Below are positions 1 through 64,000 of a DNA stretch of 64,000 nucleotides, in pieces. This stretch comes from Ilumatobacteraceae bacterium. GTDB taxonomy: Bacteria; Actinomycetota; Acidimicrobiia; Acidimicrobiales; Ilumatobacteraceae. Both the position numbers and the translations under genes were made by a program. Where the stretch lies: the NCBI GenBank assembly GCA_024644465.1, contig JAHEKY010000007.1:351-64350 (forward strand). The letters run 5' to 3'. How positions within the stretch are numbered: the first letter of the stretch is position 1; each line of letters opens with the position of its first letter. The notes beneath the pieces were generated by a model. It made no database searches, was not told the origin of the DNA, and saw nothing but the letters and a program-made list of their open reading frames with translations.

Positions 1-315
1 GGCTGTTGGTACACCGCCGGCTTCGAGACCACCGTCGACACTCCGAGCGGCGTGTACCAGGAGGTCGGCGAGGAGTGGTTCGTCGGCTGCCTCGTTCAGG
101 ACGGCGAGGAGATTGCCTGCGGGACGTTCGACACCACCTATCGCTTCACCGCAAAGTTCACCGAGGACGGACAGCAGCACGGCCGTTGCCAGCATCCGAT
201 CGTGAAGGGATCCGGAACCGGCGACTTCGAGGGCGCAACGGGGCGGGTCGACTTCAAGGACAACGTCGCGCTCGGCAACTTCGACGTGCGCGGTCACATC
301 GGTCTCGGCCGCTGA
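1..315 (+). CDS. Hypothetical beta-rich protein, 5'-partial (C-terminal GSGTGDFEGATG motif, DUF3224/AOC-barrel-like)
   Basis: Frame is open from base 1 (GCWYTAGFETT...) to TGA at 315, with GC3-biased codons. Confidence 0.6.
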   Translation, partial: GCWYTAGFETTVDTPSGVYQEVGEEWFVGCLVQDGEEIACGTFDTTYRFTAKFTEDGQQHGRCQHPIVKGSGTGDFEGATGRVDFKDNVALGNFDVRGHIGLGR

Positions 316-378
316 TCGGTCCGGGCCCGCGCCCCGGCCGCCTACCAGGTGCGCCACCAACAGAAAAGGATGCAAACA

Positions 379-843
379 ATGAAACAGCTACTCATTCCAT
401 TCGCAGCAGTCGCCGCGATGTTCATGCCAGCCTCGGTGCTCGCGCACGGCGGGCCGCCCGTCGATGTGTCCACCGACACGGCGAGGATCCAAGAAGTTCA
501 GCTCTTCGCTGGACCGTGCGGAGGGGGACCTGGCCTGGTCACCTTGGACTACCGCAACAAGGTCCACGTCACCGAGTTCGCCGACGGGCACGTCAATTTC
601 TCGGCGAACTCTGCCGGAACGTTCGCGTTCGAACCGTTCGATCCCACGGAACCCAGTGCAACCGGCCGCTTCCGAAACGGCTTCAGCGTCGTGGAGACAC
701 AGAACTCGTTCAGCAATCCGAGCGTGTTCGTCGTGGTCGGTACGGACGAGAACGGCGACCAGCTCAGGTTCCGGATCAGCAGCCAGTTCGTCGTCTCCAA
801 CGGTGACGTTCGCGTCGACAACTTCTCGGTTGCCTGCGGCTGA
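379..843 (+). CDS. Secreted hypothetical protein
   Basis: AAAGGA RBS before ATG 379; signal peptide MKQLLIPFAAVAAMFMPASVLA. Confidence 0.7.
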   Translation: MKQLLIPFAAVAAMFMPASVLAHGGPPVDVSTDTARIQEVQLFAGPCGGGPGLVTLDYRNKVHVTEFADGHVNFSANSAGTFAFEPFDPTEPSATGRFRNGFSVVETQNSFSNPSVFVVVGTDENGDQLRFRISSQFVVSNGDVRVDNFSVACG

Positions 844-850
844 GCGACCC

Positions 851-878
851 CCGGTGTCAGGTTCGACCCTGACACCGG
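851..878. repeat. Perfect 11-bp inverted repeat (terminator or REP-like)
   Basis: CCGGTGTCAGG-ttcgac-CCTGACACCGG immediately after the stop at 843. Confidence 0.7.
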
Positions 879-1078
879 GTCGCGCGCAGCCTGATGAACG
901 CTGAGGTTCGAGTGCGGAACAGATCGCTGTGGCCGCCGCGCCGACCAGCTCCCCTCGGTGACCGCCTCGCTGGTCAGTAGACGTGACAGGTGCGCAGAAA
1001 CCTCGAGCGTCCGAACGGGGTGCGAAAATGTTCAGGATCCGGTGTACACGAAAACGCGTGTGAGATCGTTCTGTTCTC

Positions 1079-1564
1079 GTGACATCCGACCACATCGCTG
1101 AGTTCAGCGCCTTCTACGAATCGTCGAAGGACGAATGTCTACGCGCCGCTGCCGTCTCGATGGCGAACGCCGAGGCGCCCGATGACCTGGTGGCCGAGGC
1201 GTTCAGCCGCGCCTGGGACCAGTGGCCATCGGTGCGCGTCCATCCCGCACCACGCGCCTGGGTACTGCGCACCGCCCTGAACCTCCACCGCGACGAATGG
1301 CGTCGCCGCTCGCGTCCGCTCCGGCTCGTCACGGAGCAGCCGACGGAGGCGGACTGGCTCCCGCTCGACCCTCGGATCCCGGAGGCGGTCGAGCAACTCT
1401 CCGAACGTCAACGCCAGGTACTCGTCTACCGGGTGCTGCTCGGCCTGTCGACCGCCGAGACGGCGGCGGAAATCGGCATCGACGCCTCCACCGTGCCGGT
1501 TCACCTCCGGCGCGCCCTGTCCGCGCTGCGCACCTCCCCGCTGATCCAAGGAGTCTCCCGATGA
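1079..1564 (+). CDS. ECF RNA polymerase sigma factor
   Basis: Region 2 (DDLVAEAFSRAW, AWVLRTALN) and region 4 (LSERQRQVL...STAETAAEIGIDASTV). Confidence 0.85.
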   Translation: MTSDHIAEFSAFYESSKDECLRAAAVSMANAEAPDDLVAEAFSRAWDQWPSVRVHPAPRAWVLRTALNLHRDEWRRRSRPLRLVTEQPTEADWLPLDPRIPEAVEQLSERQRQVLVYRVLLGLSTAETAAEIGIDASTVPVHLRRALSALRTSPLIQGVSR

Positions 1565-2331
1565 ACCTGCACGAACCCGCGAACGACGTGATCACCGAAC
1601 TCGATCCCGACGATGCCGCAACGGTCGTCGCTCTCCGCGAACTGCTCGCCGGCGTCACCCTCGACCGACCGGTCGACGAGATCATCGGACGTACTGCGGC
1701 GCGCTCCTCCCGCTCGCGGTGGATGCTGCTCGCAGCCGCCGCCGTGGCGTGCGGCGTGGCGGGTGGCGTCATCCTCACCGGAACCGGTGGCGGCCCGAGC
1801 AACATCGCGCTGGCGGAGTGGACCGCGACACCGGTGCCGGTCACGGCCGGCGATCGTGCCGCCGTCGAAGCCACGTGCGAGCAGGCGGTCGCTGCGTCCG
1901 GGCGCGAAGCTGCCGGCAGCCGCCTTCCCGATGCCCCCCAGTTCGACGGTGCGTTGATCGACCAGCGAGGCGCCCTCGCGGCGGTGGTACGTCGCGACGC
2001 TTCCATCGACCTGACCTGCACGGTGCACCGGAAGCAAGGCCGGTGGGAGCTGCTCGCAGCGACGATCGGTGCTGGGAGCGACCCCACGCAGGTCGCCGTC
2101 ACGTTCGTCACCAACCCCGATGCGGTGATCAACATCGTGCACGGTGCCGCACGAGGTGCCGCAGCCGTCGAGGTCGACATTCCGGACTCGCCGACGGCGA
2201 ACGCCACGGTCGTCGACGGCCAGTTCCTGGCGTGGCTCCCCGCCACGTTCGACTGGACCGAGGATCCGTCGGCGATCACGATTCGATTTCTCGACGCCGC
2301 CGGCGCAGTGATGTCGACGACGCATCCCTGA
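1561..2331 (+). CDS. Putative anti-sigma membrane protein
   Basis: ATGA overlap with the sigma factor stop; single TM helix (WMLLAAAAVACGVAGGVIL) followed by an extracytoplasmic domain with a Cys pair. Confidence 0.65.
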   Translation: MNLHEPANDVITELDPDDAATVVALRELLAGVTLDRPVDEIIGRTAARSSRSRWMLLAAAAVACGVAGGVILTGTGGGPSNIALAEWTATPVPVTAGDRAAVEATCEQAVAASGREAAGSRLPDAPQFDGALIDQRGALAAVVRRDASIDLTCTVHRKQGRWELLAATIGAGSDPTQVAVTFVTNPDAVINIVHGAARGAAAVEVDIPDSPTANATVVDGQFLAWLPATFDWTEDPSAITIRFLDAAGAVMSTTHP

Positions 2332-2399
2332 GCTCCCCGCACACACTCCCCCGGCGCGGCCGACGTGACATCGGCCCGGCCGGCGGGCACAATGGACAC

Positions 2400-2621
2400 A
2401 TGGAAGTCAGCCCGGTGGTTGCGGCGCTCGACAAGGTGCTCCGTGAGCACCAGCCCTTCCGCGACGACCCGGACGACACCGAACCCGAGCGTCAACACAT
2501 CCTCTACTGGTGGTCGGTGCCCGAGCGGCGCGGCGTCGGCACGGCGATGCTCAAGGGCACGCTCGTCTGGTTCGTTTCACTCGTGGCGCTCGTCGCCGTG
2601 ATCGGCGCGTTCGCTCGCTGA
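2400..2621 (+). CDS. Small membrane protein
   Basis: MEVSPVV... with a C-terminal TM helix; CACAAT -10-like hexamer 6 nt upstream. Confidence 0.5.
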   Translation: MEVSPVVAALDKVLREHQPFRDDPDDTEPERQHILYWWSVPERRGVGTAMLKGTLVWFVSLVALVAVIGAFAR

Positions 2622-2641
2622 CGCTGCCGTCGACGCCGCTG

Positions 2642-3964
2642 TCAACCGCCGAGCAGTGCGCCGACGTCGATCGTCGGTACACCGTCGACGAGCGTCCGTG
2701 TGCCGAGTGGCGAGTCGAGCGGCACGGTCACGGCCGTCTCGGGGTTGCCGGGACAGAGCACCCCACCGACCTTGCTGATCGCAGCGAACGCGATCAGCAC
2801 CTGAATGTCGGTCTCGACGACCTGCGGACCGAGCAGCCGCTCCCCCATCGGTTCGCCTGACGCGCACCCGTCCTCGGTGACGAGCAGATGGACCTCGGTC
2901 GCCTCCGACGTGGGCTCCGGTGTCGCCGGATCGAGCCTCCAGCTCACGCTGCCGAGCCCGTCCGGGAGGACCGGCTGCCGCTGACACCCACCAAGGCCCA
3001 GGGCCGACCATCCCGCTGCCGTGCGCCGCAACGAGACCGCGCGAACGCCCACGCCGTCCGCGCTCGGGCGTCCGAGGACCATCGACTCGTCGTCTTCGTG
3101 GAGGATGAACCAGCCGGTGGCCGACCGCACGAGCGGCGCCGCGTTCTCCAGTGCCTCCCGGACATCGTCGCGGGCGGCGTCGTCGAGCGGCGGAGCGTCG
3201 CGGAAGGCGGCGAGCGGGAGCACGACACCTTCACACCCGATCAGCGTGTCGAGCGGCGGGTCACCCACGATGGCAATGTCGAGCTCGTCGCCGGGCTGGG
3301 GCCTCGGCCGGCCGGGGTCGACGAGCGGGCCTTCGACGCAGACGAGGTCGGGGTCGACCAGCTCGGCGAGCTCGACGAGGCCGGCCGCAGTCGGCTCGGC
3401 GAGGGTGATCACCCACCGACTGCGCCGCACGTCGACCGTTGCCGCCGCGATTCCGACACCGGCTTCCTGCAGTGTCTCCCAGTACCCGTCGGTCGCCTGG
3501 AGGATCTCATCCGGCGTCCGCTCGACACGCACGACATCCCATACGACGTCCCACTCGCCGAGCGGGCGCGTGTCGGTGATCTCCGGCGGCGGCTCGATCG
3601 CGGGGATGTCATCCGGCGACGGCGACCGCCCGGCGAGCGCCGCTCGGTGCGGCTCGGGGTCGTCGGTGAATGCGATCGCATACGTGCCGCCCGCATCGTG
3701 GTCGATCCATCCGGCGCTGTACACGTCCGGGTGCTCGGCGGCATAGGTGATCACGACGCCGATGAACGTGGGGCCGGGCCCGGAGATGCTCCCGTCACCG
3801 GTGATGCCGGCGGTCACCGCCGGGATCTCCTCGCACAGCGCGACGCGGGGCGGGGCACCCGCCGCCGTCTCCCTGCCGGCCGCTTCGGACGACGCCGCCT
3901 CATCCGCACCACAGGCAACGGCCACGAGCATCGTGAGCAGGAGCGGAGACCGCCGTCGTCCCAT
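2642..3964 (-). CDS. Hypothetical lipoprotein
   Basis: Lipobox-like LVAVAC; acidic Cys-containing extracellular sequence. Confidence 0.7.
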   Translation of the reverse strand: MGRRRSPLLLTMLVAVACGADEAASSEAAGRETAAGAPPRVALCEEIPAVTAGITGDGSISGPGPTFIGVVITYAAEHPDVYSAGWIDHDAGGTYAIAFTDDPEPHRAALAGRSPSPDDIPAIEPPPEITDTRPLGEWDVVWDVVRVERTPDEILQATDGYWETLQEAGVGIAAATVDVRRSRWVITLAEPTAAGLVELAELVDPDLVCVEGPLVDPGRPRPQPGDELDIAIVGDPPLDTLIGCEGVVLPLAAFRDAPPLDDAARDDVREALENAAPLVRSATGWFILHEDDESMVLGRPSADGVGVRAVSLRRTAAGWSALGLGGCQRQPVLPDGLGSVSWRLDPATPEPTSEATEVHLLVTEDGCASGEPMGERLLGPQVVETDIQVLIAFAAISKVGGVLCPGNPETAVTVPLDSPLGTRTLVDGVPTIDVGALLGG

Positions 3965-4070
3965 GACGCCATCCTTGCCGACCGTCGCCCGGCAATGGTG
4001 GCGGACCTCGATCGACGTCGCCGAAGGGAGCTACTCTCGGCGCATCGACGACGACACGGGAGGTAGATCG

Positions 4071-4661
4071 ATGGTCGGACGGTGCATCGCAACAATCGCG
4101 GCCGGGGTGCTGGTGTTCAGCGCATGCGGCTCGAGCGACGACGACTCGGGTGCGGTCGCCACCGAGCCGCCTGCGGCCGCCGAGACCGACCCGCCGACCG
4201 GCGACGACCCCGAAGCGGCGCTCGACGACCTGCAGGATGCCGTCGACGACATCGCCGACGACCTCGAGGCGACCCAGGACGCCGTCGGCGGAGGCGGAGC
4301 GACGCTCGTCGCCAATGGGCAGACATGGGTCTTCCCCAGCGTGCTCTGCGCGTTCGGCGAGGACCAGATCGGCCAGCCCGGAGCCGTGTTCAACATGTCC
4401 GCCATCGCCGACGGTCTGCAGCTCTACGCGTCGATCGACGACAACGGCGAGAGCCACAGCCTGAGCCTCAACGACATCCAGGACTTCGAGAACCCGTCGG
4501 TCGCCCTCACGATGGACAAGTTCGTCATCCAACTCGTCGATGCGCCGAACGACTTCCTCCAACTCGACGGCAAGCAGCTCACTGCCGACGTGGTGATGAT
4601 CGACGACGTCACCGACCTGCCGACTCCGGAACCCGCACAGCTGACCGCCACCTGTCCTTGA
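4071..4661 (+). CDS. Hypothetical lipoprotein
   Basis: GGAGG RBS; lipobox VFSAC followed by an acidic linker. Confidence 0.7.
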   Translation: MVGRCIATIAAGVLVFSACGSSDDDSGAVATEPPAAAETDPPTGDDPEAALDDLQDAVDDIADDLEATQDAVGGGGATLVANGQTWVFPSVLCAFGEDQIGQPGAVFNMSAIADGLQLYASIDDNGESHSLSLNDIQDFENPSVALTMDKFVIQLVDAPNDFLQLDGKQLTADVVMIDDVTDLPTPEPAQLTATCP

Positions 4662-4670
4662 GCCGGGTGG

Positions 4671-6032
4671 TCAGACGACTCCGAACGCGAGCATCGCGTC
4701 GGCGACCTTGACGAAGCCGGCGATGTTCGCACCGCGGACGTAGTCGACGTGGCCGTCCCCACCCGGCACTGCCCCGTACGCGACGCAGCGCTCGTGGATG
4801 CCGCGCATGATGTCGATCAGGTGCTGGCGGAGTTGCTCCTCGCTCCATGAGATGCGTGCCGAGTTCTGGCTCATCTCCAAGCCGGACACCGCGACACCGC
4901 CGGCGTTCGCCGCCTTGCCCGGCGCGAACAGGATGCGCTCGTCCTTGAAGACGTGCACACCGTCGAGGTCGGTCGGCATGTTCGCGCCCTCGGCGACCGC
5001 GATGCACCCGTTCGCGACGAGCGTTCGCGCGTCGTCGCCAGTCAGCTCGTTCTGCGTCGCGCACGGCAGCGCGAGCTCGCACGGCACCGCCCAGGGCCGC
5101 TGGCCCGCGTGGAACGTGGCACCGGGGAACCGGTCGACGTACTCGGCGATGCGACCGCGACGGTTCGACTTCAGTGCCTTCACCCATGCCAGCTTCTCGG
5201 CGTCGATCCCGCTCGGATCGTGGACGAATCCGTCGGAGTCGGACAACGTCACCACCTTCGCGCCCAACTGGCTCAGCTTCTCGGCGGCGTGCAGCGCCAC
5301 GTTGCCCGAACCGGACACGACGGCGACCTTGCCCTCGACCGTGTCGCCGCGCCGCTCCAGCATGTCCTGCAGGAAGTACACGACGCCGTAGCCGGTCGCC
5401 TCTGGGCGGATCAGGCTGCCGCCGAACTCGAGGGCCTTGCCGGTCAGCACACCGGTGAACTGGTTCGTGATCCGCTTGTACTGCCCGAACATGAACCCGA
5501 TCTCGCGCGGGCCGACACCGATGTCGCCCGCCGGCACGTCGACGTCGGCGCCGACATGGCGATACAGCTCGGTCATGAACGACTGGCAGAAGCGCATCAC
5601 CTCGTGGTCGGACTTGCCCCGCGGGTTGAAGTTCGCACCGCCTTTCGCGCCGCCCATCGGCAGGCCGGTCAGGCTGTTCTTGAACGTCTGCTCGAACGCG
5701 AGGAACTTGAGGATGCTCTCGGTGACCGACGGGTGGAACCGCAGGCCGCCCTTGTACGGGCCGATCGCGTTGTTGTTCTGGACCCGCCACCCCCGCTGCA
5801 CCCGGATGTTGCCGTTGTCGTCTTCCCAGCACACCCGGAAGCTGACGACCCGATCGGGCTCCGCGATGCGCCGCAGGATCTGGTACTCGTGGTACTGCTC
5901 CTTGTCGGCGATGTAGTCGAACACGTCCTCGGCCACTTCGCGCACCGCCTGCACGTACTCCGGCTGCCCGGGGTTGCGCTTGTGCACGCCGGCGACGAAC
6001 CGTTCCAGGTCGACATGATCCGTCACGCTCAT
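4671..6032 (-). CDS. gdhA: NADP-specific glutamate dehydrogenase
   Basis: GPYKGGLRFHP, KNSLTGLPMGGAKGG, DVPAGDIGVG, RPEATGYG, EGANMP, GKAANAGGV motifs. Confidence 0.96.
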   Translation of the reverse strand: MSVTDHVDLERFVAGVHKRNPGQPEYVQAVREVAEDVFDYIADKEQYHEYQILRRIAEPDRVVSFRVCWEDDNGNIRVQRGWRVQNNNAIGPYKGGLRFHPSVTESILKFLAFEQTFKNSLTGLPMGGAKGGANFNPRGKSDHEVMRFCQSFMTELYRHVGADVDVPAGDIGVGPREIGFMFGQYKRITNQFTGVLTGKALEFGGSLIRPEATGYGVVYFLQDMLERRGDTVEGKVAVVSGSGNVALHAAEKLSQLGAKVVTLSDSDGFVHDPSGIDAEKLAWVKALKSNRRGRIAEYVDRFPGATFHAGQRPWAVPCELALPCATQNELTGDDARTLVANGCIAVAEGANMPTDLDGVHVFKDERILFAPGKAANAGGVAVSGLEMSQNSARISWSEEQLRQHLIDIMRGIHERCVAYGAVPGGDGHVDYVRGANIAGFVKVADAMLAFGVV

Positions 6033-6580
6033 CGCTCGTACCCCCTCTGCTCTCCACCAGCGTAGGTGCCCGATCCGACCCCCGGTGACGAACCGAGCGC
6101 GAGCGTCCACCACAGCACCAGCGCGAGCGCCGACAGCAGGTGCCACACGCCGTGCAACTGGACAACGGAGTCCGGGTCGCACAGTGCGCCGCCGGTCCGT
6201 CCGAGCGTCCACGCCGCCGCCGCTGCCGCAACGACGCCGAGGAGCACGACGAGGGCGCTGTGACGCACCGTCGTCCGCTGAACGAGTCTCGAGATCGTGA
6301 CGACGACCACGAACGTCGCGGTCGCCAGGATCGGCACGTCGTGCATCAGGCTCGCACCGCTCGGCTGCGGGCCGTGGAACACGACGCTGCCCGCACCGAC
6401 CGCCACGAGCAACGCGGCGAACACGAGCGACGTTGCTCGCGGTGCGTCGCGTCGTCGGGCCGCACCGGCGATCCACACTCCGACCACGACGAAGGACAGG
6501 CTCGTCACCGCATTGACCGGCTGCGCGAGCAGGCCGTCACGGAGGAACTCGCAGTCGGAGTCGCCGAGCGCGACCAGCAT
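6029..6580 (-). CDS. Ceramidase-like (CREST superfamily) membrane protein
   Basis: DCE...QPVNAVTSL, SxxxH (GSVVFHG) and HxxxH (LHGVWH) motifs in a multi-TM protein; stop overlaps the gdhA start. Confidence 0.65.
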   Translation of the reverse strand: MLVALGDSDCEFLRDGLLAQPVNAVTSLSFVVVGVWIAGAARRRDAPRATSLVFAALLVAVGAGSVVFHGPQPSGASLMHDVPILATATFVVVVTISRLVQRTTVRHSALVVLLGVVAAAAAAWTLGRTGGALCDPDSVVQLHGVWHLLSALALVLWWTLALGSSPGVGSGTYAGGEQRGYER

Positions 6581-7022
6581 CCCGAACACGACGCTCGACC
6601 GTACCGGAGCCACACCGCGGGTGTCGGACGATCGACCGGCGACGGGGACGAACAATCCACGACGACGGTCGGCGCCTACTTCACCGCCGACCGCGATGCG
6701 AACACGATCACGGTGACCGCAAATGGCGCACCGCATCATCCTACGAACGGCTCCGATCGAGCGATTCGTTCCAATCGACGATGTCAGTTTTCGCGCTGTG
6801 CTTCCTCGGGCCGCTCGCGATCGCGATCAACGAGGTCCTCGTCGAGATGTGACGGTGCCCAGCGGGCTCTATTCGGTCAAATATGCCGAGTTGCCCGGGC
6901 CAACCTGGACGTGAATTCAGGGTGTGACTGAAGCACGCACCGGCGAAAGGGGCCGGAAACGTAAGATGCGATGAAGCGACTCGACCGCGGGGCCGTCCCG
7001 GCCGAGTCGCAGGAGGGTCGAC

Positions 7023-9521
7023 ATGACGGGTCGCACGGTGCGCTGGCTGTGGCTGGTACCGGCGACGCTGCTCGCCGTGCTCCTCGGCGCCGCGACCCCC
7101 ACGGCGGCGCAGACAGCGCCGGACCCCGGCGACCAGGGCGACATCCCGATCGCGGAGTCGCGCGGCACGAACCCACCGGAGGCGACCACCACCGTCAAGA
7201 TCTTCGTCGACGTCAACGAGGTCCTCGACATCAACGAACGCGACAACACGTTCCGGGTGACGCTGACCCTCACCGCCGGCTGGATCGACAAGCGGACGAT
7301 CCCCACCAATTGCCAGTCCACGGATCCGCCCGAGACCCCCACCGTCTACGACGGCGAGCGAGCAACCGAACAATTGAAGAGTTCGATCTGGTCGCCGGGC
7401 TTCTTCGTCGTCGAGGCCCTCGGCCCACGCGAGACGAGCGCAATCGCGGTGACTGCGGACTGCAACGGGATCGTGGGATACACCGAGCGGTTCACCACGA
7501 CGGTCTTCCAGCGGTTTGGCGGGTTGAACGACTTCCCATTCGACGAGCATCCGTTGTCGTTCTCCGTCGCACCGTTCGCTCAGGCCGCGCCGGGCAGCAT
7601 CGTGTTCGTGCCGCCGAACGTCGGCGGCAACGCGTTCAACTCCGACGAGTGGGTGTCGGAGGAATGGGACTTCAGCGGCACGTCCTACGCCGACCTCGTC
7701 ATCGATGAGGACAGCGCCGTCATCACAACCGTGATCCGCATCGAGCGCAAGTGGAAGTTCTACTGGCTCAATGTGATCGGGCCCCTGCTGCTCATCGTCG
7801 CAATCTCGTGGACCGTCTTCTGGATGGACCTCAACCTCGCTGAACGCCTCGGTGTGTCGATCACGATCCTGCTCACTGTCGTCGCGTTTGACTTCCTCAC
7901 GAGCGACAACCTCCCGCGGCTGTCGTACACGACCCGTCTGGACTCGTTCTACAACGTCAGCTACCTCGCGGTCGCCATGACGGTGCTGCTCAGCATCATC
8001 GCGAAGACACGCTCGCGGCGGGAGCAGCTCACGGAGGACGCGACGACCGCCGTCAATTCCGCCGAAGCCGCGCGGTCGGCGGCCACGGAGCAGCGGTCAG
8101 CGCGCGGGGTTGACGAATATTGGCGCTACTTCTACCCGGTCGCGTACACCTGTGCGGTGACACTGGCGCTCACCGGCGCGTTCAGCCCCGGCCCCGCGCA
8201 GGCCCGACCCCCCACGAACAAGGAACGAGCGGCAGGGATGGAGACGGAGGTCGCCGAGGCACTCGACCAATCAGCAAGGATCGACGACCTGCCGCTCGGC
8301 GAAGGCAGAGACGCGACGATCGAGGAGCCGGGTGACCTGCACAGCTACGAGCTGTGCGCGCCCGCTGACGGCGGCACGCTGTCGGTGAAGATGGAGCGAA
8401 CGGGCGGTGACGGCGACATGCTCGATCCGTTCCTCGCCATGTACATCAAGGAAGACGACATCGAGGAGAACGAGGTCGTTGCACCACCGTCGAGTGAGCC
8501 GCCGAACACGACCGTGGACCCCGTTCCTTCGGCGCCGGCGTCGACCGACGCGGCAACAGCTGCGACGCCGCGCTTCGTGACGGCCGACGACAACACTGCT
8601 GGAGGCCAGGACAGCATCGTCGTGTTCGAGGCGATGCCCGGCGCGTGCTACATCTTCGTCGCCGGTGACGCCGGCGACGCGACAGGGTCGTACCGGATCA
8701 CTTCGACGACCGGCATGTTCGAGCAAGGGGTATTCGAACTGTCGGACGTTCGGCTCGATCTGGGCGTCCCGCTCGACGAGCTGCGAGGCACGGCGACCGA
8801 ACTCGTCGTCGACGTACCGGTGACCGGCAGCATCGAGCAGCGGGGCGAGTTCGACGCCTACCGCCTCTGCTCCGCCGGCGGCGGCGAGGACGTGTCGGTC
8901 GTTCTGCGACGAACGGGGCCGGAGGAAGAGCTGCTCGACCCCTTCCTGCTCGTGTACGCAGACGACGGCACGCTCGTCGACGTCGACGACGACAGCGCCG
9001 GCGGCCTCGACAGCATCGTGGTCGTCCCGGTCACCGAGAACGAATGCCATCTCGTGATCGCGCAGGACATCGACCGGGAGGTCGGCAGCTACGAGCTGAC
9101 GGCAACGCTCGGCGCCGTCGAACTCGAGCTGCAGTCCGACATCGAGTTCGTGACCGGATTCCCGCCGGGTGAGCTGTTCGATCAGGCCGAGTCGCTGCCG
9201 ACCAGCGGAAGTCGGTCCGCCGAGTTGGACTCGCCAGGAGCCTTCGACGTATCGCGGCTGTGCGTCTCCGCGGGCGACGGCGTCGCCGGCGGCCCGTTCC
9301 AGGCGACGGCCCGGCCGACCGGCACCGAGGACCAACTCGACGACCCCGCGATCATCGTGTTCGCGGACGACGGTACGCGCGTCGCAGTCGGCAGCGACGG
9401 CGACGGTGAGTTCGGCTCGCAAGTGATGTTCGACGAGCTCGATCCGGGGTGCTACCTGGTGGTCGCAGGGTCGCCCTCCGGCGGGACCGGCAGCTTCGAG
9501 ATCGTCACCGAAACTGGGTGA
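7023..9521 (+). CDS. Pentameric ligand-gated ion channel subunit (GLIC/ELIC-like) with three C-terminal PPC-like repeats
   Basis: AGGAGG RBS; signal peptide; ECD motifs IWSPGF and FPFD; pre-M1 IERK-x-FY; M1-M3 with LP-x-LSY-x-T-x-LD in the M2-M3 loop; M4; then three LDP...DD..GG..S...GSY repeats. Confidence 0.85.
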   Translation: MTGRTVRWLWLVPATLLAVLLGAATPTAAQTAPDPGDQGDIPIAESRGTNPPEATTTVKIFVDVNEVLDINERDNTFRVTLTLTAGWIDKRTIPTNCQSTDPPETPTVYDGERATEQLKSSIWSPGFFVVEALGPRETSAIAVTADCNGIVGYTERFTTTVFQRFGGLNDFPFDEHPLSFSVAPFAQAAPGSIVFVPPNVGGNAFNSDEWVSEEWDFSGTSYADLVIDEDSAVITTVIRIERKWKFYWLNVIGPLLLIVAISWTVFWMDLNLAERLGVSITILLTVVAFDFLTSDNLPRLSYTTRLDSFYNVSYLAVAMTVLLSIIAKTRSRREQLTEDATTAVNSAEAARSAATEQRSARGVDEYWRYFYPVAYTCAVTLALTGAFSPGPAQARPPTNKERAAGMETEVAEALDQSARIDDLPLGEGRDATIEEPGDLHSYELCAPADGGTLSVKMERTGGDGDMLDPFLAMYIKEDDIEENEVVAPPSSEPPNTTVDPVPSAPASTDAATAATPRFVTADDNTAGGQDSIVVFEAMPGACYIFVAGDAGDATGSYRITSTTGMFEQGVFELSDVRLDLGVPLDELRGTATELVVDVPVTGSIEQRGEFDAYRLCSAGGGEDVSVVLRRTGPEEELLDPFLLVYADDGTLVDVDDDSAGGLDSIVVVPVTENECHLVIAQDIDREVGSYELTATLGAVELELQSDIEFVTGFPPGELFDQAESLPTSGSRSAELDSPGAFDVSRLCVSAGDGVAGGPFQATARPTGTEDQLDDPAIIVFADDGTRVAVGSDGDGEFGSQVMFDELDPGCYLVVAGSPSGGTGSFEIVTETG

Positions 9522-9575
9522 GCGCCACCGTCGAGATTGGTCTATCCTGAGATCGAAGCGGGCATTGGATCCTCA

Positions 9576-10085
9576 ATGCGACGCGCAACGACTCACATCG
9601 TCCTCCTCGGAGCACCCGGGTGTGGCAAGTCACGCACCGGGTCGGTCTTCGCCCGCCAGATCGGTCGTCCGTTCCTCGATGCGAACTCCGCGTCGGACAT
9701 CCCCAGCGGACACCTGCTCCACCGCCACCGGTCGCCCGAGGTCGACGAGGCCGAGCGGGCATGGCTGGGGCGCGTGCTCGCCACCTCCGGTCCGCTCGTC
9801 GTGTCTGCCCCGTGGGAAGTGCTCGATGTCCTCGAATCGATCGAGCGAGACCGCTTCTGGGGCGTCTGGCTGGCTGCATCGAGCGAGACCTTGACCGAGC
9901 GGCTGCACGCCGACGATCCGGATCTCTCCGCCGGCGAGCTGGCGACCTACCTCGAGCACTACGCCGCGATGGCCGACATCGCCGCCCGGGTGGTCGACGT
10001 GCGGGTGAGGACCGACGATCGCACGCCTGATCGCGTCGCCGCCGAGATCCTCAAGGGCTGGAGGTCACGCTCGCTCGTGGCGTGA
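9576..10085 (+). CDS. Shikimate/gluconate kinase-like P-loop kinase
   Basis: Walker A GAPGCGKS; PFLDA; VWLAAS...L..RL. Confidence 0.65.
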   Translation: MRRATTHIVLLGAPGCGKSRTGSVFARQIGRPFLDANSASDIPSGHLLHRHRSPEVDEAERAWLGRVLATSGPLVVSAPWEVLDVLESIERDRFWGVWLAASSETLTERLHADDPDLSAGELATYLEHYAAMADIAARVVDVRVRTDDRTPDRVAAEILKGWRSRSLVA

Positions 10086-10922
10086 CGGCTCGTCAGTCAC
10101 GATGTGGGCGAGCAGCACGCCGGCGATGATCAGATTGATCAGGCTCGTCGGGAACCACATCAGGAGGCCGGCGAGCCGCTGGTCGGTGACCGCGTCGAGC
10201 CCCCAACCAGGAGCGCCGGCCGCGTAGGGCTCGTACCAGGCGAACTGCGAGAACGTGATCAGCGCCGCCAGCACGACGCCCTGCATCATCAGCGCGAACA
10301 CCGCGAGCACACCGAGCCCGTCCGGCAGTCGCGTCCGACGCGCCCCCAGGACCGAGGACCACAGCAACAACGCCGCCCCGATGAACGACGCGTGTTCGAC
10401 CGTGTGCACCCAACGGTTCTCGACTGCGGCCTCGTACAGCGCTGATGCATGCCAGAGCCAGAGCACCGCGACGAACAGCATCCACCGGCGCATCGGCGCG
10501 CGCAGCCAGCGCAACCCCGCGAACAGGCCGGTCGCCCGGCGGGTCGACACGAACGAGCGCCGCACCTGCGTCGGCAGCCCGCGGATCAGGGCCGGACCGG
10601 GCACGGATACGGCGATCATCGGGGCGGCGACGAACATCAGCAGCACGTGCTGCACCATGTGGGCCGACATCAGCTCAGCCGACAGCGCATCGATCGGTGA
10701 CAGCAGCGCGACGGCGATCACGCCGAGCCCGGCGAGGAACGCAGCGGACCGGCAGCGCGTCGTGCCCAACGACCGGCAACCTGCGACGTACAGCGCAGCG
10801 GCGACCAGCAGTACGACGACCACCAGCGGATCGAACCGCCACGCCCACAGCGCGTCGTGCGGCTGCACCGGGGCGCCGTCGTGTGCCACGAGGCCCGCAG
10901 GCAGCAGCCGCGCCGTCAGCAT
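10065..10922 (-). CDS. ctaG: Cytochrome c oxidase assembly protein (caa3-type CtaG)
   Basis: SAHMVQH, WLWH, HTVEH and DQRLAGLLMW motifs. Confidence 0.88.
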   Translation of the reverse strand: MLTARLLPAGLVAHDGAPVQPHDALWAWRFDPLVVVVLLVAAALYVAGCRSLGTTRCRSAAFLAGLGVIAVALLSPIDALSAELMSAHMVQHVLLMFVAAPMIAVSVPGPALIRGLPTQVRRSFVSTRRATGLFAGLRWLRAPMRRWMLFVAVLWLWHASALYEAAVENRWVHTVEHASFIGAALLLWSSVLGARRTRLPDGLGVLAVFALMMQGVVLAALITFSQFAWYEPYAAGAPGWGLDAVTDQRLAGLLMWFPTSLINLIIAGVLLAHIVTDEPSRHERA

Positions 10923-11314
10923 GGCGCCAGCACCAGGACGGGAAGACACGTCGCGGCGACGGCGACGGCAGCACCGAGCGAGAGTGGGACGCCAACACCC
11001 ACCGCGACGGCTGCCTCGCGCCGCCGTGCGGCCCGGCGGGCGGCGACCGCGAGGGCGACGCACCCCACGACAGCGATGACCGTGAGCGCCACCACAGCGA
11101 CGCGCAACGTCTCCGCGCCGACGAAGTCGATCCGCGCCGACCGCTGCGCGGTGCATGCGGCTTCGGCGAGCAGGTAGACCGCGCCGAAGTGGACGATCCA
11201 GATGACCGGTCCGCCGATCGTCAGCAGCCACATCCGGAACGTGCCGGGCTGGCGGACGGCCGGCTCGAGCGGCGGCTCGACCGTGTCGACAGGGATCGGG
11301 GCGTGCTCGGTCAT
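10916..11314 (-). CDS. Small membrane protein of the oxidase operon
   Basis: Three TM segments (IWIVHFGAVY...C); overlaps both neighbours. Confidence 0.65.
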   Translation of the reverse strand: MTEHAPIPVDTVEPPLEPAVRQPGTFRMWLLTIGGPVIWIVHFGAVYLLAEAACTAQRSARIDFVGAETLRVAVVALTVIAVVGCVALAVAARRAARRREAAVAVGVGVPLSLGAAVAVAATCLPVLVLAPC

Positions 11315-13923
11315 GACGTCAGGTACGGCGATCCGTAGAGGACGGCGATCGTCAGGGCCGCGATCGCACCGGTCGCCACCCAGAACCGGGCGACGTTGTC
11401 GATCGGTGAGAAGCGGTGCGCCGAGTATTCACCCCGGGCGCCGTAGACGAATGTCGCCGCCGACATCACCAGCGCGCAGCACGTGACGACGATCGCGAAG
11501 CCGCCGAGTGTGTGGAAGATCGACCCGTACGCATGGTCCGCGGCGCCGAAGTCGGCCTGCACGAGATCGGTGACGAGCAGCGCGACTGCGGCGGCGCCGC
11601 ACGTGATGCCCGCGCCGAGCCCGCCGAGCAGGCGTTCCCGATCGTCGGCGAGAATACCCCGTCGCCCCGCCTGCACCGCAGCCACCGCGACCGCGAACAG
11701 CGCGACGATGATGGCACCAATCCAGATGTCGGGCCGCTCGACGCCGGCCGGCGGCCACACCGGGTTCTCGAGACGCAGGTAGAAGTAGCTGAGCACGAAG
11801 CTGCCGAAGGCGATCGACAGGAACAGGATCGCGAGGGCCATCCCCCACCGCGCAACGACGAGGCTGCCCGATGCCCGTACCGGTACACCGTGCTCGCGCT
11901 CGAACTCCAGTTCCTCGGCCTCGGTCATCGGAGCGGGGCTCGGCCGGTTCCACATCAGCACCGCGCCGACCACGATCGCCGCGCCGAGCAGTGCGCCGAG
12001 CCGCAACTTCAGCAGCTCGCTGGCGAAGATGACGACGGTGCCGACGGCGGTGACGAACGGCCAGATCGACGTGTCGGACACGCGGAAGATCTCCTCGGGC
12101 TCGCCGTTGCCGGTGCCGACGACGAGGACGGCACGCCACTTCAGCGGCCACTTCCCGAGCGCGTCGGCGAGCCGCTCGTGGCGCTCGTCGCCGGTGTGGA
12201 GATCGTCCTGGTCCCAGAGCGGGTGCCGCGTGCGCACGATCGGCAGCCGCGTCCATCCCTGCTGTGGCGGCGGCGACGGCAGCGCCCACTCGAGGCTGTC
12301 CGCACCCCACGGGTTCGGCCCGGCGGGTTGGCCGTGTTTGCGGCTCCACCAGACGTTGAGCATGAAGAACCCGATACCGGGCAGGATCAGGAGCAGGCCG
12401 AGCGAGGAGATCAGGTTCCAGATCGCCCACCCGGCATCAGCGGGATAGGTGTAGATCCGGCGCGGCATCCCGAGCAGGCCGACGATGTGCATCGGGAAGA
12501 ACGTGACGTGCACGCCGGCGAACAACAGCCAGAAGTTCCACCGGCCCAGCCGTTCGCTCATCATCCGGCCCGTGAACTTCGGGAACCAGTAGTAGACGCC
12601 GGCGAAGATCGGGAACGCGACGCCGCCGATCAGCACGTAGTGGAGGTGGCCGACGACGAAGTACGAATCGTGCGCCTGCTGGTCGAACGGCACTGCCGCG
12701 ACCATCACGCCGGTGATCCCGCCAACGACGAACGTGACCATGAACCCGAACACGAACAGCATCGGCGTGCTCCACCGGACGCGCCCGTCCCAGATCGTGG
12801 CGATCCACGAAAAGAACTGCACCCCGGCCGGGACGGCGATCACCATGCTCGCCGCGGCGAAGAACGCGAGGACGATAGCGGGCAGGCCGACGGTGAACAT
12901 GTGGTGCGCCCACAACCCGAACGACAGGAAGCCGATGCCGATCATCGCCGCGACCATCCACGAGTAGCCGGCGATCCGGCGACGGACCATCACGGGCAGC
13001 ACCATCGACACGATCCCGGTGGCGGGGAGGAACTGGATGTACACCTCGGGGTGGCCGAAGATCCAGAAAAGGTGCTGCCACAGCAGTGAACTGCCGCCGG
13101 CCTCCGGCGTGAAGAAGTGCATCCCGAAACCCCGCTCGAGTTCGAGCAGCAGGCTGCCGACGATCAGCGGCGTGAAGGCGAACAGGATCATGAATGCCGT
13201 CGTCAACATCGCCCAGGCGTACAGCGGCAGGCGGGCGAGCGACATCCCGGGGGCGCGCAACTTGAGCACCGCGATGATGATCTCGACGGCGCCGGCGATC
13301 GCACCGATCTCCGCGACGCCGAGCCCGAGCACCCAGAAGTCGACGTTCAGGTCCGGCGAGAACCTGGGCCCGCTGAGCGGGGTGTAGGCGAACCAGCCGA
13401 CGTCGGGCACCGCGCTGAACAGGGTGCTGCTGTAGTACAGCAACCCGCCCATCAGGAACGTCCAGTAGGCGAACGCCCCGAGCCGGGGGAACGGCATCTC
13501 GCGCGAGCCGAGCAGCATCGGCAGCGTGAGAATCGCGAAGCCTTCGAAGATCGGCAGGATGACGAGGAACATCGTCACCGAGCCATGGTTCGTGAACAGC
13601 TCGTTGTACAACTGCGGCCCGATGATCTCGCTGTCCGGTCGAGCGAGCTGGAGGCGCATCACGACCGAGTCCACGCTGCCACCGAGCAACAGGAAGAAGA
13701 ACCCGGTGAGCATCATCCGCCTGCCGACGGCGTCGTTCTGGACTGCCGTCAGGCGGCCCCAGAGGCCGGGCTTGTCGTCCCACAACCGGTCGAGTTCGGC
13801 GGTCGTCTCGTGGTGGATCGACACCGGTGTCGTCGGGTCGGTCAACAGGCCGGTCGCCTCGTCGACGATCGGCTCCCCCACCGGACCGTGCCGGTCGGAC
13901 GGGTGCTGGTGGGTCAGCGACAT
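11311..13923 (-). CDS. ctaD: Cytochrome c oxidase subunit I fused to a subunit III-like domain
   Basis: FTNHG, WIFGHPEVY, WAHHMF and VGHLHY heme/CuB motifs, plus about 250 aa of C-terminal CoxIII-like TM region. Confidence 0.93.
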   Translation of the reverse strand: MSLTHQHPSDRHGPVGEPIVDEATGLLTDPTTPVSIHHETTAELDRLWDDKPGLWGRLTAVQNDAVGRRMMLTGFFFLLLGGSVDSVVMRLQLARPDSEIIGPQLYNELFTNHGSVTMFLVILPIFEGFAILTLPMLLGSREMPFPRLGAFAYWTFLMGGLLYYSSTLFSAVPDVGWFAYTPLSGPRFSPDLNVDFWVLGLGVAEIGAIAGAVEIIIAVLKLRAPGMSLARLPLYAWAMLTTAFMILFAFTPLIVGSLLLELERGFGMHFFTPEAGGSSLLWQHLFWIFGHPEVYIQFLPATGIVSMVLPVMVRRRIAGYSWMVAAMIGIGFLSFGLWAHHMFTVGLPAIVLAFFAAASMVIAVPAGVQFFSWIATIWDGRVRWSTPMLFVFGFMVTFVVGGITGVMVAAVPFDQQAHDSYFVVGHLHYVLIGGVAFPIFAGVYYWFPKFTGRMMSERLGRWNFWLLFAGVHVTFFPMHIVGLLGMPRRIYTYPADAGWAIWNLISSLGLLLILPGIGFFMLNVWWSRKHGQPAGPNPWGADSLEWALPSPPPQQGWTRLPIVRTRHPLWDQDDLHTGDERHERLADALGKWPLKWRAVLVVGTGNGEPEEIFRVSDTSIWPFVTAVGTVVIFASELLKLRLGALLGAAIVVGAVLMWNRPSPAPMTEAEELEFEREHGVPVRASGSLVVARWGMALAILFLSIAFGSFVLSYFYLRLENPVWPPAGVERPDIWIGAIIVALFAVAVAAVQAGRRGILADDRERLLGGLGAGITCGAAAVALLVTDLVQADFGAADHAYGSIFHTLGGFAIVVTCCALVMSAATFVYGARGEYSAHRFSPIDNVARFWVATGAIAALTIAVLYGSPYLTS

Positions 13924-13930
13924 CGGCCGC

Positions 13931-14857
13931 TCACTCCAGCCCCTCGAGGTAGGCGAGCAGGTCGTCGATCTCGTCGTCGGTCAGCGATGGCCCCGGCATC
14001 AGCACGCCCGGTTTCACGGCGTGCGGATCGGTGATCCACTCGCGCAGGTCGGGAATCGTCGTGTCCCGCATGCCCCCGGCGATGCTCTCGCGGCTTCGCA
14101 GGTGGGTCAGATCCGGGCCCGTCGTACCATTGGCCGTCGTCCCGGCGATCGTGTGGCAGCTCCCGCAGTCGCTGGCGACGAACACGTCGAGACCGCGCTG
14201 CGCGGCCGCCGACACCGGGACGCGTGCGGCTGCGCGCTGCGCTTCGATCCATGACGCGTAGTCGTCCGGTCGGTGGGCGACGACGACGATGTCCATGTTG
14301 GCGTGCTGCAGGCCGCAGAACTCGGCACACCTGCCGGGGTACCGGCCGGGCCGGGTCGCGTCGATCACGAGCGTGTTGACCCGCTCGGGCAGCAGGTCGA
14401 GCTTCCCGGCGAGTTCCGGGACCCAGAGGCTGTGGATCACATCCGCCGACTGCATACGCAGCGCAACCGGTTCGCCGACGGGAATGTGGATCTCGTTCGC
14501 CGTCACGACGCCGTGCTCCGGGTACCGCACCTCCCACCACCACTGATGGCCGATCACCTCGACCTCGACGGCCGTGTCCGGCGGGTTCTGCGCGGAGCTG
14601 CGCATCGTCGACAGCGTCACCGCGAGAACGACCGCGATCACGACAGCGGGCAGGGCGATGCCCCCGCCGAGCATCCACGCCCGCGACGTCGATCGGTCCT
14701 CGGGCCGACCGCTGCGCCGCACGCCGACGAACAGCGCGGCAACGACGAGCACGAACACGGCGAAACCGAGGAAGAAGAGCAGCCACCACACCGCGGCGAT
14801 GTCGTCGGCGCCGGAGCCGCTCGGATCGAGCGCACCGCGGAGACGTGACCCCTCCAT
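13931..14857 (-). CDS. ctaC: Cytochrome c oxidase subunit II with cytochrome c domain
   Basis: GHQWWW, DVIHSLW, CuA motif CAEFCGLQHANM, C-terminal CGSCH. Confidence 0.93.
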   Translation of the reverse strand: MEGSRLRGALDPSGSGADDIAAVWWLLFFLGFAVFVLVVAALFVGVRRSGRPEDRSTSRAWMLGGGIALPAVVIAVVLAVTLSTMRSSAQNPPDTAVEVEVIGHQWWWEVRYPEHGVVTANEIHIPVGEPVALRMQSADVIHSLWVPELAGKLDLLPERVNTLVIDATRPGRYPGRCAEFCGLQHANMDIVVVAHRPDDYASWIEAQRAAARVPVSAAAQRGLDVFVASDCGSCHTIAGTTANGTTGPDLTHLRSRESIAGGMRDTTIPDLREWITDPHAVKPGVLMPGPSLTDDEIDDLLAYLEGLE

Positions 14858-14906
14858 GGAGGGGTCGTTACCCGCCGGTTGCCGCCGCGAAACGTCGCCG
14901 GTCGGG

Positions 14907-15695
14907 TCAGTCGCTGTCGACGCGCAGCGGTCGCCCGCTGACGCGTTCGATCGCGATCCACATGACCGCCAGCGCAGACAGGCCGAGGGTGATCCCGCCG
15001 ACCACGTCGGTCACGTAGTGCATGCCGCGGTAGAGCCGCGAGGCGATGACGATCGTCGGTGCGGCGACGGCGAGCGCGACGAACGGAACCTGCACCCGAC
15101 GATCGCTCGTGTGCCACGTCGCGACGAGGGCAAGGCCCACGTAGAACACCACCGCGGCAGCAACGTGGCCGCTCGGGAAACTGTCGGTCGGCGCACCGTC
15201 GAGCTGCTCGACGGGCGGTCGGTCGCGCCCGACGAGCGTCGACGCCGTGAGGAACGTCGTCAACTCCAGCACGAGCGCGCCGACGATGAACACCCAGTCA
15301 TGCCAACGGCGGAACGCCCAGAGGAAGACGGGGAGCAGCACCGCCGACGCGACGACCATCGTGATCGTGTCCGACGGCATCGAGGCATAGTCGCTGAGCG
15401 TCGTCCACGTCGCGGTGCGACGGTCGGCGAGCCACCGATTGATGTCGGCGTCGCGAGCGCCGAACCAGCTGCCCTCCCAGAGCGACACGATCAGAATGCC
15501 GACGACCGTCAGCGCGGCGGTCATCGACACGTACCCGATCCCCATCGCCAACGCGCCGTGTCGGTCGAGCGGGGACTCGGCCCACCAGCGATCCTCGGCG
15601 GCGGGAGTGGCGTCGGACGGCGGGTTGTCCACTGTCGACCGCATGGATTGCCGGGTCCCCGCTGAGATCGGCGGCGAAACGGGCGACCGACTCAC
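14907..15695 (-). CDS. PAP2-family phosphatase
   Basis: RDRP, SFPSGH and SRLYRGMHYVTD motifs. Confidence 0.88.
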   Translation of the reverse strand: MSRSPVSPPISAGTRQSMRSTVDNPPSDATPAAEDRWWAESPLDRHGALAMGIGYVSMTAALTVVGILIVSLWEGSWFGARDADINRWLADRRTATWTTLSDYASMPSDTITMVVASAVLLPVFLWAFRRWHDWVFIVGALVLELTTFLTASTLVGRDRPPVEQLDGAPTDSFPSGHVAAAVVFYVGLALVATWHTSDRRVQVPFVALAVAAPTIVIASRLYRGMHYVTDVVGGITLGLSALAVMWIAIERVSGRPLRVDSD

Positions 15696-16888
15696 TCCAT
15701 GACCCCGGCGGCGCTGTCGGGGATGTACAGGTCGTCCGGGTCGTCGCCGTTCGCCTTGACCACGCTGGCTGCAGCAACGACGGCGGCGGTCACCGGGACG
15801 GCAACGAGTGCACCGACGATTCCGGCGAGCGCCGCTCCGACGCCGAGCGCGATGAGGATGACTACCGGGTGGAGCTGCACCTGGCGGCGCATCACCATCG
15901 GAAGCAGCACATCTCCTTCGATCTGCTGGATCGCGAGGACCACGACGGCGAGGATCACTGCGGTGGTCGGGCCCTCGGACACGGCCGCGATGCCGACCGA
16001 GAGCGCACCGACGAGCGTTGCGCCGACGATCGGGAAGAAGGCCGCGAAGAACGTGAGCACGGCGAGCGGCAGCGCAGCCGGGACACCCAGGACGACGAGC
16101 GCGATCCCGATGAGCACGGCGTCGGCCAACCCGGTGATCGCGATGCCCTTCAGCCAGCCCTGGAGCGACCCGAATGCGGCCCGACCGGCACGATCGAGGT
16201 CGTCACGGCGAACGGGCTTCACCCGCCGCAGCAACCAGCGCCACATCTCCGGGCCGTCCTTCAGACCGAAGAACACGACGACGAGCGCGAGGAAGAAGCC
16301 GCCGACGACCTCGCCGACCAGGCGGGCGGTCGAGCCGGGCTCGTCGAGCAAGCCCGACACGAAGCCGTCGCCGGCGGAGCTGAGCCGGTTGCTCACGTCG
16401 TCGACCTGGGATTCGCTGAGCCCGAGGGGCCCGGTCTGCAACCAGCTCTCCACGTCGACGACGACCCGGTCGAACTCGTCGGCGAAGTCACCCACCGCCG
16501 CCGAGATCGGCGCCGCGAGCAGCCAGCCGATCAGTGCGAGCGTCCCGGCGACCGCGGCCATCGTGATCCACGTGGCCAGCAGGCGCGGCATCCGCGCGGC
16601 GAGTCGGTCGACGACCGGGTTGAGGAGGGCGATGATCAGCAGCGCGACGAAGATCGGAATGACGACCACGCGGAGCACCACGAGGACCCGCAGCGCGAGA
16701 TAGATCGCAACGGCGACAACGATGAACCGCCATGCCCATGCGGCGCCGTGCTGGAGGAACGAGGGAACCGCCGCCCGCGAACTCCCGCCTGGGCTGTCGG
16801 CGATCGCCCCGTCGGCCACCACCCGGTCCGCGATCGCCCCGGAGGTCATCACGTGGTCCGGACGCGACGGGCTTGCCAGTTCGTACAT
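15692..16888 (-). CDS. AI-2E family transporter
   Basis: Multi-TM; FFPIVG, QQIEG..L.P, LHPVVIL, GALVAVP; start uncertain. Confidence 0.88.
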   Translation of the reverse strand: MYELASPSRPDHVMTSGAIADRVVADGAIADSPGGSSRAAVPSFLQHGAAWAWRFIVVAVAIYLALRVLVVLRVVVIPIFVALLIIALLNPVVDRLAARMPRLLATWITMAAVAGTLALIGWLLAAPISAAVGDFADEFDRVVVDVESWLQTGPLGLSESQVDDVSNRLSSAGDGFVSGLLDEPGSTARLVGEVVGGFFLALVVVFFGLKDGPEMWRWLLRRVKPVRRDDLDRAGRAAFGSLQGWLKGIAITGLADAVLIGIALVVLGVPAALPLAVLTFFAAFFPIVGATLVGALSVGIAAVSEGPTTAVILAVVVLAIQQIEGDVLLPMVMRRQVQLHPVVILIALGVGAALAGIVGALVAVPVTAAVVAAASVVKANGDDPDDLYIPDSAAGVME

Positions 16889-16983
16889 GCGCAGGCGATA
16901 CCCACAATCCCCCGGGTTCAACCGTGGCAATCGAACGGCGCCCCGCTCGCTCATCGAGCGAACCGGCGGGATACCGTCGAAGG

Positions 16984-18012
16984 GTGACCACGACGACGCT
17001 GCGCTACTCCGCCGCCGACCTGCTGCGCGACCACGACGGCCTCACGCCGCACGTCGTCGACGGCCGCCGCCTCCACGGCGGCTTCCACGCCGACGGCACG
17101 TACCAGCCGCCACGGGCGCTCGTCCGCGAGCAGGCGCTCGACGCCTGGACCGCAGCGCTCCGGGCACGGGGCGGCGACATGTTCCCCGCCGACGCCGGGC
17201 TGCTCACCGGGCAGCGGCTCCCGACTGCCGAGCAGCAGCGGATCCTGCTCCGCAACGGGCTCGACCGGATGTTCTGGAACTCGCTCACGGTCATCGGCAA
17301 GATCGAGGCGCGCGGCCGGCTGCTCGCCGACGTGGACTTCCCCGACCTGCAGCCGGCGATCGTCGACGACATCTCCGAGATGGCGATCGGCCACCTCGGC
17401 CGCGGCCTGCTCGTCGCGCACGGTCTCGACGAGGGCGGCGAGCCGGACGCAGGTGTCGGCGCCCACGACGCGATGTGGTTCATCGCCCGCGATCTCGTGT
17501 TCGACCACGGCGCCCACCCCGATGTCAGCCCCCCGGAGAACATCGCCCGCCCCGAAGCGGGCCAGCGGATCATGCCGGAGCTCGCGCCGGAGACCGAGGG
17601 CCTGCTGTCGCTCCTGGCGAACCTGCTGATCATCGAGTTCAGGGCCGAGATCGGCTTTGCCGACACCCAGGCGATCCTGCGTTCCGCGGACCTGTTCACC
17701 GATCGGCGGGCCGCCGCCGAACTGGCGGCGGAGATGATCGAGCGGATCCGAACCGACGAGGCGATCCACGTCCGCTCGCTGTGCCTCTACCTCGGCGAGC
17801 TGTGCACGGTCGAGTTCCGGACCCTCGACGGTGGCACGATCTCCGGCCTCGCCCTGATCGACCGCTTCTGGAGCGGCCTCGTGCACTGGGCGACCGTCGA
17901 ACAGCCGGCACTCAGCGTGGCGCGGATCCGCCCCGATTACGAGGCCTACATCGCGACCCACCCCGAAGCCGAACGCGTCCGGGCCGAGTTCGACGCCGCG
18001 GGCACGGCCTGA
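16984..18012 (+). CDS. Hypothetical protein, probable ferritin-like (diiron) fold
   Basis: Helical; IEARG, HGLDEGG...AHD, IEFRAE and RTDEAIH (DExxH) motifs. Confidence 0.6.
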   Translation: MTTTTLRYSAADLLRDHDGLTPHVVDGRRLHGGFHADGTYQPPRALVREQALDAWTAALRARGGDMFPADAGLLTGQRLPTAEQQRILLRNGLDRMFWNSLTVIGKIEARGRLLADVDFPDLQPAIVDDISEMAIGHLGRGLLVAHGLDEGGEPDAGVGAHDAMWFIARDLVFDHGAHPDVSPPENIARPEAGQRIMPELAPETEGLLSLLANLLIIEFRAEIGFADTQAILRSADLFTDRRAAAELAAEMIERIRTDEAIHVRSLCLYLGELCTVEFRTLDGGTISGLALIDRFWSGLVHWATVEQPALSVARIRPDYEAYIATHPEAERVRAEFDAAGTA

Positions 18013-18058
18013 AAAACGGCGAACGACCCCCGAGAAATCGGAGGCCGTGCGCACGTTG

Positions 18059-18131
18059 CTCCGGGAGCAGGGCTCGAACCTGCGACATTCTGATTAACAG
18101 TCAGACGCTCTGCCAGCTGAGCTATCCCGGA
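18059..18131 (-). tRNA. tRNA-Asn(GTT)
   Basis: Full cloverleaf TCCGGGATAGCTCAG...TCTGA-CTGTTAA-TCAGA...GGTTCGAGCCC...TCCCGGAG; CCA not encoded. Confidence 0.96.
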
Positions 18132-18774
18132 AAGACTTCGGAGAGGATATCGCTTCGATCATTGCCATCACACGCCGATGGATGGTTCGACAGCTGTAGC
18201 ACACCGTTGCGCAACCATGCACATGACGATTCCGCCGTCGCGTGAGATCCGCCACAGCTCGATACGGCTTGGTGAACTGCGCCCGCGGGATCTTCGTGAC
18301 GTGCTCCCAATGCCGAATGGCCGCGTCGAGGTCCAGATCAGCGTGCAGGTACAGATTGACCCGTAAGCGGCGCTCGTCGATTTCGAACTCCGACCTGAGC
18401 CAGGTGAGGAAGATGCGCACGAGTCGCTCGTCGCTGTTCGCGAACTTGAGAGCACCGTCGGACTTGCTGCCCTCGCCTGCGTACAGCGCGAGGCAGAACA
18501 TCAGCATGTCGCGCTCCGAGACCTCGCCGATGGCGACATCGGCGTCGACGCGACACCGTTCCAGCTCGGCGAGCTTCTTCAGGTGCAGGGGGTGCGGCGC
18601 ATGTTCGCGATGGCCTCGGTTGCGCGGTTTCGGCACGAACTCGACATCGCGGGTCCAGATGGACACCGACGATTTCGACACGCCGAGCTCCTCGGCGATC
18701 TCGAGCAGCGTCCACGCCCGGGCCCGCAACTCACGCGCCCGTTGCCGTTCGACAGTCTTACCGCCGTAGCCCAT
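18094..18774 (-). CDS. HTH + LAGLIDADG-like domain protein overlapping tRNA-Asn
   Basis: N-terminal HTH (WTLLEIAEELGVSKSSVSIW); LALYAGEGSK helix followed by LKFANSD; stop TAA at 18094-18096; alternative start at 18792. Confidence 0.7.
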   Translation of the reverse strand: MGYGGKTVERQRARELRARAWTLLEIAEELGVSKSSVSIWTRDVEFVPKPRNRGHREHAPHPLHLKKLAELERCRVDADVAIGEVSERDMLMFCLALYAGEGSKSDGALKFANSDERLVRIFLTWLRSEFEIDERRLRVNLYLHADLDLDAAIRHWEHVTKIPRAQFTKPYRAVADLTRRRNRHVHGCATVCYSCRTIHRRVMAMIEAISSPKSFRDSSAGRASDC

Positions 18775-18832
18775 GTCCCCGATGATGCCCACACGGTGTC
18801 ACCACGATGCCAGGGCGCCCGTTCGGACCATC

Positions 18833-19106
18833 GACGAAGCCACCTCCCCGCGCCGACGGCGCCGGCTCGGGCACAGCCCGAGGACTCGAGTGCAGCGACG
18901 AAATCGCCGGGACAGCGACGCACGGACGCCCACTGACGAAGCCACCTCCCGGCGCCGACGGCGCCGGCTCGGGCACAGCCCGAGGACTCGAGTGCAGCGA
19001 CGAAATCGCCGGGACAGCGACGCACGGACGCCCACTGACGAAGCCACCTCCCGGCGCCGACGGCGCCGGCTCGGGCACAGCCCGAGGACTCGAGTGCAGC
19101 GACGAA
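18833..19106. repeat. 102-bp tandem repeat, about 2.7 copies, hairpin-rich
   Basis: GACGAAGCCACCTCC starts at 18833, 18935 and 19037; copies nearly identical. Confidence 0.95.
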
Positions 19107-19146
19107 GTCGCTGGGCCGGCGTAGCCGGCGCACGCCGAAGGCGTGC

Positions 19147-20466
19147 TCACTCGACTTCGAGGAACTCCCGCAGGCGCTGGCTCCGCTGGGGGTGGCGCAG
19201 CTTGGCGAGCGTCTTCGCCTCGATCTGGCGGATTCGCTCGCGCGTCACGCCGAACGCCTTGCCGACCTCCTCCAGGGTCTTCGCCTGGCCGCCGTCGAGG
19301 CCGAACCGCAACCGCACGATCTCCTGCTCACGTTCCGAGAGCTCACCGAGCACCTCGCCAACCGCATCGGTGAGCATCGCCCGCGTCGCCGCGTCAGCCG
19401 GGCTGTCGACCGAGTCGTCCTCGATGAAGTCGCCGAGGTTCGACTCGTCCTCCTCCCCCACCGGCGAGTCCAGCGACAGCGGATCCTGCGAGATCCGCAG
19501 CAGCTCGCGCACGCGATCCGGCTCGAGCTGCACCCGCACCGCCAGCTCTTCGATCGTCGGCTCCCGTTCGAGCTCCTGGTGCATCGTCCGCTTCGCCCGC
19601 GTCACCCGGTTCATGTGTTCGACCATGTGGACCGGGATGCGGATCGTGCGGGCCTGGTCGGCGATCGAGCGGGTGATCGCCTGACGGATCCACCACGTGG
19701 CGTACGTCGAGAACTTGAAGCCCTTCGTGTAGTCGAACTTGTCGACGGCGCGCATCAGGCCGAGGTTGCCCTCCTGGATCAGGTCGAGCAGTTGCATCCC
19801 GCGACCCGAGTACCGCTTCGCGATGCTGACCACGAGCCGCAGATTGGCCTGCGTCAGCTCGCTCTTGGCTCGCTCGCCACGGCTGACCGCCCGCATCAAC
19901 ATCCGGTTCTCGACCGGGTCGATCTCGGTGCCGTCCTCGGCCGCCTGGTCGATCCGCTGCGCGGCGTTGATCCCCTCCTCGATCAACTGTGCCAGGCGCC
20001 GCTCGTCGTCGACGGTGAGCAGATCGACCTGGCCGATCTCGCGCAGGTACATCCGCACCGCGTCGGACGTTCCGCCCTCACCCTTCGGTGCCGACTTCTT
20101 CGTCCGGCGGCCGCGACGGCGGCTCAGCAGCTTCTCGTCCGCGTCGTCGGGTGCCTTCGCCACTTCGTCGACGAGCACCTCCCGGACGATGCCCTGCGTC
20201 GGTTCGTGGTCCTCGGCGTCGGCGTCGAGGGCGTCGTCGATCGCGATGCCCTCGTCGGCCATCACGGACTGCACCTGCTCGAGGACGTCGCCGGTCAACT
20301 CGATGTGCCGCAGCACATGCGTCAGGTCCTCGGCATGCACCTCACCCGACTCGCGCCCGCGCTGTACGAGGTCGCCCCACTCCTCGGTGTCGACCCCACT
20401 GAACGGAGCGACCGCGTCGTCGGCGGGCGGCTCTGGAGCCGCGGCAGCACCGTCAGCTGTCGGCAC
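19147..20466 (-). CDS. rpoD: Primary RNA polymerase sigma-70 factor (RpoD/SigA)
   Basis: [59 protein letters not shown]. Confidence 0.95.
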
Positions 20467-22216
20467 CGGTGCGTTCCTCTGCTCGTCGATGCAGCCAACC
20501 TAGCAACCACTCAGCGGCGCCGAGCGCTCGTGTCTTGTCCGTGTGATGGAGCAGTTCGATGTCGAGTCGCGCCTGGCGATCCTCCTCGATCGCCTCGGGG
20601 TCCGTCACCCGGACCCGATGCTGCAGTTCCCGTCGACACGCTGCACCGATCAACGTCCGAGCCTCGACGTCCGCGACCAGATTGAGGTCGGCGACGGCGG
20701 CCCGTTCGAGCACGTCGACCGCGTCGGGCGCGGCGGCGTCGAGCGCCCGACCGAGCTCGCCATCGGTCGCCGCGAGTGCGACGAACGCCATCCGGTTGGC
20801 GTCGTCGTCGAACAACTGCTCGGTCAGCCACGGCGCGATCGAGTCCCAGTCCTGCACGAGCAGCACGAGTGCCGCGAACTCGGCGTTCTGCATCGGCCCC
20901 CGTGACCGTTTCGGCTGCACCAGGATCGCCGGTCGGCGCGTGCCGCGCTCGGCGAGGCGGACCATGTCGTTGACCGGCATGCCGACGTCGGCCGCCAGCT
21001 CGCCCGCGTACAGCATCCGGATCGACGCGTTGGGATGCTCGTTGATCACCGCCATCGCGTCCTCGGCGAGCCGCACGCGATGCTCGGGCGAGTCCTTGCT
21101 GCGCCCGTGCATCGTCCGATCGATCCGGAACTTGAGGAACGGCACCGGCTTGTCGACGGCCGCGACGAGTGCCTCGGGGTGCGTTGACGCGAGGTCACCG
21201 GGATCCTTGCCGTCGGGCAGCTTCGCGACGAGCACCTCGACCGCGTGTTGCTGCTCCCACTCGTAGAACCGCTCGGCGGCACCCTGGCCGGCGGCGTCCG
21301 CGTCGAACGCGAGCACGACCTTGCTCGCGTACCGCTTGAGCAGGCGCACGTGCTCCTCGGTCAGCGCTGTGCCACACGTCGCGACCGCCCGCGGGACACC
21401 GGCACGGTGGAAGCCGATCACGTCGGTGTACCCCTCGCACACGACCACCTGGTTCTCCTTGGCGATGTCCGCCTTCGCCCAGTTCAACCCGTACAACGTC
21501 TTCGACTTCGAGTAGATCGGCGTCTCGGAGGAGTTCTTGTACTTCGCGGGATCCTCCGAGCCCGGCAGGATCCGGCCCCCGAACGCGAGCGCCTCGCCGG
21601 ATTCGGAGAAGATCGGGAACATCACCCGAGCACGGAACGAGTCCTGCATGCGGTTGCGCCGGTTGCGGAACGACAGGCCGACGTCCTGCAACACGTCGGG
21701 TGGCGCACCGAGGGCCTTCGACAGCGCATCCCAGTCGTCGGGCGCCCACCCGAGCTTGAACTGACGGGCGATGTCTCCGGCGAGGCCGCGGCGGCGCAGG
21801 TAGTCGCGGGCCGGCCGGGCGTCGGGGTCGGTGAGCAGCCGCTGGTGGTACCACTCCACCGCTTCGCCCATCGCCGCGGTCAGCTTCTTGCGCCGGGACC
21901 GTTCCTGCGACTGCCCGGCACTCGTGTAGTTGAGCTGGATCCCGGCCTTCGCCGCGAGGTGCTCGACCGCGCCCGGGAAGTCGAGGTGCTCGATCTCCTG
22001 GATGAACGTGAACACGTCGCCGCCCTTGTCGCAGCCGAAGCACTTGTACCGCCCCGTCTCCTCGCGCACGTTGAACGAGCCGGACTTCTCGGCGTGGAAC
22101 GGACACAGCCCGACCCAGTTGCGCCCGACCCGCTTGAGGGCCACGTACTGCTGCACGGTGTCGACGATCGACACGGTCGAACGCAACCGCTCGATGTCCT
22201 CGTCGACGATTCCCAT
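20453..22216 (-). CDS. dnaG: DNA primase
   Basis: CHC2 zinc finger CPFH...CFGC; KYKNS; TOPRIM EGYTDV, FDADAAG, GKDP. Confidence 0.97.
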
Positions 22217-22291
22217 CGGCGGCACACTACTGCCCGCCCGGACGTCGAATTCAGGCGGCTCCGCCGGCCGGCGACGGGCCTCGGCGGCCGG

Positions 22292-23317
22292 TCAGTCGCC
22301 CGGCAGTTCCGCCGGTTCGTCGAATGCCCGGCTGACCGTCTCGGAGTCCTCCTCCATCCGCGTCACCTTCAGCGAGAAGCCGATCGAGGCGGTCAACACC
22401 AGTGCGATCACCATCAGCGAGAGCCACGTCGGGATGTGGTACCACTCGGCGATGATCATCTTCACGCCGACGAACGCGAGGATGATCGCGAGGCCCTGCT
22501 GGAGGAATGCGAACCGGCTGTGCATGTCGGCGAGCAGGAAGTACAGCGCGCGCAGGCCGAGGATCGCGAAGGCGTTCGAGGAGAACACGATGAACTGCTC
22601 GTTGCTGACGGCGAGGACGGCCGGTACGGAATCGACGGCGAAGATGACGTCGGTCGCCTCGACGAGCATCAGCACGGCGAACAGCGGCGTCGCGAGGCGT
22701 CGCCCTGTCTTGCGGGTGAACAGCTTCTGACCGTCGAACTCGTCGGTCGACGGCACGAACCGGTTGACGACCCGCAGGAACCTCGACTCGCCGGGATCGA
22801 CATGGTCGTTGTCGGTGAAGATCAGCTTCGCCGCGGTGTAGAGCAGGAACGCGCCGAACACGTACAGCACCCAGTCGAAGCGTTCGATCAGCGCGACGCC
22901 GGCGAAGATGAAGATCGCTCGCAGGACGAGCGCGCCGAAGATGCCCCAGAACAGGACGCGGTGCTGATACTTCTGCGGCACCTTGAAGTACCCCATGATC
23001 AGCGCCCAGACGAACACGTTGTCGATGCTGAGCGACTTCTCGATCAGGAAGCCGGAGATGTACTCCCCGCTGGCTGCGGCACCGAACCACCATGCGACGA
23101 CACCCGTGAACGCGATGCCGCAGCCGATCCACACCGCCGACTCGATCGCGGCCTCGCGTGTGCCGACCTCGTGCGCCTCCTTGTGCACGACGAGCAGGTC
23201 GACGAGCAGCATCGAGACGATGATCCCGAGCAGGGCGAGCCACTGCCAGGCCGCGACGTCGAGGTCGACGAGGTTCTCCCGGCCCTTTTCGGCGGCGACG
23301 TAGATCTGTTCGAGCAC
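22292..23317 (-). CDS. TerC/Alx family membrane protein
   Basis: EKSLSIDNVFV, QHRVLFWGIFGA, DVIFAVDSVPA, SNAFAILGLRALYF. Confidence 0.92.
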   Translation of the reverse strand: MLEQIYVAAEKGRENLVDLDVAAWQWLALLGIIVSMLLVDLLVVHKEAHEVGTREAAIESAVWIGCGIAFTGVVAWWFGAAASGEYISGFLIEKSLSIDNVFVWALIMGYFKVPQKYQHRVLFWGIFGALVLRAIFIFAGVALIERFDWVLYVFGAFLLYTAAKLIFTDNDHVDPGESRFLRVVNRFVPSTDEFDGQKLFTRKTGRRLATPLFAVLMLVEATDVIFAVDSVPAVLAVSNEQFIVFSSNAFAILGLRALYFLLADMHSRFAFLQQGLAIILAFVGVKMIIAEWYHIPTWLSLMVIALVLTASIGFSLKVTRMEEDSETVSRAFDEPAELPGD

Positions 23318-23378
23318 CCGCACATTCTGCCCGAAGTCCGCCGGAACGAAACGATTCGCCGGATGTTCGCGACGCGGC

Positions 23379-25004
23379 TCAGCCGGGGCCGTTCTGTCGC
23401 TCGATGACCGCCTGGGCCGCCGCCAACCTGGCAACCGGAACGCGGTAGGGCGAGCACGACACCGAATCGAGCCCGGCGTCGAGGAACAGGCGGATCGAGG
23501 CCGGATCACCGCCGTGCTCGCCGCACACGCCGACCCTCAACTCGGGCTTCGTCGCACGGCCACGCCGCGTCCCTTCCCGCACGAGCTCGCCGACGCCGTC
23601 GGTGTCGATCGTGTCGAACGGGTTCGACGCCAGCAGCCCGTGCTCGAGGTATGCCGGCATCATCCGCCGCTCGACGTCGTCGCGGCTGAACCCGAACGTC
23701 AGCTGCGTCAGGTCGTTCGTGCCGAACGAGAAGAAGTCGGCGTCGTGGGCCAACTCGCCGGCGCGCAGCGCCGCGCGCGGGGTCTCGATCATCGTGCCGA
23801 TCGTGATGTCGGCCTGGTCCACCTGCGAGAGCGACAGTTCCGCGACCTCAGCCGCGACCCACGACCGCACCAGTGCGAGCTCCGGGCGGGAAACGGTCAA
23901 CGGCACCATGATCTCGACGATCGGGTGGCCGCCGTCGGCCCGGACCGAACGCGCGGCAGCCAGCAGCGCCCGGACCTGCATCGCGTACAGGCCCGGCTTG
24001 AGCACTGCGAGCCGGACGCCGCGAGTGCCGATCATCGGATTGTGCTCCGCCCACTCGCGCGCCGCATCGAGCTCCCGCTGTTCCTCCGGCGACAACCCGT
24101 CGGCGGCACGCTTCATCTCAAGGTCGAGCACGGCGGGCAGGAACTCGTGCAGTGGCGGGTCCAGGAGCCGGACGGTGACCGGCAGGCCGTCCATCGCGGC
24201 GAGGATCGCGGCGAAGTCGACCTCCTGCACGTCGCCGAGCTCGGCGAGGGCGGCGCGCTCGTCCTCCGGCGTGCGGGCGAGGATCATCGCCCGCATGATC
24301 GGGAGCCGATCCGGGGAGAGGAACATGTGCTCGGTCCGGCAGAGACCGATTCCGTCCGCACCCAGTTCGCGGGCCTTCGCGGCGTCGGCCGCGGTGTCCG
24401 CGTTGGCGCGGACGGCGAGCCGATCGCGCCGCACCTCGTCGGCCCAGCCGAGCGCCGTGAAGAACTCCTCCGGAAGGCCGGTGCTCGCGGTGCCGCGCTC
24501 GCCGAGCGTCACCTCGCCGGACGACCCGTCGATCGAGATGACGTCGCCTTCGGAGACGACGACATCACCGACGGCGAACGTGCGGCCGTCGATCACGATC
24601 GCCTCCGCGCCGACGACCGCGGGCGTCCCCCACCCGCGCGCCACGAGCGCGGCGTGGCTGACGAGCCCCCCGCGCGTCGTCAGCAAGCCCGCTGCGACCA
24701 TCATCCCGTGCACGTCGGCCGGCGTCGTCTCGTTCCGGACGAGGATCACCGCTTCCCCACGATCGGCGGCATCGGCGGCATCGGCCGCGGTGAAGTACAC
24801 CGCACCGACCGCCGCACCCGGCGAGGCGCCCAGCCCTCGGGCGAGGGCGGCGCCGGCCGTCTCGAAGCGGGCGTGCATCACGGCTTCGAGATCGGCCGCC
24901 GTCAACTCGAGCAGCGCCGCCTCGCGCCGCTCCGCGGTGTCGTCCGCGAGCACGGCGGCGACCACCCGACGCAGGTTCCCCTCGCCCGTTCGATCACTGG
25001 TCAT
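23379..25004 (-). CDS. Pyruvate phosphate dikinase-like protein lacking the N-terminal nucleotide-binding domain
   Basis: GASPGAA, GGLVSHAALVAR (phospho-His), GIGLCRTEHMF, FSFGTNDLTQ, CGEHGGDP; only 541 aa. Confidence 0.85.
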   Translation of the reverse strand: MTSDRTGEGNLRRVVAAVLADDTAERREAALLELTAADLEAVMHARFETAGAALARGLGASPGAAVGAVYFTAADAADAADRGEAVILVRNETTPADVHGMMVAAGLLTTRGGLVSHAALVARGWGTPAVVGAEAIVIDGRTFAVGDVVVSEGDVISIDGSSGEVTLGERGTASTGLPEEFFTALGWADEVRRDRLAVRANADTAADAAKARELGADGIGLCRTEHMFLSPDRLPIMRAMILARTPEDERAALAELGDVQEVDFAAILAAMDGLPVTVRLLDPPLHEFLPAVLDLEMKRAADGLSPEEQRELDAAREWAEHNPMIGTRGVRLAVLKPGLYAMQVRALLAAARSVRADGGHPIVEIMVPLTVSRPELALVRSWVAAEVAELSLSQVDQADITIGTMIETPRAALRAGELAHDADFFSFGTNDLTQLTFGFSRDDVERRMMPAYLEHGLLASNPFDTIDTDGVGELVREGTRRGRATKPELRVGVCGEHGGDPASIRLFLDAGLDSVSCSPYRVPVARLAAAQAVIERQNGPG

Positions 25005-25045
25005 CACCGCAAGACTTGCACGAGCGGACCCGCGTCCGGGACGAT

Positions 25046-25603
25046 TCACTCAACGACGAGTTCGGCGAACATCCCTTCGACGATGTGCGGCGGCCCGCCC
25101 GCGACGTCGGGTGGGCCACCCTCGGCCTCGGCGGCCGCGGTGAGGTATTCCTGCGGGTCGGCACCGGTCGGGATCACGCAGATCAGGGCGTAGCGGCCGG
25201 GCTCGGTCAGCGCACCGGTGCCTTCGACCGCGAAGCCCGACTCCCCGGGCGGCGCGACCAACACGGTCTCGACGAACGGGAAGAACCCGGCGAGCTGGTC
25301 GGGCGGCAATTGGACGAGCTCCTCGACGGAGCGGTCCTCGTCGTCGGGCAGCCGAATCGCCACGACTTCGTGGACCTCCTTGTCGCTGTCGTTCTGCAGC
25401 GTGAGCGTCGCACCAGCGGTCACCCGCTCCGGAACATCGACGAACGTGTAGTCGATCGCGGTCAGTTCGATCGGGCCGCTGACGGCGTCGGGCTCGTCGG
25501 AGCCGCACGCGCCGAGCAGCGGCGACAACGCAAGGGCCGCGGTCATCATCGCCGCGGCGCGGCCGCGAGAGATCGTGGTGGCAGGGCTGGTGGTGTGGTT
25601 CAT
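25046..25603 (-). CDS. Cupredoxin-like lipoprotein
   Basis: Lipobox LLGAC; HE...PGRYALIC...PH.VEGM type-1 copper ligand pattern. Confidence 0.7.
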   Translation of the reverse strand: MNHTTSPATTISRGRAAAMMTAALALSPLLGACGSDEPDAVSGPIELTAIDYTFVDVPERVTAGATLTLQNDSDKEVHEVVAIRLPDDEDRSVEELVQLPPDQLAGFFPFVETVLVAPPGESGFAVEGTGALTEPGRYALICVIPTGADPQEYLTAAAEAEGGPPDVAGGPPHIVEGMFAELVVE

Positions 25604-25661
25604 GAAATCACCGTGACGGAGCGCCCTTCGGAAATCCTTCCGATCGTCACGAGCACCTACG

Positions 25662-27179
25662 ATGACCAGGGTGAAGGACGTCCCGGACATCCACTTCGCG
25701 CCCGCAAGGGGCGCACGCATCGCATACCAGCTGTTCGGCACCGGGACGATCCCGATGGTCGCTGTCCCACCGGCCGCGCAGAACATCGAGGCCGCGTGGG
25801 AGCGCCGGGAGATCCGCTCGATGCTCGAGCGCTTCGGGTCGTTCACGCGCTACCTCGTCTTCGACAAGCGGGGCACCGGCGCTTCGGACCGCTCCTTGTC
25901 GATGCCGGGGATCGACGAGTACGTCGACGACCTGCGCGCCGTGATGGACGATGCCGGGATCGACCGGGCCCATCTGTTCGCCCAGTCGGAAGGCGGCCCG
26001 ATGACGCTGATGTTCGCGGCGACCTACCCGCATCGTGTCCACAGCGTCATCTTGGTCGGCTCCGCGGCCCGGCTGGGGCCCGAACGCACAGCCGAAGAAC
26101 GCGAGGCGACCCGCGGCCGAATCGTCGATTTCTGCTCCGTGTGGGGCACGCCCGAGTCGCGCGCGATCGACGTCTTCGCGCCCTCGCGTGTGGGCGACGA
26201 GGACTTTCGGACGTGGCACCAGCGATACGAGCGTGTCGCTGCGAGTTCGGACTCGTTGCGCGACCTGATGTTCCAGATGATGGACGTCGACGTCCGCGAG
26301 GTGCTGCCAGACCTGGAGGTTCCGGTGCTCGTCGTTCATCGCCGCGACGACCGCGCGATCCCGTTGGCGTTCGGCCGAGAGGTCGCCGAACTCGTCGCCG
26401 ACTCGACGATGTTCGAGGTGCCCGGCGAGGACCACTTCCTCTACATCGGCGACACCGACGCGGTCCTCGACGAGATCGAGCGCTTCGTCACCGGCGCCGT
26501 GACCCCGCGCGACGACGTCGGGCCGACGACCGCCCGGATCACGACGCTCGGTCGGTTCGCGGCGATCATCGACGGCCGAGAGGTCGAGACGAGCGAGTGG
26601 GGCTCGCGGCGCGCCCGCACGTTGCTGAAGCGACTCGTCGTCGCACGCGGCTGGCCGGTGACGCGCGATGAGTTGATCGAACTGCTCTGGCCCGGCGACG
26701 ACGAGGTCGACAAGCTCGGCGCGCGGCTCTCGGTGCAACTCTCCGCCGTCCGGCGGATCCTCGGTGGCGGCGTCGTCGCGGACCGGCAGACCGTGGCACT
26801 CGACCTGGGGCACGTGTCGTGCGACATCGACGAGTTCCTGCGGAGCGTCGACGACGACGCCATCGTCGAGCAGTACGCCGGGGAGTTCCTCCCGGAGGAC
26901 CGATACGAGGACTGGTCGCGTGCGATCCGCGACGAAGCCCGCTCGCACTTCACGCTCGCCGCGCACCGCGTGATCGACGCGGCCGCCGAGCACGGCGATT
27001 GGCTGCGCGTCGCGGAGATCGCCCGCAGACTGCTCGACGCAGACCCGTACGACGAGGCTGCCCACCGCCGACTCGTCGACGCACTCGGCGCCGCCGGCGA
27101 CGCCACCGGCGCCGAACGCGCGCGCGACGCCTGGTCGGCCGCGCTGACCGAGTTGGGCGTCGAACCGAACTCGGCCTGA
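25662..27179 (+). CDS. Alpha/beta hydrolase-fold sensor fused to a SARP (wHTH-BTAD) regulator
   Basis: FDKRGTGASDR and AQSEGG; C-terminal ITTLGRF...RDELIELLWP...DPYDEAAHRRLV. Confidence 0.82.
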   Translation: MTRVKDVPDIHFAPARGARIAYQLFGTGTIPMVAVPPAAQNIEAAWERREIRSMLERFGSFTRYLVFDKRGTGASDRSLSMPGIDEYVDDLRAVMDDAGIDRAHLFAQSEGGPMTLMFAATYPHRVHSVILVGSAARLGPERTAEEREATRGRIVDFCSVWGTPESRAIDVFAPSRVGDEDFRTWHQRYERVAASSDSLRDLMFQMMDVDVREVLPDLEVPVLVVHRRDDRAIPLAFGREVAELVADSTMFEVPGEDHFLYIGDTDAVLDEIERFVTGAVTPRDDVGPTTARITTLGRFAAIIDGREVETSEWGSRRARTLLKRLVVARGWPVTRDELIELLWPGDDEVDKLGARLSVQLSAVRRILGGGVVADRQTVALDLGHVSCDIDEFLRSVDDDAIVEQYAGEFLPEDRYEDWSRAIRDEARSHFTLAAHRVIDAAAEHGDWLRVAEIARRLLDADPYDEAAHRRLVDALGAAGDATGAERARDAWSAALTELGVEPNSA

Positions 27180-27214
27180 AGGATTTCCGAAGGGTGCGCC
27201 GGCACCCTCGGGAC

Positions 27215-27784
27215 ATGACACCACACGACGACACACACGACACCAACCGCGACAACCGCCGCGCACCGACCGACGCGGGTGACCCGCCGTCGAACCGACG
27301 GCCGTACCTGCTCCAACGCGACGAGGGCGACCATCGCCACTTCCTCAACCATCTCGCCACGACGAAGGTCGCCGCGGGCAACGACGGTTCGATGACCGTC
27401 GTCGAGTTCGTCGCCGAACGGGGATTCGGCCCGCCGCTGCATCGCCACCTCGATGAAGACGAGCTGTTCATCCTGCTCGAAGGAGAGGTCCACCTCAGTT
27501 CCGGCGAGCAGACGATGGTTGCGCGCGAGGGCGCCACGGTGTTCCTCCCCCACGGCGTCGCCCACACCTTCCAGGTCCACTCCGACACGGCGCGGATCTC
27601 GACGATCACGGCCTCGGCGACCGGCACGCCGCGCTTCGACCGAATGGTCGCCGAGCTCGGCACACCGATCGATGGCACGGTCGTACCGGCCCCGATCGAG
27701 ATCGACCCGGCCAACGTCGCCGCCGTCTGTGCCGCCAACGGCATCGAGGTGCTCGGGCCGCCGCCGTCGCCACTGCCCGCCTGA
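27215..27784 (+). CDS. Cupin protein (quercetin 2,3-dioxygenase-like)
   Basis: PPLHRHLDEDELF and LPHGVAHTF cupin motifs. Confidence 0.82.
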   Translation: MTPHDDTHDTNRDNRRAPTDAGDPPSNRRPYLLQRDEGDHRHFLNHLATTKVAAGNDGSMTVVEFVAERGFGPPLHRHLDEDELFILLEGEVHLSSGEQTMVAREGATVFLPHGVAHTFQVHSDTARISTITASATGTPRFDRMVAELGTPIDGTVVPAPIEIDPANVAAVCAANGIEVLGPPPSPLPA

Positions 27785-27806
27785 CCTGGCCGTAGCATGG
27801 GGGCGG

Positions 27807-28922
27807 ATGTTCCGCCTGCTGGGTTTCAACGTGCACGTTCAGCCGGGCTTCGTGATGTTCATGCTCCTGATCGTCGTGCTCTACGGCGACGAGTTCGGGC
27901 TCTGGCTGGCCGGCGCGATCGCGGGCTTCACGCTCGTCCACGAACTCGGCCATGCCGTCTCGGCCCGGCGCAGCGGTGCGCACGCCGAGATCTCGCTCGG
28001 CTTCCTCGCCGGCTACGCGTCCTACGTGCCGACGAGGCCGATCTCGCGCGCCGAACACGCCTGGATCTCCTTCAGCGGGCCCGGCATCCACATCGCGTCG
28101 AGCGTCGCGGTCCTGCTCGCCCTCGGCGCGAACCCGCTCGACCCGGCGTCGTTCGACGACGCTGCGGCGACGTACGCGATCTGGTGGGCGGGCCCGGCGA
28201 TCGGCGTGCTCAACCTGATCCCCGTCCTGCCCCTCGACGGGGGCAACATCGTCGTCCAGGGCCTCGACCGGCTGCTGCCCGGCCGAGCCAGACGGATGAT
28301 GCTGTTGTTCTCGATCGGCGTCACCGGTGCGGCCGCCGTGGCGATGTTCGCGAGCGAACGCTTCCGCGGCTTCAGCATCTTCATCGCGTTCCTGATGATC
28401 ACCCAGCTGCAGATGCTCGGCTCGTCGAAGGAGCCCGCATCACCGTGGACCGAGGCGGCAACGGCGTTGGAGGCGGGCAAGCCGGGCAAGGCACGGCGCC
28501 GGCTGATCGCTGCGCTCAGCCATGCCCGCGCTGGCGCGCCCGTCGCGGCGACGATGATCCCGGCGGACACGCTGCGGGCGCTCGTCGACCTGCTGCCCCA
28601 GCCGCTGCCATACGGGGACCCGACCAACGAGTACGTGCTCGCGAACATCCTCATCTCGCTCGGCCGCTACGAGGACGCCGCGCACTACGCGGCGGACAGC
28701 TTCCAGCGGGCACCGAACACCCTCAGCGCGTCGGCGGTCGCCCGCGCCTCGGGCGCGCTCGGTGACGAGGCCACCGCGATCGGGTGGTTGCGAGCTGCCG
28801 CCGACGCGGGCACCTCGCCTGCAGGGCTGGCGCACGTGATCGACGGGTCCCCCGAGTTGATCGGCCTCCGCCACAACCCCGAAGTGCAGGCGATCCGGCG
28901 GGCACTGAGCCCGACCGGCTGA
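27807..28922 (+). CDS. Site-2 protease (M50) with TPR-like C-terminus
   Basis: HELGH and NLIPVLPLDGG motifs. Confidence 0.88.
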   Translation: MFRLLGFNVHVQPGFVMFMLLIVVLYGDEFGLWLAGAIAGFTLVHELGHAVSARRSGAHAEISLGFLAGYASYVPTRPISRAEHAWISFSGPGIHIASSVAVLLALGANPLDPASFDDAAATYAIWWAGPAIGVLNLIPVLPLDGGNIVVQGLDRLLPGRARRMMLLFSIGVTGAAAVAMFASERFRGFSIFIAFLMITQLQMLGSSKEPASPWTEAATALEAGKPGKARRRLIAALSHARAGAPVAATMIPADTLRALVDLLPQPLPYGDPTNEYVLANILISLGRYEDAAHYAADSFQRAPNTLSASAVARASGALGDEATAIGWLRAAADAGTSPAGLAHVIDGSPELIGLRHNPEVQAIRRALSPTG

Positions 28923-28932
28923 GCGGCCGCGA

Positions 28933-29592
28933 TCAGCCGTACGTCGGCGTGCGGCCGACGTCGGCGCCGCGCTTGACGTAGCCGAGTGCGGCACGCCCCG
29001 CGACACTCGTGATCGTGCCGACGTCGGCCCCGTCGGCGTCGCGGATCGGGTCACCGGGCTGCGTGCCGTCCTCGACGTCGAGCAGCCGCAGGGACTTCGG
29101 CGCTGCGGCTCCGCGGCTGTCCATCCGCTCGACGAGCTCCTGGCCCGGGTAACACCCCTTCGTGAAGTTGACCGCCTGGTCGACGATGCCGATCACGGCG
29201 GGGATCGTCTCCCCCGGCACGATCTCCGCGCCCATCCGCGGCCAACCGGCGGCGATCCGCGCCTGTTCGTGATCGGCCGACGGCTCGGCGGTCTCCGCCC
29301 CGTCGAGTTCGATGTCGGCCTTCACGCGGATCTTGAAGCGGTTGAGGCGGGCCTCGAGTTCGGCCCCGTACCCGGCATCGGTGTCGAGGACGAACGTGTC
29401 GTCGGCCGTCCGCTCGATCCGCGCGAGCGCAGTGATCTTGCCGGTCGGTTCGAGCACGAGCGTCCACCGGGTCTCGCCGACGGCCTGGTCGCGGATCTCC
29501 TGCGCGACCTGCGACTGGAGATAGCTCACGGCGTCCTCGCCCCGCACGACGAGGCGATCGCGGGCGGCGGGGTCGATGAACGGTTCGGCCAT
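28933..29592 (-). CDS. ygfZ: YgfZ/GcvT-like folate-binding protein
   Basis: KGCYPGQE motif. Confidence 0.85.
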   Translation of the reverse strand: MAEPFIDPAARDRLVVRGEDAVSYLQSQVAQEIRDQAVGETRWTLVLEPTGKITALARIERTADDTFVLDTDAGYGAELEARLNRFKIRVKADIELDGAETAEPSADHEQARIAAGWPRMGAEIVPGETIPAVIGIVDQAVNFTKGCYPGQELVERMDSRGAAAPKSLRLLDVEDGTQPGDPIRDADGADVGTITSVAGRAALGYVKRGADVGRTPTYG

Positions 29593-29737
29593 GATCCCAG
29601 TCTGGCGGCGCAGACCGCCAACACCACGTCGGTGGCCGGGCGGCGGGCGCCGGGCGCGTCCACGGGCCTGCCCCATCTGGTGCGAGGCACCAGATGAGAC
29701 CGGCCCGCACCCAACAGCGTGGCACACTTCGGAGACG

Positions 29738-30313
29738 ATGAGTAGTGATCAACCCGGATTCGGTCGCGACGACCTCGATCGGCTCGCCCAGCGAGCGGTC
29801 GATGCGGTGCTGCGCCTCGTCCGCAGAGCAGCGGCGCTGGCACGGGGTGTGCTGCTGTTCACGATCGTCTGTGCCGTCGGCAGCTTCCTGCTCGGGATCG
29901 CGGCGCTGTCCGGTGGGATCGAGCGCGTCTGGATCGTGCTCGGCGGGTTCTTCGCGGTGCTCGCGATCTGGGCGATCCTCACCGCGCTGCTCCGGCTCCG
30001 AGCGGTCCGCCGCGGGGCCGATGCCCTCTTCGGCGAAGTGCGAGCGTTGATCAGCGGCAGCGAACAGACCGAACGCACGGTGATCGAGACGGTCGAGTCG
30101 GCGGACGGCGCAGGGAACGAAGGCCTCGTCGTGATGTCCCGGCAGTTCTCCTCGATGCAGCACGCGATCGGTGATCGTGTCGACCAGTTCCGCGGCCTCG
30201 CATCGGCACTGTCAGCCGTGACGAGCTTCCCCGGCCTCGTCGCGCTCGCGATCCTCGTCTCGTTCGTCTTCGCCGGCCTCGGCCTGTTGTTCCTGATCGC
30301 CCTCGCGCTCTGA
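29738..30313 (+). CDS. Hypothetical membrane protein
   Basis: Three TM segments; GGAG RBS. Confidence 0.6.
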   Translation: MSSDQPGFGRDDLDRLAQRAVDAVLRLVRRAAALARGVLLFTIVCAVGSFLLGIAALSGGIERVWIVLGGFFAVLAIWAILTALLRLRAVRRGADALFGEVRALISGSEQTERTVIETVESADGAGNEGLVVMSRQFSSMQHAIGDRVDQFRGLASALSAVTSFPGLVALAILVSFVFAGLGLLFLIALAL

Positions 30314-30321
30314 GCGCTCGG

Positions 30322-31848
30322 TCAGGCGGGCGTGCCCGCATCGCGGCGGGCGGCGGTCATTCGTCGAGCGGCCGGAATCGCCGCGAGCAGCGCGGCTGCC
30401 TTGTTCCGGCATTCGAGGTCTTCGTCGTCCGGCACCGAGTCGGCGACGATGCCCGCGCCCGCCTGCAGGCTGGCGGTCGAGCCGTCGCCGGTGATGAACA
30501 TCGTGCGAATCGCGATCGCGGTGTCGAGGTTGCCGGACCAGTCGATGTAGCCGACGACGCCCGCGTAGGGGCCACGCTTGACCGGTTCGAGCTCGTCGAT
30601 GATCTCCATCGCCCGCACCTTCGGCGCTCCGGACACCGTGCCCGCGGGCAGCGTCGCCCGGAGCACGTCGATCGGCCCGAGGCCGTCGCGTAGTCGGCCG
30701 GACACCTGCGACGTGAGGTGCATCACGTGGCTGTACCGCTCCAACGTCATCAGTTCGTCGACGTGCATCGAGCCGTACTCGGCGACCCTGCCGACGTCGT
30801 TGCGGGCGAGGTCGAGGAGCATCACGTGTTCGGCGCGCTCCTTCGGGTGCTCGATCAGCTCGGCGGCCATCAGCCGGTCGTGCTCGTCGTTCTTGCCCCG
30901 GCGCCGGGTGCCGGCGATCGGCCGGGAGATCACCCGGCGGTCGAGCAGCTGCACCATCGGCTCGGGCGACGACCCGACGATCGTCAGCTCCGGATGGCGC
31001 ACGAAGTACATGTACGGCGACGGGTTGACCTGGCGCAGGACGCGGTAGACGTCGAACGGATCCGCCTCGAGCTCGATGTCGTACCGTTGGGCGAGCACGA
31101 CCTGGAAGATGTCGCCGGCGACCACGTAGTCCTTCGCGACGTCGACCGCCCGTTGGTACATGCCGCCGGGCATCGTCGAGCGCAGTGTCGGCAGCTCGTC
31201 GTCGGCTGCCGGCGGGGCGACCGGCGTGTACGGCAGCGGCTCGGCGAGGTCGGCGACCGCTTGCTCGACGCGGCTGACGGCGGCGTCGTAGGCCGCGTCC
31301 AGTTCGGCGGCGTCGAGCCCGAGCGTCGGCACGCTCTCGATCAGGTACACCCGCTGGCGCCAGTGGTCGAACGCGGCGAGCGAGCCGATCACCGACATCA
31401 CCGCATCCGGGTAGGCACGGTCGTCGGTCGGTACGTCGGGGAGCGACTCGATCTCGCGCACGATGTCGTAGCCGAGGAACCCGACGATGCCACCGTGCAA
31501 GGGTGGAAGATCCTCGAAGACGGGGCTGGTGTACTCGCCGAGCAACGCTTCGAGCGCGGCCAGCATGCCGTCACCGGTCGGGATGCCTTCCGGCAACGGG
31601 CCGTCCAGTTCGACGACGCCGTCACGCAGCACGAGCGTCGCCGACGGGTTCCGGCCGACGAACGAGAATCGCGCCCACCGCTCGGCACCCTCGACCGACT
31701 CGAGCAGGAAGCCCGGGCCGTCGCCGACGAGCTTGGCGTACGCCGCGACCGGTGTCTCGAGGTCGGCGAGCAACTCGGTCCACACGGGAACGACCGTGTG
31801 CTCGGCCGCGTGGGCGTGGAACGCGGCTCGGGTCGGCTGGAAGTTCAT
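30322..31848 (-). CDS. trpE: Anthranilate synthase component I
   Basis: LLESV, NPSPYM, PIAGT, KERAEHVML, AGTVSGAPKVRAM. Confidence 0.95.
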   Translation of the reverse strand: MNFQPTRAAFHAHAAEHTVVPVWTELLADLETPVAAYAKLVGDGPGFLLESVEGAERWARFSFVGRNPSATLVLRDGVVELDGPLPEGIPTGDGMLAALEALLGEYTSPVFEDLPPLHGGIVGFLGYDIVREIESLPDVPTDDRAYPDAVMSVIGSLAAFDHWRQRVYLIESVPTLGLDAAELDAAYDAAVSRVEQAVADLAEPLPYTPVAPPAADDELPTLRSTMPGGMYQRAVDVAKDYVVAGDIFQVVLAQRYDIELEADPFDVYRVLRQVNPSPYMYFVRHPELTIVGSSPEPMVQLLDRRVISRPIAGTRRRGKNDEHDRLMAAELIEHPKERAEHVMLLDLARNDVGRVAEYGSMHVDELMTLERYSHVMHLTSQVSGRLRDGLGPIDVLRATLPAGTVSGAPKVRAMEIIDELEPVKRGPYAGVVGYIDWSGNLDTAIAIRTMFITGDGSTASLQAGAGIVADSVPDDEDLECRNKAAALLAAIPAARRMTAARRDAGTPA

Positions 31849-31852
31849 GTGG

Positions 31853-32215
31853 TCAGGAGTCGGGACCGAAGCGGCGGAAGAAACAGCTCCTGGCACCGGT
31901 GTGGCAGGCACCGCCGCCGAGTTGTTCGACCTTGAACAGCAGCGCGTCCGCGTCGCAGTCGTAGAAGGCGTCGCGTACGAGTTGGTGGTCGCCGCTCGTG
32001 TCGCCCTTGCGCCAGAGTTCCTGGCGGCTGCGCGACCAGTACACCATCCGGCCCTCCGCGAGCGTCATCTGCAGGGACTCGGCGTTCATCCACGCGAGCA
32101 TCAGGATCTCGCCGTCGTCGACGTCCTGGGCGATCGCGGTGACGAGGCCGTCGTCGTTGTACTTGATGCCGGCCAACTGTTCGGCCGTCGCGTCGATCGT
32201 CGTCCCCTCGGGCAT
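31853..32215 (-). CDS. hisI: Phosphoribosyl-AMP cyclohydrolase
   Basis: [30 protein letters not shown]. Confidence 0.95.
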
Positions 32216-32258
32216 CCGGCCAGCCTACGGACGTGCCGCGCCGGGCGGCGCCGTGATT

Positions 32259-32543
32259 TCAGCCGTCGACGACTTCCGAGATCTGGACCGCGGTCTCGGC
32301 GTTCGTGAAGTTCGGGATGTCGGACAGCGCCTCGCCGGCCGCGCCCATCCCTGCCTTCATCGCGTCCATCGAGTCGAAGAACAGGTTGCCGACCGCGATG
32401 TACGGTCCGTCGACGCCGGAATCGATCGCCCGGCTGCTCGGCTTCATCGTGCGATCCACGATCCCCATGTGCGTCGTCTTGTAGTAGTCCATGTCGAAGG
32501 TGACGTCGTCACCCTTCTGGTACATCACGCTGACCTTGATCAT
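32259..32543 (-). CDS. EthD family protein
   Basis: MIKVSVMY, FDMDYY..TH, DIPNFTN. Confidence 0.85.
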   Translation of the reverse strand: MIKVSVMYQKGDDVTFDMDYYKTTHMGIVDRTMKPSSRAIDSGVDGPYIAVGNLFFDSMDAMKAGMGAAGEALSDIPNFTNAETAVQISEVVDG

Positions 32544-32625
32544 CGATTCCTCCTGTGGTCGAGAACGTCACCATACGACAGACGGCGCCTCCGCCGGGAC
32601 CGACGTCAGCGGCGCAGCCGTGCGG

Positions 32626-33243
32626 TCAGTCCGATCCGCCGAGGCGGGTCGACGCGGCCGCGGCGAGGCGTCGTTGCGCGTCGGCGGCGCGTCCTTCGTC
32701 CATCTCGATGCCGATGAACCCTCGACCGAGCAGCAGGCACGCCACGCCGATCGCCGCCGACCCGCAGAACGGGTCGAGGACGGTGTCGCCCGGACGAGAC
32801 ATCGCCTTGACGATCGTCGCCATCGCGTTCACGTCTCGGGCGTTCTCGTGATCGGACGCGGGCACGACGTCGTCCGGCCAGTGCTCGGCCGCGACGTCGT
32901 GACCGGTCACAGCGTTGAACGTCAGGAAGTGGGCGGCTTCACCCCGATGATCGGCGAACCCGTCGGCCACCTTCAGAACGTTCGCCTGCGGCAGCAGCGG
33001 CCGATACGCGTCGATCCTGGCCGGCGGTTGCGAGATCGCAACCCGGTCGTCCGTGCTCACGCGCCGCATCTCCTCGATGTACGGGTGGATCCGTACCCAG
33101 TACCGGGCGACCGGTCGCTCGAACCCCATCCCCACGTACGGCGGATCGGCGATCACGCAGTCGACGGATCCGTTGTCCATGTCGCGCATCACATCGAGGC
33201 TGTCGCCGACGACGATCCGGAACGGTGTGCCGTGATCCTCCAC
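32626..33243 (-). CDS. Orphan N4-C/N6-A DNA methyltransferase-like protein (beta order)
   Basis: DPPY precedes VLDPFCGS...GRGFIGIE. Confidence 0.78.
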   Translation of the reverse strand: MEDHGTPFRIVVGDSLDVMRDMDNGSVDCVIADPPYVGMGFERPVARYWVRIHPYIEEMRRVSTDDRVAISQPPARIDAYRPLLPQANVLKVADGFADHRGEAAHFLTFNAVTGHDVAAEHWPDDVVPASDHENARDVNAMATIVKAMSRPGDTVLDPFCGSAAIGVACLLLGRGFIGIEMDEGRAADAQRRLAAAASTRLGGSD

Positions 33244-33261
33244 GTGCTCGGCCCGTCCCGC

Positions 33262-33588
33262 CTACAGGTACAGCCCGGTGCTCGCCTCGATGCGCTCCGC
33301 AGCGACGGCGTGCAACTCGCGTTCGCGCAACATGACGAGGTCCTCGCCCTGCACCTCGACCTCGTAGCGGTCGTCGGGGCTGAACAGCACCTTGTCGCCG
33401 ACCTCGCACGAGCGGACGTTCTGGCCCTGCGCGACGACCGTCGCCCAGACGAGGCGCTTCGCGACCTGCGCCGTCGCGGGGATCACGATGCCGCCCGACG
33501 ACTTGCGCTCGCCGTCCTTGTCCGAGATCTTCACCAGGACGCGGTCGTTCAGCATCTTGATCGGGAGCTTGTCGTCGGACCCTGCCAT
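33262..33588 (-). CDS. GroES-like (Cpn10) co-chaperonin paralog
   Basis: LNDRVLV, RKSSGGIVIP, VGDKVLF; no groEL adjacent. Confidence 0.85.
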   Translation of the reverse strand: MAGSDDKLPIKMLNDRVLVKISDKDGERKSSGGIVIPATAQVAKRLVWATVVAQGQNVRSCEVGDKVLFSPDDRYEVEVQGEDLVMLRERELHAVAAERIEASTGLYL

Positions 33589-33614
33589 CGGGACCGAGGG
33601 TACCGTTGATTCGC

Positions 33615-34232
33615 ATGACGCCGCCCGCCGCCGTGACGACGATCGAGTTCGAATCCCTCGACGGCACGCAGCTGGCCGGCGACCTCGCCGTTCCGGCGTC
33701 GCCGCGGGCAGCCGCAATCGTCTGCCATCCGCATCCCCAGTTCGGCGGTGATCGTCACAACGCGGTCGTGCAGGCGCTGTTCGACGCGCTGCCATCGGCA
33801 GGGATCGCCGCGCTGCGGTTCGACTTCCGAGAGAAATACGAGGACGGTCGCGGCGAAGCGCTCGACGCCACAGCCGCGCTCCGCACGCTCGCGCAGGCTG
33901 TCCCCGCCGTGCCGCTGATCGCGACCGGCTACTCGTTCGGGGCCGCTGTCGCACTCGCCCTCGCCGACCCGGCAATCTCTGCGAAGCTGCTGATCGCACC
34001 GCCGCTGACGATGGCCGGCGTCGAGCCGGCGATGGCGGTCCCCACGTTGGTGCTGACGCCGGAGCACGACCAGTTCAGCCCGCCGGAGGCGTCGGCGCCG
34101 ATCGTCGACACCTGGCCGATGGCCGACCACGACACGATCGCAGGCGCGGACCACTTCCTCGTCGGCCACGCAGCCGACGCCGCCGCCGAAGCGGTTGCCG
34201 GCCTCGACCGCTGGCTGTCCTCGCTCGCCTGA
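33615..34232 (+). CDS. Alpha/beta hydrolase
   Basis: HPHPQFGG, GYSFG and ADHF motifs. Confidence 0.88.
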   Translation: MTPPAAVTTIEFESLDGTQLAGDLAVPASPRAAAIVCHPHPQFGGDRHNAVVQALFDALPSAGIAALRFDFREKYEDGRGEALDATAALRTLAQAVPAVPLIATGYSFGAAVALALADPAISAKLLIAPPLTMAGVEPAMAVPTLVLTPEHDQFSPPEASAPIVDTWPMADHDTIAGADHFLVGHAADAAAEAVAGLDRWLSSLA

Positions 34233-34250
34233 GCCGAGGCCCGGCGAACG

Positions 34251-35243
34251 TCACTTCGCGACGGCGGCTTCCATCTCCTGCTTGACCTCGTCGGTCAGGA
34301 GGGGGATCACGTCGACGGTCTTGAAGTTCTGCACGACCTGGGAGACCTTCGACGCGCCGGTGATCACCGTCGACACGTTCGGGTTCTTCGTGCACCAGGC
34401 CAACGCGAGTTGTGCCATCGTGCAACCGAGCCGATCTGCGATCGGGCGCAGCTTCTCGACGCGGGCGACCTCTTCGGGGTTGGTGAGGCGGTCGGCGAGC
34501 CAGCCGTACCCGTCGAGCGCGGCCCGCGAGTCGTCCGGGACACCGTCGCGGTACTTGCCGGTGAGCAGCCCTGACGCGAGCGGGCTCCAGATCGTGTTGC
34601 CGTAGCCGAAGTCCGCCTGCAAGCGGGCGTACTCCTTCTCGACGCGGCGTCGTTCGAGCAGGTTGTACTGGCTCTGCTCGGTGATCGGCTTGTGCAGGTG
34701 ATGCCGCTCGGCGATCTCGATCGCAGCGCGGATCTCCTCGGCACTCCACTCGCTCGTCCCCCAGTAGGTCGCCTTGCCCGACGACACGATGTCGCTCATC
34801 GCGAACACCGTCTCTTCCATCGGCGTCTCCGGGTCGGAGCGGTGGCAGTACAGCACGTCGACGAAGTCGAGCTGGAAACGCTCGAGCGATCCGTCGATGC
34901 CATGCATCAGGTACTTGCGGTTGGTCGTGTTGCTCATGTTCGGGACGTCGCCGTGGATCCCCCAGAACAGCTTCGTCGTCAGCACGTAGCTCCACCGCGG
35001 CCAGCCGAGCTCGCGCAGTGCATGGCCCATGATCTCCTCGCTCCGGCCGCCGGCGTACACCTCGGCGTTGTCGAAGAAGTTGCACCCGGCATCGCCCGCA
35101 GCCGCCATGCACTCGACCGCGAGATTGTCGTCCACCTGCGTGTCGAAGGTGACCCAACTGCCGAAGGACAGCACACTGACCTTGAGACCGCTGTTGCCGA
35201 GCCGCCGGTATTCCATGTCGGGGTTCACGTTGGGAGTTGCCAT
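34251..35243 (-). CDS. Aldo/keto reductase (Kv-beta-like)
   Basis: [40 protein letters not shown]. Confidence 0.92.
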
Positions 35244-35293
35244 CCAGCCGAGGGTACCGAGCGCTCCGACCGACGACAGCCTGCAACCGCAGG

Positions 35294-35998
35294 TCAACCG
35301 GCGACGGCCGCGCGATCGGCGGCGATCTCGCGATCCATCTGGTCGAGCACTGCGCCGCGCAGCTTGCGCACGGTGCCGGCGTACGCACCGGCATCGAGCG
35401 CGGCGAACTCGTTCGCCGCTGTGACGGCGGCGTCGAGCACGTCGGCCTCGGCGATGACCTGGTCGAGGAAGCCTGCGTCGACGGCGTCGGCGCCGTTCGT
35501 CAGCCGAGCAGTCGCCACGGCGCGCTGCAGATGGCGACGGCTCAGCCGGTCGGTTGCGATCGTGAACGCCCAGTCGGGCAGCACCATCGCGATCGCCACT
35601 TCGTTGAGGCCGATCTTGCAGTCGATGTCGGCACCGATGCGCAGGTCGCAGCCCAGCAGGACGAGCGCGCCGGCGGCCAGCGCGTGGCCCGTACACGCCG
35701 CAACGACGGGCACACCCGCCCCGTAGATCGTCCGAACCAGCTCACCGCCGTCGGAGACCAGGTTCGCCATCGCCGCGAAGTCGCCCCCGCGCATCACGTT
35801 GAGGTCGAAGCCCGCGGAGAACTTGCCCTCGCGACCGTGCAGGACGACTGCGCTGACATCGGGATCTGCCTCGGCAGAGCGGATCGTGGCGATCAGCTCG
35901 GCGATGACGGCGTTCGACAGCGCGTTCGCCTTGCCGTCGTCGAGGTGGACGACCTCGACGACGCCGCGCCGTTCGGTGGTGACGGAACCAGAGCTCAT
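35294..35998 (-). CDS. Crotonase/enoyl-CoA hydratase family protein
   Basis: [28 protein letters not shown]. Confidence 0.9.
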
Positions 35999-36008
35999 CG
36001 TGCCGACG

Positions 36009-36830
36009 CTATGCAATCGGGCCGGTGCCGCCGAAGTCCGCCGACGACGGGGGTCGAACGGTGATCCCGGCGCGCGCCATCACCGCCTTCGCCTCGGCAA
36101 CGGTGTGCTCCCGGAAGTGGAAGATCGACGCGGCGAGTACCGCGTCGGCGCCGCCGTCGGTGATGCCGTCAGCGAGGTGCTGCAGCGACCCGACGCCGCC
36201 ACTGGCGATGATCGGCACGTTGACCACGTCGGTGATCGCGCGGGTCAGTTCGACGTCGAAACCCGCCCGGGTGCCGTCGCGATCCATCGACGTCACCAGC
36301 AACTCGCCGGCGCCGCGCCGCACGGCCTCGGCGGCCCACCCGACGGCGTCGATGCCGGTCGGCGTGCGCCCGCCGTGCACGTACACCTCCCAGCCGTCGC
36401 CGGGGGTCCACGGCCGGTCTGCGACCGAGACCCGTTTGGCGTCGATCGCGCACACGACGCACTGGACGCCGAACTCGGCGGCGATCTCCTCGATCAGCTC
36501 CGGGCGCTCGACCGCCGCGGTGTTGACGCTGACCTTGTCCGCCCCGGCCCGCAGCATCCGTCGCGCGTCTTCGAGCGTGCGGATGCCACCGCCGACGGTG
36601 AACGGGATGTACACCTGGTCGGCGACGTGGTGGACCATGTCGACGGTCGTGTCGCGGTTGTCGCTCGACGCAGTGATGTCGAGAAACACGAGCTCGTCGG
36701 CGCCTTCGAGGTCGTAGCGGGCCGCCAGTTCGACCGGATCGCCCGCATCGCGCAGGCCGACGAAGTTCGTTCCCTTGACGACCCGCCCCTCGGTGACGTC
36801 GAGACACGGGATCACCCGCGCCACCCTCAT
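36009..36830 (-). CDS. hisF: Imidazole glycerol phosphate synthase cyclase subunit
   Basis: [37 protein letters not shown]. Confidence 0.96.
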
Positions 36831-37579
36831 CGCTCGCCGCCGTGGCCCGGGCACGCCTGCCCGGCGCGCGAGAGCGCGGCGAGTGCCTGCTCGACGGTGA
36901 ACCGCCCCTCGTACACGGCCTTGCCCGTGATCACGCCACCGAGGCCCGGGATCGAGGCGAGCGCCGCGATGTCTTCGAGGCTGGAGACGCCGCCGCTTGC
37001 AATCACCGGCGCCGCGGCGAGTTCGGCCGAGCGGCTGAGGCCCGCGATGTCGGGGCCCTCCAGCATGCCGTCACGGCTGATGTCGGTGATCACGAACACG
37101 GCGGCGGTCGGGAACAACCGATACGCATCGTCCAGCAGCATCCCGCTGCCCTGCGTCCACCCGTGTACGGCGAGTTCACCCGCCCGGTGGTCGAGGCCGA
37201 CCGCGACCGGCACGATCTCCGACGCCTCCGCAACCAGATTCGGTTCGCGCACCGCCGCGGACCCCATCACGACGCGGGCGACCCCGGCCGCGGCCAGCTC
37301 GCGGGCGTCGTCAAGACGCCGCACACCGCCGCCGGTCTGCACCTGCGCTGTGTCGGCGACCGCAGCCGCGACAGCGGCGACGACGGGTCGGTTCACCGGG
37401 TCGCCCGAACGGGCCGCGTCGAGGTCCACGACGTGGATCCACCGTGCGCCGGCGGCGGCGAACTCGCGCGCCACCTGCACCGGGTCGTTTCCGTACACCG
37501 TCTCGTCGGCGTAGTCGCCCTGCCGGAGGCGGACGACCCGGCCGCCGAGCAGGTCGATCGCGGGGAACAGTTCGATCAT
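36827..37579 (-). CDS. hisA: ProFAR isomerase (HisA/PriA family)
   Basis: [29 protein letters not shown]. Confidence 0.93.
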
Positions 37580-38238
37580 GCGGTCACCTCCCGATTCGCG
37601 ACATCGGTCGGGCCGGAGCGGGCGCAGATCCCGACGAAGTTCGCCAGCAACGCCAGGCCCGGACGACTCGACTTCTCTGGGTGGAACTGGACGGCGAAGA
37701 CGTTGTCGAGCCGGAACGCGGCGTTGAGCGTCGTGCCGTACTCGACGGTCGCCGCCACGATCGGCGCGTCGTCGGGAACCCCGTGCAACGAGTGGACGAA
37801 GTAGAACCACGGCTCGTCGCCGAGCCCCGCGAACATCGGGTCGTCGGGCTTCGTGAGCCGCAACACGTTCCACTGCATCTGCGGGATCTTCGGGCCGGGC
37901 GGGATCCACATGACCTGGCCGGGGATCACGCCGAGCCCCTGGGCGTCGGGGTCCTCGTCGGATGCGGTGAACAGCATCTGCATGCCGACGCAGATGCCGA
38001 GGAACGGCCGCCCCGATGCGGCGGCATCGACCGCCGGTTGTTCGAGCCCGCATCGGCGCAGCGCGTCCATGCACGCGCCGAACGCACCGACACCGGGCAG
38101 CACGACACCGTCCGCGTCGGCGATCAGCCCGTGGTCTGCCGTGAGACGGGCGTCGGCGCCACCTCGTTCGAGTGCTTTCTGAGCCGAGTGCAGGTTGCCG
38201 ATCCCGTAGTCGAGTACGGCGACGAGCGGACGGGTCAC
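37576..38238 (-). CDS. hisH: Imidazole glycerol phosphate synthase glutaminase subunit
   Basis: DYGIGNLHS, LPGVG, GICVGMQ, QFHPEKS. Confidence 0.95.
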   Translation of the reverse strand: MTRPLVAVLDYGIGNLHSAQKALERGGADARLTADHGLIADADGVVLPGVGAFGACMDALRRCGLEQPAVDAAASGRPFLGICVGMQMLFTASDEDPDAQGLGVIPGQVMWIPPGPKIPQMQWNVLRLTKPDDPMFAGLGDEPWFYFVHSLHGVPDDAPIVAATVEYGTTLNAAFRLDNVFAVQFHPEKSSRPGLALLANFVGICARSGPTDVANREVTA

Positions 38239-38828
38239 AAGACGCCCTTCGTCGACGGCACGCCGCCCGCCCCGTCGACGCGCACCGCGTCGCGCAGTGC
38301 CCGTGCCAGGCCCTTGAACGTCGCCTCGATGATGTGGTGGGTGTTGCGCCCCCGGACGAGTTCGACGTGCAGCGTGATGCCGGCGGCCGTCGCGAAGGAC
38401 GACACGGCGTGTTCCGCCAACTGCGGATCGAACGCCGGCTGACCGAGCGGCAGACTCTCCGGCATCTCGACGAGCCACTCGACGTGGGGGCGGCCCGACA
38501 GGTCGAGGGCGATGTCGACGAGCGACTCGTCGAGCGGGAACCGCCCGCTCGCGAAGCGGCGGATGCCCGCCTTCTCCCCGAGTGCCTCCGCGAACGCCTC
38601 CCCGACGGTGATCGCGACGTCCTCGACCGTGTGGTGGGTGTCGATGTGGAGGTCGCCGTCGGCCTGCACGGTGAGGTCGAACCCGCCGTGGCGGCCGAGC
38701 TGGTCGAGCATGTGGTCGTAGAACGGGATCCCCGTCGAGATGTCGGTGGTGCCCGTCCCGTCGAGGTCGATCGTGACGTCGATCTTCGTCTCCTTGGTCG
38801 AGCGTTGGCGAGTGGCGGTGCGGCTCAT
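38235..38828 (-). CDS. hisB: Imidazoleglycerol-phosphate dehydratase
   Basis: DHML, DTHHTVED, NTHHIIE, PSTKG. Confidence 0.96.
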   Translation of the reverse strand: MSRTATRQRSTKETKIDVTIDLDGTGTTDISTGIPFYDHMLDQLGRHGGFDLTVQADGDLHIDTHHTVEDVAITVGEAFAEALGEKAGIRRFASGRFPLDESLVDIALDLSGRPHVEWLVEMPESLPLGQPAFDPQLAEHAVSSFATAAGITLHVELVRGRNTHHIIEATFKGLARALRDAVRVDGAGGVPSTKGVL

Positions 38829-39916
38829 CGGCTCGTTCCGTTCTGGTCGGGGGGCGGCGGCGCCGCGAGCAGCGCCCGCATCGCATCGAGGAACTCGGTG
38901 TTCTCCCCGGAGGTGCCCACGGTGACCCGCAGGCAGTCGGCGAGCCGTGGCCAACCGGAGCAGTCGCGCACGAGCACGCTCCGATCGACGAGGCCCTGCC
39001 AGATCGCGCGCCCAGCGTGATGGCGCGGCCGGAACAGGACGAAGTTGGCGCCGCTCGGGAACACCTCGATGTCGAGCGATGCGAGTTCGGTGCTGATCCG
39101 TTCCCGCTCGGCGACGATCTGCTTGACGCGCGCGTCCATCTCGTCGGAGTACCGCAGCGCGAGCCGACCCGCGATCTGCTTGACCGCATCGAGGTGGTAC
39201 GGCAGGACGACCTTGTCGAGTTCCGCGACGAGCGCGGCCGGCCCGACGAGGTAGCCGAGCCGGGCGCCGGCCATCGACCACGTCTTCGAGAACGTCCGCG
39301 TCACGACGAGCGGGACGTCCTCGCCGACGAGATCGAGCGCGGTCCAGTCGGCGAACTGCGCGTACGCCTCGTCGACGACGACCAGACCGGGCGCGGACGC
39401 GATCAACTGCCGCACGCGCTCGGCTGGTTCGACGAGCCCGGTCGGGTTGTTCGGCGACGTCAGGAAGACGACATGGGGCCGCGCGGTCGCGAGCACGCGG
39501 TCGACCTCGCCGGGGTCGAGCGTGAAGTCCGCAGCCCGCTCACCTTCGACGACGGTCGCACCGGTGACCCGCGCGATCTGGGCATGCATCTGATACGTCG
39601 GTTCGAACGTCGCCACCGTGCGGCCGGGGCCCGCATACGCGAGCAGCACGGTCTGGAGGACTTCGTTCGAGCCGTTGGCGACGAACACCATCGACGGGTC
39701 GACGTCGTGGCTGTCGGCGATCGCGGCCCGCAGCTCGGCGGCCGAGCGGTCCGGGTAGCGGTGCCACTGCACACGCGACATCTCGGCGGCCACCGCATCT
39801 CGGAACGCGGCAGGCGGCGGCTCGGGTGACTCGTTCGTGTTCAGCCGGATCCTGACGTCGACCTGCGCCGAGTGGTAGCCCTCCAGGGCGCGCAGATCGG
39901 GGCGAACGCTGATCAC
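38825..39916 (-). CDS. hisC: Histidinol-phosphate aminotransferase
   Basis: LNTNE, NGSNE, SPNNPTG, VDEAY, RTFSK..S.AGARLG. Confidence 0.94.
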   Translation of the reverse strand: MISVRPDLRALEGYHSAQVDVRIRLNTNESPEPPPAAFRDAVAAEMSRVQWHRYPDRSAAELRAAIADSHDVDPSMVFVANGSNEVLQTVLLAYAGPGRTVATFEPTYQMHAQIARVTGATVVEGERAADFTLDPGEVDRVLATARPHVVFLTSPNNPTGLVEPAERVRQLIASAPGLVVVDEAYAQFADWTALDLVGEDVPLVVTRTFSKTWSMAGARLGYLVGPAALVAELDKVVLPYHLDAVKQIAGRLALRYSDEMDARVKQIVAERERISTELASLDIEVFPSGANFVLFRPRHHAGRAIWQGLVDRSVLVRDCSGWPRLADCLRVTVGTSGENTEFLDAMRALLAAPPPPDQNGTSR

Positions 39917-39958
39917 GCGGCCGAATTGTACCGACGGCGACGGGCTACCCTGCCCCTG

Positions 39959-40162
39959 GTGGCAGCATCGCTGGAACGCACGGCAGCGGAACTCTCGGCA
40001 ATCGCGGACAGCGTGGCCCGCTCCCGCGAGCGCGTCGCGACACTGGCCGAGCCGTACATCGGCTCGGATCGAGACGACATCGTCGTGGCGATTCACGAGG
40101 CCGAGCGCCAACTGCGCAGCGCCGAGCGTGGTCTCGCACGCGCGCTACGCGCTGTTCGCTGA
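39959..40162 (+). CDS. Small helical hypothetical protein
   Basis: Amphipathic 67-aa ORF with TACCCT -10 hexamer 7 nt upstream of GTG. Confidence 0.55.
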   Translation: MAASLERTAAELSAIADSVARSRERVATLAEPYIGSDRDDIVVAIHEAERQLRSAERGLARALRAVR

Positions 40163-40181
40163 CGTGGGTGGGTCCGTCCCG

Positions 40182-40219
40182 AAAAAGCGGCGACGGCCCC
40201 TGGTGGGAGGGGCCGTCGC
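40182..40219 (-). terminator. Intrinsic terminator
   Basis: GCGACGGCCCCT/AGGGGCCGTCGC perfect stem, then CGC-TTTTT on the minus strand. Confidence 0.8.
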
Positions 40220-40281
40220 TCATGCGACGTCAGGCGGCGGATCCTGACTGTCGCAGCAAACCAGGTGGCGGGAACCTGGTT
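40182..40281 (-). ncRNA. Candidate three-hairpin small RNA with C-rich loops
   Basis: Upstream TTGCGT-N18-TAACTT promoter; three stem-loops; final 12-bp stem followed by TTTTT. Confidence 0.55.
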
Positions 40282-40287
40282 GCTGCA

Positions 40288-40317
40288 AAGTTACCCCTCG
40301 GCAAAGATCACACGCAA
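40288..40317 (-). promoter_or_regulatory. SigA-type promoter
   Basis: -35 TTGCGT (40317-40312), 18-bp spacer, -10 TAACTT (40293-40288). Confidence 0.55.
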
Positions 40318-40384
40318 ACATCCAGGTGATCTGCCTCCCAGCGCCACAAGGGGGGGTCGCGGCGGGCGCGGTACCCTGACTGCG

Positions 40385-41356
40385 GTGCGCCGTCTGGACA
40401 TCACCCGCCACGTGTCCCCCACCGAGATCGCCGTGATCGAGGAGTTGCTCGACACCGCCGCGCAGGTCGACGGCCGGCGGCCCTTGTCCGACCATCTCGC
40501 GGTCGATCTCGCCAACGGTGGCGGCGGTGGCTTCGTCGCACTCGTGCAGTTCGACACCAGTACCGTCGACACCGGCACCGGCACCGGCACCGGCACCGGC
40601 ACCGAGCAGGCGATCGCCTACGCCCAGGTGTCCCGGGGCAACGACACCCATGCCCTCGAGCTCGTCATCCACCCGGACCATCGCCGCGACATCGCCACGA
40701 TCGGCGCCGAGGTGATCGGCGCGGCGCTCGACGTCGTCGCCTCCGACGGTGGCGGCCTCGTCAACTGGTGGGTGTTCGACCCGTCACCGGCCCAGCAATC
40801 CCTCGCGACAGGGGTCGGGATGCAAGTCGGCCGCACGCTCCACCAGATGCGCCGGACGCTGCCGACCGGCCTCGACGTCACGATCGCGACGCGCGCGTTC
40901 GTGCCCGGCATCGACGAGGCAGCCTGGCTGGCGGTCAACAACCGCGCGTTCGCCGGCCATGGCGAACAGGGCAACTGGACACCGGAGATGCTCCGCCAGC
41001 GTCAGCGCGAGGCGTGGTTCGACCCCGAGGGATTCCGAATCCTCGAGCGCGACGGGCGGATGGCCGGCTTCTGCTGGACGAAGATCCATCCGCCTGAGTC
41101 GCCCGCGGACGGCGCCGACGGTGAGATCTACGTGATCGCCGTCGACCCGGATTTCCACGGTTCCGGCTTCGGCGAGCAGCTCACCCTCGCCGGTCTCGAG
41201 CACCTCCACGGTCGGGGAATCACCTCGGCGATGCTCTACGTCGACGCGGCCAACACGGCAGGCGTCGCGCTCTACGACAAGCTCGGCTTCCACATCGCGG
41301 CCACGACGGTCGCGTTCCAGAAGACGATCGAGGCGGCCGGAGGCGCCGCCGGATGA
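40385..41356 (+). CDS. mshD: Mycothiol synthase (tandem GNAT)
   Basis: ELVIHPDHR, VNNRAF..H.EQG.W, WFDPEG, GFCWTKIH, GEIYVIAVDP, LYVDAAN. Confidence 0.9.
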   Translation: MRRLDITRHVSPTEIAVIEELLDTAAQVDGRRPLSDHLAVDLANGGGGGFVALVQFDTSTVDTGTGTGTGTGTEQAIAYAQVSRGNDTHALELVIHPDHRRDIATIGAEVIGAALDVVASDGGGLVNWWVFDPSPAQQSLATGVGMQVGRTLHQMRRTLPTGLDVTIATRAFVPGIDEAAWLAVNNRAFAGHGEQGNWTPEMLRQRQREAWFDPEGFRILERDGRMAGFCWTKIHPPESPADGADGEIYVIAVDPDFHGSGFGEQLTLAGLEHLHGRGITSAMLYVDAANTAGVALYDKLGFHIAATTVAFQKTIEAAGGAAG

Positions 41357-43170
41357 CCGGACCGACGCTCGAACTCCCCCGGTGGGACGTCACCGATCTC
41401 CACGAGTCACTCGACGCACGTTCGTTCCGCGACGCGCTGGAGCGGGCCGCCGCCGACGCCGAACGCGCCGTGGCGCTGTTCGACGAACTCGACATTCGTG
41501 CGACCGACGCCCGCCCGGCCACCGCACGCGACGGCGACGCCGCAGATCAGGCGATCGCGACGTTCAACCGTGTCGCGGCCGAGGTCGACCTCCTCCGGGT
41601 GTACGTCTACGCGAAGGTCTCCACCGATTCCCGGCACGCACCCGCGCAGTCGCTGTTGAGCGAGATCACGGCGATCGCTGCGACGCTGCGGCCGCTGCTC
41701 GCCAGGCTCGCCGACTGGGTCAGTTCGCTCGGCGCCGCAGAACTGCAGCGAGTCAGCACCGAGGCGCAGGAGCACGCCGGCCCGCTCGCCCGGTTCGCCG
41801 AGCGCGCCGCGCACCAGATGACCGAAGCCGAGGAGCACCTCTACGCCGAACTCGCGACGACCGGGTCGGCGTCGTGGGCCCGCCTGCAGGAGGACACGAC
41901 GTCGCAACTCACCGCCGACGTGGCGCTGCCCGACGGGCCGGTCACGTTGCCGATGCCGGCCGTGCGCGGCCTCGCGACGAACGCCGACCCGGCCGTGCGG
42001 CGCGCGGCATACGCGGCCGAACAAGCCGCATGGCCGGCGCTCGGCGTACCGGTCGCGGCAGCGATGAACGCGATCAAAAGCGAGGCGAACGCCGTCAACC
42101 GTCGCCGCAACTGGACCTCGCCGCTGGAGGCGTCGTTGTTCGCGAACAGTGTGAGCAGGGCGACGTTCGAGGCGATGCAGGCCGCCGTCGCGGCCTCGCT
42201 GCCCGACTTCCGCGGTTGGATGCAGGTCAAGGCCCGGCTCCACGGACATCCGGCCGGCGACGGCCTGCCCTGGTGGGATCTCGTCGCGCCGTCCCCGGTC
42301 GCGGCGCGCGACGTGTCGTGGGAGGACGGGCTCGACACGGTGCGTGATGCGTTCCGCGAGTACAGCCCCGCGCTCGGGGGCCTCGTCGACCGCGCGGTGT
42401 CCGGACGCTGGATCGATGCGGCCCCGCGCGACGGCAAGGGCGGCGGCGCGTTCTGCATGCCGTTCGTCGACGACCGGTCACTCGTCCTGTTGAACTGGTC
42501 GGGCTCCGCCGACGCGACGCAGACGACCGCCCACGAACTCGGCCACGCGTACCACAACACGACGCTCGCCGGCCGGACGTACCTCCAGAAGCGGCTCCCG
42601 ATGGCGCTCGCCGAAACGGCGAGCATCTTCTGCGAGACGCTCGTCGTCGAAGCGGGGCTCGCCCGGCTGACCGGTGACGAGCGCCTCGCGCTGCTCGACA
42701 TCGATCTGCAGGGCGCCAACCAGACGGTCGTCGACATCCACTCCCGGTTCCTGTTCGAGTCCGAGGTCTTCGCCCGCCGGCAACGCAGCAAGCTCAGCCC
42801 CGGCGAACTGTGCGAGCTGATGACCGACGCGCAGCGAGTCGCGTACGGCGACGGCCTCGACCAGTCGACGGCGCACCCGTACATGTGGCTGCTCAAGCCG
42901 CACTACTACGGAGCGCACTTCTACAACTGGCCGTACACGTACGGTCTGCTGTTCGGGCTCGGGTTGTTCGCCCGCTACCGAGAGGACCCGGACCGGTTCC
43001 GCGCCGGCTACGACACGTTGCTGTCGCGCGCCGGGATGGACACCGCGGAGGAGTTGGGCGCAGCGTTCGGTTTCGACGTGTCCGACGAGGCGTTCTGGAC
43101 CGCCAGTCTCGACGTCGTCAGGGCGCGCATTGCGGACTACCGCTCGCTCGCACAGCCGCATCTTCCCTGA
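41353..43170 (+). CDS. pepF: M3 family oligoendopeptidase F
   Basis: GKGGGAFC, AHELGHAYH, AETAS, HFYNWPY. Confidence 0.9.
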   Translation: MTGPTLELPRWDVTDLHESLDARSFRDALERAAADAERAVALFDELDIRATDARPATARDGDAADQAIATFNRVAAEVDLLRVYVYAKVSTDSRHAPAQSLLSEITAIAATLRPLLARLADWVSSLGAAELQRVSTEAQEHAGPLARFAERAAHQMTEAEEHLYAELATTGSASWARLQEDTTSQLTADVALPDGPVTLPMPAVRGLATNADPAVRRAAYAAEQAAWPALGVPVAAAMNAIKSEANAVNRRRNWTSPLEASLFANSVSRATFEAMQAAVAASLPDFRGWMQVKARLHGHPAGDGLPWWDLVAPSPVAARDVSWEDGLDTVRDAFREYSPALGGLVDRAVSGRWIDAAPRDGKGGGAFCMPFVDDRSLVLLNWSGSADATQTTAHELGHAYHNTTLAGRTYLQKRLPMALAETASIFCETLVVEAGLARLTGDERLALLDIDLQGANQTVVDIHSRFLFESEVFARRQRSKLSPGELCELMTDAQRVAYGDGLDQSTAHPYMWLLKPHYYGAHFYNWPYTYGLLFGLGLFARYREDPDRFRAGYDTLLSRAGMDTAEELGAAFGFDVSDEAFWTASLDVVRARIADYRSLAQPHLP

Positions 43171-43262
43171 CACGACGTGACGGGTGACGCCCCGAATTGA
43201 CCGCGCGCCGACCGGCACGCATCGGTAGCGTCGGGTACCCATCTCGACTGAAAGGCAATCCG

Positions 43263-45014
43263 GTGTCCGATCGCACCGCCCTCCGCCGGGGGCTCGGCCA
43301 TGTCGCCAACATGGTCCGGCTCCATCCGGGTCCGTTCGTCGTCGCCGTCGCAGGCGCGGCGGTGTTCGCCGCGGGCACCGTGCTGTCGACGGTCGTGCTC
43401 GGGCGGATCACCGACGACGCCGTGCTGCCCACCTTCGAGACCGGCACCGTGCCCGACGACGCAGTGCGCACCGGCGTGCTGGCAGTGATCGCAGTCACGG
43501 TGTTGCGCGCCGCGGGCGTCGTGTGCCGTCGCTTCTTCGCAGGGATGACCGCCGAACGGGTACAGGCGACGCTGCGGCGACGACTGAGCGCCCAATACCT
43601 CGCGCTGCCGCTCGCGTGGCATCAGCGCGTCCCGGCGGGCCAGCTGTTGGCCCACGCGGACAACGATGCCGAAGTCGCGGTCGACGTGCTGCATCCGCTC
43701 CCGTTCTCGCTCGGCGTTGCGTTCCTCGCCGTCTTCTCGGCCATCTCGATCATCGCGGTCGACCCGGTGCTCGCGCTGATCGCGTTTCTGATCTTCCCCG
43801 CGCTGACGCTGCTCAACCGCGTCTACTCGCGCCGCATCGAACGCCCTGCCGCCGAGGTGCAGGAGGGCGTCGGCGTCGTCTCGTCGATCGCCCACGAGAG
43901 CTTCGACGGCGCACTCGTGGTGAAGACGCTCGGCCGTTCGGGCGAGGAATCGGCGCGGTTCACCGACGCCGTGCGCCGCCTCCAGACCAGCCGCATCAAG
44001 GTCGGATACCTGCGCGCCGCGTTCGAGTCGGTGATGGACGTCCTGCCGAACCTCGGCATCATCATCGTCCTCATCGTCGGCATCTACCGCGTCGACGCCG
44101 GCGCGGTCGGCCCCGGTGACCTCGTGCAGGTGACCGCGCTGTTCACCGTCCTGGCGTTCCCGATGCGAGTGATGGGCTTCTTCCTGGAGAGCGTGCCACC
44201 GTCGGTCGTCGCTCACGGGCGCCTCGAGGCGGTGTTCGACGAGCCGCTCCCGGTGCCCCCGCCGGAGTACCGGAACCTTCCGCCCGGCCCGCTGTCGCTG
44301 TCGGCGAGTGGCGTCACGTTCCACTATCCGGGCGGTCCTGCGGTTCTCGACGACGTCAACCTCGAGGTGCGGCCGGGCGAGGTCGTCGCGCTCGTCGGGT
44401 CGACGGGTGCCGGCAAGAGCACGCTGTGCAACGTCCTCTGCGGGCTGCTTCCCATCCCGGCCGGCAGCATCCGGCTCGGCGGTGTCGACGTCCACGACGT
44501 CGACCCGATCGAGCGGACCGACAACGTCGCGCTCGTCTTCCAGGAGTCGTTCCTGTTCGCGGACACCCTGCGCGCCAACATCGACCTGTCCGGCCGGGCA
44601 TCGGAGGACTCGATCCGTCGCGTCGCCGAGATCGCCAGAATCGCGGACTTCGTCGACGGCCTGCCGCAGCGGCTCGGCACGATCGTCGGCGAGCGCGGGA
44701 TCACGCTGTCCGGCGGCCAACGGCAGCGCGTCGCGCTCGCCCGCGCGTTGATCCAGTCGCCCCGGCTACTCGTGCTCGACGACGCGACGAGTGCGGTCGA
44801 CGCGCGCGTCGAGCAGCAGATCCTCGCCCGCCTGCGCGCCGGCCTCGACACGACGACGATCATCGTCGCCCAGCGCGTGTCGACCATCCAGCTCGCCGAT
44901 CGCGTGCTCTACATGCGCGACGGGAGCATCGAGGCATCGGGCACGCATGACGACCTGCTCGCCCACGCCGGCTACGCGGCACTCGTCCGCGCGTACGAGG
45001 AGGCGGCCCGATGA
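43263..45014 (+). CDS. ABC exporter half 1 (TMD-NBD, degenerate Walker B/H-switch)
   Basis: GSTGAGKS, LSGGQ, LVLDDATS, VAQR. Confidence 0.92.
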   Translation: MSDRTALRRGLGHVANMVRLHPGPFVVAVAGAAVFAAGTVLSTVVLGRITDDAVLPTFETGTVPDDAVRTGVLAVIAVTVLRAAGVVCRRFFAGMTAERVQATLRRRLSAQYLALPLAWHQRVPAGQLLAHADNDAEVAVDVLHPLPFSLGVAFLAVFSAISIIAVDPVLALIAFLIFPALTLLNRVYSRRIERPAAEVQEGVGVVSSIAHESFDGALVVKTLGRSGEESARFTDAVRRLQTSRIKVGYLRAAFESVMDVLPNLGIIIVLIVGIYRVDAGAVGPGDLVQVTALFTVLAFPMRVMGFFLESVPPSVVAHGRLEAVFDEPLPVPPPEYRNLPPGPLSLSASGVTFHYPGGPAVLDDVNLEVRPGEVVALVGSTGAGKSTLCNVLCGLLPIPAGSIRLGGVDVHDVDPIERTDNVALVFQESFLFADTLRANIDLSGRASEDSIRRVAEIARIADFVDGLPQRLGTIVGERGITLSGGQRQRVALARALIQSPRLLVLDDATSAVDARVEQQILARLRAGLDTTTIIVAQRVSTIQLADRVLYMRDGSIEASGTHDDLLAHAGYAALVRAYEEAAR

Positions 45015-46891
45015 CGACCACGCCACTCGACACCGCCGCGGCCGAACAGCCGCCGCATCCACCCGATGACGAGATCGACGCCTGGCAGGCCGCCCCCGAC
45101 GATCTCGGTTTCGACGACGACGAGCGGGGTTCCTCGGAGGGCGCGATCGTGGTGCTCCGCCGCGGGTTGCGCCAGAGCGAGGAACTGCGCCAGGGCCTCG
45201 CGACGACGGTCGGGATGGGGCTGTCCGTCGCCGCCGGTCGCCTCGCCGTACCGGTCCTGCTGGAACAGACGATCGACAACGGCGTGCTCGACGCGAGCGG
45301 CGTCGATCCCAGCGCCGTGCTGAGCGCTGCGACCGTGATGGGCATCATCGTCGTCGCCGCAGCGGTCGTGTCGTGGCTGACGCAGCGGCGACTGGTGACC
45401 CGCGCCGAAGCCGGCATCGCCAACCTCCGGATTGCTGCCTTCGACAAGGTGCACGAGCTGTCGATCGCCGACCACAACGAGACCAAGCGCGGTGTGCTCG
45501 TCGCCCGCGTCACGTCGGACGCGGAGTCGCTGTCCCGATTCGCCCAGTGGGGCCTCTATTCGTGGACGATCAACCCGACGGTGATCCTCGGGACGTTCTG
45601 CGTGCTCGCCTGGTACTCGCCGTGGCTCGCACTGATCGTCGCGGTCTCGTACTCGCCGGTGATCCCCACGATGCGCTGGCTGCAGATTCGCCAGCTCGCC
45701 GCCTACGACCTGTTGCGGACGCGCGTCGGCGAGATGCTCGCCGCGTTCTCCGAAGCGGTGATGGGCGCGGCGGTCGTTCGGGCGTACGGCGCGCAGGAGC
45801 GGACGCGCGATCAGCTCGACGAGAGCATCGCGGCGCGTTACCGCGCGCGGATCCGGGCGAACAAGTACATGGCGGGTGTCTTCGTCATCGGCGACCTGTT
45901 CGGCGCACTCGCGTTCGTCGGCGTGCTCGTCGCCGGCCTCGCCCAGCGCGACGCGTGGGGCATCGGCGGTGGCGAGCTGATCGCGTGCCTCTTCCTCACG
46001 ACGCTGCTCCACGGCCCGATCGCCGAGCTCGGCGAGACGATGGACCAGACCCAGACGGCGGTCGCCGGCTGGCGCAAGATCCTCAACCTGCTCGACCACC
46101 CGGTCGACGTCGCCGAGGCCGACCCCGGCATCGCGTTGCCGCACGGCCCGGTCGAGGTCGTCGCCGACGGCGTGACGTTCGCCTACCGCGATGCCGAACC
46201 GGTCGTCCACGACGTCAGCGTCACGATTCCGGCGGGCACCAACGTCGCGATCGTCGGTGAGACCGGCTCCGGCAAGACGACATTCGCGAAGCTGCTCTGC
46301 CGGCTCGCCGACCCGATCGGTGGCACGATCCGCCTCAACGGCGTCGACCTGCCGGACCTGTCGCACGAGTCGCGCCTCGCGACCGTCCGGATGGTGCCGC
46401 AGGACGGGTTCCTGTTCGACACGTCGATCCGCGAGAACGTCCGCTACGGCCGGCCCGGCGCTTCCGACGCCGACATCGAGCGGGCATTCGAGCGGCTCGA
46501 GCTGACGTGGTGGGTCGACAAATTGCCCGACGGGCTGGCCACCGACGTCGGTGAACGCGGCGACAACCTCTCGGTCGGCGAGCGCCAGCTCGTCGCCCTC
46601 GCTCGCGCGGCCCTCGCCGACCCCGGGTTGCTGATCCTCGACGAGGCCACGTCGGCGGTCGACCCCGAGACCGACCAGGCGCTGACGACCGCGATCGCCC
46701 GCCTGGCCGTCGACCGGACACTGGTCAGCATCGCCCACCGCCTCGCAACGGCCGAAGCCGCCGACCTGATCCTCGTGTTCGACGACGGCCGCCTCGTCGA
46801 GCAGGGCTCGCACGACGTACTCGTCGACGGCGAAGGCATCTACGCCCGCCTCCACCGGGCGTGGGTCGGCAACACCCGCAGCGTCGGCTGA
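45011..46891 (+). CDS. ABC exporter half 2 (TMD-NBD)
   Basis: GETGSGKT, LSVGE, LILDEATS, IAHR; forms a heterodimeric exporter pair with the upstream gene. Confidence 0.92.
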   Translation: MTTTPLDTAAAEQPPHPPDDEIDAWQAAPDDLGFDDDERGSSEGAIVVLRRGLRQSEELRQGLATTVGMGLSVAAGRLAVPVLLEQTIDNGVLDASGVDPSAVLSAATVMGIIVVAAAVVSWLTQRRLVTRAEAGIANLRIAAFDKVHELSIADHNETKRGVLVARVTSDAESLSRFAQWGLYSWTINPTVILGTFCVLAWYSPWLALIVAVSYSPVIPTMRWLQIRQLAAYDLLRTRVGEMLAAFSEAVMGAAVVRAYGAQERTRDQLDESIAARYRARIRANKYMAGVFVIGDLFGALAFVGVLVAGLAQRDAWGIGGGELIACLFLTTLLHGPIAELGETMDQTQTAVAGWRKILNLLDHPVDVAEADPGIALPHGPVEVVADGVTFAYRDAEPVVHDVSVTIPAGTNVAIVGETGSGKTTFAKLLCRLADPIGGTIRLNGVDLPDLSHESRLATVRMVPQDGFLFDTSIRENVRYGRPGASDADIERAFERLELTWWVDKLPDGLATDVGERGDNLSVGERQLVALARAALADPGLLILDEATSAVDPETDQALTTAIARLAVDRTLVSIAHRLATAEAADLILVFDDGRLVEQGSHDVLVDGEGIYARLHRAWVGNTRSVG

Positions 46892-46928
46892 ACCCGGCCC
46901 CGTCCGGGTGCGGCGATAGCGTCGCGCT

Positions 46929-47987
46929 GTGGCACCACCGACGACGCCGACCCGCTACGGGCTGACCCGCGACGAGCTCGCGGCGCATCTCGACGGCGAA
47001 CCGCGTTACCGATTGGATCAGCTGTGGGACGGCCTCTACACCCAGCTCGCGGAGCCCACCGACATCAGCAACCTGCCCAAAGCGCTGCGGGCACGGCTCG
47101 ACGAGCGGTTGCCGGCGGCGCTGACGCCGGTCACGGAGTCGGTCAGCGACACCGGTGACACGGTCAAGTTCCTGTGGGAGCTCGACGGGGGCAGCCGCAT
47201 CGAGACCGTGCTGATGCTCTACGCAGACCGAGCCACGGTGTGCGTCAGCAGCCAGGCCGGCTGCGCGATGGCGTGCGGGTTCTGCGCGACCGGGCAGGCC
47301 GGCTTCACACGGCATCTCACGGTGGGCGAGATCGTCGAACAGGTCGTCCGCGCCGCCCAGCGGGCGAAGCGGGTCGACCGCCGAGTCAGCAACATCGTGT
47401 TCATGGGGATGGGCGAGCCGATGGCGAACCTCGGCCCGGTGTGGGCGAGCGTGGAACGAATCCACGCCGACCTCGGCCTCTCCGCACGGCACATCACGAT
47501 CTCGACCGTGGGGGTGATCCCCGGCATCCGCTCGCTCGCCGACCTCCCGCTGCCGGTCAACCTGGCCGTGTCGCTGCACGCCGCGAACGACGCGTTGCGC
47601 GACGAGCTCGTGCCGCTCAACAAGCGCTACCCGCTCGATGATCTCGTCGCCGCGTGTGCGGACTACCTCCGGGTCAAGAACCGGCGGGTCAGCTTCGAGT
47701 GGGCGATGATCGACGGCGTCAACGATCGCGAGCAGGATGCCCGCGAACTCGCGGAGCTGTGCCGTCGCCTGCAGCCGCACGCGCACGTCAATCTGATCCC
47801 GCTCAACCCGACACCCGGCTACCCGACGAGGGGCACGCCGCTCGCCCGCGTGCATGAGTTCCGCGACGCGCTCGAACGGTTCGGTGCGAACGCCACGGTT
47901 CGGCGCAACCGCGGCACGGACATCGACGCAGCGTGCGGCCAGCTCGCCGCCGGCCAGGCGGTGACGATCGGCCGCAAGCCGGGCTGA
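46929..47987 (+). CDS. rlmN: 23S rRNA m2A2503 radical-SAM methyltransferase
   Basis: CVSSQAGCAMACGFCATG, MGMGEP, SLHA, DIDAACGQL. Confidence 0.96.
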   Translation: MAPPTTPTRYGLTRDELAAHLDGEPRYRLDQLWDGLYTQLAEPTDISNLPKALRARLDERLPAALTPVTESVSDTGDTVKFLWELDGGSRIETVLMLYADRATVCVSSQAGCAMACGFCATGQAGFTRHLTVGEIVEQVVRAAQRAKRVDRRVSNIVFMGMGEPMANLGPVWASVERIHADLGLSARHITISTVGVIPGIRSLADLPLPVNLAVSLHAANDALRDELVPLNKRYPLDDLVAACADYLRVKNRRVSFEWAMIDGVNDREQDARELAELCRRLQPHAHVNLIPLNPTPGYPTRGTPLARVHEFRDALERFGANATVRRNRGTDIDAACGQLAAGQAVTIGRKPG

Positions 47988-48341
47988 CTAGCTGTCGAGG
48001 TAGCCGGGGTTCGCGACGAGCAGCTTGTCCGTGACCGCGGCACGCAACTCGGCGCGCAGTTCGGTACCGCGACCGTCGAAGCGGCTGGCGCGGATGGCTT
48101 CGGCCAGCTCGGCATCGGACTCGACGCCGAGGCGCGCCAGGCGCTCGCGATGGGCGCTCGCCTGCGCCGGGCCGAGTTCCAGTTCGCGCTCGACGATCGC
48201 GAGCACGTTCGCAGCGACGCGGGCGTGGAACTTGAGGCGGCCGTCGGTCGCGGCGAGCACGTCGCGCTCGATCCACTCCCGGACCGCTTCGAGCAGGTCG
48301 GCTGCCGACGGGACGTCGTGGGGGGCGTCGCCGTCGCTCAC
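47988..48341 (-). CDS. DUF6285-like protein, partner of the phosphotransferase
   Basis: FHARVAANVL..VERE, KLLVANPGY. Confidence 0.75.
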   Translation of the reverse strand: MSDGDAPHDVPSAADLLEAVREWIERDVLAATDGRLKFHARVAANVLAIVERELELGPAQASAHRERLARLGVESDAELAEAIRASRFDGRGTELRAELRAAVTDKLLVANPGYLDS

Positions 48342-49297
48342 CACCGGCCCTCCAGTGCGAGGAACAGGTCGTGTTCGTTCTCGCACACCCGCCTGCCGAT
48401 CGCCGCGAGTTCATGGCTGCGCACCGCGCCGGACAGGTGCGCCGACGCCTGTGCGATGCACATGATCCCCCACTTCCACGTGCCGAGCACCTCCCACCAT
48501 CGCACGACGTCAGCGTTGACGGCGGCACCGCCGGCTTCCTCGTAGGCGGCGAACAGCTCGTCGTAGCTGCCGAGACCGGCGACCGGTGACCTGCCGCCGA
48601 AGCGCCAGGCCTTCACACACAGCCAGCCGAGGTCCTCCATCGGGTCGCCGAGGTGGGCGAGTTCCCAGTCGATCACGCCGGCCAGCCCGTCGGGGGCGAC
48701 GATCAGGTTGCCGAGGCGGAAGTCACCGTGGACGACACCCGGTTCGACGGCCGGCGGCCGGTTCGCGATGAGCCAGTTGCGGACGAGCTCGAACATCGGG
48801 TGTGGCTGGCCGAGTTCGTCGAGGGCTGCGGTGTATACCTCGACCTGGTCGGCAGCGACGAGGCCGGGGACGAGATCGAGCCGGTGGATGCGCGCCAACG
48901 CGGCACCGCAGTCGCGGACGAGCCGACGACGGGCATCGGCGAAGCGGTCGTCGCGCTGGATCTTGCGCGCGATCGTCTCGCCGTCGATCGCTTCGAGCAC
49001 CATCACCGCGAGGCCGTCGTCACGCCTGACGGCGGTGAGCAGCTCGGGTGCCGGCACGCCACCGGCGCGCGCCGCGCGGACGACCGCCGCCTCGACGAGC
49101 ATGTCCCGTTCGTCGCCGGGCCGCTGGAGTTGCGCGACGAGGTCGCGACCGTCGGCGGTGAACCGCCATGTCTCGCGGGACGCCCCGCCGGAGAGGTGGC
49201 GGAGCGCGTCGATCGTCGCGCCATCGAGGATCGCCGTGAGTGTCTCTGCGAGCGCGGCCTGCGGCGACTCGTCAGCGGCTCCGTCGGGCGGTGTCAC
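48338..49297 (-). CDS. Aminoglycoside phosphotransferase-like kinase
   Basis: LSGGASRETW, HGDFRLGN, IDWELAHLGDP. Confidence 0.88.
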   Translation of the reverse strand: MTPPDGAADESPQAALAETLTAILDGATIDALRHLSGGASRETWRFTADGRDLVAQLQRPGDERDMLVEAAVVRAARAGGVPAPELLTAVRRDDGLAVMVLEAIDGETIARKIQRDDRFADARRRLVRDCGAALARIHRLDLVPGLVAADQVEVYTAALDELGQPHPMFELVRNWLIANRPPAVEPGVVHGDFRLGNLIVAPDGLAGVIDWELAHLGDPMEDLGWLCVKAWRFGGRSPVAGLGSYDELFAAYEEAGGAAVNADVVRWWEVLGTWKWGIMCIAQASAHLSGAVRSHELAAIGRRVCENEHDLFLALEGRW

Positions 49298-49317
49298 CAC
49301 GACCCGAGACTGCCAGA

Positions 49318-50769
49318 TCAGCAGCCGGCGACGCGCACCGAGGGGTACGGGTTGACGGCGAGGCCGCCGCCCGGGTGGATCTCGAAGTGGAGGTGCGGGG
49401 TGCTGAACTTGGCGTTGCCCGTGTCGCCGTTGTACCCGATGACCTCGCCTTGGACGACTCGGCGGCTGCTGCCCTGGTAGGCGTCGAGGTGGGCGTAGTA
49501 GTACCGGTTGCCGTTGTCCGCGACGAGCGACACCGCGTTCCCGCCGAGGCGGTTGTGCTTGAACGTGACGTAGCCGTTCGTGACGGCGTAGATCGGGATG
49601 CCGCGCGGTGCGATCATGTCGACACCCTCGTGGCGCCGCCCACCCGAGCGGGGGGCACCCCACGTGTCGCCGAACGCCGAACCGGGCATCGGGCAGATGA
49701 TCGTGTCGAGGTAGCCGGCCGACGTGTCGACCGGGCGCGGGTTGCTGCCACTGCCGCCGGTGCCGGTCCGGCCGCCGCTCGTGCCGCCCGACGCGCCGCT
49801 GTTCGTGGGCAGCGCGGTCGTGGAGGGCAGCGGTGGCGCGGTCGTCGTCGGGGCGGCCTCGACCGGAATCGGGACGCCGTCCGGCCCGATCGCCGGCCCG
49901 TCGGCACCGTCGGCCGGCGCGGCACCCGCGGGGTCATCGACCGCGCCGGGGATCGTCGTCGTGGTGGTTGTCGTCGTCGGTGGCGGCAGGCCCTCGGCAG
50001 GGTCCGGGATCGCACGGGCGGCTGCTTCGGCTTCACGGCGGGCGAGTTCCTCGAACTGCGCGCGCTCCTCGGCGAGTTGTGCCTGCAGCGCCCGCTGCAC
50101 GGCCTCGTCCTCGAGCCGGCCCTCCTCGGTCTCGCGCAGCTTGACGACTTCCTCCTCCGCCTTCTCGCGCAGCTCGACGAACTGGTCCTGCTGCTGTTCG
50201 ATCAGCACCTGCTGTTCGTCGAGCGCGACCTGGTTGGCGGCGAGCTCCTTCTCGGCGATGTCGAACTGGTCGAGGACGTCGCTGCCGGTGTTGGTCAGCA
50301 CGTCGACGAACACCTCGGCCTGCACCTGATCCTGTGGCGCCTGCAGGCCGGTCAGCAGCGGGATGCCGGTCGTGCCGCTGAGCACGAACCGGGCGACCGC
50401 GACCGCCTCGACGTCGCGGCGCAGACGGTCCACCGCGAGTTCGAGCTGCGCCGATTGGATCACGAGGCGCTCGAGGTCGTCCTTCAGCACGTCGAGATCA
50501 GACTCCGCCTGGAAGAACGCCTCGGCCGCGGCGTTCGCGCGATCGCGTGCGGCCTGGATCTGGCGGGCCGCCTCGCGTGCCGCAGCTTCGTCGGTCGCCA
50601 CATTGAAGTCGTCGGTCTGGCCGGGGAACTCGGCGACGGCGGTGAACGGGGCGACCAGGCTGGCGACGGCGAAGGTGGCCCCGAACACGATCGAGCGCCG
50701 CGACGAGCGATGGGGCGCGGAGCCGTCGGCGGACGCCCTGGAAGTGGTGCGCTCCGCCCGGCTGTTCAT
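49318..50769 (-). CDS. Coiled-coil M23 family peptidoglycan endopeptidase
   Basis: Signal/TM, coiled coil, Pro/Thr linker, HEGVD, YAHL, HLHFE; start uncertain. Confidence 0.9.
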   Translation of the reverse strand: MNSRAERTTSRASADGSAPHRSSRRSIVFGATFAVASLVAPFTAVAEFPGQTDDFNVATDEAAAREAARQIQAARDRANAAAEAFFQAESDLDVLKDDLERLVIQSAQLELAVDRLRRDVEAVAVARFVLSGTTGIPLLTGLQAPQDQVQAEVFVDVLTNTGSDVLDQFDIAEKELAANQVALDEQQVLIEQQQDQFVELREKAEEEVVKLRETEEGRLEDEAVQRALQAQLAEERAQFEELARREAEAAARAIPDPAEGLPPPTTTTTTTTIPGAVDDPAGAAPADGADGPAIGPDGVPIPVEAAPTTTAPPLPSTTALPTNSGASGGTSGGRTGTGGSGSNPRPVDTSAGYLDTIICPMPGSAFGDTWGAPRSGGRRHEGVDMIAPRGIPIYAVTNGYVTFKHNRLGGNAVSLVADNGNRYYYAHLDAYQGSSRRVVQGEVIGYNGDTGNAKFSTPHLHFEIHPGGGLAVNPYPSVRVAGC

Positions 50770-50846
50770 ACGCTGGGACACTGTAGTTGGCATTGCAGTT
50801 TGGTTACGGGCACTCGTTGGCGGTGGTGGATGATCATGATGGGTCG

Positions 50847-51659
50847 ATGACGAACGTCGGAACGAGCGGGTCGCTGCCCGCGCTCCAGCTTCGCGACATT
50901 CACGTTCGCCGCGACTCCACCACCATCATCGGCTCGATCTCGGCGCGAGTTGAGCGTGACGAACGATGGGTGATCCTCGGTGCGAACGGCTCCGGCAAGA
51001 CGACGCTCGTGCGGATCATGGCGCTGTACGACCATCCGACCTCCGGCAGCGTCGAAGTGCTCGGCGAACGACTCGGCCGAACCGACATCAGAGTGCTGCG
51101 CCGGCGCGTCGGATACGCCGCTGCCGCGCTCGCCGCCCAGCTGCGTCCCCAGCTGTCCGCGCTCGATGTCGTCCGCACCGCGCGGTACGCCGCACTCGAG
51201 CCGTGGTGGCACCGGTACACCGACGCCGACGACGACCGGGCTCGGTTCTGCCTCGACCAGTTGCATGTCGCGCACCACGCCGAGCGATCGTTCGGCACGC
51301 TGTCGTCCGGTGAGCAGCAACGGGTGCTGCTCGCCCGGACGCTGATGAACGACCCCGCCGTCGTGCTGCTCGACGAGCCGTCGGCGCGCCTCGATCTCGG
51401 CGGCCGTGAGGAACTGATCGCGACGCTGGGCGGTCTGGCGCGCGATCCCGATGCGCCCCCGATCGTGCTCGTCACCCATCACGTCGACGAGATCCCGCCG
51501 GGGATGACCCACGTCCTGCTGCTCCGCGACGGCGACGTGCTCGCGGCGGGCCCGCTGGACGACGTGCTCACCGCGGCGGCGCTCAGCGACTGCTTCGGCA
51601 TCGCGCTCGACCTCGAGCGACGGACGTCCGGGCGCTTCAGCGCGTGGGCTCGGCACTGA
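50847..51659 (+). CDS. ABC transporter ATP-binding protein (ModF-like)
   Basis: GANGSGKT, LSSGEQ, LLDEP, VTHH. Confidence 0.9.
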   Translation: MTNVGTSGSLPALQLRDIHVRRDSTTIIGSISARVERDERWVILGANGSGKTTLVRIMALYDHPTSGSVEVLGERLGRTDIRVLRRRVGYAAAALAAQLRPQLSALDVVRTARYAALEPWWHRYTDADDDRARFCLDQLHVAHHAERSFGTLSSGEQQRVLLARTLMNDPAVVLLDEPSARLDLGGREELIATLGGLARDPDAPPIVLVTHHVDEIPPGMTHVLLLRDGDVLAAGPLDDVLTAAALSDCFGIALDLERRTSGRFSAWARH

Positions 51660-52131
51660 CGGCATCGATCAGCGCCTCGCTGCCCAGGCGCACCTCGTCG
51701 TCGAGCACCCGCTGCAACACCGCGCCGGTCCACAGGTTGCCGCCGTAGTGGAGTTCCATCGTGAGCTCGGTCATGCCGCCATCGCCGGGATCCCGGCCGG
51801 CGTCGACGTGATCACCGCCGTCGACGCCGCCCAGCGTCGCGCGCAGGACCCATGGCGAGTGGCGCCGACCGTCGACCTCGGCACGGTCGAACACGACCTC
51901 GGTCGGGCGGTCGTGGACGGAACGGACCATCCGCAGCCGCTTCGAGCGGGCGAACGGGCCGACTTGGGCCTGCAGCTCGACGTTCCACGCCGGCAACTCC
52001 CCCGCCGCGGTCGGCTCCCGCTCGACGTCGTGCACGAGGCGCATCCACCGCGGGTACACCGCGAGGTCGTCGACCCACGCGAACAACAGGTCCGGCGAGC
52101 ACGGGACACGAATGCTCCGGCGGATCTCCAT
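51637..52131 (-). CDS. SRPBCC/START-fold protein
   Basis: LFAWVDDL..YP.W pattern; about 165 aa. Confidence 0.72.
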   Translation of the reverse strand: MEIRRSIRVPCSPDLLFAWVDDLAVYPRWMRLVHDVEREPTAAGELPAWNVELQAQVGPFARSKRLRMVRSVHDRPTEVVFDRAEVDGRRHSPWVLRATLGGVDGGDHVDAGRDPGDGGMTELTMELHYGGNLWTGAVLQRVLDDEVRLGSEALIDAVSAEPTR

Positions 52132-52136
52132 CGCCG

Positions 52137-52628
52137 TTACGTCGTCGGCCGGTCGTCGCCCCGGAACGCCCGCGCGAGCAGCGGGCTGCGCGCGGCCAGC
52201 AAGCCGCCGAGGTCGTCGGAACTGTCGAACGACGGCGACCACGGCTCGACCGCGTCATCGGACGCGACGTCCTCACCGTCGATCGTGTCGTCGGCAACGT
52301 CGGTCGTCGGCGGGTCATCACCGTCGACACCGAGTTCGAGCTGCTCGGCGGCCGATCCGGTGGCGCGGCCGCGGCGTGCGCCGCGCCGGCTCGGACCGGT
52401 GCCCTCGGGCGGGCGGAACAGGTGCAGGTCGGGGTCGCGCTGGTCGTCGAGCGTCCAGTTGCGCGGGACGACCATCGAGTCGGCGTGACGGCGACACAGC
52501 GCACCCGCGTCGTTGCTGGTCGTGCTCTCGAGCAGATGGTCCAGCCAGAAGATGAGATCTTCCGCGCGCATCCCGTACGCGACCGACGCAGGTTCGGAAC
52601 AACCAGGCCGCTCACAGAGTCTGCGCAT
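52137..52628 (-). CDS. DUF3499 family protein
   Basis: CERPGC...LCRRHA...VP.NW. Confidence 0.75.
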   Translation of the reverse strand: MRRLCERPGCSEPASVAYGMRAEDLIFWLDHLLESTTSNDAGALCRRHADSMVVPRNWTLDDQRDPDLHLFRPPEGTGPSRRGARRGRATGSAAEQLELGVDGDDPPTTDVADDTIDGEDVASDDAVEPWSPSFDSSDDLGGLLAARSPLLARAFRGDDRPTT

Positions 52629-52687
52629 TGCTGCGAGAGTAGCGCCACACGCTGCACCGTTACGGTTCTTGGTCGGCACGGTCTCGG

Positions 52688-52760
52688 TGGGCGATACAGG
52701 CATCGATCCTGTGACCTCCTCGGTGTGAACGAGGCGCTCTACCATCTGAGCTAATCGCCC
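52688..52760 (-). tRNA. tRNA-Val(CAC)
   Basis: GGGCGAT acceptor stem, TAGCTCAG D-arm, CCTCG-TTCACAC-CGAGG anticodon arm; atypical T-loop ATCGATG. Confidence 0.9.
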
Positions 52761-52810
52761 GTGCGGGTTCCACAAGTTAGCAGCGCGGATGCGGCTCCCC
52801 ACCGGGTCGG

Positions 52811-53425
52811 TCATTCCGACAACTCGACGCACGCCACGCCCATGCCCTGGCGGTCACGGTGCGGTTCCGTGCGGCCGGGGCACGTCCCGTCGAACGGGAT
52901 GAACGCCCGCACGACCAGGTCGCCGTCGCCCGTGCACGCGATCTCCCGGGCATCGTTGTCGGGCTCGACTTCGACGCAGTCGCCGTTGCGGAGGATTCCG
53001 TCCGGTCCGACATCGCCGCCGCCGTCGGTGAACTGGGCGAGCCCGACGACACCGATCGTGCCGACCGTCGCGGCGACGAGCATCGACCGCCACGGCACCC
53101 GTGCCGGCCCGTGGTGGCGGTACGCCGCCATCTGCGACGCGTCCCACGTCGTCGTCGGCTCTGCGGCCGCCGCGGGGCCGGTCGGCGATGAGGTGACCGG
53201 CCGCCGGCCCTCGATCGAGCGGTCGTACATCGCCCGCCGACCCGGGTCGTGGAGCACGCGGTACGCCTCGTTGATCGCGGGCATCGTGTCGCCACCGACT
53301 GCCGAGGACGACCGGTGGCGGTCGGGATGGTGGTCGCGCGCGCGTTGGCGATACGCGGCGCGGATCGCTTCGCCGGAGGCGTCGGGAGCCACGCCGAGCA
53401 CGTCGTAGTGAGTGCGCACTGCCAC
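52811..53425 (-). CDS. J-domain membrane protein
   Basis: HYDVLGV, HPD motif, INEAY.VL; TM helix and Cys-rich C-terminus. Confidence 0.85.
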   Translation of the reverse strand: MAVRTHYDVLGVAPDASGEAIRAAYRQRARDHHPDRHRSSSAVGGDTMPAINEAYRVLHDPGRRAMYDRSIEGRRPVTSSPTGPAAAAEPTTTWDASQMAAYRHHGPARVPWRSMLVAATVGTIGVVGLAQFTDGGGDVGPDGILRNGDCVEVEPDNDAREIACTGDGDLVVRAFIPFDGTCPGRTEPHRDRQGMGVACVELSE

Positions 53426-53451
53426 CGCATTCAAGTTAGCGGTGGGTGTGG

Positions 53452-53898
53452 TCAGTCGCCGATCGTGCGCAGGATCAGCTGCGACTCCGTCCGGGCGACG
53501 ACCTCGTCGGCACGCACCCACCGCACGAACGCGTCGAGGCCGGGCGCGCCGGCGCACTCGACGATCACCTTGTAGTCGGCGGAGCCGGTCACATAGGCGG
53601 CGAACACGACTTCGTCGCGGGCGGTCAGCCGTGCCTCGAACGCGTCTGCACCGTCGCCGGGCACGAGGCTGACGTCGACGATCGCCCGGACACTGCGGCC
53701 GAGCGCGGCGGGATCGATGCGCGCCTGGTATCCCGTGATCACACCGGCGGCCTCCAAGCGGCGGACCCGCTCGGCGACCGACGTCGGCGCGAGATGCACA
53801 CGGTCGCCCAACTCCCGCCAGCTGATTCGGGCGTCGTGACGCATCTCGGCGAGGATTCGAAGGTCGATGGCATCCAAGACCGAGGATTCGACTTCCAT
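53452..53898 (-). CDS. Lrp/AsnC regulator (AldR-like)
   Basis: LDAIDLRIL...ERVRRLEAAGVITGY; divergent from ald. Confidence 0.9.
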   Translation of the reverse strand: MEVESSVLDAIDLRILAEMRHDARISWRELGDRVHLAPTSVAERVRRLEAAGVITGYQARIDPAALGRSVRAIVDVSLVPGDGADAFEARLTARDEVVFAAYVTGSADYKVIVECAGAPGLDAFVRWVRADEVVARTESQLILRTIGD

Positions 53899-53960
53899 TG
53901 GGCCATCTTGCCACGCGAATGGCTCCGAAACCATGGTGTGAGAGGGAGCACGATGACACC

Positions 53961-55094
53961 ATGAGCAGCTCTGCCGCGCCCGTCATCTCCACCGTCGGGG
54001 TACCGACCGAAGTCAAGACGGCCGAGCACCGCGTCGCGCTGACGCCCGACGGCGTCCGTGACCTCGCGGCGCGGGGCGTCCACGTCCACGTCCAGGCCGG
54101 CGCCGGCGAAGGTGCGTCGATCCACGACGACGACTACGTCGCCGCCGGTGCGACGATCGTGCCGACGGCGGCAGACGCGTGGGCGCAGGAGATGGTCGTC
54201 AAGGTGAAGGAGCCGAAGGAGGAGGAGTTCCAGTACCTCCGCGAGGACCTGACCCTGTTCACCTATCTCCACCTCGCCGCGTACCCGGCCGTCGCCGATG
54301 CGTTGCTCGCCGCGAAGACGACCAGTGTCGCCTACGAGACGGTGCAACTCGACGACGGTTCGCTGCCGCTGCTCGCGCCGATGAGCGAGGTCGCCGGCCG
54401 CCTCGCGCCGCAGATGGGAGCACACTTCCTCGAGCGCCACGCCGGCGGCCGCGGCGTCCTGATGGGTGGCGTGCCGGGGGTCAGCCCCGCGAGGGTCGTC
54501 GTGCTCGGAGCCGGCAACGTCGGGTGGAGCTCCGCGGTCATCGCGGCCGGCATGGAGGCGGAGGTCACCGTCCTCGACCGCAACCTCGACCGGCTCCGCT
54601 ACGTCGACCAGATCCACAAGGGCCGGATCTCGACGCTCGCGTCGAACCAGGGGTCGATCGAACGCACGGTCGTGGAGGCCGACCTCGTGATCGGCGCGGT
54701 GCTCGTCGCCGGCGGCCGAGCCCCGGTCGTCGTCACCGAGGACATGGTCCGTTCGATGAAGCCCCGCTCGGTGATCGTCGACGTCGCAGTCGACCAGGGC
54801 GGCTGCATCGCGACCACCCGTGAGACCACACACGAGGACCCGATCTACGAACAGCACGGCGTCGTCCACTACGCCGTGGGCAACATGCCGGGCGCCGTGC
54901 CGCACACGAGCACCTATGCGCTGACGAACGCAACGCTCCCCTTCCAGCTCGAAGTCGCGCTGTTCGGCGCACTCGGCGCGGCCCGGGGGAACGAGGCGCT
55001 GATGCACGGTCTGAACACGCACGCCGGAGCGCACACGAACCAGGTCGTCGCCGAATCGCTCGGCGCGACCGCGGTCGACCCGTTCGCCGTCTGA
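53961..55094 (+). CDS. ald: Alanine dehydrogenase
   Basis: EHRVALTP, VKVKEP, FTYLHLA, PMSEVAG, VAVDQGG, NMPG. Confidence 0.95.
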   Translation: MSSSAAPVISTVGVPTEVKTAEHRVALTPDGVRDLAARGVHVHVQAGAGEGASIHDDDYVAAGATIVPTAADAWAQEMVVKVKEPKEEEFQYLREDLTLFTYLHLAAYPAVADALLAAKTTSVAYETVQLDDGSLPLLAPMSEVAGRLAPQMGAHFLERHAGGRGVLMGGVPGVSPARVVVLGAGNVGWSSAVIAAGMEAEVTVLDRNLDRLRYVDQIHKGRISTLASNQGSIERTVVEADLVIGAVLVAGGRAPVVVTEDMVRSMKPRSVIVDVAVDQGGCIATTRETTHEDPIYEQHGVVHYAVGNMPGAVPHTSTYALTNATLPFQLEVALFGALGAARGNEALMHGLNTHAGAHTNQVVAESLGATAVDPFAV

Positions 55095-55164
55095 CCGGCT
55101 CGTACTCACCGGTTCGCGACGTCCACTGAGAGCGGGCCGCGAACCGGCCCCTACAGTCGGCGCA

Positions 55165-56397
55165 ATGACCGACACGGTGACGACGGTGCACGACCTCGAC
55201 GTCCCGGTCGTCGAGCCGCGCGACACGGCGGGAACGCACGAGGACGCGGTTGCCGCGATGCGCGCGATCGCGGAGGAGAGCTGGATCGCCCGCGGCATGT
55301 TCGGCTTTGCGATCACCCGCCACGAGGACTGCGTCGCGATCCTGCGCGACCGTCGCTGGCACAACGCTGCTGCGAAGATCCCGGAGTTGATGGGGATCAC
55401 CGACCCGGACCTCGTCAACCGTGACCGGCCATCGATCCTCAGCGCCGAGGGCGACGTCCACACCCGTCTGCGCCGGCTCGTCGGCAAGGCCTTCTCCCCA
55501 CGCGCGGCGGACCGTTTGCGGCCGTTCATGCGCGAGGTGATCGACGAGTTGGTCGACCCCGTCGCGCCGACCGGGCGCGCCGACATCGTCACCGACATCT
55601 GCGAGCCGTACCCGATCCCGATCATCTGCGAACTGCTCGGCGCCCCGCGTGAGGACTGGCAACTGTTCTCGCGCTGGGCCGAGGACGTGCTGCGGATCTT
55701 CAACGGCACGGTGCTCGACGAGCTCGACGTGATCAAGCAAGCCCAACTCGAACTCAACGAGTACACCCGCGAGATGATCGCCGTGCGCCGCAACGATCCC
55801 CGTGAGGATCTGATCACCGACTTGATCGCAGCCGAGGAGGAGGGCGACCGGCTCGACACCGAGGAGCTGGTGATGATGGTCAACGCGGTCATCGTCGGCG
55901 GTACCGACACCACCCGCAACCAACTCGGGTGCACGCTCGCGCTGATGACGGACCACCCGGACCAGTGGCAGCTGCTCGCCGACGATCCCGACATCGCGCC
56001 GCAAGCGGTCGAGGAGTGCCTGCGGTACTTCGGTGCAGTGCGCGGTACCGGCCGCTTCGCGAGCGAGGACATCGTGTATCGCGACGTGCTGTTCCCCGCC
56101 GGCACGTTCGTCTTCCCGTCGCTCGCGACGGCGAATCGCGACCCGGCCGCGTTCGACGACCCGGGCACGTTCGACATCCGCAAGACACCGACCGGCCAGC
56201 CCCACCTGACGTTGGGTTCGGGCATCCACTACTGCCTCGGCGCCCAGCTCGCGAAAGCCGAATTGCAGGAGGCGCTGAAGATCCTCGCCAGACGGATGCC
56301 AAACCTGCGCGTCGACGGCGAGATCGACTGGAAGCCCGCAACGACGGCGATCTACGGCCCGGCCCGTCTCCCCGTCACGTTCGACGCCGAGTCCTGA
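55165..56397 (+). CDS. Cytochrome P450
   Basis: GGTDTT, EECLR, GSGIHYCLG heme motif. Confidence 0.94.
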   Translation: MTDTVTTVHDLDVPVVEPRDTAGTHEDAVAAMRAIAEESWIARGMFGFAITRHEDCVAILRDRRWHNAAAKIPELMGITDPDLVNRDRPSILSAEGDVHTRLRRLVGKAFSPRAADRLRPFMREVIDELVDPVAPTGRADIVTDICEPYPIPIICELLGAPREDWQLFSRWAEDVLRIFNGTVLDELDVIKQAQLELNEYTREMIAVRRNDPREDLITDLIAAEEEGDRLDTEELVMMVNAVIVGGTDTTRNQLGCTLALMTDHPDQWQLLADDPDIAPQAVEECLRYFGAVRGTGRFASEDIVYRDVLFPAGTFVFPSLATANRDPAAFDDPGTFDIRKTPTGQPHLTLGSGIHYCLGAQLAKAELQEALKILARRMPNLRVDGEIDWKPATTAIYGPARLPVTFDAES

Positions 56398-56610
56398 CGC
56401 ACGCCCACGAGCCGGCACGCTGGTTGTCGTGCGCGGGCGCGGCCGGGGATCCTCGTCGCGGTCGTGGACGTACCGGCAGTGCGGGTGCCGAGTCACGTGT
56501 GGCCGAATCACGGGTGGTGGCCGGGACTCGGCGCGGGCCACCACGGTCCGCGTCCTCGACCCTCGTTGCGGCTCGGACGGCCGGGGGTTCCGCCGACCAC
56601 CCGCTCAACG

Positions 56611-57984
56611 TCAGTTGTGGTTGCGGGGTGGTGGGTTGAAGTGGAGCCAGCGAGTGTCGAGGCGTTCACCGTAGGGGTGTTGGTAGATGCCTGCAGGTTG
56701 TGGTGGCGGCGCCCCGGGGGGCTTGGGTCTGGCCCCGGACGCCCAGATCCGGTCGCCGGCCGCGAACGTGAAGGTCATACCGTCGGGTTGGTCGGCGTTG
56801 CCGGTGATGCCGAGGCGGCCTTGGTGGTGGAGACGGTGGTGTTTGGGGCAGAGCGCGATCAGGTTCCAGGTGTCGGTGGGGCCGTCGTCGAGCCAGTGGA
56901 TGATGTGGTGCACTTCCAAGAACCGGTGACGATCACAACCGGGCACACGACAGCCTGCGTCGCGGTGGATGACCAGGCGGCGGGTGCGTTCGGGCACGAT
57001 CCGCTGCCGCCGCCCGACCGACACCGGCGTGCCGTCAGCGGTGAACACAGGATCCAAGACGCCGTCGCAGGTGAGGTGGCGGCGCACGGCGTCGGGGATG
57101 TTCCACCCGACGACGTCGGTCGCAACGGCATCGGTGTCGAGGTGGATCGCAATGCGGTGCCGGTCACGGCGCGCCGCCTCGGTCACGGTGTCCAGGGAGC
57201 GTTCACACACTTCGCGGATCGCGTCGACCCAATCAACGGAGTCGTTGCCATTGCCGTTGCTGGTGGTGAGGAACAGTTTGTCGCGGGCTTCGGTGAGTGC
57301 GGTGGTGATGATCATCCCGGTGTGCGCGTCGGTTTCGAGGTGGAGTCGGAACCGGTCGTCGTCACCGGTAAGGAACGAACACACGTCGCGCGGCGCCGGC
57401 TCACCGCCATCGCCGGCGGTGGCGTCCGTGGCGTTGGATACGTCGGATTCGGCGGTTTCGTCGGCGGCGGTACCGGTGCCGGTGCCGGTGCCGGTGCCGG
57501 TGTCGGCACCGTCGACCGCTCCGACACCGTCGCCATCCTCTGCGGTGGCCGGCGCGTCGGGGTTCGGGATGTACGGGAAGTCGTACTTGCCGACCGCCCG
57601 GCGGACCTGGGTCACCGTCAACCCTCTGGCCAGCATGGACAGTTGGGTGTCGGTCCACCACGGGGCCCGCTTGGCGATCGGGGTCAGCTGATCGATCGAC
57701 AACTCGCCACGCCGCAAGGCGTCGACACACTGCGGCAATTCGTCGGCGCGTTCGGCGATCGTGACGATCTGCCGGGCGCGGTGCGGTGACACCCCGACCC
57801 GCCACGCCAGATACTGCGCCATCGTCCACACCCCCGGCCCCTGCCACAGTGACTTGTCGGCCAGCAGCCGGACGGTGAGATCGACAAGACGGCCGTGCTG
57901 GGCATTGAGATGACCCGCGACATCATTCAACTCCGCCTCCACCTCGGCGGCGGGATCAACAGCGATGTCGGCAACAGCGGACAT
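56611..57984 (-). CDS. DUF222 + HNH endonuclease protein (13E12 repeat family-like)
   Basis: N-terminal DUF222-like helices; LTCD; RDAGCRVPGC...EVHHIIHW..GPT...NLIALCPKHH. Confidence 0.88.
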   Translation of the reverse strand: MSAVADIAVDPAAEVEAELNDVAGHLNAQHGRLVDLTVRLLADKSLWQGPGVWTMAQYLAWRVGVSPHRARQIVTIAERADELPQCVDALRRGELSIDQLTPIAKRAPWWTDTQLSMLARGLTVTQVRRAVGKYDFPYIPNPDAPATAEDGDGVGAVDGADTGTGTGTGTGTAADETAESDVSNATDATAGDGGEPAPRDVCSFLTGDDDRFRLHLETDAHTGMIITTALTEARDKLFLTTSNGNGNDSVDWVDAIREVCERSLDTVTEAARRDRHRIAIHLDTDAVATDVVGWNIPDAVRRHLTCDGVLDPVFTADGTPVSVGRRQRIVPERTRRLVIHRDAGCRVPGCDRHRFLEVHHIIHWLDDGPTDTWNLIALCPKHHRLHHQGRLGITGNADQPDGMTFTFAAGDRIWASGARPKPPGAPPPQPAGIYQHPYGERLDTRWLHFNPPPRNHN

Positions 57985-57991
57985 GAGAATC

Positions 57992-58042
57992 AGTATATCG
58001 AACGGGTGTCTTACTCAACTCTGTTCTACAAACTTTTGTTCG
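57992..58042 (-). promoter_or_regulatory. Leaderless promoter with two LexA (SOS)-like boxes
   Basis: -10 TATACT 7 nt before ATG 57984; AAGAC-ACCC-GTTCG abutting it; CGAAC-AAAA-GTTTG at 58029-58042. Confidence 0.55.
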
Positions 58043-58077
58043 TTCCTCCGATCGTTCGTCCGGAAAATGGTGGGGGT

Positions 58078-58341
58078 TCACGTCGGTCCACCGACGAGTT
58101 GGTGGCCACTGATCGTGAAGTGGCCGATCGGCGCGCCATCGACGACAGCCACGTGCGTCTCGAAGCCTGACTCGGGCCGGAACCAATCGCGGAGTTGCTG
58201 CCTGGTGCCGTTCGGGTCGGGGGCATCGACCACACCGGCGAGCAACTGCGCGGAGTACGTGTCCCTGAAGCACCGGTCGTGATAGTTCGCGACAGCATCG
58301 GCATCGTCGGGGGTCGCCGAGCGGATCTCGATCCCGTCCAT
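58078..58341 (-). pseudogene. Truncated GNAT acetyltransferase (N-terminal half)
   Basis: MDGIEIRSATPDDADAVA...HVAVVDGAPIGH ends at 87 aa, before the acetyl-CoA binding motif A. Confidence 0.6.
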
Positions 58342-58557
58342 GGATCGATCCTGACAGGCCCGCCGGCGGACGTGCGATCTGGACCTCGACGAACGATGAT
58401 CCGACCGGGCTCGACTGCCTCGCCCCGCGGACTGCGCCCGAGCGGCGGTCGAGGTGGTGACGAAGTTCGCACCGGCGTCACCCGAACGCCGTTCTCGATC
58501 GTCTGTCGTACGAGGGGGTTGACCCGACGGTCGCCCCTGGACCGAAGGGGGTCGGAC

Positions 58558-59349
58558 ATGGCACGAGCGGCACGTCACCTCGGCGGAGGGCCGGCCGGCA
58601 TCGGCGAATCGGCGCGACGACTCAGCGACACCGTGGTCGGCAGCCAGGCGTGGGGTTCGATCTTCCGGCCGGGTTCGATCTTCCGCAAGGGCTACACCGA
58701 CAGCCCCCGCAACCGCAGCTACGTGATCATGAACTCGGTGCTGTACCACCTGCACCCGGTCAAGGTGAAGCGCCACGCGGTCAAGGTCAGCTACACGCTG
58801 TGCCTCGGCGGGCTGAGCTTCTTCCTGTTCATCCTGCTCACCGTCACCGGCATCTTCCTGATGTTCTTCTACCGCCCCGAGACCACCGCGGCGTGGAACG
58901 ACATGCAACACCTGCAGACCTCGGTGACGTTCGGTCTGCTCGTCCGCAACATGCACCGCTGGGGCGCGCACCTGATGGTGCTGACCGTGTTCTTGCACAT
59001 GGCGCGCGTCTTCTACCACGGCGCCTACAAGCCGCCCCGCGAGTTCAACTGGGTGATCGGCGTCATCCTGCTGACCCTGACGATCGGCCTGTCGTTCACC
59101 GGCTACCTGCTGCCGTGGGACCAACTCGCACTGTGGGCCGTCACGGTCGGCGGCAACATGGCGGGCTACACTCCCGTGTTCGGCGAGCAGGTCCGCTTCG
59201 TGCTGCTGGACGGCAAGGAGATCGGTCCGGGCACCCTGCTGCGCTGGTACGTGCTCCACGTGCTGTTCCTGCCGTTCATCATCGTGATCTTCATGGCGAT
59301 CCACTTCTGGCGGGTGCGCAAGGACGGCGGCATCTCCGGACCGCTCTGA
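58558..59349 (+). CDS. Cytochrome b6-type (short) cytochrome b subunit
   Basis: CLGG, RNMHRWGAHLM...HMAR, TGYLLPWDQ, LHV...IHF, C-terminal GISGPL. Confidence 0.9.
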   Translation: MARAARHLGGGPAGIGESARRLSDTVVGSQAWGSIFRPGSIFRKGYTDSPRNRSYVIMNSVLYHLHPVKVKRHAVKVSYTLCLGGLSFFLFILLTVTGIFLMFFYRPETTAAWNDMQHLQTSVTFGLLVRNMHRWGAHLMVLTVFLHMARVFYHGAYKPPREFNWVIGVILLTLTIGLSFTGYLLPWDQLALWAVTVGGNMAGYTPVFGEQVRFVLLDGKEIGPGTLLRWYVLHVLFLPFIIVIFMAIHFWRVRKDGGISGPL

Positions 59350-59368
59350 CCGGGCCGATCCCTCGCCG

Positions 59369-59794
59369 TCAGTCGTCGACGGCGGGGCGGCGGCGCTGCT
59401 GCTTGAGCTCGGCGCGTCGCGACTTCGCGTCCAGCCGGCGCCGCTGCGAACCGCGCGTCGGCTTCGTCGCGCGTCTCCGGCGCGGCACGTGCAGCGCGCC
59501 CCGCAGCCGCGACGCCAACCGCTCTTCCGCCAGTGCCCGGTTGCGCGCCTGCGACCGCTCGTCGTCGGCGACAACCCGCACGGTCGCGCCGAGCTTGGCG
59601 AGCACCCGCTCCCGCTGCGCATCGGTGAACGCCGCCGACGACACGACGTCGAACGACAACTCGACGCGTGTCGCGGCCTTGTTCGCGTGCTGCCCGCCGG
59701 GCCCGCCGGACGTCGTGAAGCTGACCGCCAATTCGTGGCGCGGAATCCGCACGCGGTCGGTCACGACCAGGCGTTCGTCGCGTTCGGCACCCAT
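59369..59794 (-). CDS. arfB: Alternative ribosome rescue factor ArfB
   Basis: SGGPGGQHANK, RSQARNR, basic tail TKPTRGSQRRRLDAK. Confidence 0.93.
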   Translation of the reverse strand: MGAERDERLVVTDRVRIPRHELAVSFTTSGGPGGQHANKAATRVELSFDVVSSAAFTDAQRERVLAKLGATVRVVADDERSQARNRALAEERLASRLRGALHVPRRRRATKPTRGSQRRRLDAKSRRAELKQQRRRPAVDD

Positions 59795-59869
59795 CGGCAC
59801 AGTGTCGCATCCGTCACGACCGCCGCGCTGGACTCATCCTGCGCGCTGCCTCTCACCTACCGTCACGGA

Positions 59870-60907
59870 ATGGCAGATCTGAAGCTCGGCTACAACACCG
59901 GATACTGGTCGAAGGGCCCGCCGACGGGCGCGCTGGAGGCGGTGCAGGAGGCGGAGCGGCTCGGCTTCAACTCGGTGTGGACCGCTGAGGCGTACGGCTC
60001 GGACGCGCTGACGCCGCTCGCGTGGTGGGGCTCGCAGACCGAGTCGATCCAACTCGGCACCGCAATCATGCAGATGTCGGCCCGCACCCCGACCGCCACC
60101 GCGATGGCCGCGCTGACGATGGACCACCTCTCGGGCGGCCGCTTCATCCTGGGCATCGGCGCGTCGGGGCCGCAGGTCGTCGAAGGGTGGTACGGCCAGC
60201 CGTACCCCCGCCCGCTCGAGCGCACCCGCGAGTACGTCGACATCGTCCGCCAGGTCTTCGCCCGCGAGGCCCCGGTCGAGTTCCACGGCCGGCACTACGA
60301 CCTGCCGCTCGACGGCGGGGCCAACCTCGGCAAGGCGCTCAAACCGACCGTCCACCCGCTGCGCAACGACATCCCGATCTACCTCGCGGCGGAGGGCCCG
60401 AAGAACGTGGCACTGTCCGCCGAGATCTGCGACGGTTGGCTGCCGCTGTTCTTCTCCCCGAAGGACGACCGGTTCTACCGCGACTGCCTCGACCGCGGGT
60501 TCGAGGCGTCGGGCGACCCGGCGAAGAAGGGCCGCTTCGCGGTCACCGCCACCGTCACGGTCGTGCCCGGCGACGACGTGCAGCAGTGCGCCGACATGAT
60601 CCGGCCGATGCTCGCGCTGTACGCAGGCGGGATGGGTGCGAAGGGGGCGAACTTCCACTACGAGGTGTTCGAGCGGATGGGCTACGGCGACGTCGCCGAC
60701 AAGGTGCAGAACCTCTACCTCGAAGGCAAGAAGGACGAGGCCGCGGCGTCGATCCCCCTCGACATGGTCGAAGCCGTCGCGCTCGTCGGCCCGGCCGGCA
60801 AGATCAAGGAGGAACTCGCGCAATGGGAGGAGAGCTGCATCACCGAGCTGCTGCTGAGCGGCCCCGCGATGATGCTCCCCCACTACGCCGAGCTGATCCT
60901 CGGGTAG
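59870..60907 (+). CDS. LLM-class F420-dependent oxidoreductase
   Basis: AEAYGSDA, SGGRFILGIGASGPQVVEGWYG, AAEGPKN. Confidence 0.92.
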   Translation: MADLKLGYNTGYWSKGPPTGALEAVQEAERLGFNSVWTAEAYGSDALTPLAWWGSQTESIQLGTAIMQMSARTPTATAMAALTMDHLSGGRFILGIGASGPQVVEGWYGQPYPRPLERTREYVDIVRQVFAREAPVEFHGRHYDLPLDGGANLGKALKPTVHPLRNDIPIYLAAEGPKNVALSAEICDGWLPLFFSPKDDRFYRDCLDRGFEASGDPAKKGRFAVTATVTVVPGDDVQQCADMIRPMLALYAGGMGAKGANFHYEVFERMGYGDVADKVQNLYLEGKKDEAAASIPLDMVEAVALVGPAGKIKEELAQWEESCITELLLSGPAMMLPHYAELILG

Positions 60908-60936
60908 CTCGGCTCCGGCGCCGTAGCCTCACCCGG

Positions 60937-61248
60937 ATGGCCCGCCACGACATCACCTCCGTCGAGGTCGACCGGACGTCGCACGTCGAGGTCGAGTTCG
61001 AAGACGGCGTCATCGCCCGATTCGAGCTCGCACCACTGCGGTTGGCGTGCCCCTGCGCCGAGTGCAACGCCCGCCGCCAGCGTGGGGAACCGGCGAGCAC
61101 GGCGGTCGCCGACGGCGGACCGATCTCGATCAGCGACGCCGAGTTCGCCGGCAACTGGGGCCTCCGCCTCGACTGGAGCGACGGCCACTCGACCGGGATC
61201 TACGCGTGGACGACGCTGCGCCGATGGATCGACGAGCGCGAGTCGTAG
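60937..61248 (+). CDS. DUF971 (GBBH-like N-terminal) protein
   Basis: LRLACPCAEC, WSDGHSTGIY.W. Confidence 0.88.
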   Translation: MARHDITSVEVDRTSHVEVEFEDGVIARFELAPLRLACPCAECNARRQRGEPASTAVADGGPISISDAEFAGNWGLRLDWSDGHSTGIYAWTTLRRWIDERES

Positions 61249-61260
61249 CCGCATCCGATC

Positions 61261-61320
61261 AAAGTTGTGTCAGACACAACTTCGCGCGCTCGACAAAGAT
61301 GTGTCTGACACAACTTTGTC
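61261..61320. repeat. Doublet of palindromes in inverted orientation (REP/REPIN-like)
   Basis: AAGTTGTGTC-A-GACACAACTT and GACAAAGATGTGTC-T-GACACAACTTTGTC; 18-bp perfect IR between the two. Confidence 0.85.
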
Positions 61321-63083
61321 TAGGGCAGCAGGGACGTCGGGATGTCGACGACGCGGGCGCGGAGCCACTCGCCGAGCGCCTTCGCCTGGGCGTCTTGACG
61401 AGTCGACGCAGCGACGCCTTCCTCGAGCAGGCCGACGATCACGAAGTTGAGTGACCGGATGTTCGGGAAGCGGTGGCGCTCGATCGGCAACGCGGCGGCC
61501 TCCGGCAACAACTCCCGCAACCGGTCGATCGTCAAGAAACCGTCAAGCCACGCCCATCCGTCGTCGGAGCGGGCGAACACGCCGAGGTTGGCGTTGCCAC
61601 CCTTGTCACCCGACCTCGCCCCGACGACCGCGCCCAGCGGAGCCGTCGTCGTCGACCCGTCGAGACCGGCACCCGGACCATCGACGGCGATCACCAGCGG
61701 ATCGCCCGGCGGCGCCACCGACTCGACCTCGACGGTCGACCCGCCGAGCAGGTGGACGTACTGCGGCACGAGTTCGGCCGGCACCGTCGCGGGCCGGTAG
61801 ACACCGAACGGCGCGCCCGGGCCCGGGCCACCCCCGAGGCCGTACATCCCAGGGATCGACGCCAACGCCGTGTGCACCATCGCGTCCGAGAACGCCCGGC
61901 CGACCTTGCGCTCGTCGCTGTCCTTCACCGTCAGCCGCCAGATGGCCGTCGCCTCTTCCTGCGTCTCGGGGTCCGGTTTGTTCGTCGGGATCACCCGGCT
62001 CGACACCGAAGCGAAATCCTCGGGTGCGAACGGGCACGCATCCCAGAACGTCGCCTGCGCGAACGCCGCCTTCTCCTCGACGTCGAGCCCGGTCAGCGCG
62101 ACGGTGAACGAGTTGCGGTATCCGCCGAGTTCGTTCATCGCCACTTTCAACGTCGGCGGTGGTGCCTGCCCGCGCACCCCCGACACGCGGACGCGATCCG
62201 GCCCGACCTGCGCCAGCGCGATCGTGTCGAATCGGGCGGTCACGTCCGGGCCGAGGTACTCCGGTCCGCCGATCTCGTACAACAACTGTGACGTGACCGT
62301 CCCGACGGAGACGGCGCCACCCGTGCCGTCGTGCTTGCCGATCACCGCCGACCCGTCCGCGGCGACCTCCGCCCACGGAAAGCCGAGCCGCGCATTCGCG
62401 TCGAGGCCCTCGATCTCGTCGAAGAACGAGTAGTTGCCGCCCGTGACCTGTGCACTGCACTCGATCAGGTGTCCTGCGACGACTGCGCCGGCGAGCTGAT
62501 CGAAGTCCGACCGTGCCCACCCGTGGTGCCACGCCGCCGGCCCGCACACGACCGCGGCATCGGTCACCCGCCCGGTGATCACGATGTCGGCCCCGCGCGT
62601 CAGCGCGTCGACGATCCCCCAGCAGCCGAGGTACGCGTTCGCCGTCACGAACGCATCCGGGTCGCCGATGTCGTCGGCACCGCCGAACGGCTGGAGTGCG
62701 CCGGACTCCGCGAGCGCCGCCACCCGCGGCAGCAGGTCGTCGCCGTCGACGTACGCGATCCGCGGGGCGAGCCCGAGCTTGTCGGCGACGTCCTCGACGG
62801 CCTCGGCACAGCCGTCCGGATCGAGCCCGCCGGCGTTCGACACGACCTTGATCCCGCGGTCGAGGCAGGATCCCATCACCTGCTCCAGTTGCCCGACGAA
62901 CGTGCGGGCATACCCCGAGCCCGGCCGCTTCGTCCGGATCCGGCTGAGGATCAGCATCGTCAGCTCCGCGAGCCAGTCGCCGGTCAGGACATCGATCGGG
63001 CCACCCTCGACCATCTCGACCGCGCCGGACGGGCGGTCGCCGAAGAACCCCGAGCAGTTGGCGATGCGGATCGGAGCGCTCAT
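61320..63083 (-). CDS. atuA: Acyclic terpene utilization AtuA family protein
   Basis: IRIANCSGFFGDR, DWLAELTM, GHLIEC, QLLYEI, ARSGDKG. Confidence 0.88.
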   Translation of the reverse strand: MSAPIRIANCSGFFGDRPSGAVEMVEGGPIDVLTGDWLAELTMLILSRIRTKRPGSGYARTFVGQLEQVMGSCLDRGIKVVSNAGGLDPDGCAEAVEDVADKLGLAPRIAYVDGDDLLPRVAALAESGALQPFGGADDIGDPDAFVTANAYLGCWGIVDALTRGADIVITGRVTDAAVVCGPAAWHHGWARSDFDQLAGAVVAGHLIECSAQVTGGNYSFFDEIEGLDANARLGFPWAEVAADGSAVIGKHDGTGGAVSVGTVTSQLLYEIGGPEYLGPDVTARFDTIALAQVGPDRVRVSGVRGQAPPPTLKVAMNELGGYRNSFTVALTGLDVEEKAAFAQATFWDACPFAPEDFASVSSRVIPTNKPDPETQEEATAIWRLTVKDSDERKVGRAFSDAMVHTALASIPGMYGLGGGPGPGAPFGVYRPATVPAELVPQYVHLLGGSTVEVESVAPPGDPLVIAVDGPGAGLDGSTTTAPLGAVVGARSGDKGGNANLGVFARSDDGWAWLDGFLTIDRLRELLPEAAALPIERHRFPNIRSLNFVIVGLLEEGVAASTRQDAQAKALGEWLRARVVDIPTSLLP

Positions 63084-63093
63084 CGCCGCACGC

Positions 63094-64000
63094 TCACTCG
63101 TCGCCGTCGAGGTCGTCGAGCGCGACGAGCAGGTCACCCTGGTCGACGCGGTCGCCGACCGTATACCGCACCTCAGCGACGCGATGGCTGCCGATCGCGA
63201 TGATCTGGTGTTCCATCTTCATCGCCTCGACGACCATCAGGACATCGCCGTCGCCGACGGTCTGGCCGACCGCGACGTTGACCGCGATCACCGTGCCGGG
63301 CAGCGGGCAGATCGGCCCGCCGCCGCCGTCGTCGTGTTCGTGGTCGACGAACCGTGGCGCGAGTTCCCACACGACCGAACCGGACCGGCTGTGCGTGCGC
63401 ACCGACGCCCCCTCGACGCTGACCTCGACGGCGTGCCGCCACCCGTCGAGTTCGATCACCTGACGGCCGAACTCACGGTCGAGCAGCCGAACGTGGGCGA
63501 CGCGGCGGGTGTCCTCGCTGAGCGAACCGTCCTCGGTCGGCGTCGGCCACGGCCCGAGGTGAACCGTCGCGGCGGCGCCGCCGTGCATCACGTACTCGAC
63601 GTGGTGCTCGACGCCACCCTCGACCCAGACGACCCGCTGGCCCTGCGTGCGCACGTTGCGGTACCCGGAGGGCACGAACCCGTGGTGCGGGTCTGCGGCC
63701 CGGTTGCGGAACTCGGCGGCGAACGTCGCACCGAGCAGCAGTGCGATCCGCGCGTCACCGGTCGGCCCGTGCGGCGCGACGAGCTCGGGGTGCTCGTCGA
63801 GGAACGCCGTCGGCGTGGCCGCGGCCAGGAAATCCTCGTCGCGCAGCGTCGCGGCCAGCATGTCGATGTTCGTGTTGACGCCCGTGATCGTCGCGGTACG
63901 CAACGCCCGGGCGAGGCGCCGGGCCGCGTCCACGCGGCGGGGTTCGTGGGCGATGACCTTCGCGAGCAGCGAGTCGTAGTTCGGCGAGATCACCGTCCCC
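63094..64000 (-). CDS. Acyl-CoA carboxylase alpha subunit (biotin carboxylase-BCCP), 5'-partial
   Basis: YDSLLAKVI and EAMKM biotinylation motif; runs off the window end. Confidence 0.9.
   Translation of the reverse strand, partial: GTVISPNYDSLLAKVIAHEPRRVDAARRLARALRTATITGVNTNIDMLAATLRDEDFLAAATPTAFLDEHPELVAPHGPTGDARIALLLGATFAAEFRNRAADPHHGFVPSGYRNVRTQGQRVVWVEGGVEHHVEYVMHGGAAATVHLGPWPTPTEDGSLSEDTRRVAHVRLLDREFGRQVIELDGWRHAVEVSVEGASVRTHSRSGSVVWELAPRFVDHEHDDGGGGPICPLPGTVIAVNVAVGQTVGDGDVLMVVEAMKMEHQIIAIGSHRVAEVRYTVGDRVDQGDLLVALDDLDGDE

Follow-up and report, generated by a model that had tools for sequence, protein, structure and literature searches.

A predicted bacterial pLGIC with PPC-type, putatively Ca2+-binding repeats after its last transmembrane helix

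What an ion channel of the pentameric ligand-gated type (pLGIC) might gain from folded domains attached behind its last transmembrane helix is the question raised by a gene of an Ilumatobacteraceae bacterium. The gene lies in the window, i.e. the entire stretch of 64,000 nucleotides that was analysed, as an open reading frame (ORF) free of internal stops, with a ribosome-binding-like site (AGGAGG) directly 5' of its ATG; the features of its product (P0001) are collected in Table 1. In this genome, which is 83% complete, the ORF is the single pLGIC and the only repeat carrier found. An initial annotation had described the product as a channel with a signal peptide and C-terminal repeats, and the motifs on which it relied are present at the expected places: IWSP (residue 122), FPFD (171), the acidic segments (522, 655 and 792), GSY or GSF (555, 688 and 823), and two cysteines per repeat. 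The signal peptide is likewise consistent with the hydrophobicity of residues 3-30, as judged by eye and from hydropathy.

Table 1. Features of the ORF, in window coordinates
Feature	Position	Strand	Basis
Whole ORF (P0001): pLGIC with three C-terminal PPC-type repeats	7023..9521	+	832-aa translation
Predicted signal peptide, aa 1-29	7023..7109	+	Hydropathy; cleavage site by eye
pLGIC extracellular domain, aa 52-243	7176..7751	+	Pfam Neur_chan_LBD, ELIC alignment, conservation
M1-M3	7752..8006	+	Pfam Neur_chan_memb (E 3e-12); conservation
M3-M4 loop, ~35 aa, polar, unconserved	8007..8111	+	Full-length model, family alignment
M4 (D364...Y375...G385-x-x-S388), homologue of the final helix in relatives without a tail	8112..8186	+	Homology, conservation
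Repeat 1, aa 419-565; D468/P469, D523/N524, C445/C542	8277..8717	+	Near-complete putative equivalent of DeCLIC Ca2+ site 1
Repeat 2, aa 590-697; D639/P640, D656/D657, C616/C675	8790..9113	+	Complete putative equivalent of DeCLIC Ca2+ site 1
Repeat 3, aa 720-832; D774/P775, S791/D792, C747/C810	9180..9518	+	Degenerate putative Ca2+ site

The channel core

By sequence and model, P0001 is a true Pro-loop pLGIC. It matches Pfam Neur_chan_memb and, at an E-value of 1e-4 that lies under the cut-off, Neur_chan_LBD, whose cut-off is passed by three of its homologues. Its best PDB sequence matches, over residues ~32-331, are ELIC (E 5e-23) and DeCLIC (E 3e-21, 78.5 bits), and the matches listed by Foldseek for the full-length model are pLGICs only, which bears out the extracellular domain (ECD) and four transmembrane helices proposed initially, together with the expectation that the N-terminal half should model as a pLGIC. 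A short ECD query intended for DeCLIC did not retrieve it. The full-length model is poor (pLDDT 60.5, pTM 0.36) and was left out of any reading of domain arrangement; likewise no weight was put on a predicted complex of two cores, repeat 1 and Ca, which scored 0.00.

The residues expected of a pLGIC core are conserved among the proteins that share this layout, referred to here as fused members. The ECD carries the Pro-loop (FPFD, residues 171-174), E72 in beta1-beta2 and the pre-M1 R242; P172, D174 and R242 are kept in all 13 full-length fused members and the M1 proline, P254, in 14 of 14; the coupling residues E72, D174, R242 and P254 are conserved in 12-13 of the 13. The disulfide that closes the Pro-loop in animal Cys-loop receptors is absent, as C97 and C147 (window 7311-7463) do not flank the FPFD motif. 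This family-specific pair, present in all 13 full-length fused members, likely forms a disulfide distinct from the animal Cys-loop. In M2, whose prime numbering is taken from the ELIC alignment, all 14 fused members have the same residues at -1' (Glu), 9' (Leu), 13' (Ala), 15' (Asp) and 16' (Phe). A Glu at -1' is a predictor of selectivity for cations, according to the accessible text of Tasneem et al. (PMC549065), and a cation-selective pore is therefore predicted for P0001. The 15' residue, D290 (window 7890-7892), is also invariant in the five tail-less relatives shown, and could be a buried acid acting as a proton or cation sensor. P0001 thus shares with ELIC and GLIC the ECD-transmembrane core and the Pro-loop, and with ELIC the -1', 9', 13' and 16' residues, yet those channels consist of two domains without accessory domains, whereas P0001 has a 2' Gly, the 15' Asp, a shorter loop-C region, a longer M3-M4 loop and an acidic tail of 440 residues.

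The side of the membrane on which this tail emerges depends on M4, which is the least hydrophobic helix of P0001, with a best 19-residue mean of 1.25 compared to 1.65-2.19 in 13 other fused members. D364, Y375, G385, S388 and G390 in this region are invariant across the fused members, and the tail-less relatives end a few residues past the equivalent helix; this homology supports the initial view that the C-terminus of M4 faces outside. The tail is predicted to be extracellular, since a cleaved signal peptide would be followed by four helices, as judged by homology, and a cytoplasmic tail was rejected on the conservation of the M4 motif. The "rudimentary intracellular domain" previously suggested between M3 and M4 did not hold: the stretch varies from 17 to 75 residues among 14 fused members, shows no conserved sequence and is modelled in P0001 at a pLDDT below 50. 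It is therefore not a domain, and a conserved intracellular domain was rejected on the same variability in length and sequence.

The C-terminal repeats and their candidate Ca2+ sites

The three repeats are mutually 27-35% identical (E 1e-8 to 1e-18). They had been described as units of ~110 residues, each with two cysteines and an LDP motif; their number and the cysteines stand, but repeat 1 extends to ~147 residues, owing to a low-complexity insertion of ~38 residues rich in Pro, Ser, Thr and Ala, and repeat 3 has DDP (773) in place of LDP, its own LDP at 806 being non-homologous. Repeat 2, the only one modelled alone (from a 9-row alignment), is predicted to form an eight-stranded beta-sandwich with a pLDDT of 88.5. 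Foldseek places PPC and collagenase collagen-binding domains first (top match 5SV5, TM 0.75) and the first N-terminal lobe of DeCLIC (NTD1) tenth. In a search of 48,161 chains, the repeat 2 model matches the ColG collagen-binding domain with a Z of 13.4 (rmsd 1.9, 98 residues aligned), the top PPC and collagen-binding matches spanning Z 13.0-13.4 and Tk-SP reaching 11.6, while both DeCLIC lobes score 10.9 over 101 aligned residues (rmsd 2.6 for NTD1 and 2.8 for NTD2). The highest identity, 24%, is to NTD1, as against 12-15% to the collagen-binding domains. For the modelled repeat, the PPC-like fold suggested at the outset is thus supported by both comparisons.

The repeats resemble the PPC and collagen-binding domains (PF04151; ColG s3b 1NQD, ColH 3JQW and 5SV5, Tk-SP 3AFG) in their eight-stranded jelly-roll, but differ from them in missing the Pfam model, in a clade-specific Cys pair and in being carried by a channel rather than a secreted peptidase. 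No match to Pfam PPC (PF04151) at the cut-off was obtained for P0001 or for any of the nine repeats scanned, and a 9-repeat profile retrieved nothing meaningful from the PDB by sequence. Their nearest sequence relatives are tandem repeats in large secreted proteins, several of which carry Pfam PPC (PF04151). The Cys pair is found in all 36 repeats of fused proteins and is lacking in the non-channel relatives; with a profile built from 18 fused repeats, it was counted in 42 of 42 fused domains and in one of 1086 others, the lone exception probably being P0008, a fragment of a fused protein. From the order of strands in the model, one disulfide per repeat is predicted.

DeCLIC, from a Desulfofustis-related deltaproteobacterium (PDB 6V4A, 6V4B, 9EV8), likewise combines a pLGIC core with tandem jelly-roll lobes, whose structural neighbours are, in the accessible part of Fan et al. 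(PMC12664993), the same as for the P0001 repeats. The insertion in repeat 1 falls in the loop that carries two helices in NTD1. The two systems differ in that the lobes precede the ECD in DeCLIC, whereas in the P0001 family they follow M4, in copy number (two, as compared to one to four) and in the Cys pair, which is absent from NTD1 and present in each lobe of the P0001 family.

The likeness extends to the residues of the stable Ca2+ site 1 of DeCLIC, given in the same portion of Fan et al. (PMC12664993) as D76, P77, D123, D124 and Y129, which in the PDB sequence sit in LDP and DDD-G-G-x-G-Y motifs. Equivalents are complete in repeat 2, repeat 1 has Asn for D124, and repeat 3, with Ser for D123, has lost one ligand and hence part of the candidate site. 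Among the 36 repeats of 14 fused proteins, all three Asp are kept in 30 and the Pro in 36. The possibility of Ca2+ binding raised by the initial annotation is therefore plausible, and the sequence, together with the analogy to DeCLIC, makes it likely that the repeats bind Ca2+ at the site of the first DeCLIC lobe. The three-Asp motif occurs likewise in 712 of 1122 non-channel PPC-like domains, so the site appears to be general to PPC domains of this type and may be a purely structural Ca2+ site with no signalling role. The figure of 15 domains per pentamer is arithmetic on a putative homopentamer, in which some of the domains would lack a complete site.

Distribution, setting and origin of the fused channels

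The layout of a pLGIC followed by one to four repeats recurs in 15 distinct proteins, P0001 included, drawn from NCBI, ENA, Logan and JGI; the ends of the single-repeat forms, which come from short contigs, are provisional. They comprise P0002-P0004, G145 (which belongs to the window's family), L012, P0021, P0179 and seven among the best 150 of a representative library, in addition to P0001. Sorting of 171 proteins gave 16 entries with both parts (two being cluster mates of P0002), 19 with the channel only and 136 with repeats only. The linker from M4 to the first Cys of the repeats measures ~48-92 residues in most members. The single fused member with a name in its source is called "hypothetical protein". 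The architecture is not common, the reservation attached to it initially: the fused form was detected in one of 200 other genomes of the family and in none of 400 of the class or 36 of the genus, many of them incomplete. Two of 35 GTDB loci are fused, both from uncultured Acidimicrobiaceae, which are the two organism-labelled relatives. Of 129 metagenome loci, 80 were retained and none of these is fused; no relative was found in 34 candidate stretches of viral contigs, and the ESM Atlas returned only Chloroflexota pLGIC clusters of 620-650 residues. A congener contains a distant pLGIC transmembrane fragment (L144; G591:C20 ~19184-19468) with no in-frame ECD upstream, probably a remnant or contaminant.

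The gene is flanked by genes for glutamate dehydrogenase and a ceramidase-like protein on one side and by a shikimate-kinase-like gene on the other. The corresponding flanks of the congener G567, at 74-80% identity, are separated by just ~156 bp, compared to ~3020 bp in the window; this synteny around an absent gene points to a stand-alone gain or loss rather than a conserved operon, and an operon with the neighbours was rejected accordingly. The neighbourhoods of L011 and L012 have no clear block in common with the window beyond the gene. Its GC3 is 0.87, against 0.93 for two neighbours. Within 6500-10300 no sigma-70-like promoter was found, and one terminator-like site inside the gene is at chance level; no terminal or flanking repeats marking mobility were found, and no RNA holder of the gene is listed. 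Elsewhere in the window, 9576-10085 holds a second, divergent shikimate-kinase-like gene, for which an ATG near 9576 is the likelier start and which has a close orthologue (60%) in one of 36 congeners. A 232-residue ORF with a helix-turn-helix-like N-terminal stretch (18094-18792) lies beside tRNA-Asn (18058-18131). At 18833-19115, just past the end of a sigma-factor-like ORF, a 102-bp unit is present in 2.8 copies with 98% agreement between them, G567 seeming to have a single copy.

In two other loci (L055, 5839-9114; L065, 1679-5545) a tail-less pLGIC stands tail-to-tail with a gene encoding PPC repeats and a caspase-like Peptidase_C14 domain, the products (P0019, P0020) being likely lipoproteins. 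This arrangement may be shared synteny of related hosts; PPC repeats adjoining the 3' end of a pLGIC gene are also a possible setting for such fusions. N-terminal domains suggested by long upstream frames in L027, L065 and L088 were discarded, as they look like GC-rich read-through.

The relation to DeCLIC was approached through the channel cores. In a quick, midpoint-drawn tree of 85 cores (23 near-duplicates dropped, and without the fragment P0044 and the later find P0179), 13 fused cores gather in one group (support 98) that lies within the tail-less channels, of which the closest with a label is from Acidimicrobiales; the tail-less status of P0048, P0049 and P0051 is taken from their protein records. 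A FastTree of 67 cores, with 39 hand-picked tail-less rows and rooted by midpoint only, places 15 DeCLIC-type and 13 C-terminal-type cores in separate groups with tail-less channels between them, and the support for the fused group across both trees is 98-99. The DeCLIC-type set was drawn from 17 ORFs (L150-L166) of the class of a Chloroflexota genome, of which the one compared with DeCLIC matches it at E 2e-137 (463 bits). Of 300 other genomes sampled in the class of G592, 15 have DeCLIC-type channels, which are thus far commoner there than the C-terminal type in its own class. The repeat profile finds the N-terminal lobe in 13 of the 17 ORFs at E <0.01, with a maximum of 21.6 bits; this is outscored by 932 of 1123 non-channel domains, which were preselected by a related profile, and the lobe score is lowered by the NTD1 insertion.

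Since the two types of core branch separately, two independent recruitments are the simplest reading, and the module was likely taken up twice, at opposite ends of the subunit. Membership of P0001 in the DeCLIC family was rejected: its core falls in a separate clade, its ECD starts ~25 residues past the signal peptide with no N-terminal jelly-roll lobes, and E347, which the accessible text of PMC9897478 gives as the main inhibitory Ca2+ ligand in the DeCLIC ECD, is not kept. By an alignment by eye through a DeCLIC-type ORF, it corresponds to N75 of P0001 and is Glu in one of 13 fused members.

Possible roles of the tail

The reading we prefer, at about even credence, is that of a cation-selective homopentamer whose outer lobes would bind Ca2+ at the equivalent of the NTD1 site and modulate gating rather than act as the gate itself. 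The subunit joins a pLGIC core to three PPC-type domains, predicted to be jelly-rolls, behind M4; on the precedent of DeCLIC, the outward lobes would become ordered when loaded with Ca2+, and their order, or a pull on M4 and the ECD rim, would shift the opening kinetics. A single gain of the module in an ancestor of the clade is likely, with secreted PPC-repeat proteins as its source and separate from the gain in DeCLIC; copy number would then have varied from one to four. The Ca2+ level or the pH is a likelier activating stimulus than an amine of the ELIC type. The analogy draws on the DeCLIC NTD, which the available portions of PMC12664993 and bioRxiv 2025.02.27.640520 report as speeding gating and as being stabilised and ordered by Ca2+, yet direct transfer of that model is weakened because E347 is not kept and linkers and copy number vary, a variation which argues against tight mechanical coupling. 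In the muscle nAChR, deletion of post-M4 segments has small effects, and the post-M4 region matters in other pLGICs, according to the accessible text of PMC9260303. A bolder form, in which the same Ca2+ lobe, recruited twice at opposite ends, makes a ring of up to 15 lobes that gates or tunes the pore from outside through M4, is possible but on the doubtful side.

The main rival, itself unlikely, takes the repeats as tethers, Ca2+-stabilised binding modules devoid of Ca2+ sensing that would moor the channel to the wall, to a protein of the cell surface or to a polymer outside the cell, and so fix its position or pass mechanical strain to M4. The best structural matches and the nearest sequence relatives described above fit such a role, variable copy number and linkers would suit avidity, and the host is likely a single-membrane member of the Acidimicrobiia, whose tail would face the wall. 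It is opposed by the lack of a conserved partner gene in G567 and around L011 and L012, and by the lower identity to collagen-binding domains than to NTD1.

A quite improbable proposal is that the repeats are true ligand sensors for peptides or protein fragments, the channel's own orthosteric site having decayed. F128 and A183 of P0001, variable across the family, occupy the positions of ELIC E77 and E131, which we take to be amine-binding residues, and the shortened loop-C region agrees with such decay. Fused small-molecule domains have moreover been proposed as extra sensors in the accessible text of Tasneem et al. (PMC549065). The tail-less sister channels, however, have a similar ECD and need no tail, and in the repeat alignments no conserved surface stands out besides the Ca2+ motif and the Cys pair. 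More improbable still is a tail that is merely tolerated, a passenger helpful for folding, stability or resistance to proteases but without a part in regulation: its patchy, rare occurrence and the six of 36 repeats without one or more of the three Asp would allow for this, but it is retained across 15 proteins, for the most part 38-65% identical to their nearest neighbours, with a Cys pair that the non-channel relatives lack. The suspicion that two genes were joined artificially, through an error of assembly or a frameshift, is almost certainly wrong, for although two clusters also contain split versions (P0006 and P0008 in that of P0002, P0034 and P0176 in that of P0018), these are probably frameshift errors, contigs from two read runs (7720-10421 and 7757-9829; three runs of one sediment-metagenome sample, possibly the source) cross the junction with no differences, and the layout recurs in the 15 proteins.

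A full-text literature search, short on subscription papers and supplements, found no published account of a pLGIC with C-terminal PPC domains; the initial annotation likewise knew of no characterised channel of this architecture. As far as their accessible texts go, Tasneem et al. (PMC549065) describe N-terminal fusions only, and Jaiteh et al. (PMC4795631) set aside unnamed C-terminal regions past M4 in some sequences. The domain combination as such is already known, because lobes of this kind make up the N-terminal domain of DeCLIC; the position of the lobes, their clade and origin, and the Cys pair are new. In the literature covered, the described accessory domains of bacterial pLGICs are N-terminal, with DeCLIC the sole solved case and the role of its NTD debated. 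The occurrence of such a lobe after M4 in one, two, three or four copies, alongside close tail-less relatives, provides a natural series on how its effect depends on the point of attachment, and bears on whether allosteric signals can pass through M4 and the terminus behind it, a point in dispute for animal receptors. If the bolder form of the reading is true, a folded sensor domain would in these channels exert a natural allosteric control by way of that terminus.

Follow-up and report, generated by a model that had tools for sequence, protein, structure and literature searches.

A tRNA-anchored HTH-LAGLIDADG protein from Ilumatobacteraceae and its family: a probable free-standing homing endonuclease of tRNA-Asn alleles

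The gene between rpoD and tRNA-Asn in an Ilumatobacteraceae genome (G000) probably encodes a damage-induced, free-standing homing endonuclease, one that would cut rival alleles of tRNA-Asn within the anticodon arm or close to it and be copied along with its own resistant allele. More tentatively, the 5,536-cluster chromosomal LAGLIDADG family to which it belongs could be a set of gene drives that act on the tRNA genes of bacteria. Every branch would cut the anticodon-arm DNA of one tRNA type under PafBC or SOS wiring, becoming active while recombination is under way, and swap its nuclease half and resistant allele as a unit, diversifying anticodon stems and aiding the persistence of group I introns in tRNAs. 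The window is the whole stretch of DNA analysed, 64 kb long, and the locus lies on its minus strand with the following features.

19147-20466, minus strand: rpoD, sigma-70 regions 1.1-4 (Pfam); the upstream neighbour in many, not all, carriers
18833-19115, no strand: array of short hairpins, 2.8 copies of a 102-bp unit, 98% matches
18782-18803, minus strand: PafBC-type promoter-like 22-mer, GGTGAC-N10-CATCAT, 7 nt 5' of the ATG; layout as in the host recA promoter
18094-18774, minus strand: nuclease ORF P0001, from ATG 18774 to TAA 18096-18094, 226 aa; HTH plus a single LAGLIDADG domain; likely leaderless start
18646-18756, minus strand: N-terminal HTH, about residues 7-43; PF13384, E 3.4e-5; predicted helices 7-18, 23-30 and 34-40; HTH structure matches at Z 5-5.7
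18130-18522, minus strand: LAGLIDADG domain, about residues 85-215; structure matches and family profile against I-DmoI
18436-18474, minus strand: codons of the predicted active-site residues E101, K104 and N113, aligned to I-DmoI E117, K120 and N129
18144-18173, minus strand: likely tRNA-Asn promoter in the last helix of the ORF, with -35-like GTGTGA, 18 nt and -10-like TATCCT; inferred from sequence position and recurrence
18149-18144, minus strand: -10-like TATCCT of the likely tRNA-Asn promoter, read from the sequence
18131-18058, minus strand: tRNA-Asn(GTT); ARAGORN, Rfam 69.8 bits
18094-18096, minus strand: TAA stop of the nuclease ORF, equal to tRNA positions 36-38; sequence and ARAGORN
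18089-18105, minus strand: tRNA-Asn anticodon arm, a 17-bp inverted repeat; hypervariable among congeners and the presumed target region in rival alleles
18019-18050, minus strand: terminator-like hairpin followed by a T run, 3' of tRNA-Asn; fold z -5.67

An earlier note on this DNA, made from the letters alone, had described the order rpoD, 102-bp array, ORF of about 226 aa and tRNA-Asn, which coordinates, Pfam, ARAGORN and Rfam confirm. The 38-nt overlap of the ORF with the tRNA that it reported, with the TAA at 18096-18094 in the anticodon loop, is likewise borne out by the sequence. Its description of the gene as inserted between rpoD and the tRNA holds only on the tRNA side. Another gene stands upstream in loci L002-L004 and L013, so the anchor is the tRNA and not rpoD. 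No integrative-element hallmark (integrase or att repeat) was found, the nuclease ORF standing alone between rpoD and tRNA-Asn, and an upstream duplicated front half of the tRNA was absent in 20 of 21 carrier loci; the locus that scored, L044, has a real tRNA-like piece upstream. Scans for terminators and sigma-70 promoters made no call at the locus, either for the hairpin at 18019-18050 or for the likely tRNA-Asn promoter. In the host genome, which is 83% complete, this tRNA-Asn(GTT) is the sole Rfam-supported copy found, a second ARAGORN call on contig C25 having no Rfam match. The nuclease gene is single-copy there, and its closest named relative is in an Ilumatobacter MAG, at 86% identity.

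Public-run contigs from one sample, possibly the source, show zero differences over 18059-18434 and 18132-18879. One contig of that sample carries a 9-nt deletion and a substitution at 18817-18827, just upstream of the nuclease promoter, which points to strain variation there. The rpoD-tRNA joints among the same-sample contigs are flanked by little sequence and probably belong to other organisms. Searching public sequencing runs for this stretch gave contigs and no raw RNA reads. On the plus strand, a 426-codon ORF (16732-18012) converges on tRNA-Asn; it has an 84% counterpart in genome G004 and a tRNA(CAT) in its place in most relatives, and searches of Pfam, NCBIfam and PADLOC gave no match to it.

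We rejected the 102-bp array as part of the nuclease element: one copy at 86% occurs in G004 and none in the other stored loci. Its copy number is that of this assembly, since no public-run contig crosses the array. The unit folds no better than its shuffles (z -0.18), and relatives at 75-81% lie elsewhere in the host genome. It reads as short hairpins strung together, each with a 3-nt loop, resembling a REP-type repeat family of this lineage, and weaker relatives or sub-motifs lie at about 25560-25660 of contig C125 and about 500-570 of C3. By sequence comparison, the array is a bystander, a repeat that expanded locally on the upstream side of the nuclease promoter.

The protein itself, by model and sequence, joins an HTH to a single LAGLIDADG domain whose predicted active site is intact. 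The N-terminal HTH and the LALYAGEGSK...FANSD segment named in the earlier note are both present in the translation, although the PF13384 match to the former is narrowly below that family's cut-off. An AlphaFold2 model built on a 50-row alignment (mean pLDDT 88.7) starts with an HTH, which a linker helix connects to an alpha/beta domain reaching to about residue 215, beyond which it is low-confidence. Compared by VIA-align with 48,161 chains, the model found LAGLIDADG proteins as all five of its best matches (rmsd 2.9-3.8 A across 78-86 residues): 7qsu (Z 7.3), I-DmoI (7.3), WhiA (6.7), E-DreI (6.0) and I-Vdi141I (6.0), the top Z of 7.3 being moderate and within the range that VIA-align itself terms common. 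Foldseek against the PDB and viral libraries returned nothing at E<=0.001. A 45-sequence family profile matches I-DmoI by sequence (E 7.8e-5), placing E101, K104 and N113 on E117, K120 and N129, and so the LAGLIDADG fold with an acidic residue that the note had proposed is recovered by both routes. LAGLIDADG homing endonucleases carry a metal-binding acid where the first helix ends, together with a catalytic Lys and a Gln or Asn, and these three residues correspond to that set. Among the 120 homologs listed, E101 is conserved in 119, K104 in 119 and N113 in 120, and an acid, K and N occupy these positions in 47/47 loci. In the relevant passages of PMC3384342, I-DmoI E117 is essential, the lysine is K120 in one place and K130 in another, and WhiA is without catalytic residues equivalent to those of I-DmoI. 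With dN/dS of 0.11-0.29 over five pairs, and 0.11 against the nearest relative, the nuclease is evidently under purifying selection. In LAGLIDADG enzymes two such helices pack against each other, either in a homodimer or in a tandem monomer, and tandem two-domain homologs of this protein occur (for example P0170, P0177 and P0239). The nuclease domain has no family in NCBIfam, PADLOC or PHROGs, PADLOC giving an HTH-only match, and an ESM Atlas search returned only unnamed HTH clusters.

Homologs are numerous (1,783 matching proteins at 90% clustering; 5,536 clusters at 50%) and patchily distributed. The gene is present in 2 of 24 congeners and 5 of 40 relatives. Among 401 genomes of the class 91 carry it, and among 401 of the phylum 48; the unpublished genome G269 is included in that class count and in the counts on the 30 Asn and 20 Lys loci, and the unpublished G725 in the phylum figures. 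Comparison with relatives, which the note had suggested, thus shows patchiness, including rpoD-tRNA joints without the gene. Linkage to tRNA genes is the rule. The best 30 class loci all adjoin tRNA-Asn, all 20 loci chosen from weaker class matches adjoin tRNA-Lys(CTT), and each of the best 30 phylum loci lies at a tRNA-Asn, Lys(CTT) or Gln(TTG), the gene converging on the tRNA in two cases. A metagenome pattern scan yielded 120 loci plus two viral ones; in 60 of the 75 complete copies followed by >=150 nt of sequence, a tRNA on the same strand begins -200 to +100 nt from the stop, with 20 tRNA types represented, and 13 of the remaining 15 have a tRNA just upstream. The metagenome copies appear to be CPR-like; both viral-contig loci show the CPR-type pattern beside tRNAs, and one related Atlas cluster is mostly Minisyncoccota. 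The tRNA linkage of the family is, across the loci compared, far beyond chance, and the note's view of the gene as free-standing and tRNA-anchored is upheld. In the Asn clade the fold is predicted, the homologs adjoin the tRNA and mostly read into it, and the gene is far from universal, so that none of the outcomes named in advance as refuting the note was seen.

Several observations on individual loci accompany this survey. Members at L310 and L311 converge on the 3' end of tRNA-Asn rather than entering its 5' end, and five loci (L093, L097, L105, L127 and L148) hold two members within 3-6 kb, in tandem or at adjacent tRNAs. In genus g222, with genomes of 7.5-9.9 Mb, the gene lies 5' of tRNA-Gln(TTG) and the proteins have an extra N-terminal HTH (L315-L319, L321, L323, L328 and L330); the tRNA-Gln(TTG) bodies of these congeners differ almost throughout. 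Among 14 loci selected for ARAGORN intron calls or tRNA-Met neighbours, Rfam recognises group I introns in the tRNAs beside the nuclease gene in five. In these metagenome contigs (L101, L108, L109, L132 and L169) the introns sit in tRNA-Met or tRNA-Phe right beside family members, a possible case of collaborative homing. A tblastn search of phage and plasmid records gave no nuclease match, and thus no vehicle was found. A full-text literature search, with most subscription journals outside its scope, found no paper on this tRNA-linked HTH-LAGLIDADG family.

If the nuclease cuts rival tRNA alleles, likely spreading or protecting itself in this way, this would explain why the linked tRNA varies far more than unlinked tRNAs among relatives. 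Within the genus, tRNA-Asn has seven anticodon-arm types in 24 genomes, with a mean difference of 0.272 (G725 again counted). The five unlinked controls (n 19-24; tRNA-Phe is missing from the set) range from 0 to 0.058, Lys-CTT having two types (0.058) and His, Lys-TTT, Thr and one Met a single type each. In families with the Lys-CTT-linked gene, Lys has 17 arm types in 19 genomes (0.359) and Asn nine in 17 (0.142). Arm hypervariability therefore appears to be reciprocal, following the linked tRNA, be it Asn or Lys. Variation in tRNA-Asn is also uneven, with two types of T arm against ten of anticodon arm. The tRNA(CAT) just downstream of tRNA-Asn is nearly as variable (0.204), and in the Lys cluster Arg-TCT (0.271) and Leu-TAG (0.223) vary while Gly and His are invariable; because these neighbours also vary, a locus-wide exchange hot spot is possible. 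Carrier G021 and non-carrier G024 have identical tRNA-Asn, and one multi-pair arm type is shared by five genomes that do not form a clade in the dnaG tree (AU p 4e-6; this set was named post hoc, with the tree already seen).

The tRNA(CAT) gene deserves separate mention. It occurs in either orientation in L019-L039 and L243-L247, with seven arm types in 24 genomes, and its stems at times resemble the Asn stem of the same genome, hinting at conversion between both tRNAs or at an insertion hot spot.

Joint exchange of nuclease and arm is best seen in one sister pair. G021 and G101 have DnaG proteins that are 98% identical (dS 0.27) and flanks at about 86%. Their HTH halves differ at dN 0.05 and their nuclease halves at dN 0.62 and dS 1.9, and their arms differ, so the nuclease half and arm were apparently swapped together. 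The G021 nuclease half is closest to those of G430-G432 (66-70%), where a near-identical arm is found, and that of G054 is closest to G000 and G004 (58-60%), whose arm is identical to its own. For the G101 nuclease half the search for a donor found none, the best match being 54%, and the AU test does not reject a G021+G101 grouping (p 0.55). G101 and G000 have 8/10 stem bases in common, yet their nuclease halves are just 44% identical. Over nine carriers (36 non-independent pairs, hence descriptive), distance in the HTH half follows dnaG at rho 0.69 and the arm at 0.09, and the nuclease half correlates at 0.39 with dnaG and 0.35 with the arm. Class-wide covariation between ten predicted DNA-facing residues and the arm is not significant in 47 loci (p 0.17); a K110/R196-arm signal in 28 proteins is confounded by kinship.

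The promoter of the nuclease gene resembles those of DNA repair genes. The site GGTGAC-N10-CATCAT and the host recA promoter, TGTGAC-N10-TACGGT, have the same layout. Passages of PMC8635444 give the PafBC consensus as tGTCgg(N10)tA(N3)T, and the nuclease promoter fits this layout with G for C at position 4, as does the recA promoter. A matrix trained on 13 nuclease promoters from other genomes ranks the nuclease site 31 and recA 12 among 6.7 million host-genome positions. Of ten other high-ranking host ORFs, Pfam identifies Lhr, RmuC, a RadA-type protein (a label inferred from its domains), GyrB, a PemK toxin and S6, four being without a match. recA, lexA and a tandem WYL pair (324 + 339 codons), taken here as pafB and pafC, are present in the host genome. 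In the Asn clade, a relaxed PafBC layout occurs in 13 of 35 promoters (background 62/3,606) and an SOS-box-like palindrome in 10 of 35 (background 14/2,922), the latter scored against the SOS-box consensus. The PafBC layout is found in 22 of 23 Lys-clade copies (background 13/782). Elsewhere, a PafBC or SOS motif occurs in 3 of 12 Gln-clade and 1-2 of 65 metagenome copies, for which true starts were not located; G725 enters these two counts and the Asn- and Lys-clade promoter counts. Damage-regulon control of the nuclease is likely, as judged from these motifs, two deep clades and two regulators agreeing.

Viewed across the host genome, PafBC-type motifs also lie 5' of a PemK/MazF-type toxin-antitoxin locus (C46:2424-3071), rpsF (C72:527-955) and gyrB (C133:4031-6100), outlining a repair regulon.

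Within the last-helix codons, the end of the ORF likely contains the tRNA-Asn promoter: most carrier alleles, and many empty ones, have a -10-like box at a similar distance. In 12 of 21 congeners with a tRNA-Asn hit, rpoD is joined to tRNA-Asn without the nuclease gene. When the 27 nt 5' of the -10 box were compared with carriers at the DNA level, 8 of 20 empty alleles scored above the maximum of 139 control tRNA leaders; the peptide-level score exceeds controls in one to three of the 20, and the remnant in the empty allele of G018 reads as a carrier C-terminal peptide. At least some empty alleles are thus deletion products that keep the likely promoter. A host promoter kept inside the nuclease ORF is described for T4 free-standing nucleases in passages of PMC2988022. 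The presence pattern requires >=3 changes on a 31-genome dnaG tree, and the nuclease gene tree largely tracks host families; because of this agreement and the mere three changes needed, loss alone can explain the pattern. These allele and tree comparisons show long residence of the gene with loss. Invasion of an empty allele was not seen in the 31-genome dnaG tree, the gene tree or the empty alleles.

The earlier note had proposed that RNase P, by removing the stop codon, couples expression to tRNA maturation. As a selected device tying protein level to tRNA maturation via tmRNA clearance, this is very improbable. It does have points in its favour: the peptide ends of all 120 top homologs read as tRNA-Asn sequence (90 ending in PG, which from the peptide would be a TAG at tRNA positions 8-10, 28 like P0001, and two reading through), 28 of 30 Asn-clade loci have no stop before the tRNA, and the genome has tmRNA, so that damping as a side effect is plausible. 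The family as a whole speaks against it. The stop falls at positions 8-10 in 21 of the 30 Asn-clade loci, before the tRNA in two, beyond it in six and at 36-38 in just one; it precedes the tRNA in 16 of 20 Lys-clade loci, and in 36 of 60 metagenome copies it comes no later than the first tRNA base. All three reading frames are used. The tRNA moreover has a likely promoter of its own within the ORF end, and what evidence there is on regulation favours DNA-damage promoters. The anticodon-loop stop is not special, because an ORF entering tRNA-Asn in that frame finds no earlier stop; on this comparison it is a reading-frame accident. The overlap is explained by lack of room: the modelled fold extends to about residue 215, where the tRNA begins, and confidence in the tail beyond it is low. 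RNase P may still damp overlapping copies, with no requirement for it in the family.

We picture the probable homing cycle as follows. The nuclease would work as a homodimer and cut DNA. Under PafBC here, and LexA in other carriers, it would be induced in the same conditions that raise RecA, namely damage or the entry of single-stranded DNA. With two alleles in one cell, the sensitive tRNA allele would be cut, the nuclease's own allele spared, and the break repaired from the carrier, so that gene and resistant tRNA variant would be copied together. Repair would make use of the tRNA at one end and, at the opposite end, of rpoD, the HTH half or some other gene upstream. The ORF would bring no stop of its own and take whatever stop the tRNA offers in its frame, and a tRNA promoter in the last helix would mean that deletions must spare that part, leaving the remnants in empty alleles.

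A rather unlikely alternative is that the host keeps the gene as a damage-response or defence nuclease, vertically inherited, induced with recA, cutting incoming DNA (phage, tRNA-site integrative elements or foreign alleles) and often lost. The repair-regulon promoter in two deep clades, the gene tree that tracks host families, the purifying selection and the loss with remnants all suit such a nuclease, but host benefit alone explains neither one branch per tRNA type over 20 types nor the reciprocal arm diversity and the half-gene swap. The gene is also missing from 22 of 24 congeners searched and has no PADLOC family besides the HTH-only match.

Two further readings change what the protein does at the locus. 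It could be a non-cutting regulator of the WhiA kind, which would bind either its own promoter or the tRNA locus and so adjust the supply of tRNA once DNA has been damaged, as the place of WhiA among the top structural matches (Z 6.7) and the well-conserved HTH half would allow. The near-invariance of E101, K104 and N113, lost in WhiA according to passages of PMC3384342, together with the reversed domain order and patchy distribution, makes this even less probable than the coupling device. Least probable of all, a homing nuclease might target the upstream junction or promoter of the empty allele, with arm variants hitch-hiking in conversion tracts. Identical tRNAs in a carrier and a non-carrier, the variable neighbouring tRNA(CAT) and the negative residue-arm covariation test agree with a target of this kind, yet the T arm is far less variable than the anticodon arm (2 vs 10 types), and junctions make a poor conserved target because what lies 5' of the promoter varies widely from one empty allele to the next. 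The reading we prefer is a nuclease that homes on the anticodon arm, and it would give a selfish cause for the anticodon-stem diversity of tRNAs, usually read as translation tuning; a single family supplies ten natural variants of the arm on which this idea can be examined. Thousands of small, natural LAGLIDADG scaffolds whose targets can be predicted would be a further gain.

Among known systems, an intron-encoded homing nuclease of bacterial chromosomes is similarly aimed at the anticodon region but, unlike the gene here, is carried in an intron. That nuclease is not known to be a LAGLIDADG protein. I-DmoI has a similar fold, matching over 81 residues (2vs8; Z 7.3, rmsd 2.9 A), and the nuclease motif aligns to its second domain; it is an archaeal two-domain monomer encoded inside an intron, whereas the nuclease here has one domain behind an HTH and is free-standing, without intron or intein. 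WhiA/DUF199 also joins a LAGLIDADG fold to an HTH (8dy9, Z 6.7). As far as passages of PMC3384342 describe it, WhiA has two LAGLIDADG domains, a C-terminal HTH and no catalytic acids and is widespread in Gram-positive bacteria, whereas in our nuclease the HTH is N-terminal and E/K/N are retained, and the gene is optional.

The closest parallels are phage nucleases. SegB of phage T4 is described in passages of PMC2330249 as free-standing, beside tRNA genes, cutting tRNA gene DNA and co-converting the tRNA region. A free-standing nuclease gene beside tRNA genes is found here too, tRNA-gene cutting being predicted only. SegB is a phage-borne GIY-YIG enzyme that recognises a T-loop motif of many tRNAs (same passages), whereas the present family is LAGLIDADG and chromosomal, with one branch per tRNA type, variation in the anticodon arm and a repair-type promoter. 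For the seg/mob nucleases, passages of PMC2988022 report that the promoter of a downstream essential gene inside the nuclease ORF favours retention, and that introns and free-standing nucleases form pairs. An optional gene outside introns and inteins, a fixed site, empty alleles in relatives and, as is likely here, an embedded downstream-gene promoter are shared features; those passages concern protein genes of T4-like phages, in contrast to the bacterial chromosomal tRNA genes here. For phage tRNA-gene homing nucleases such as SegB, co-infection brings alleles together. If our reading is true, a chromosomal family in Actinomycetota and CPR-like bacteria would show how haploid cells can sustain homing, the nuclease making use of the regulon for damage and recombination. 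New here are the likely embedded tRNA promoter with its remnants, the reciprocal arm hypervariability, the apparent swap of nuclease half plus arm, and the PafBC/SOS-type promoters.
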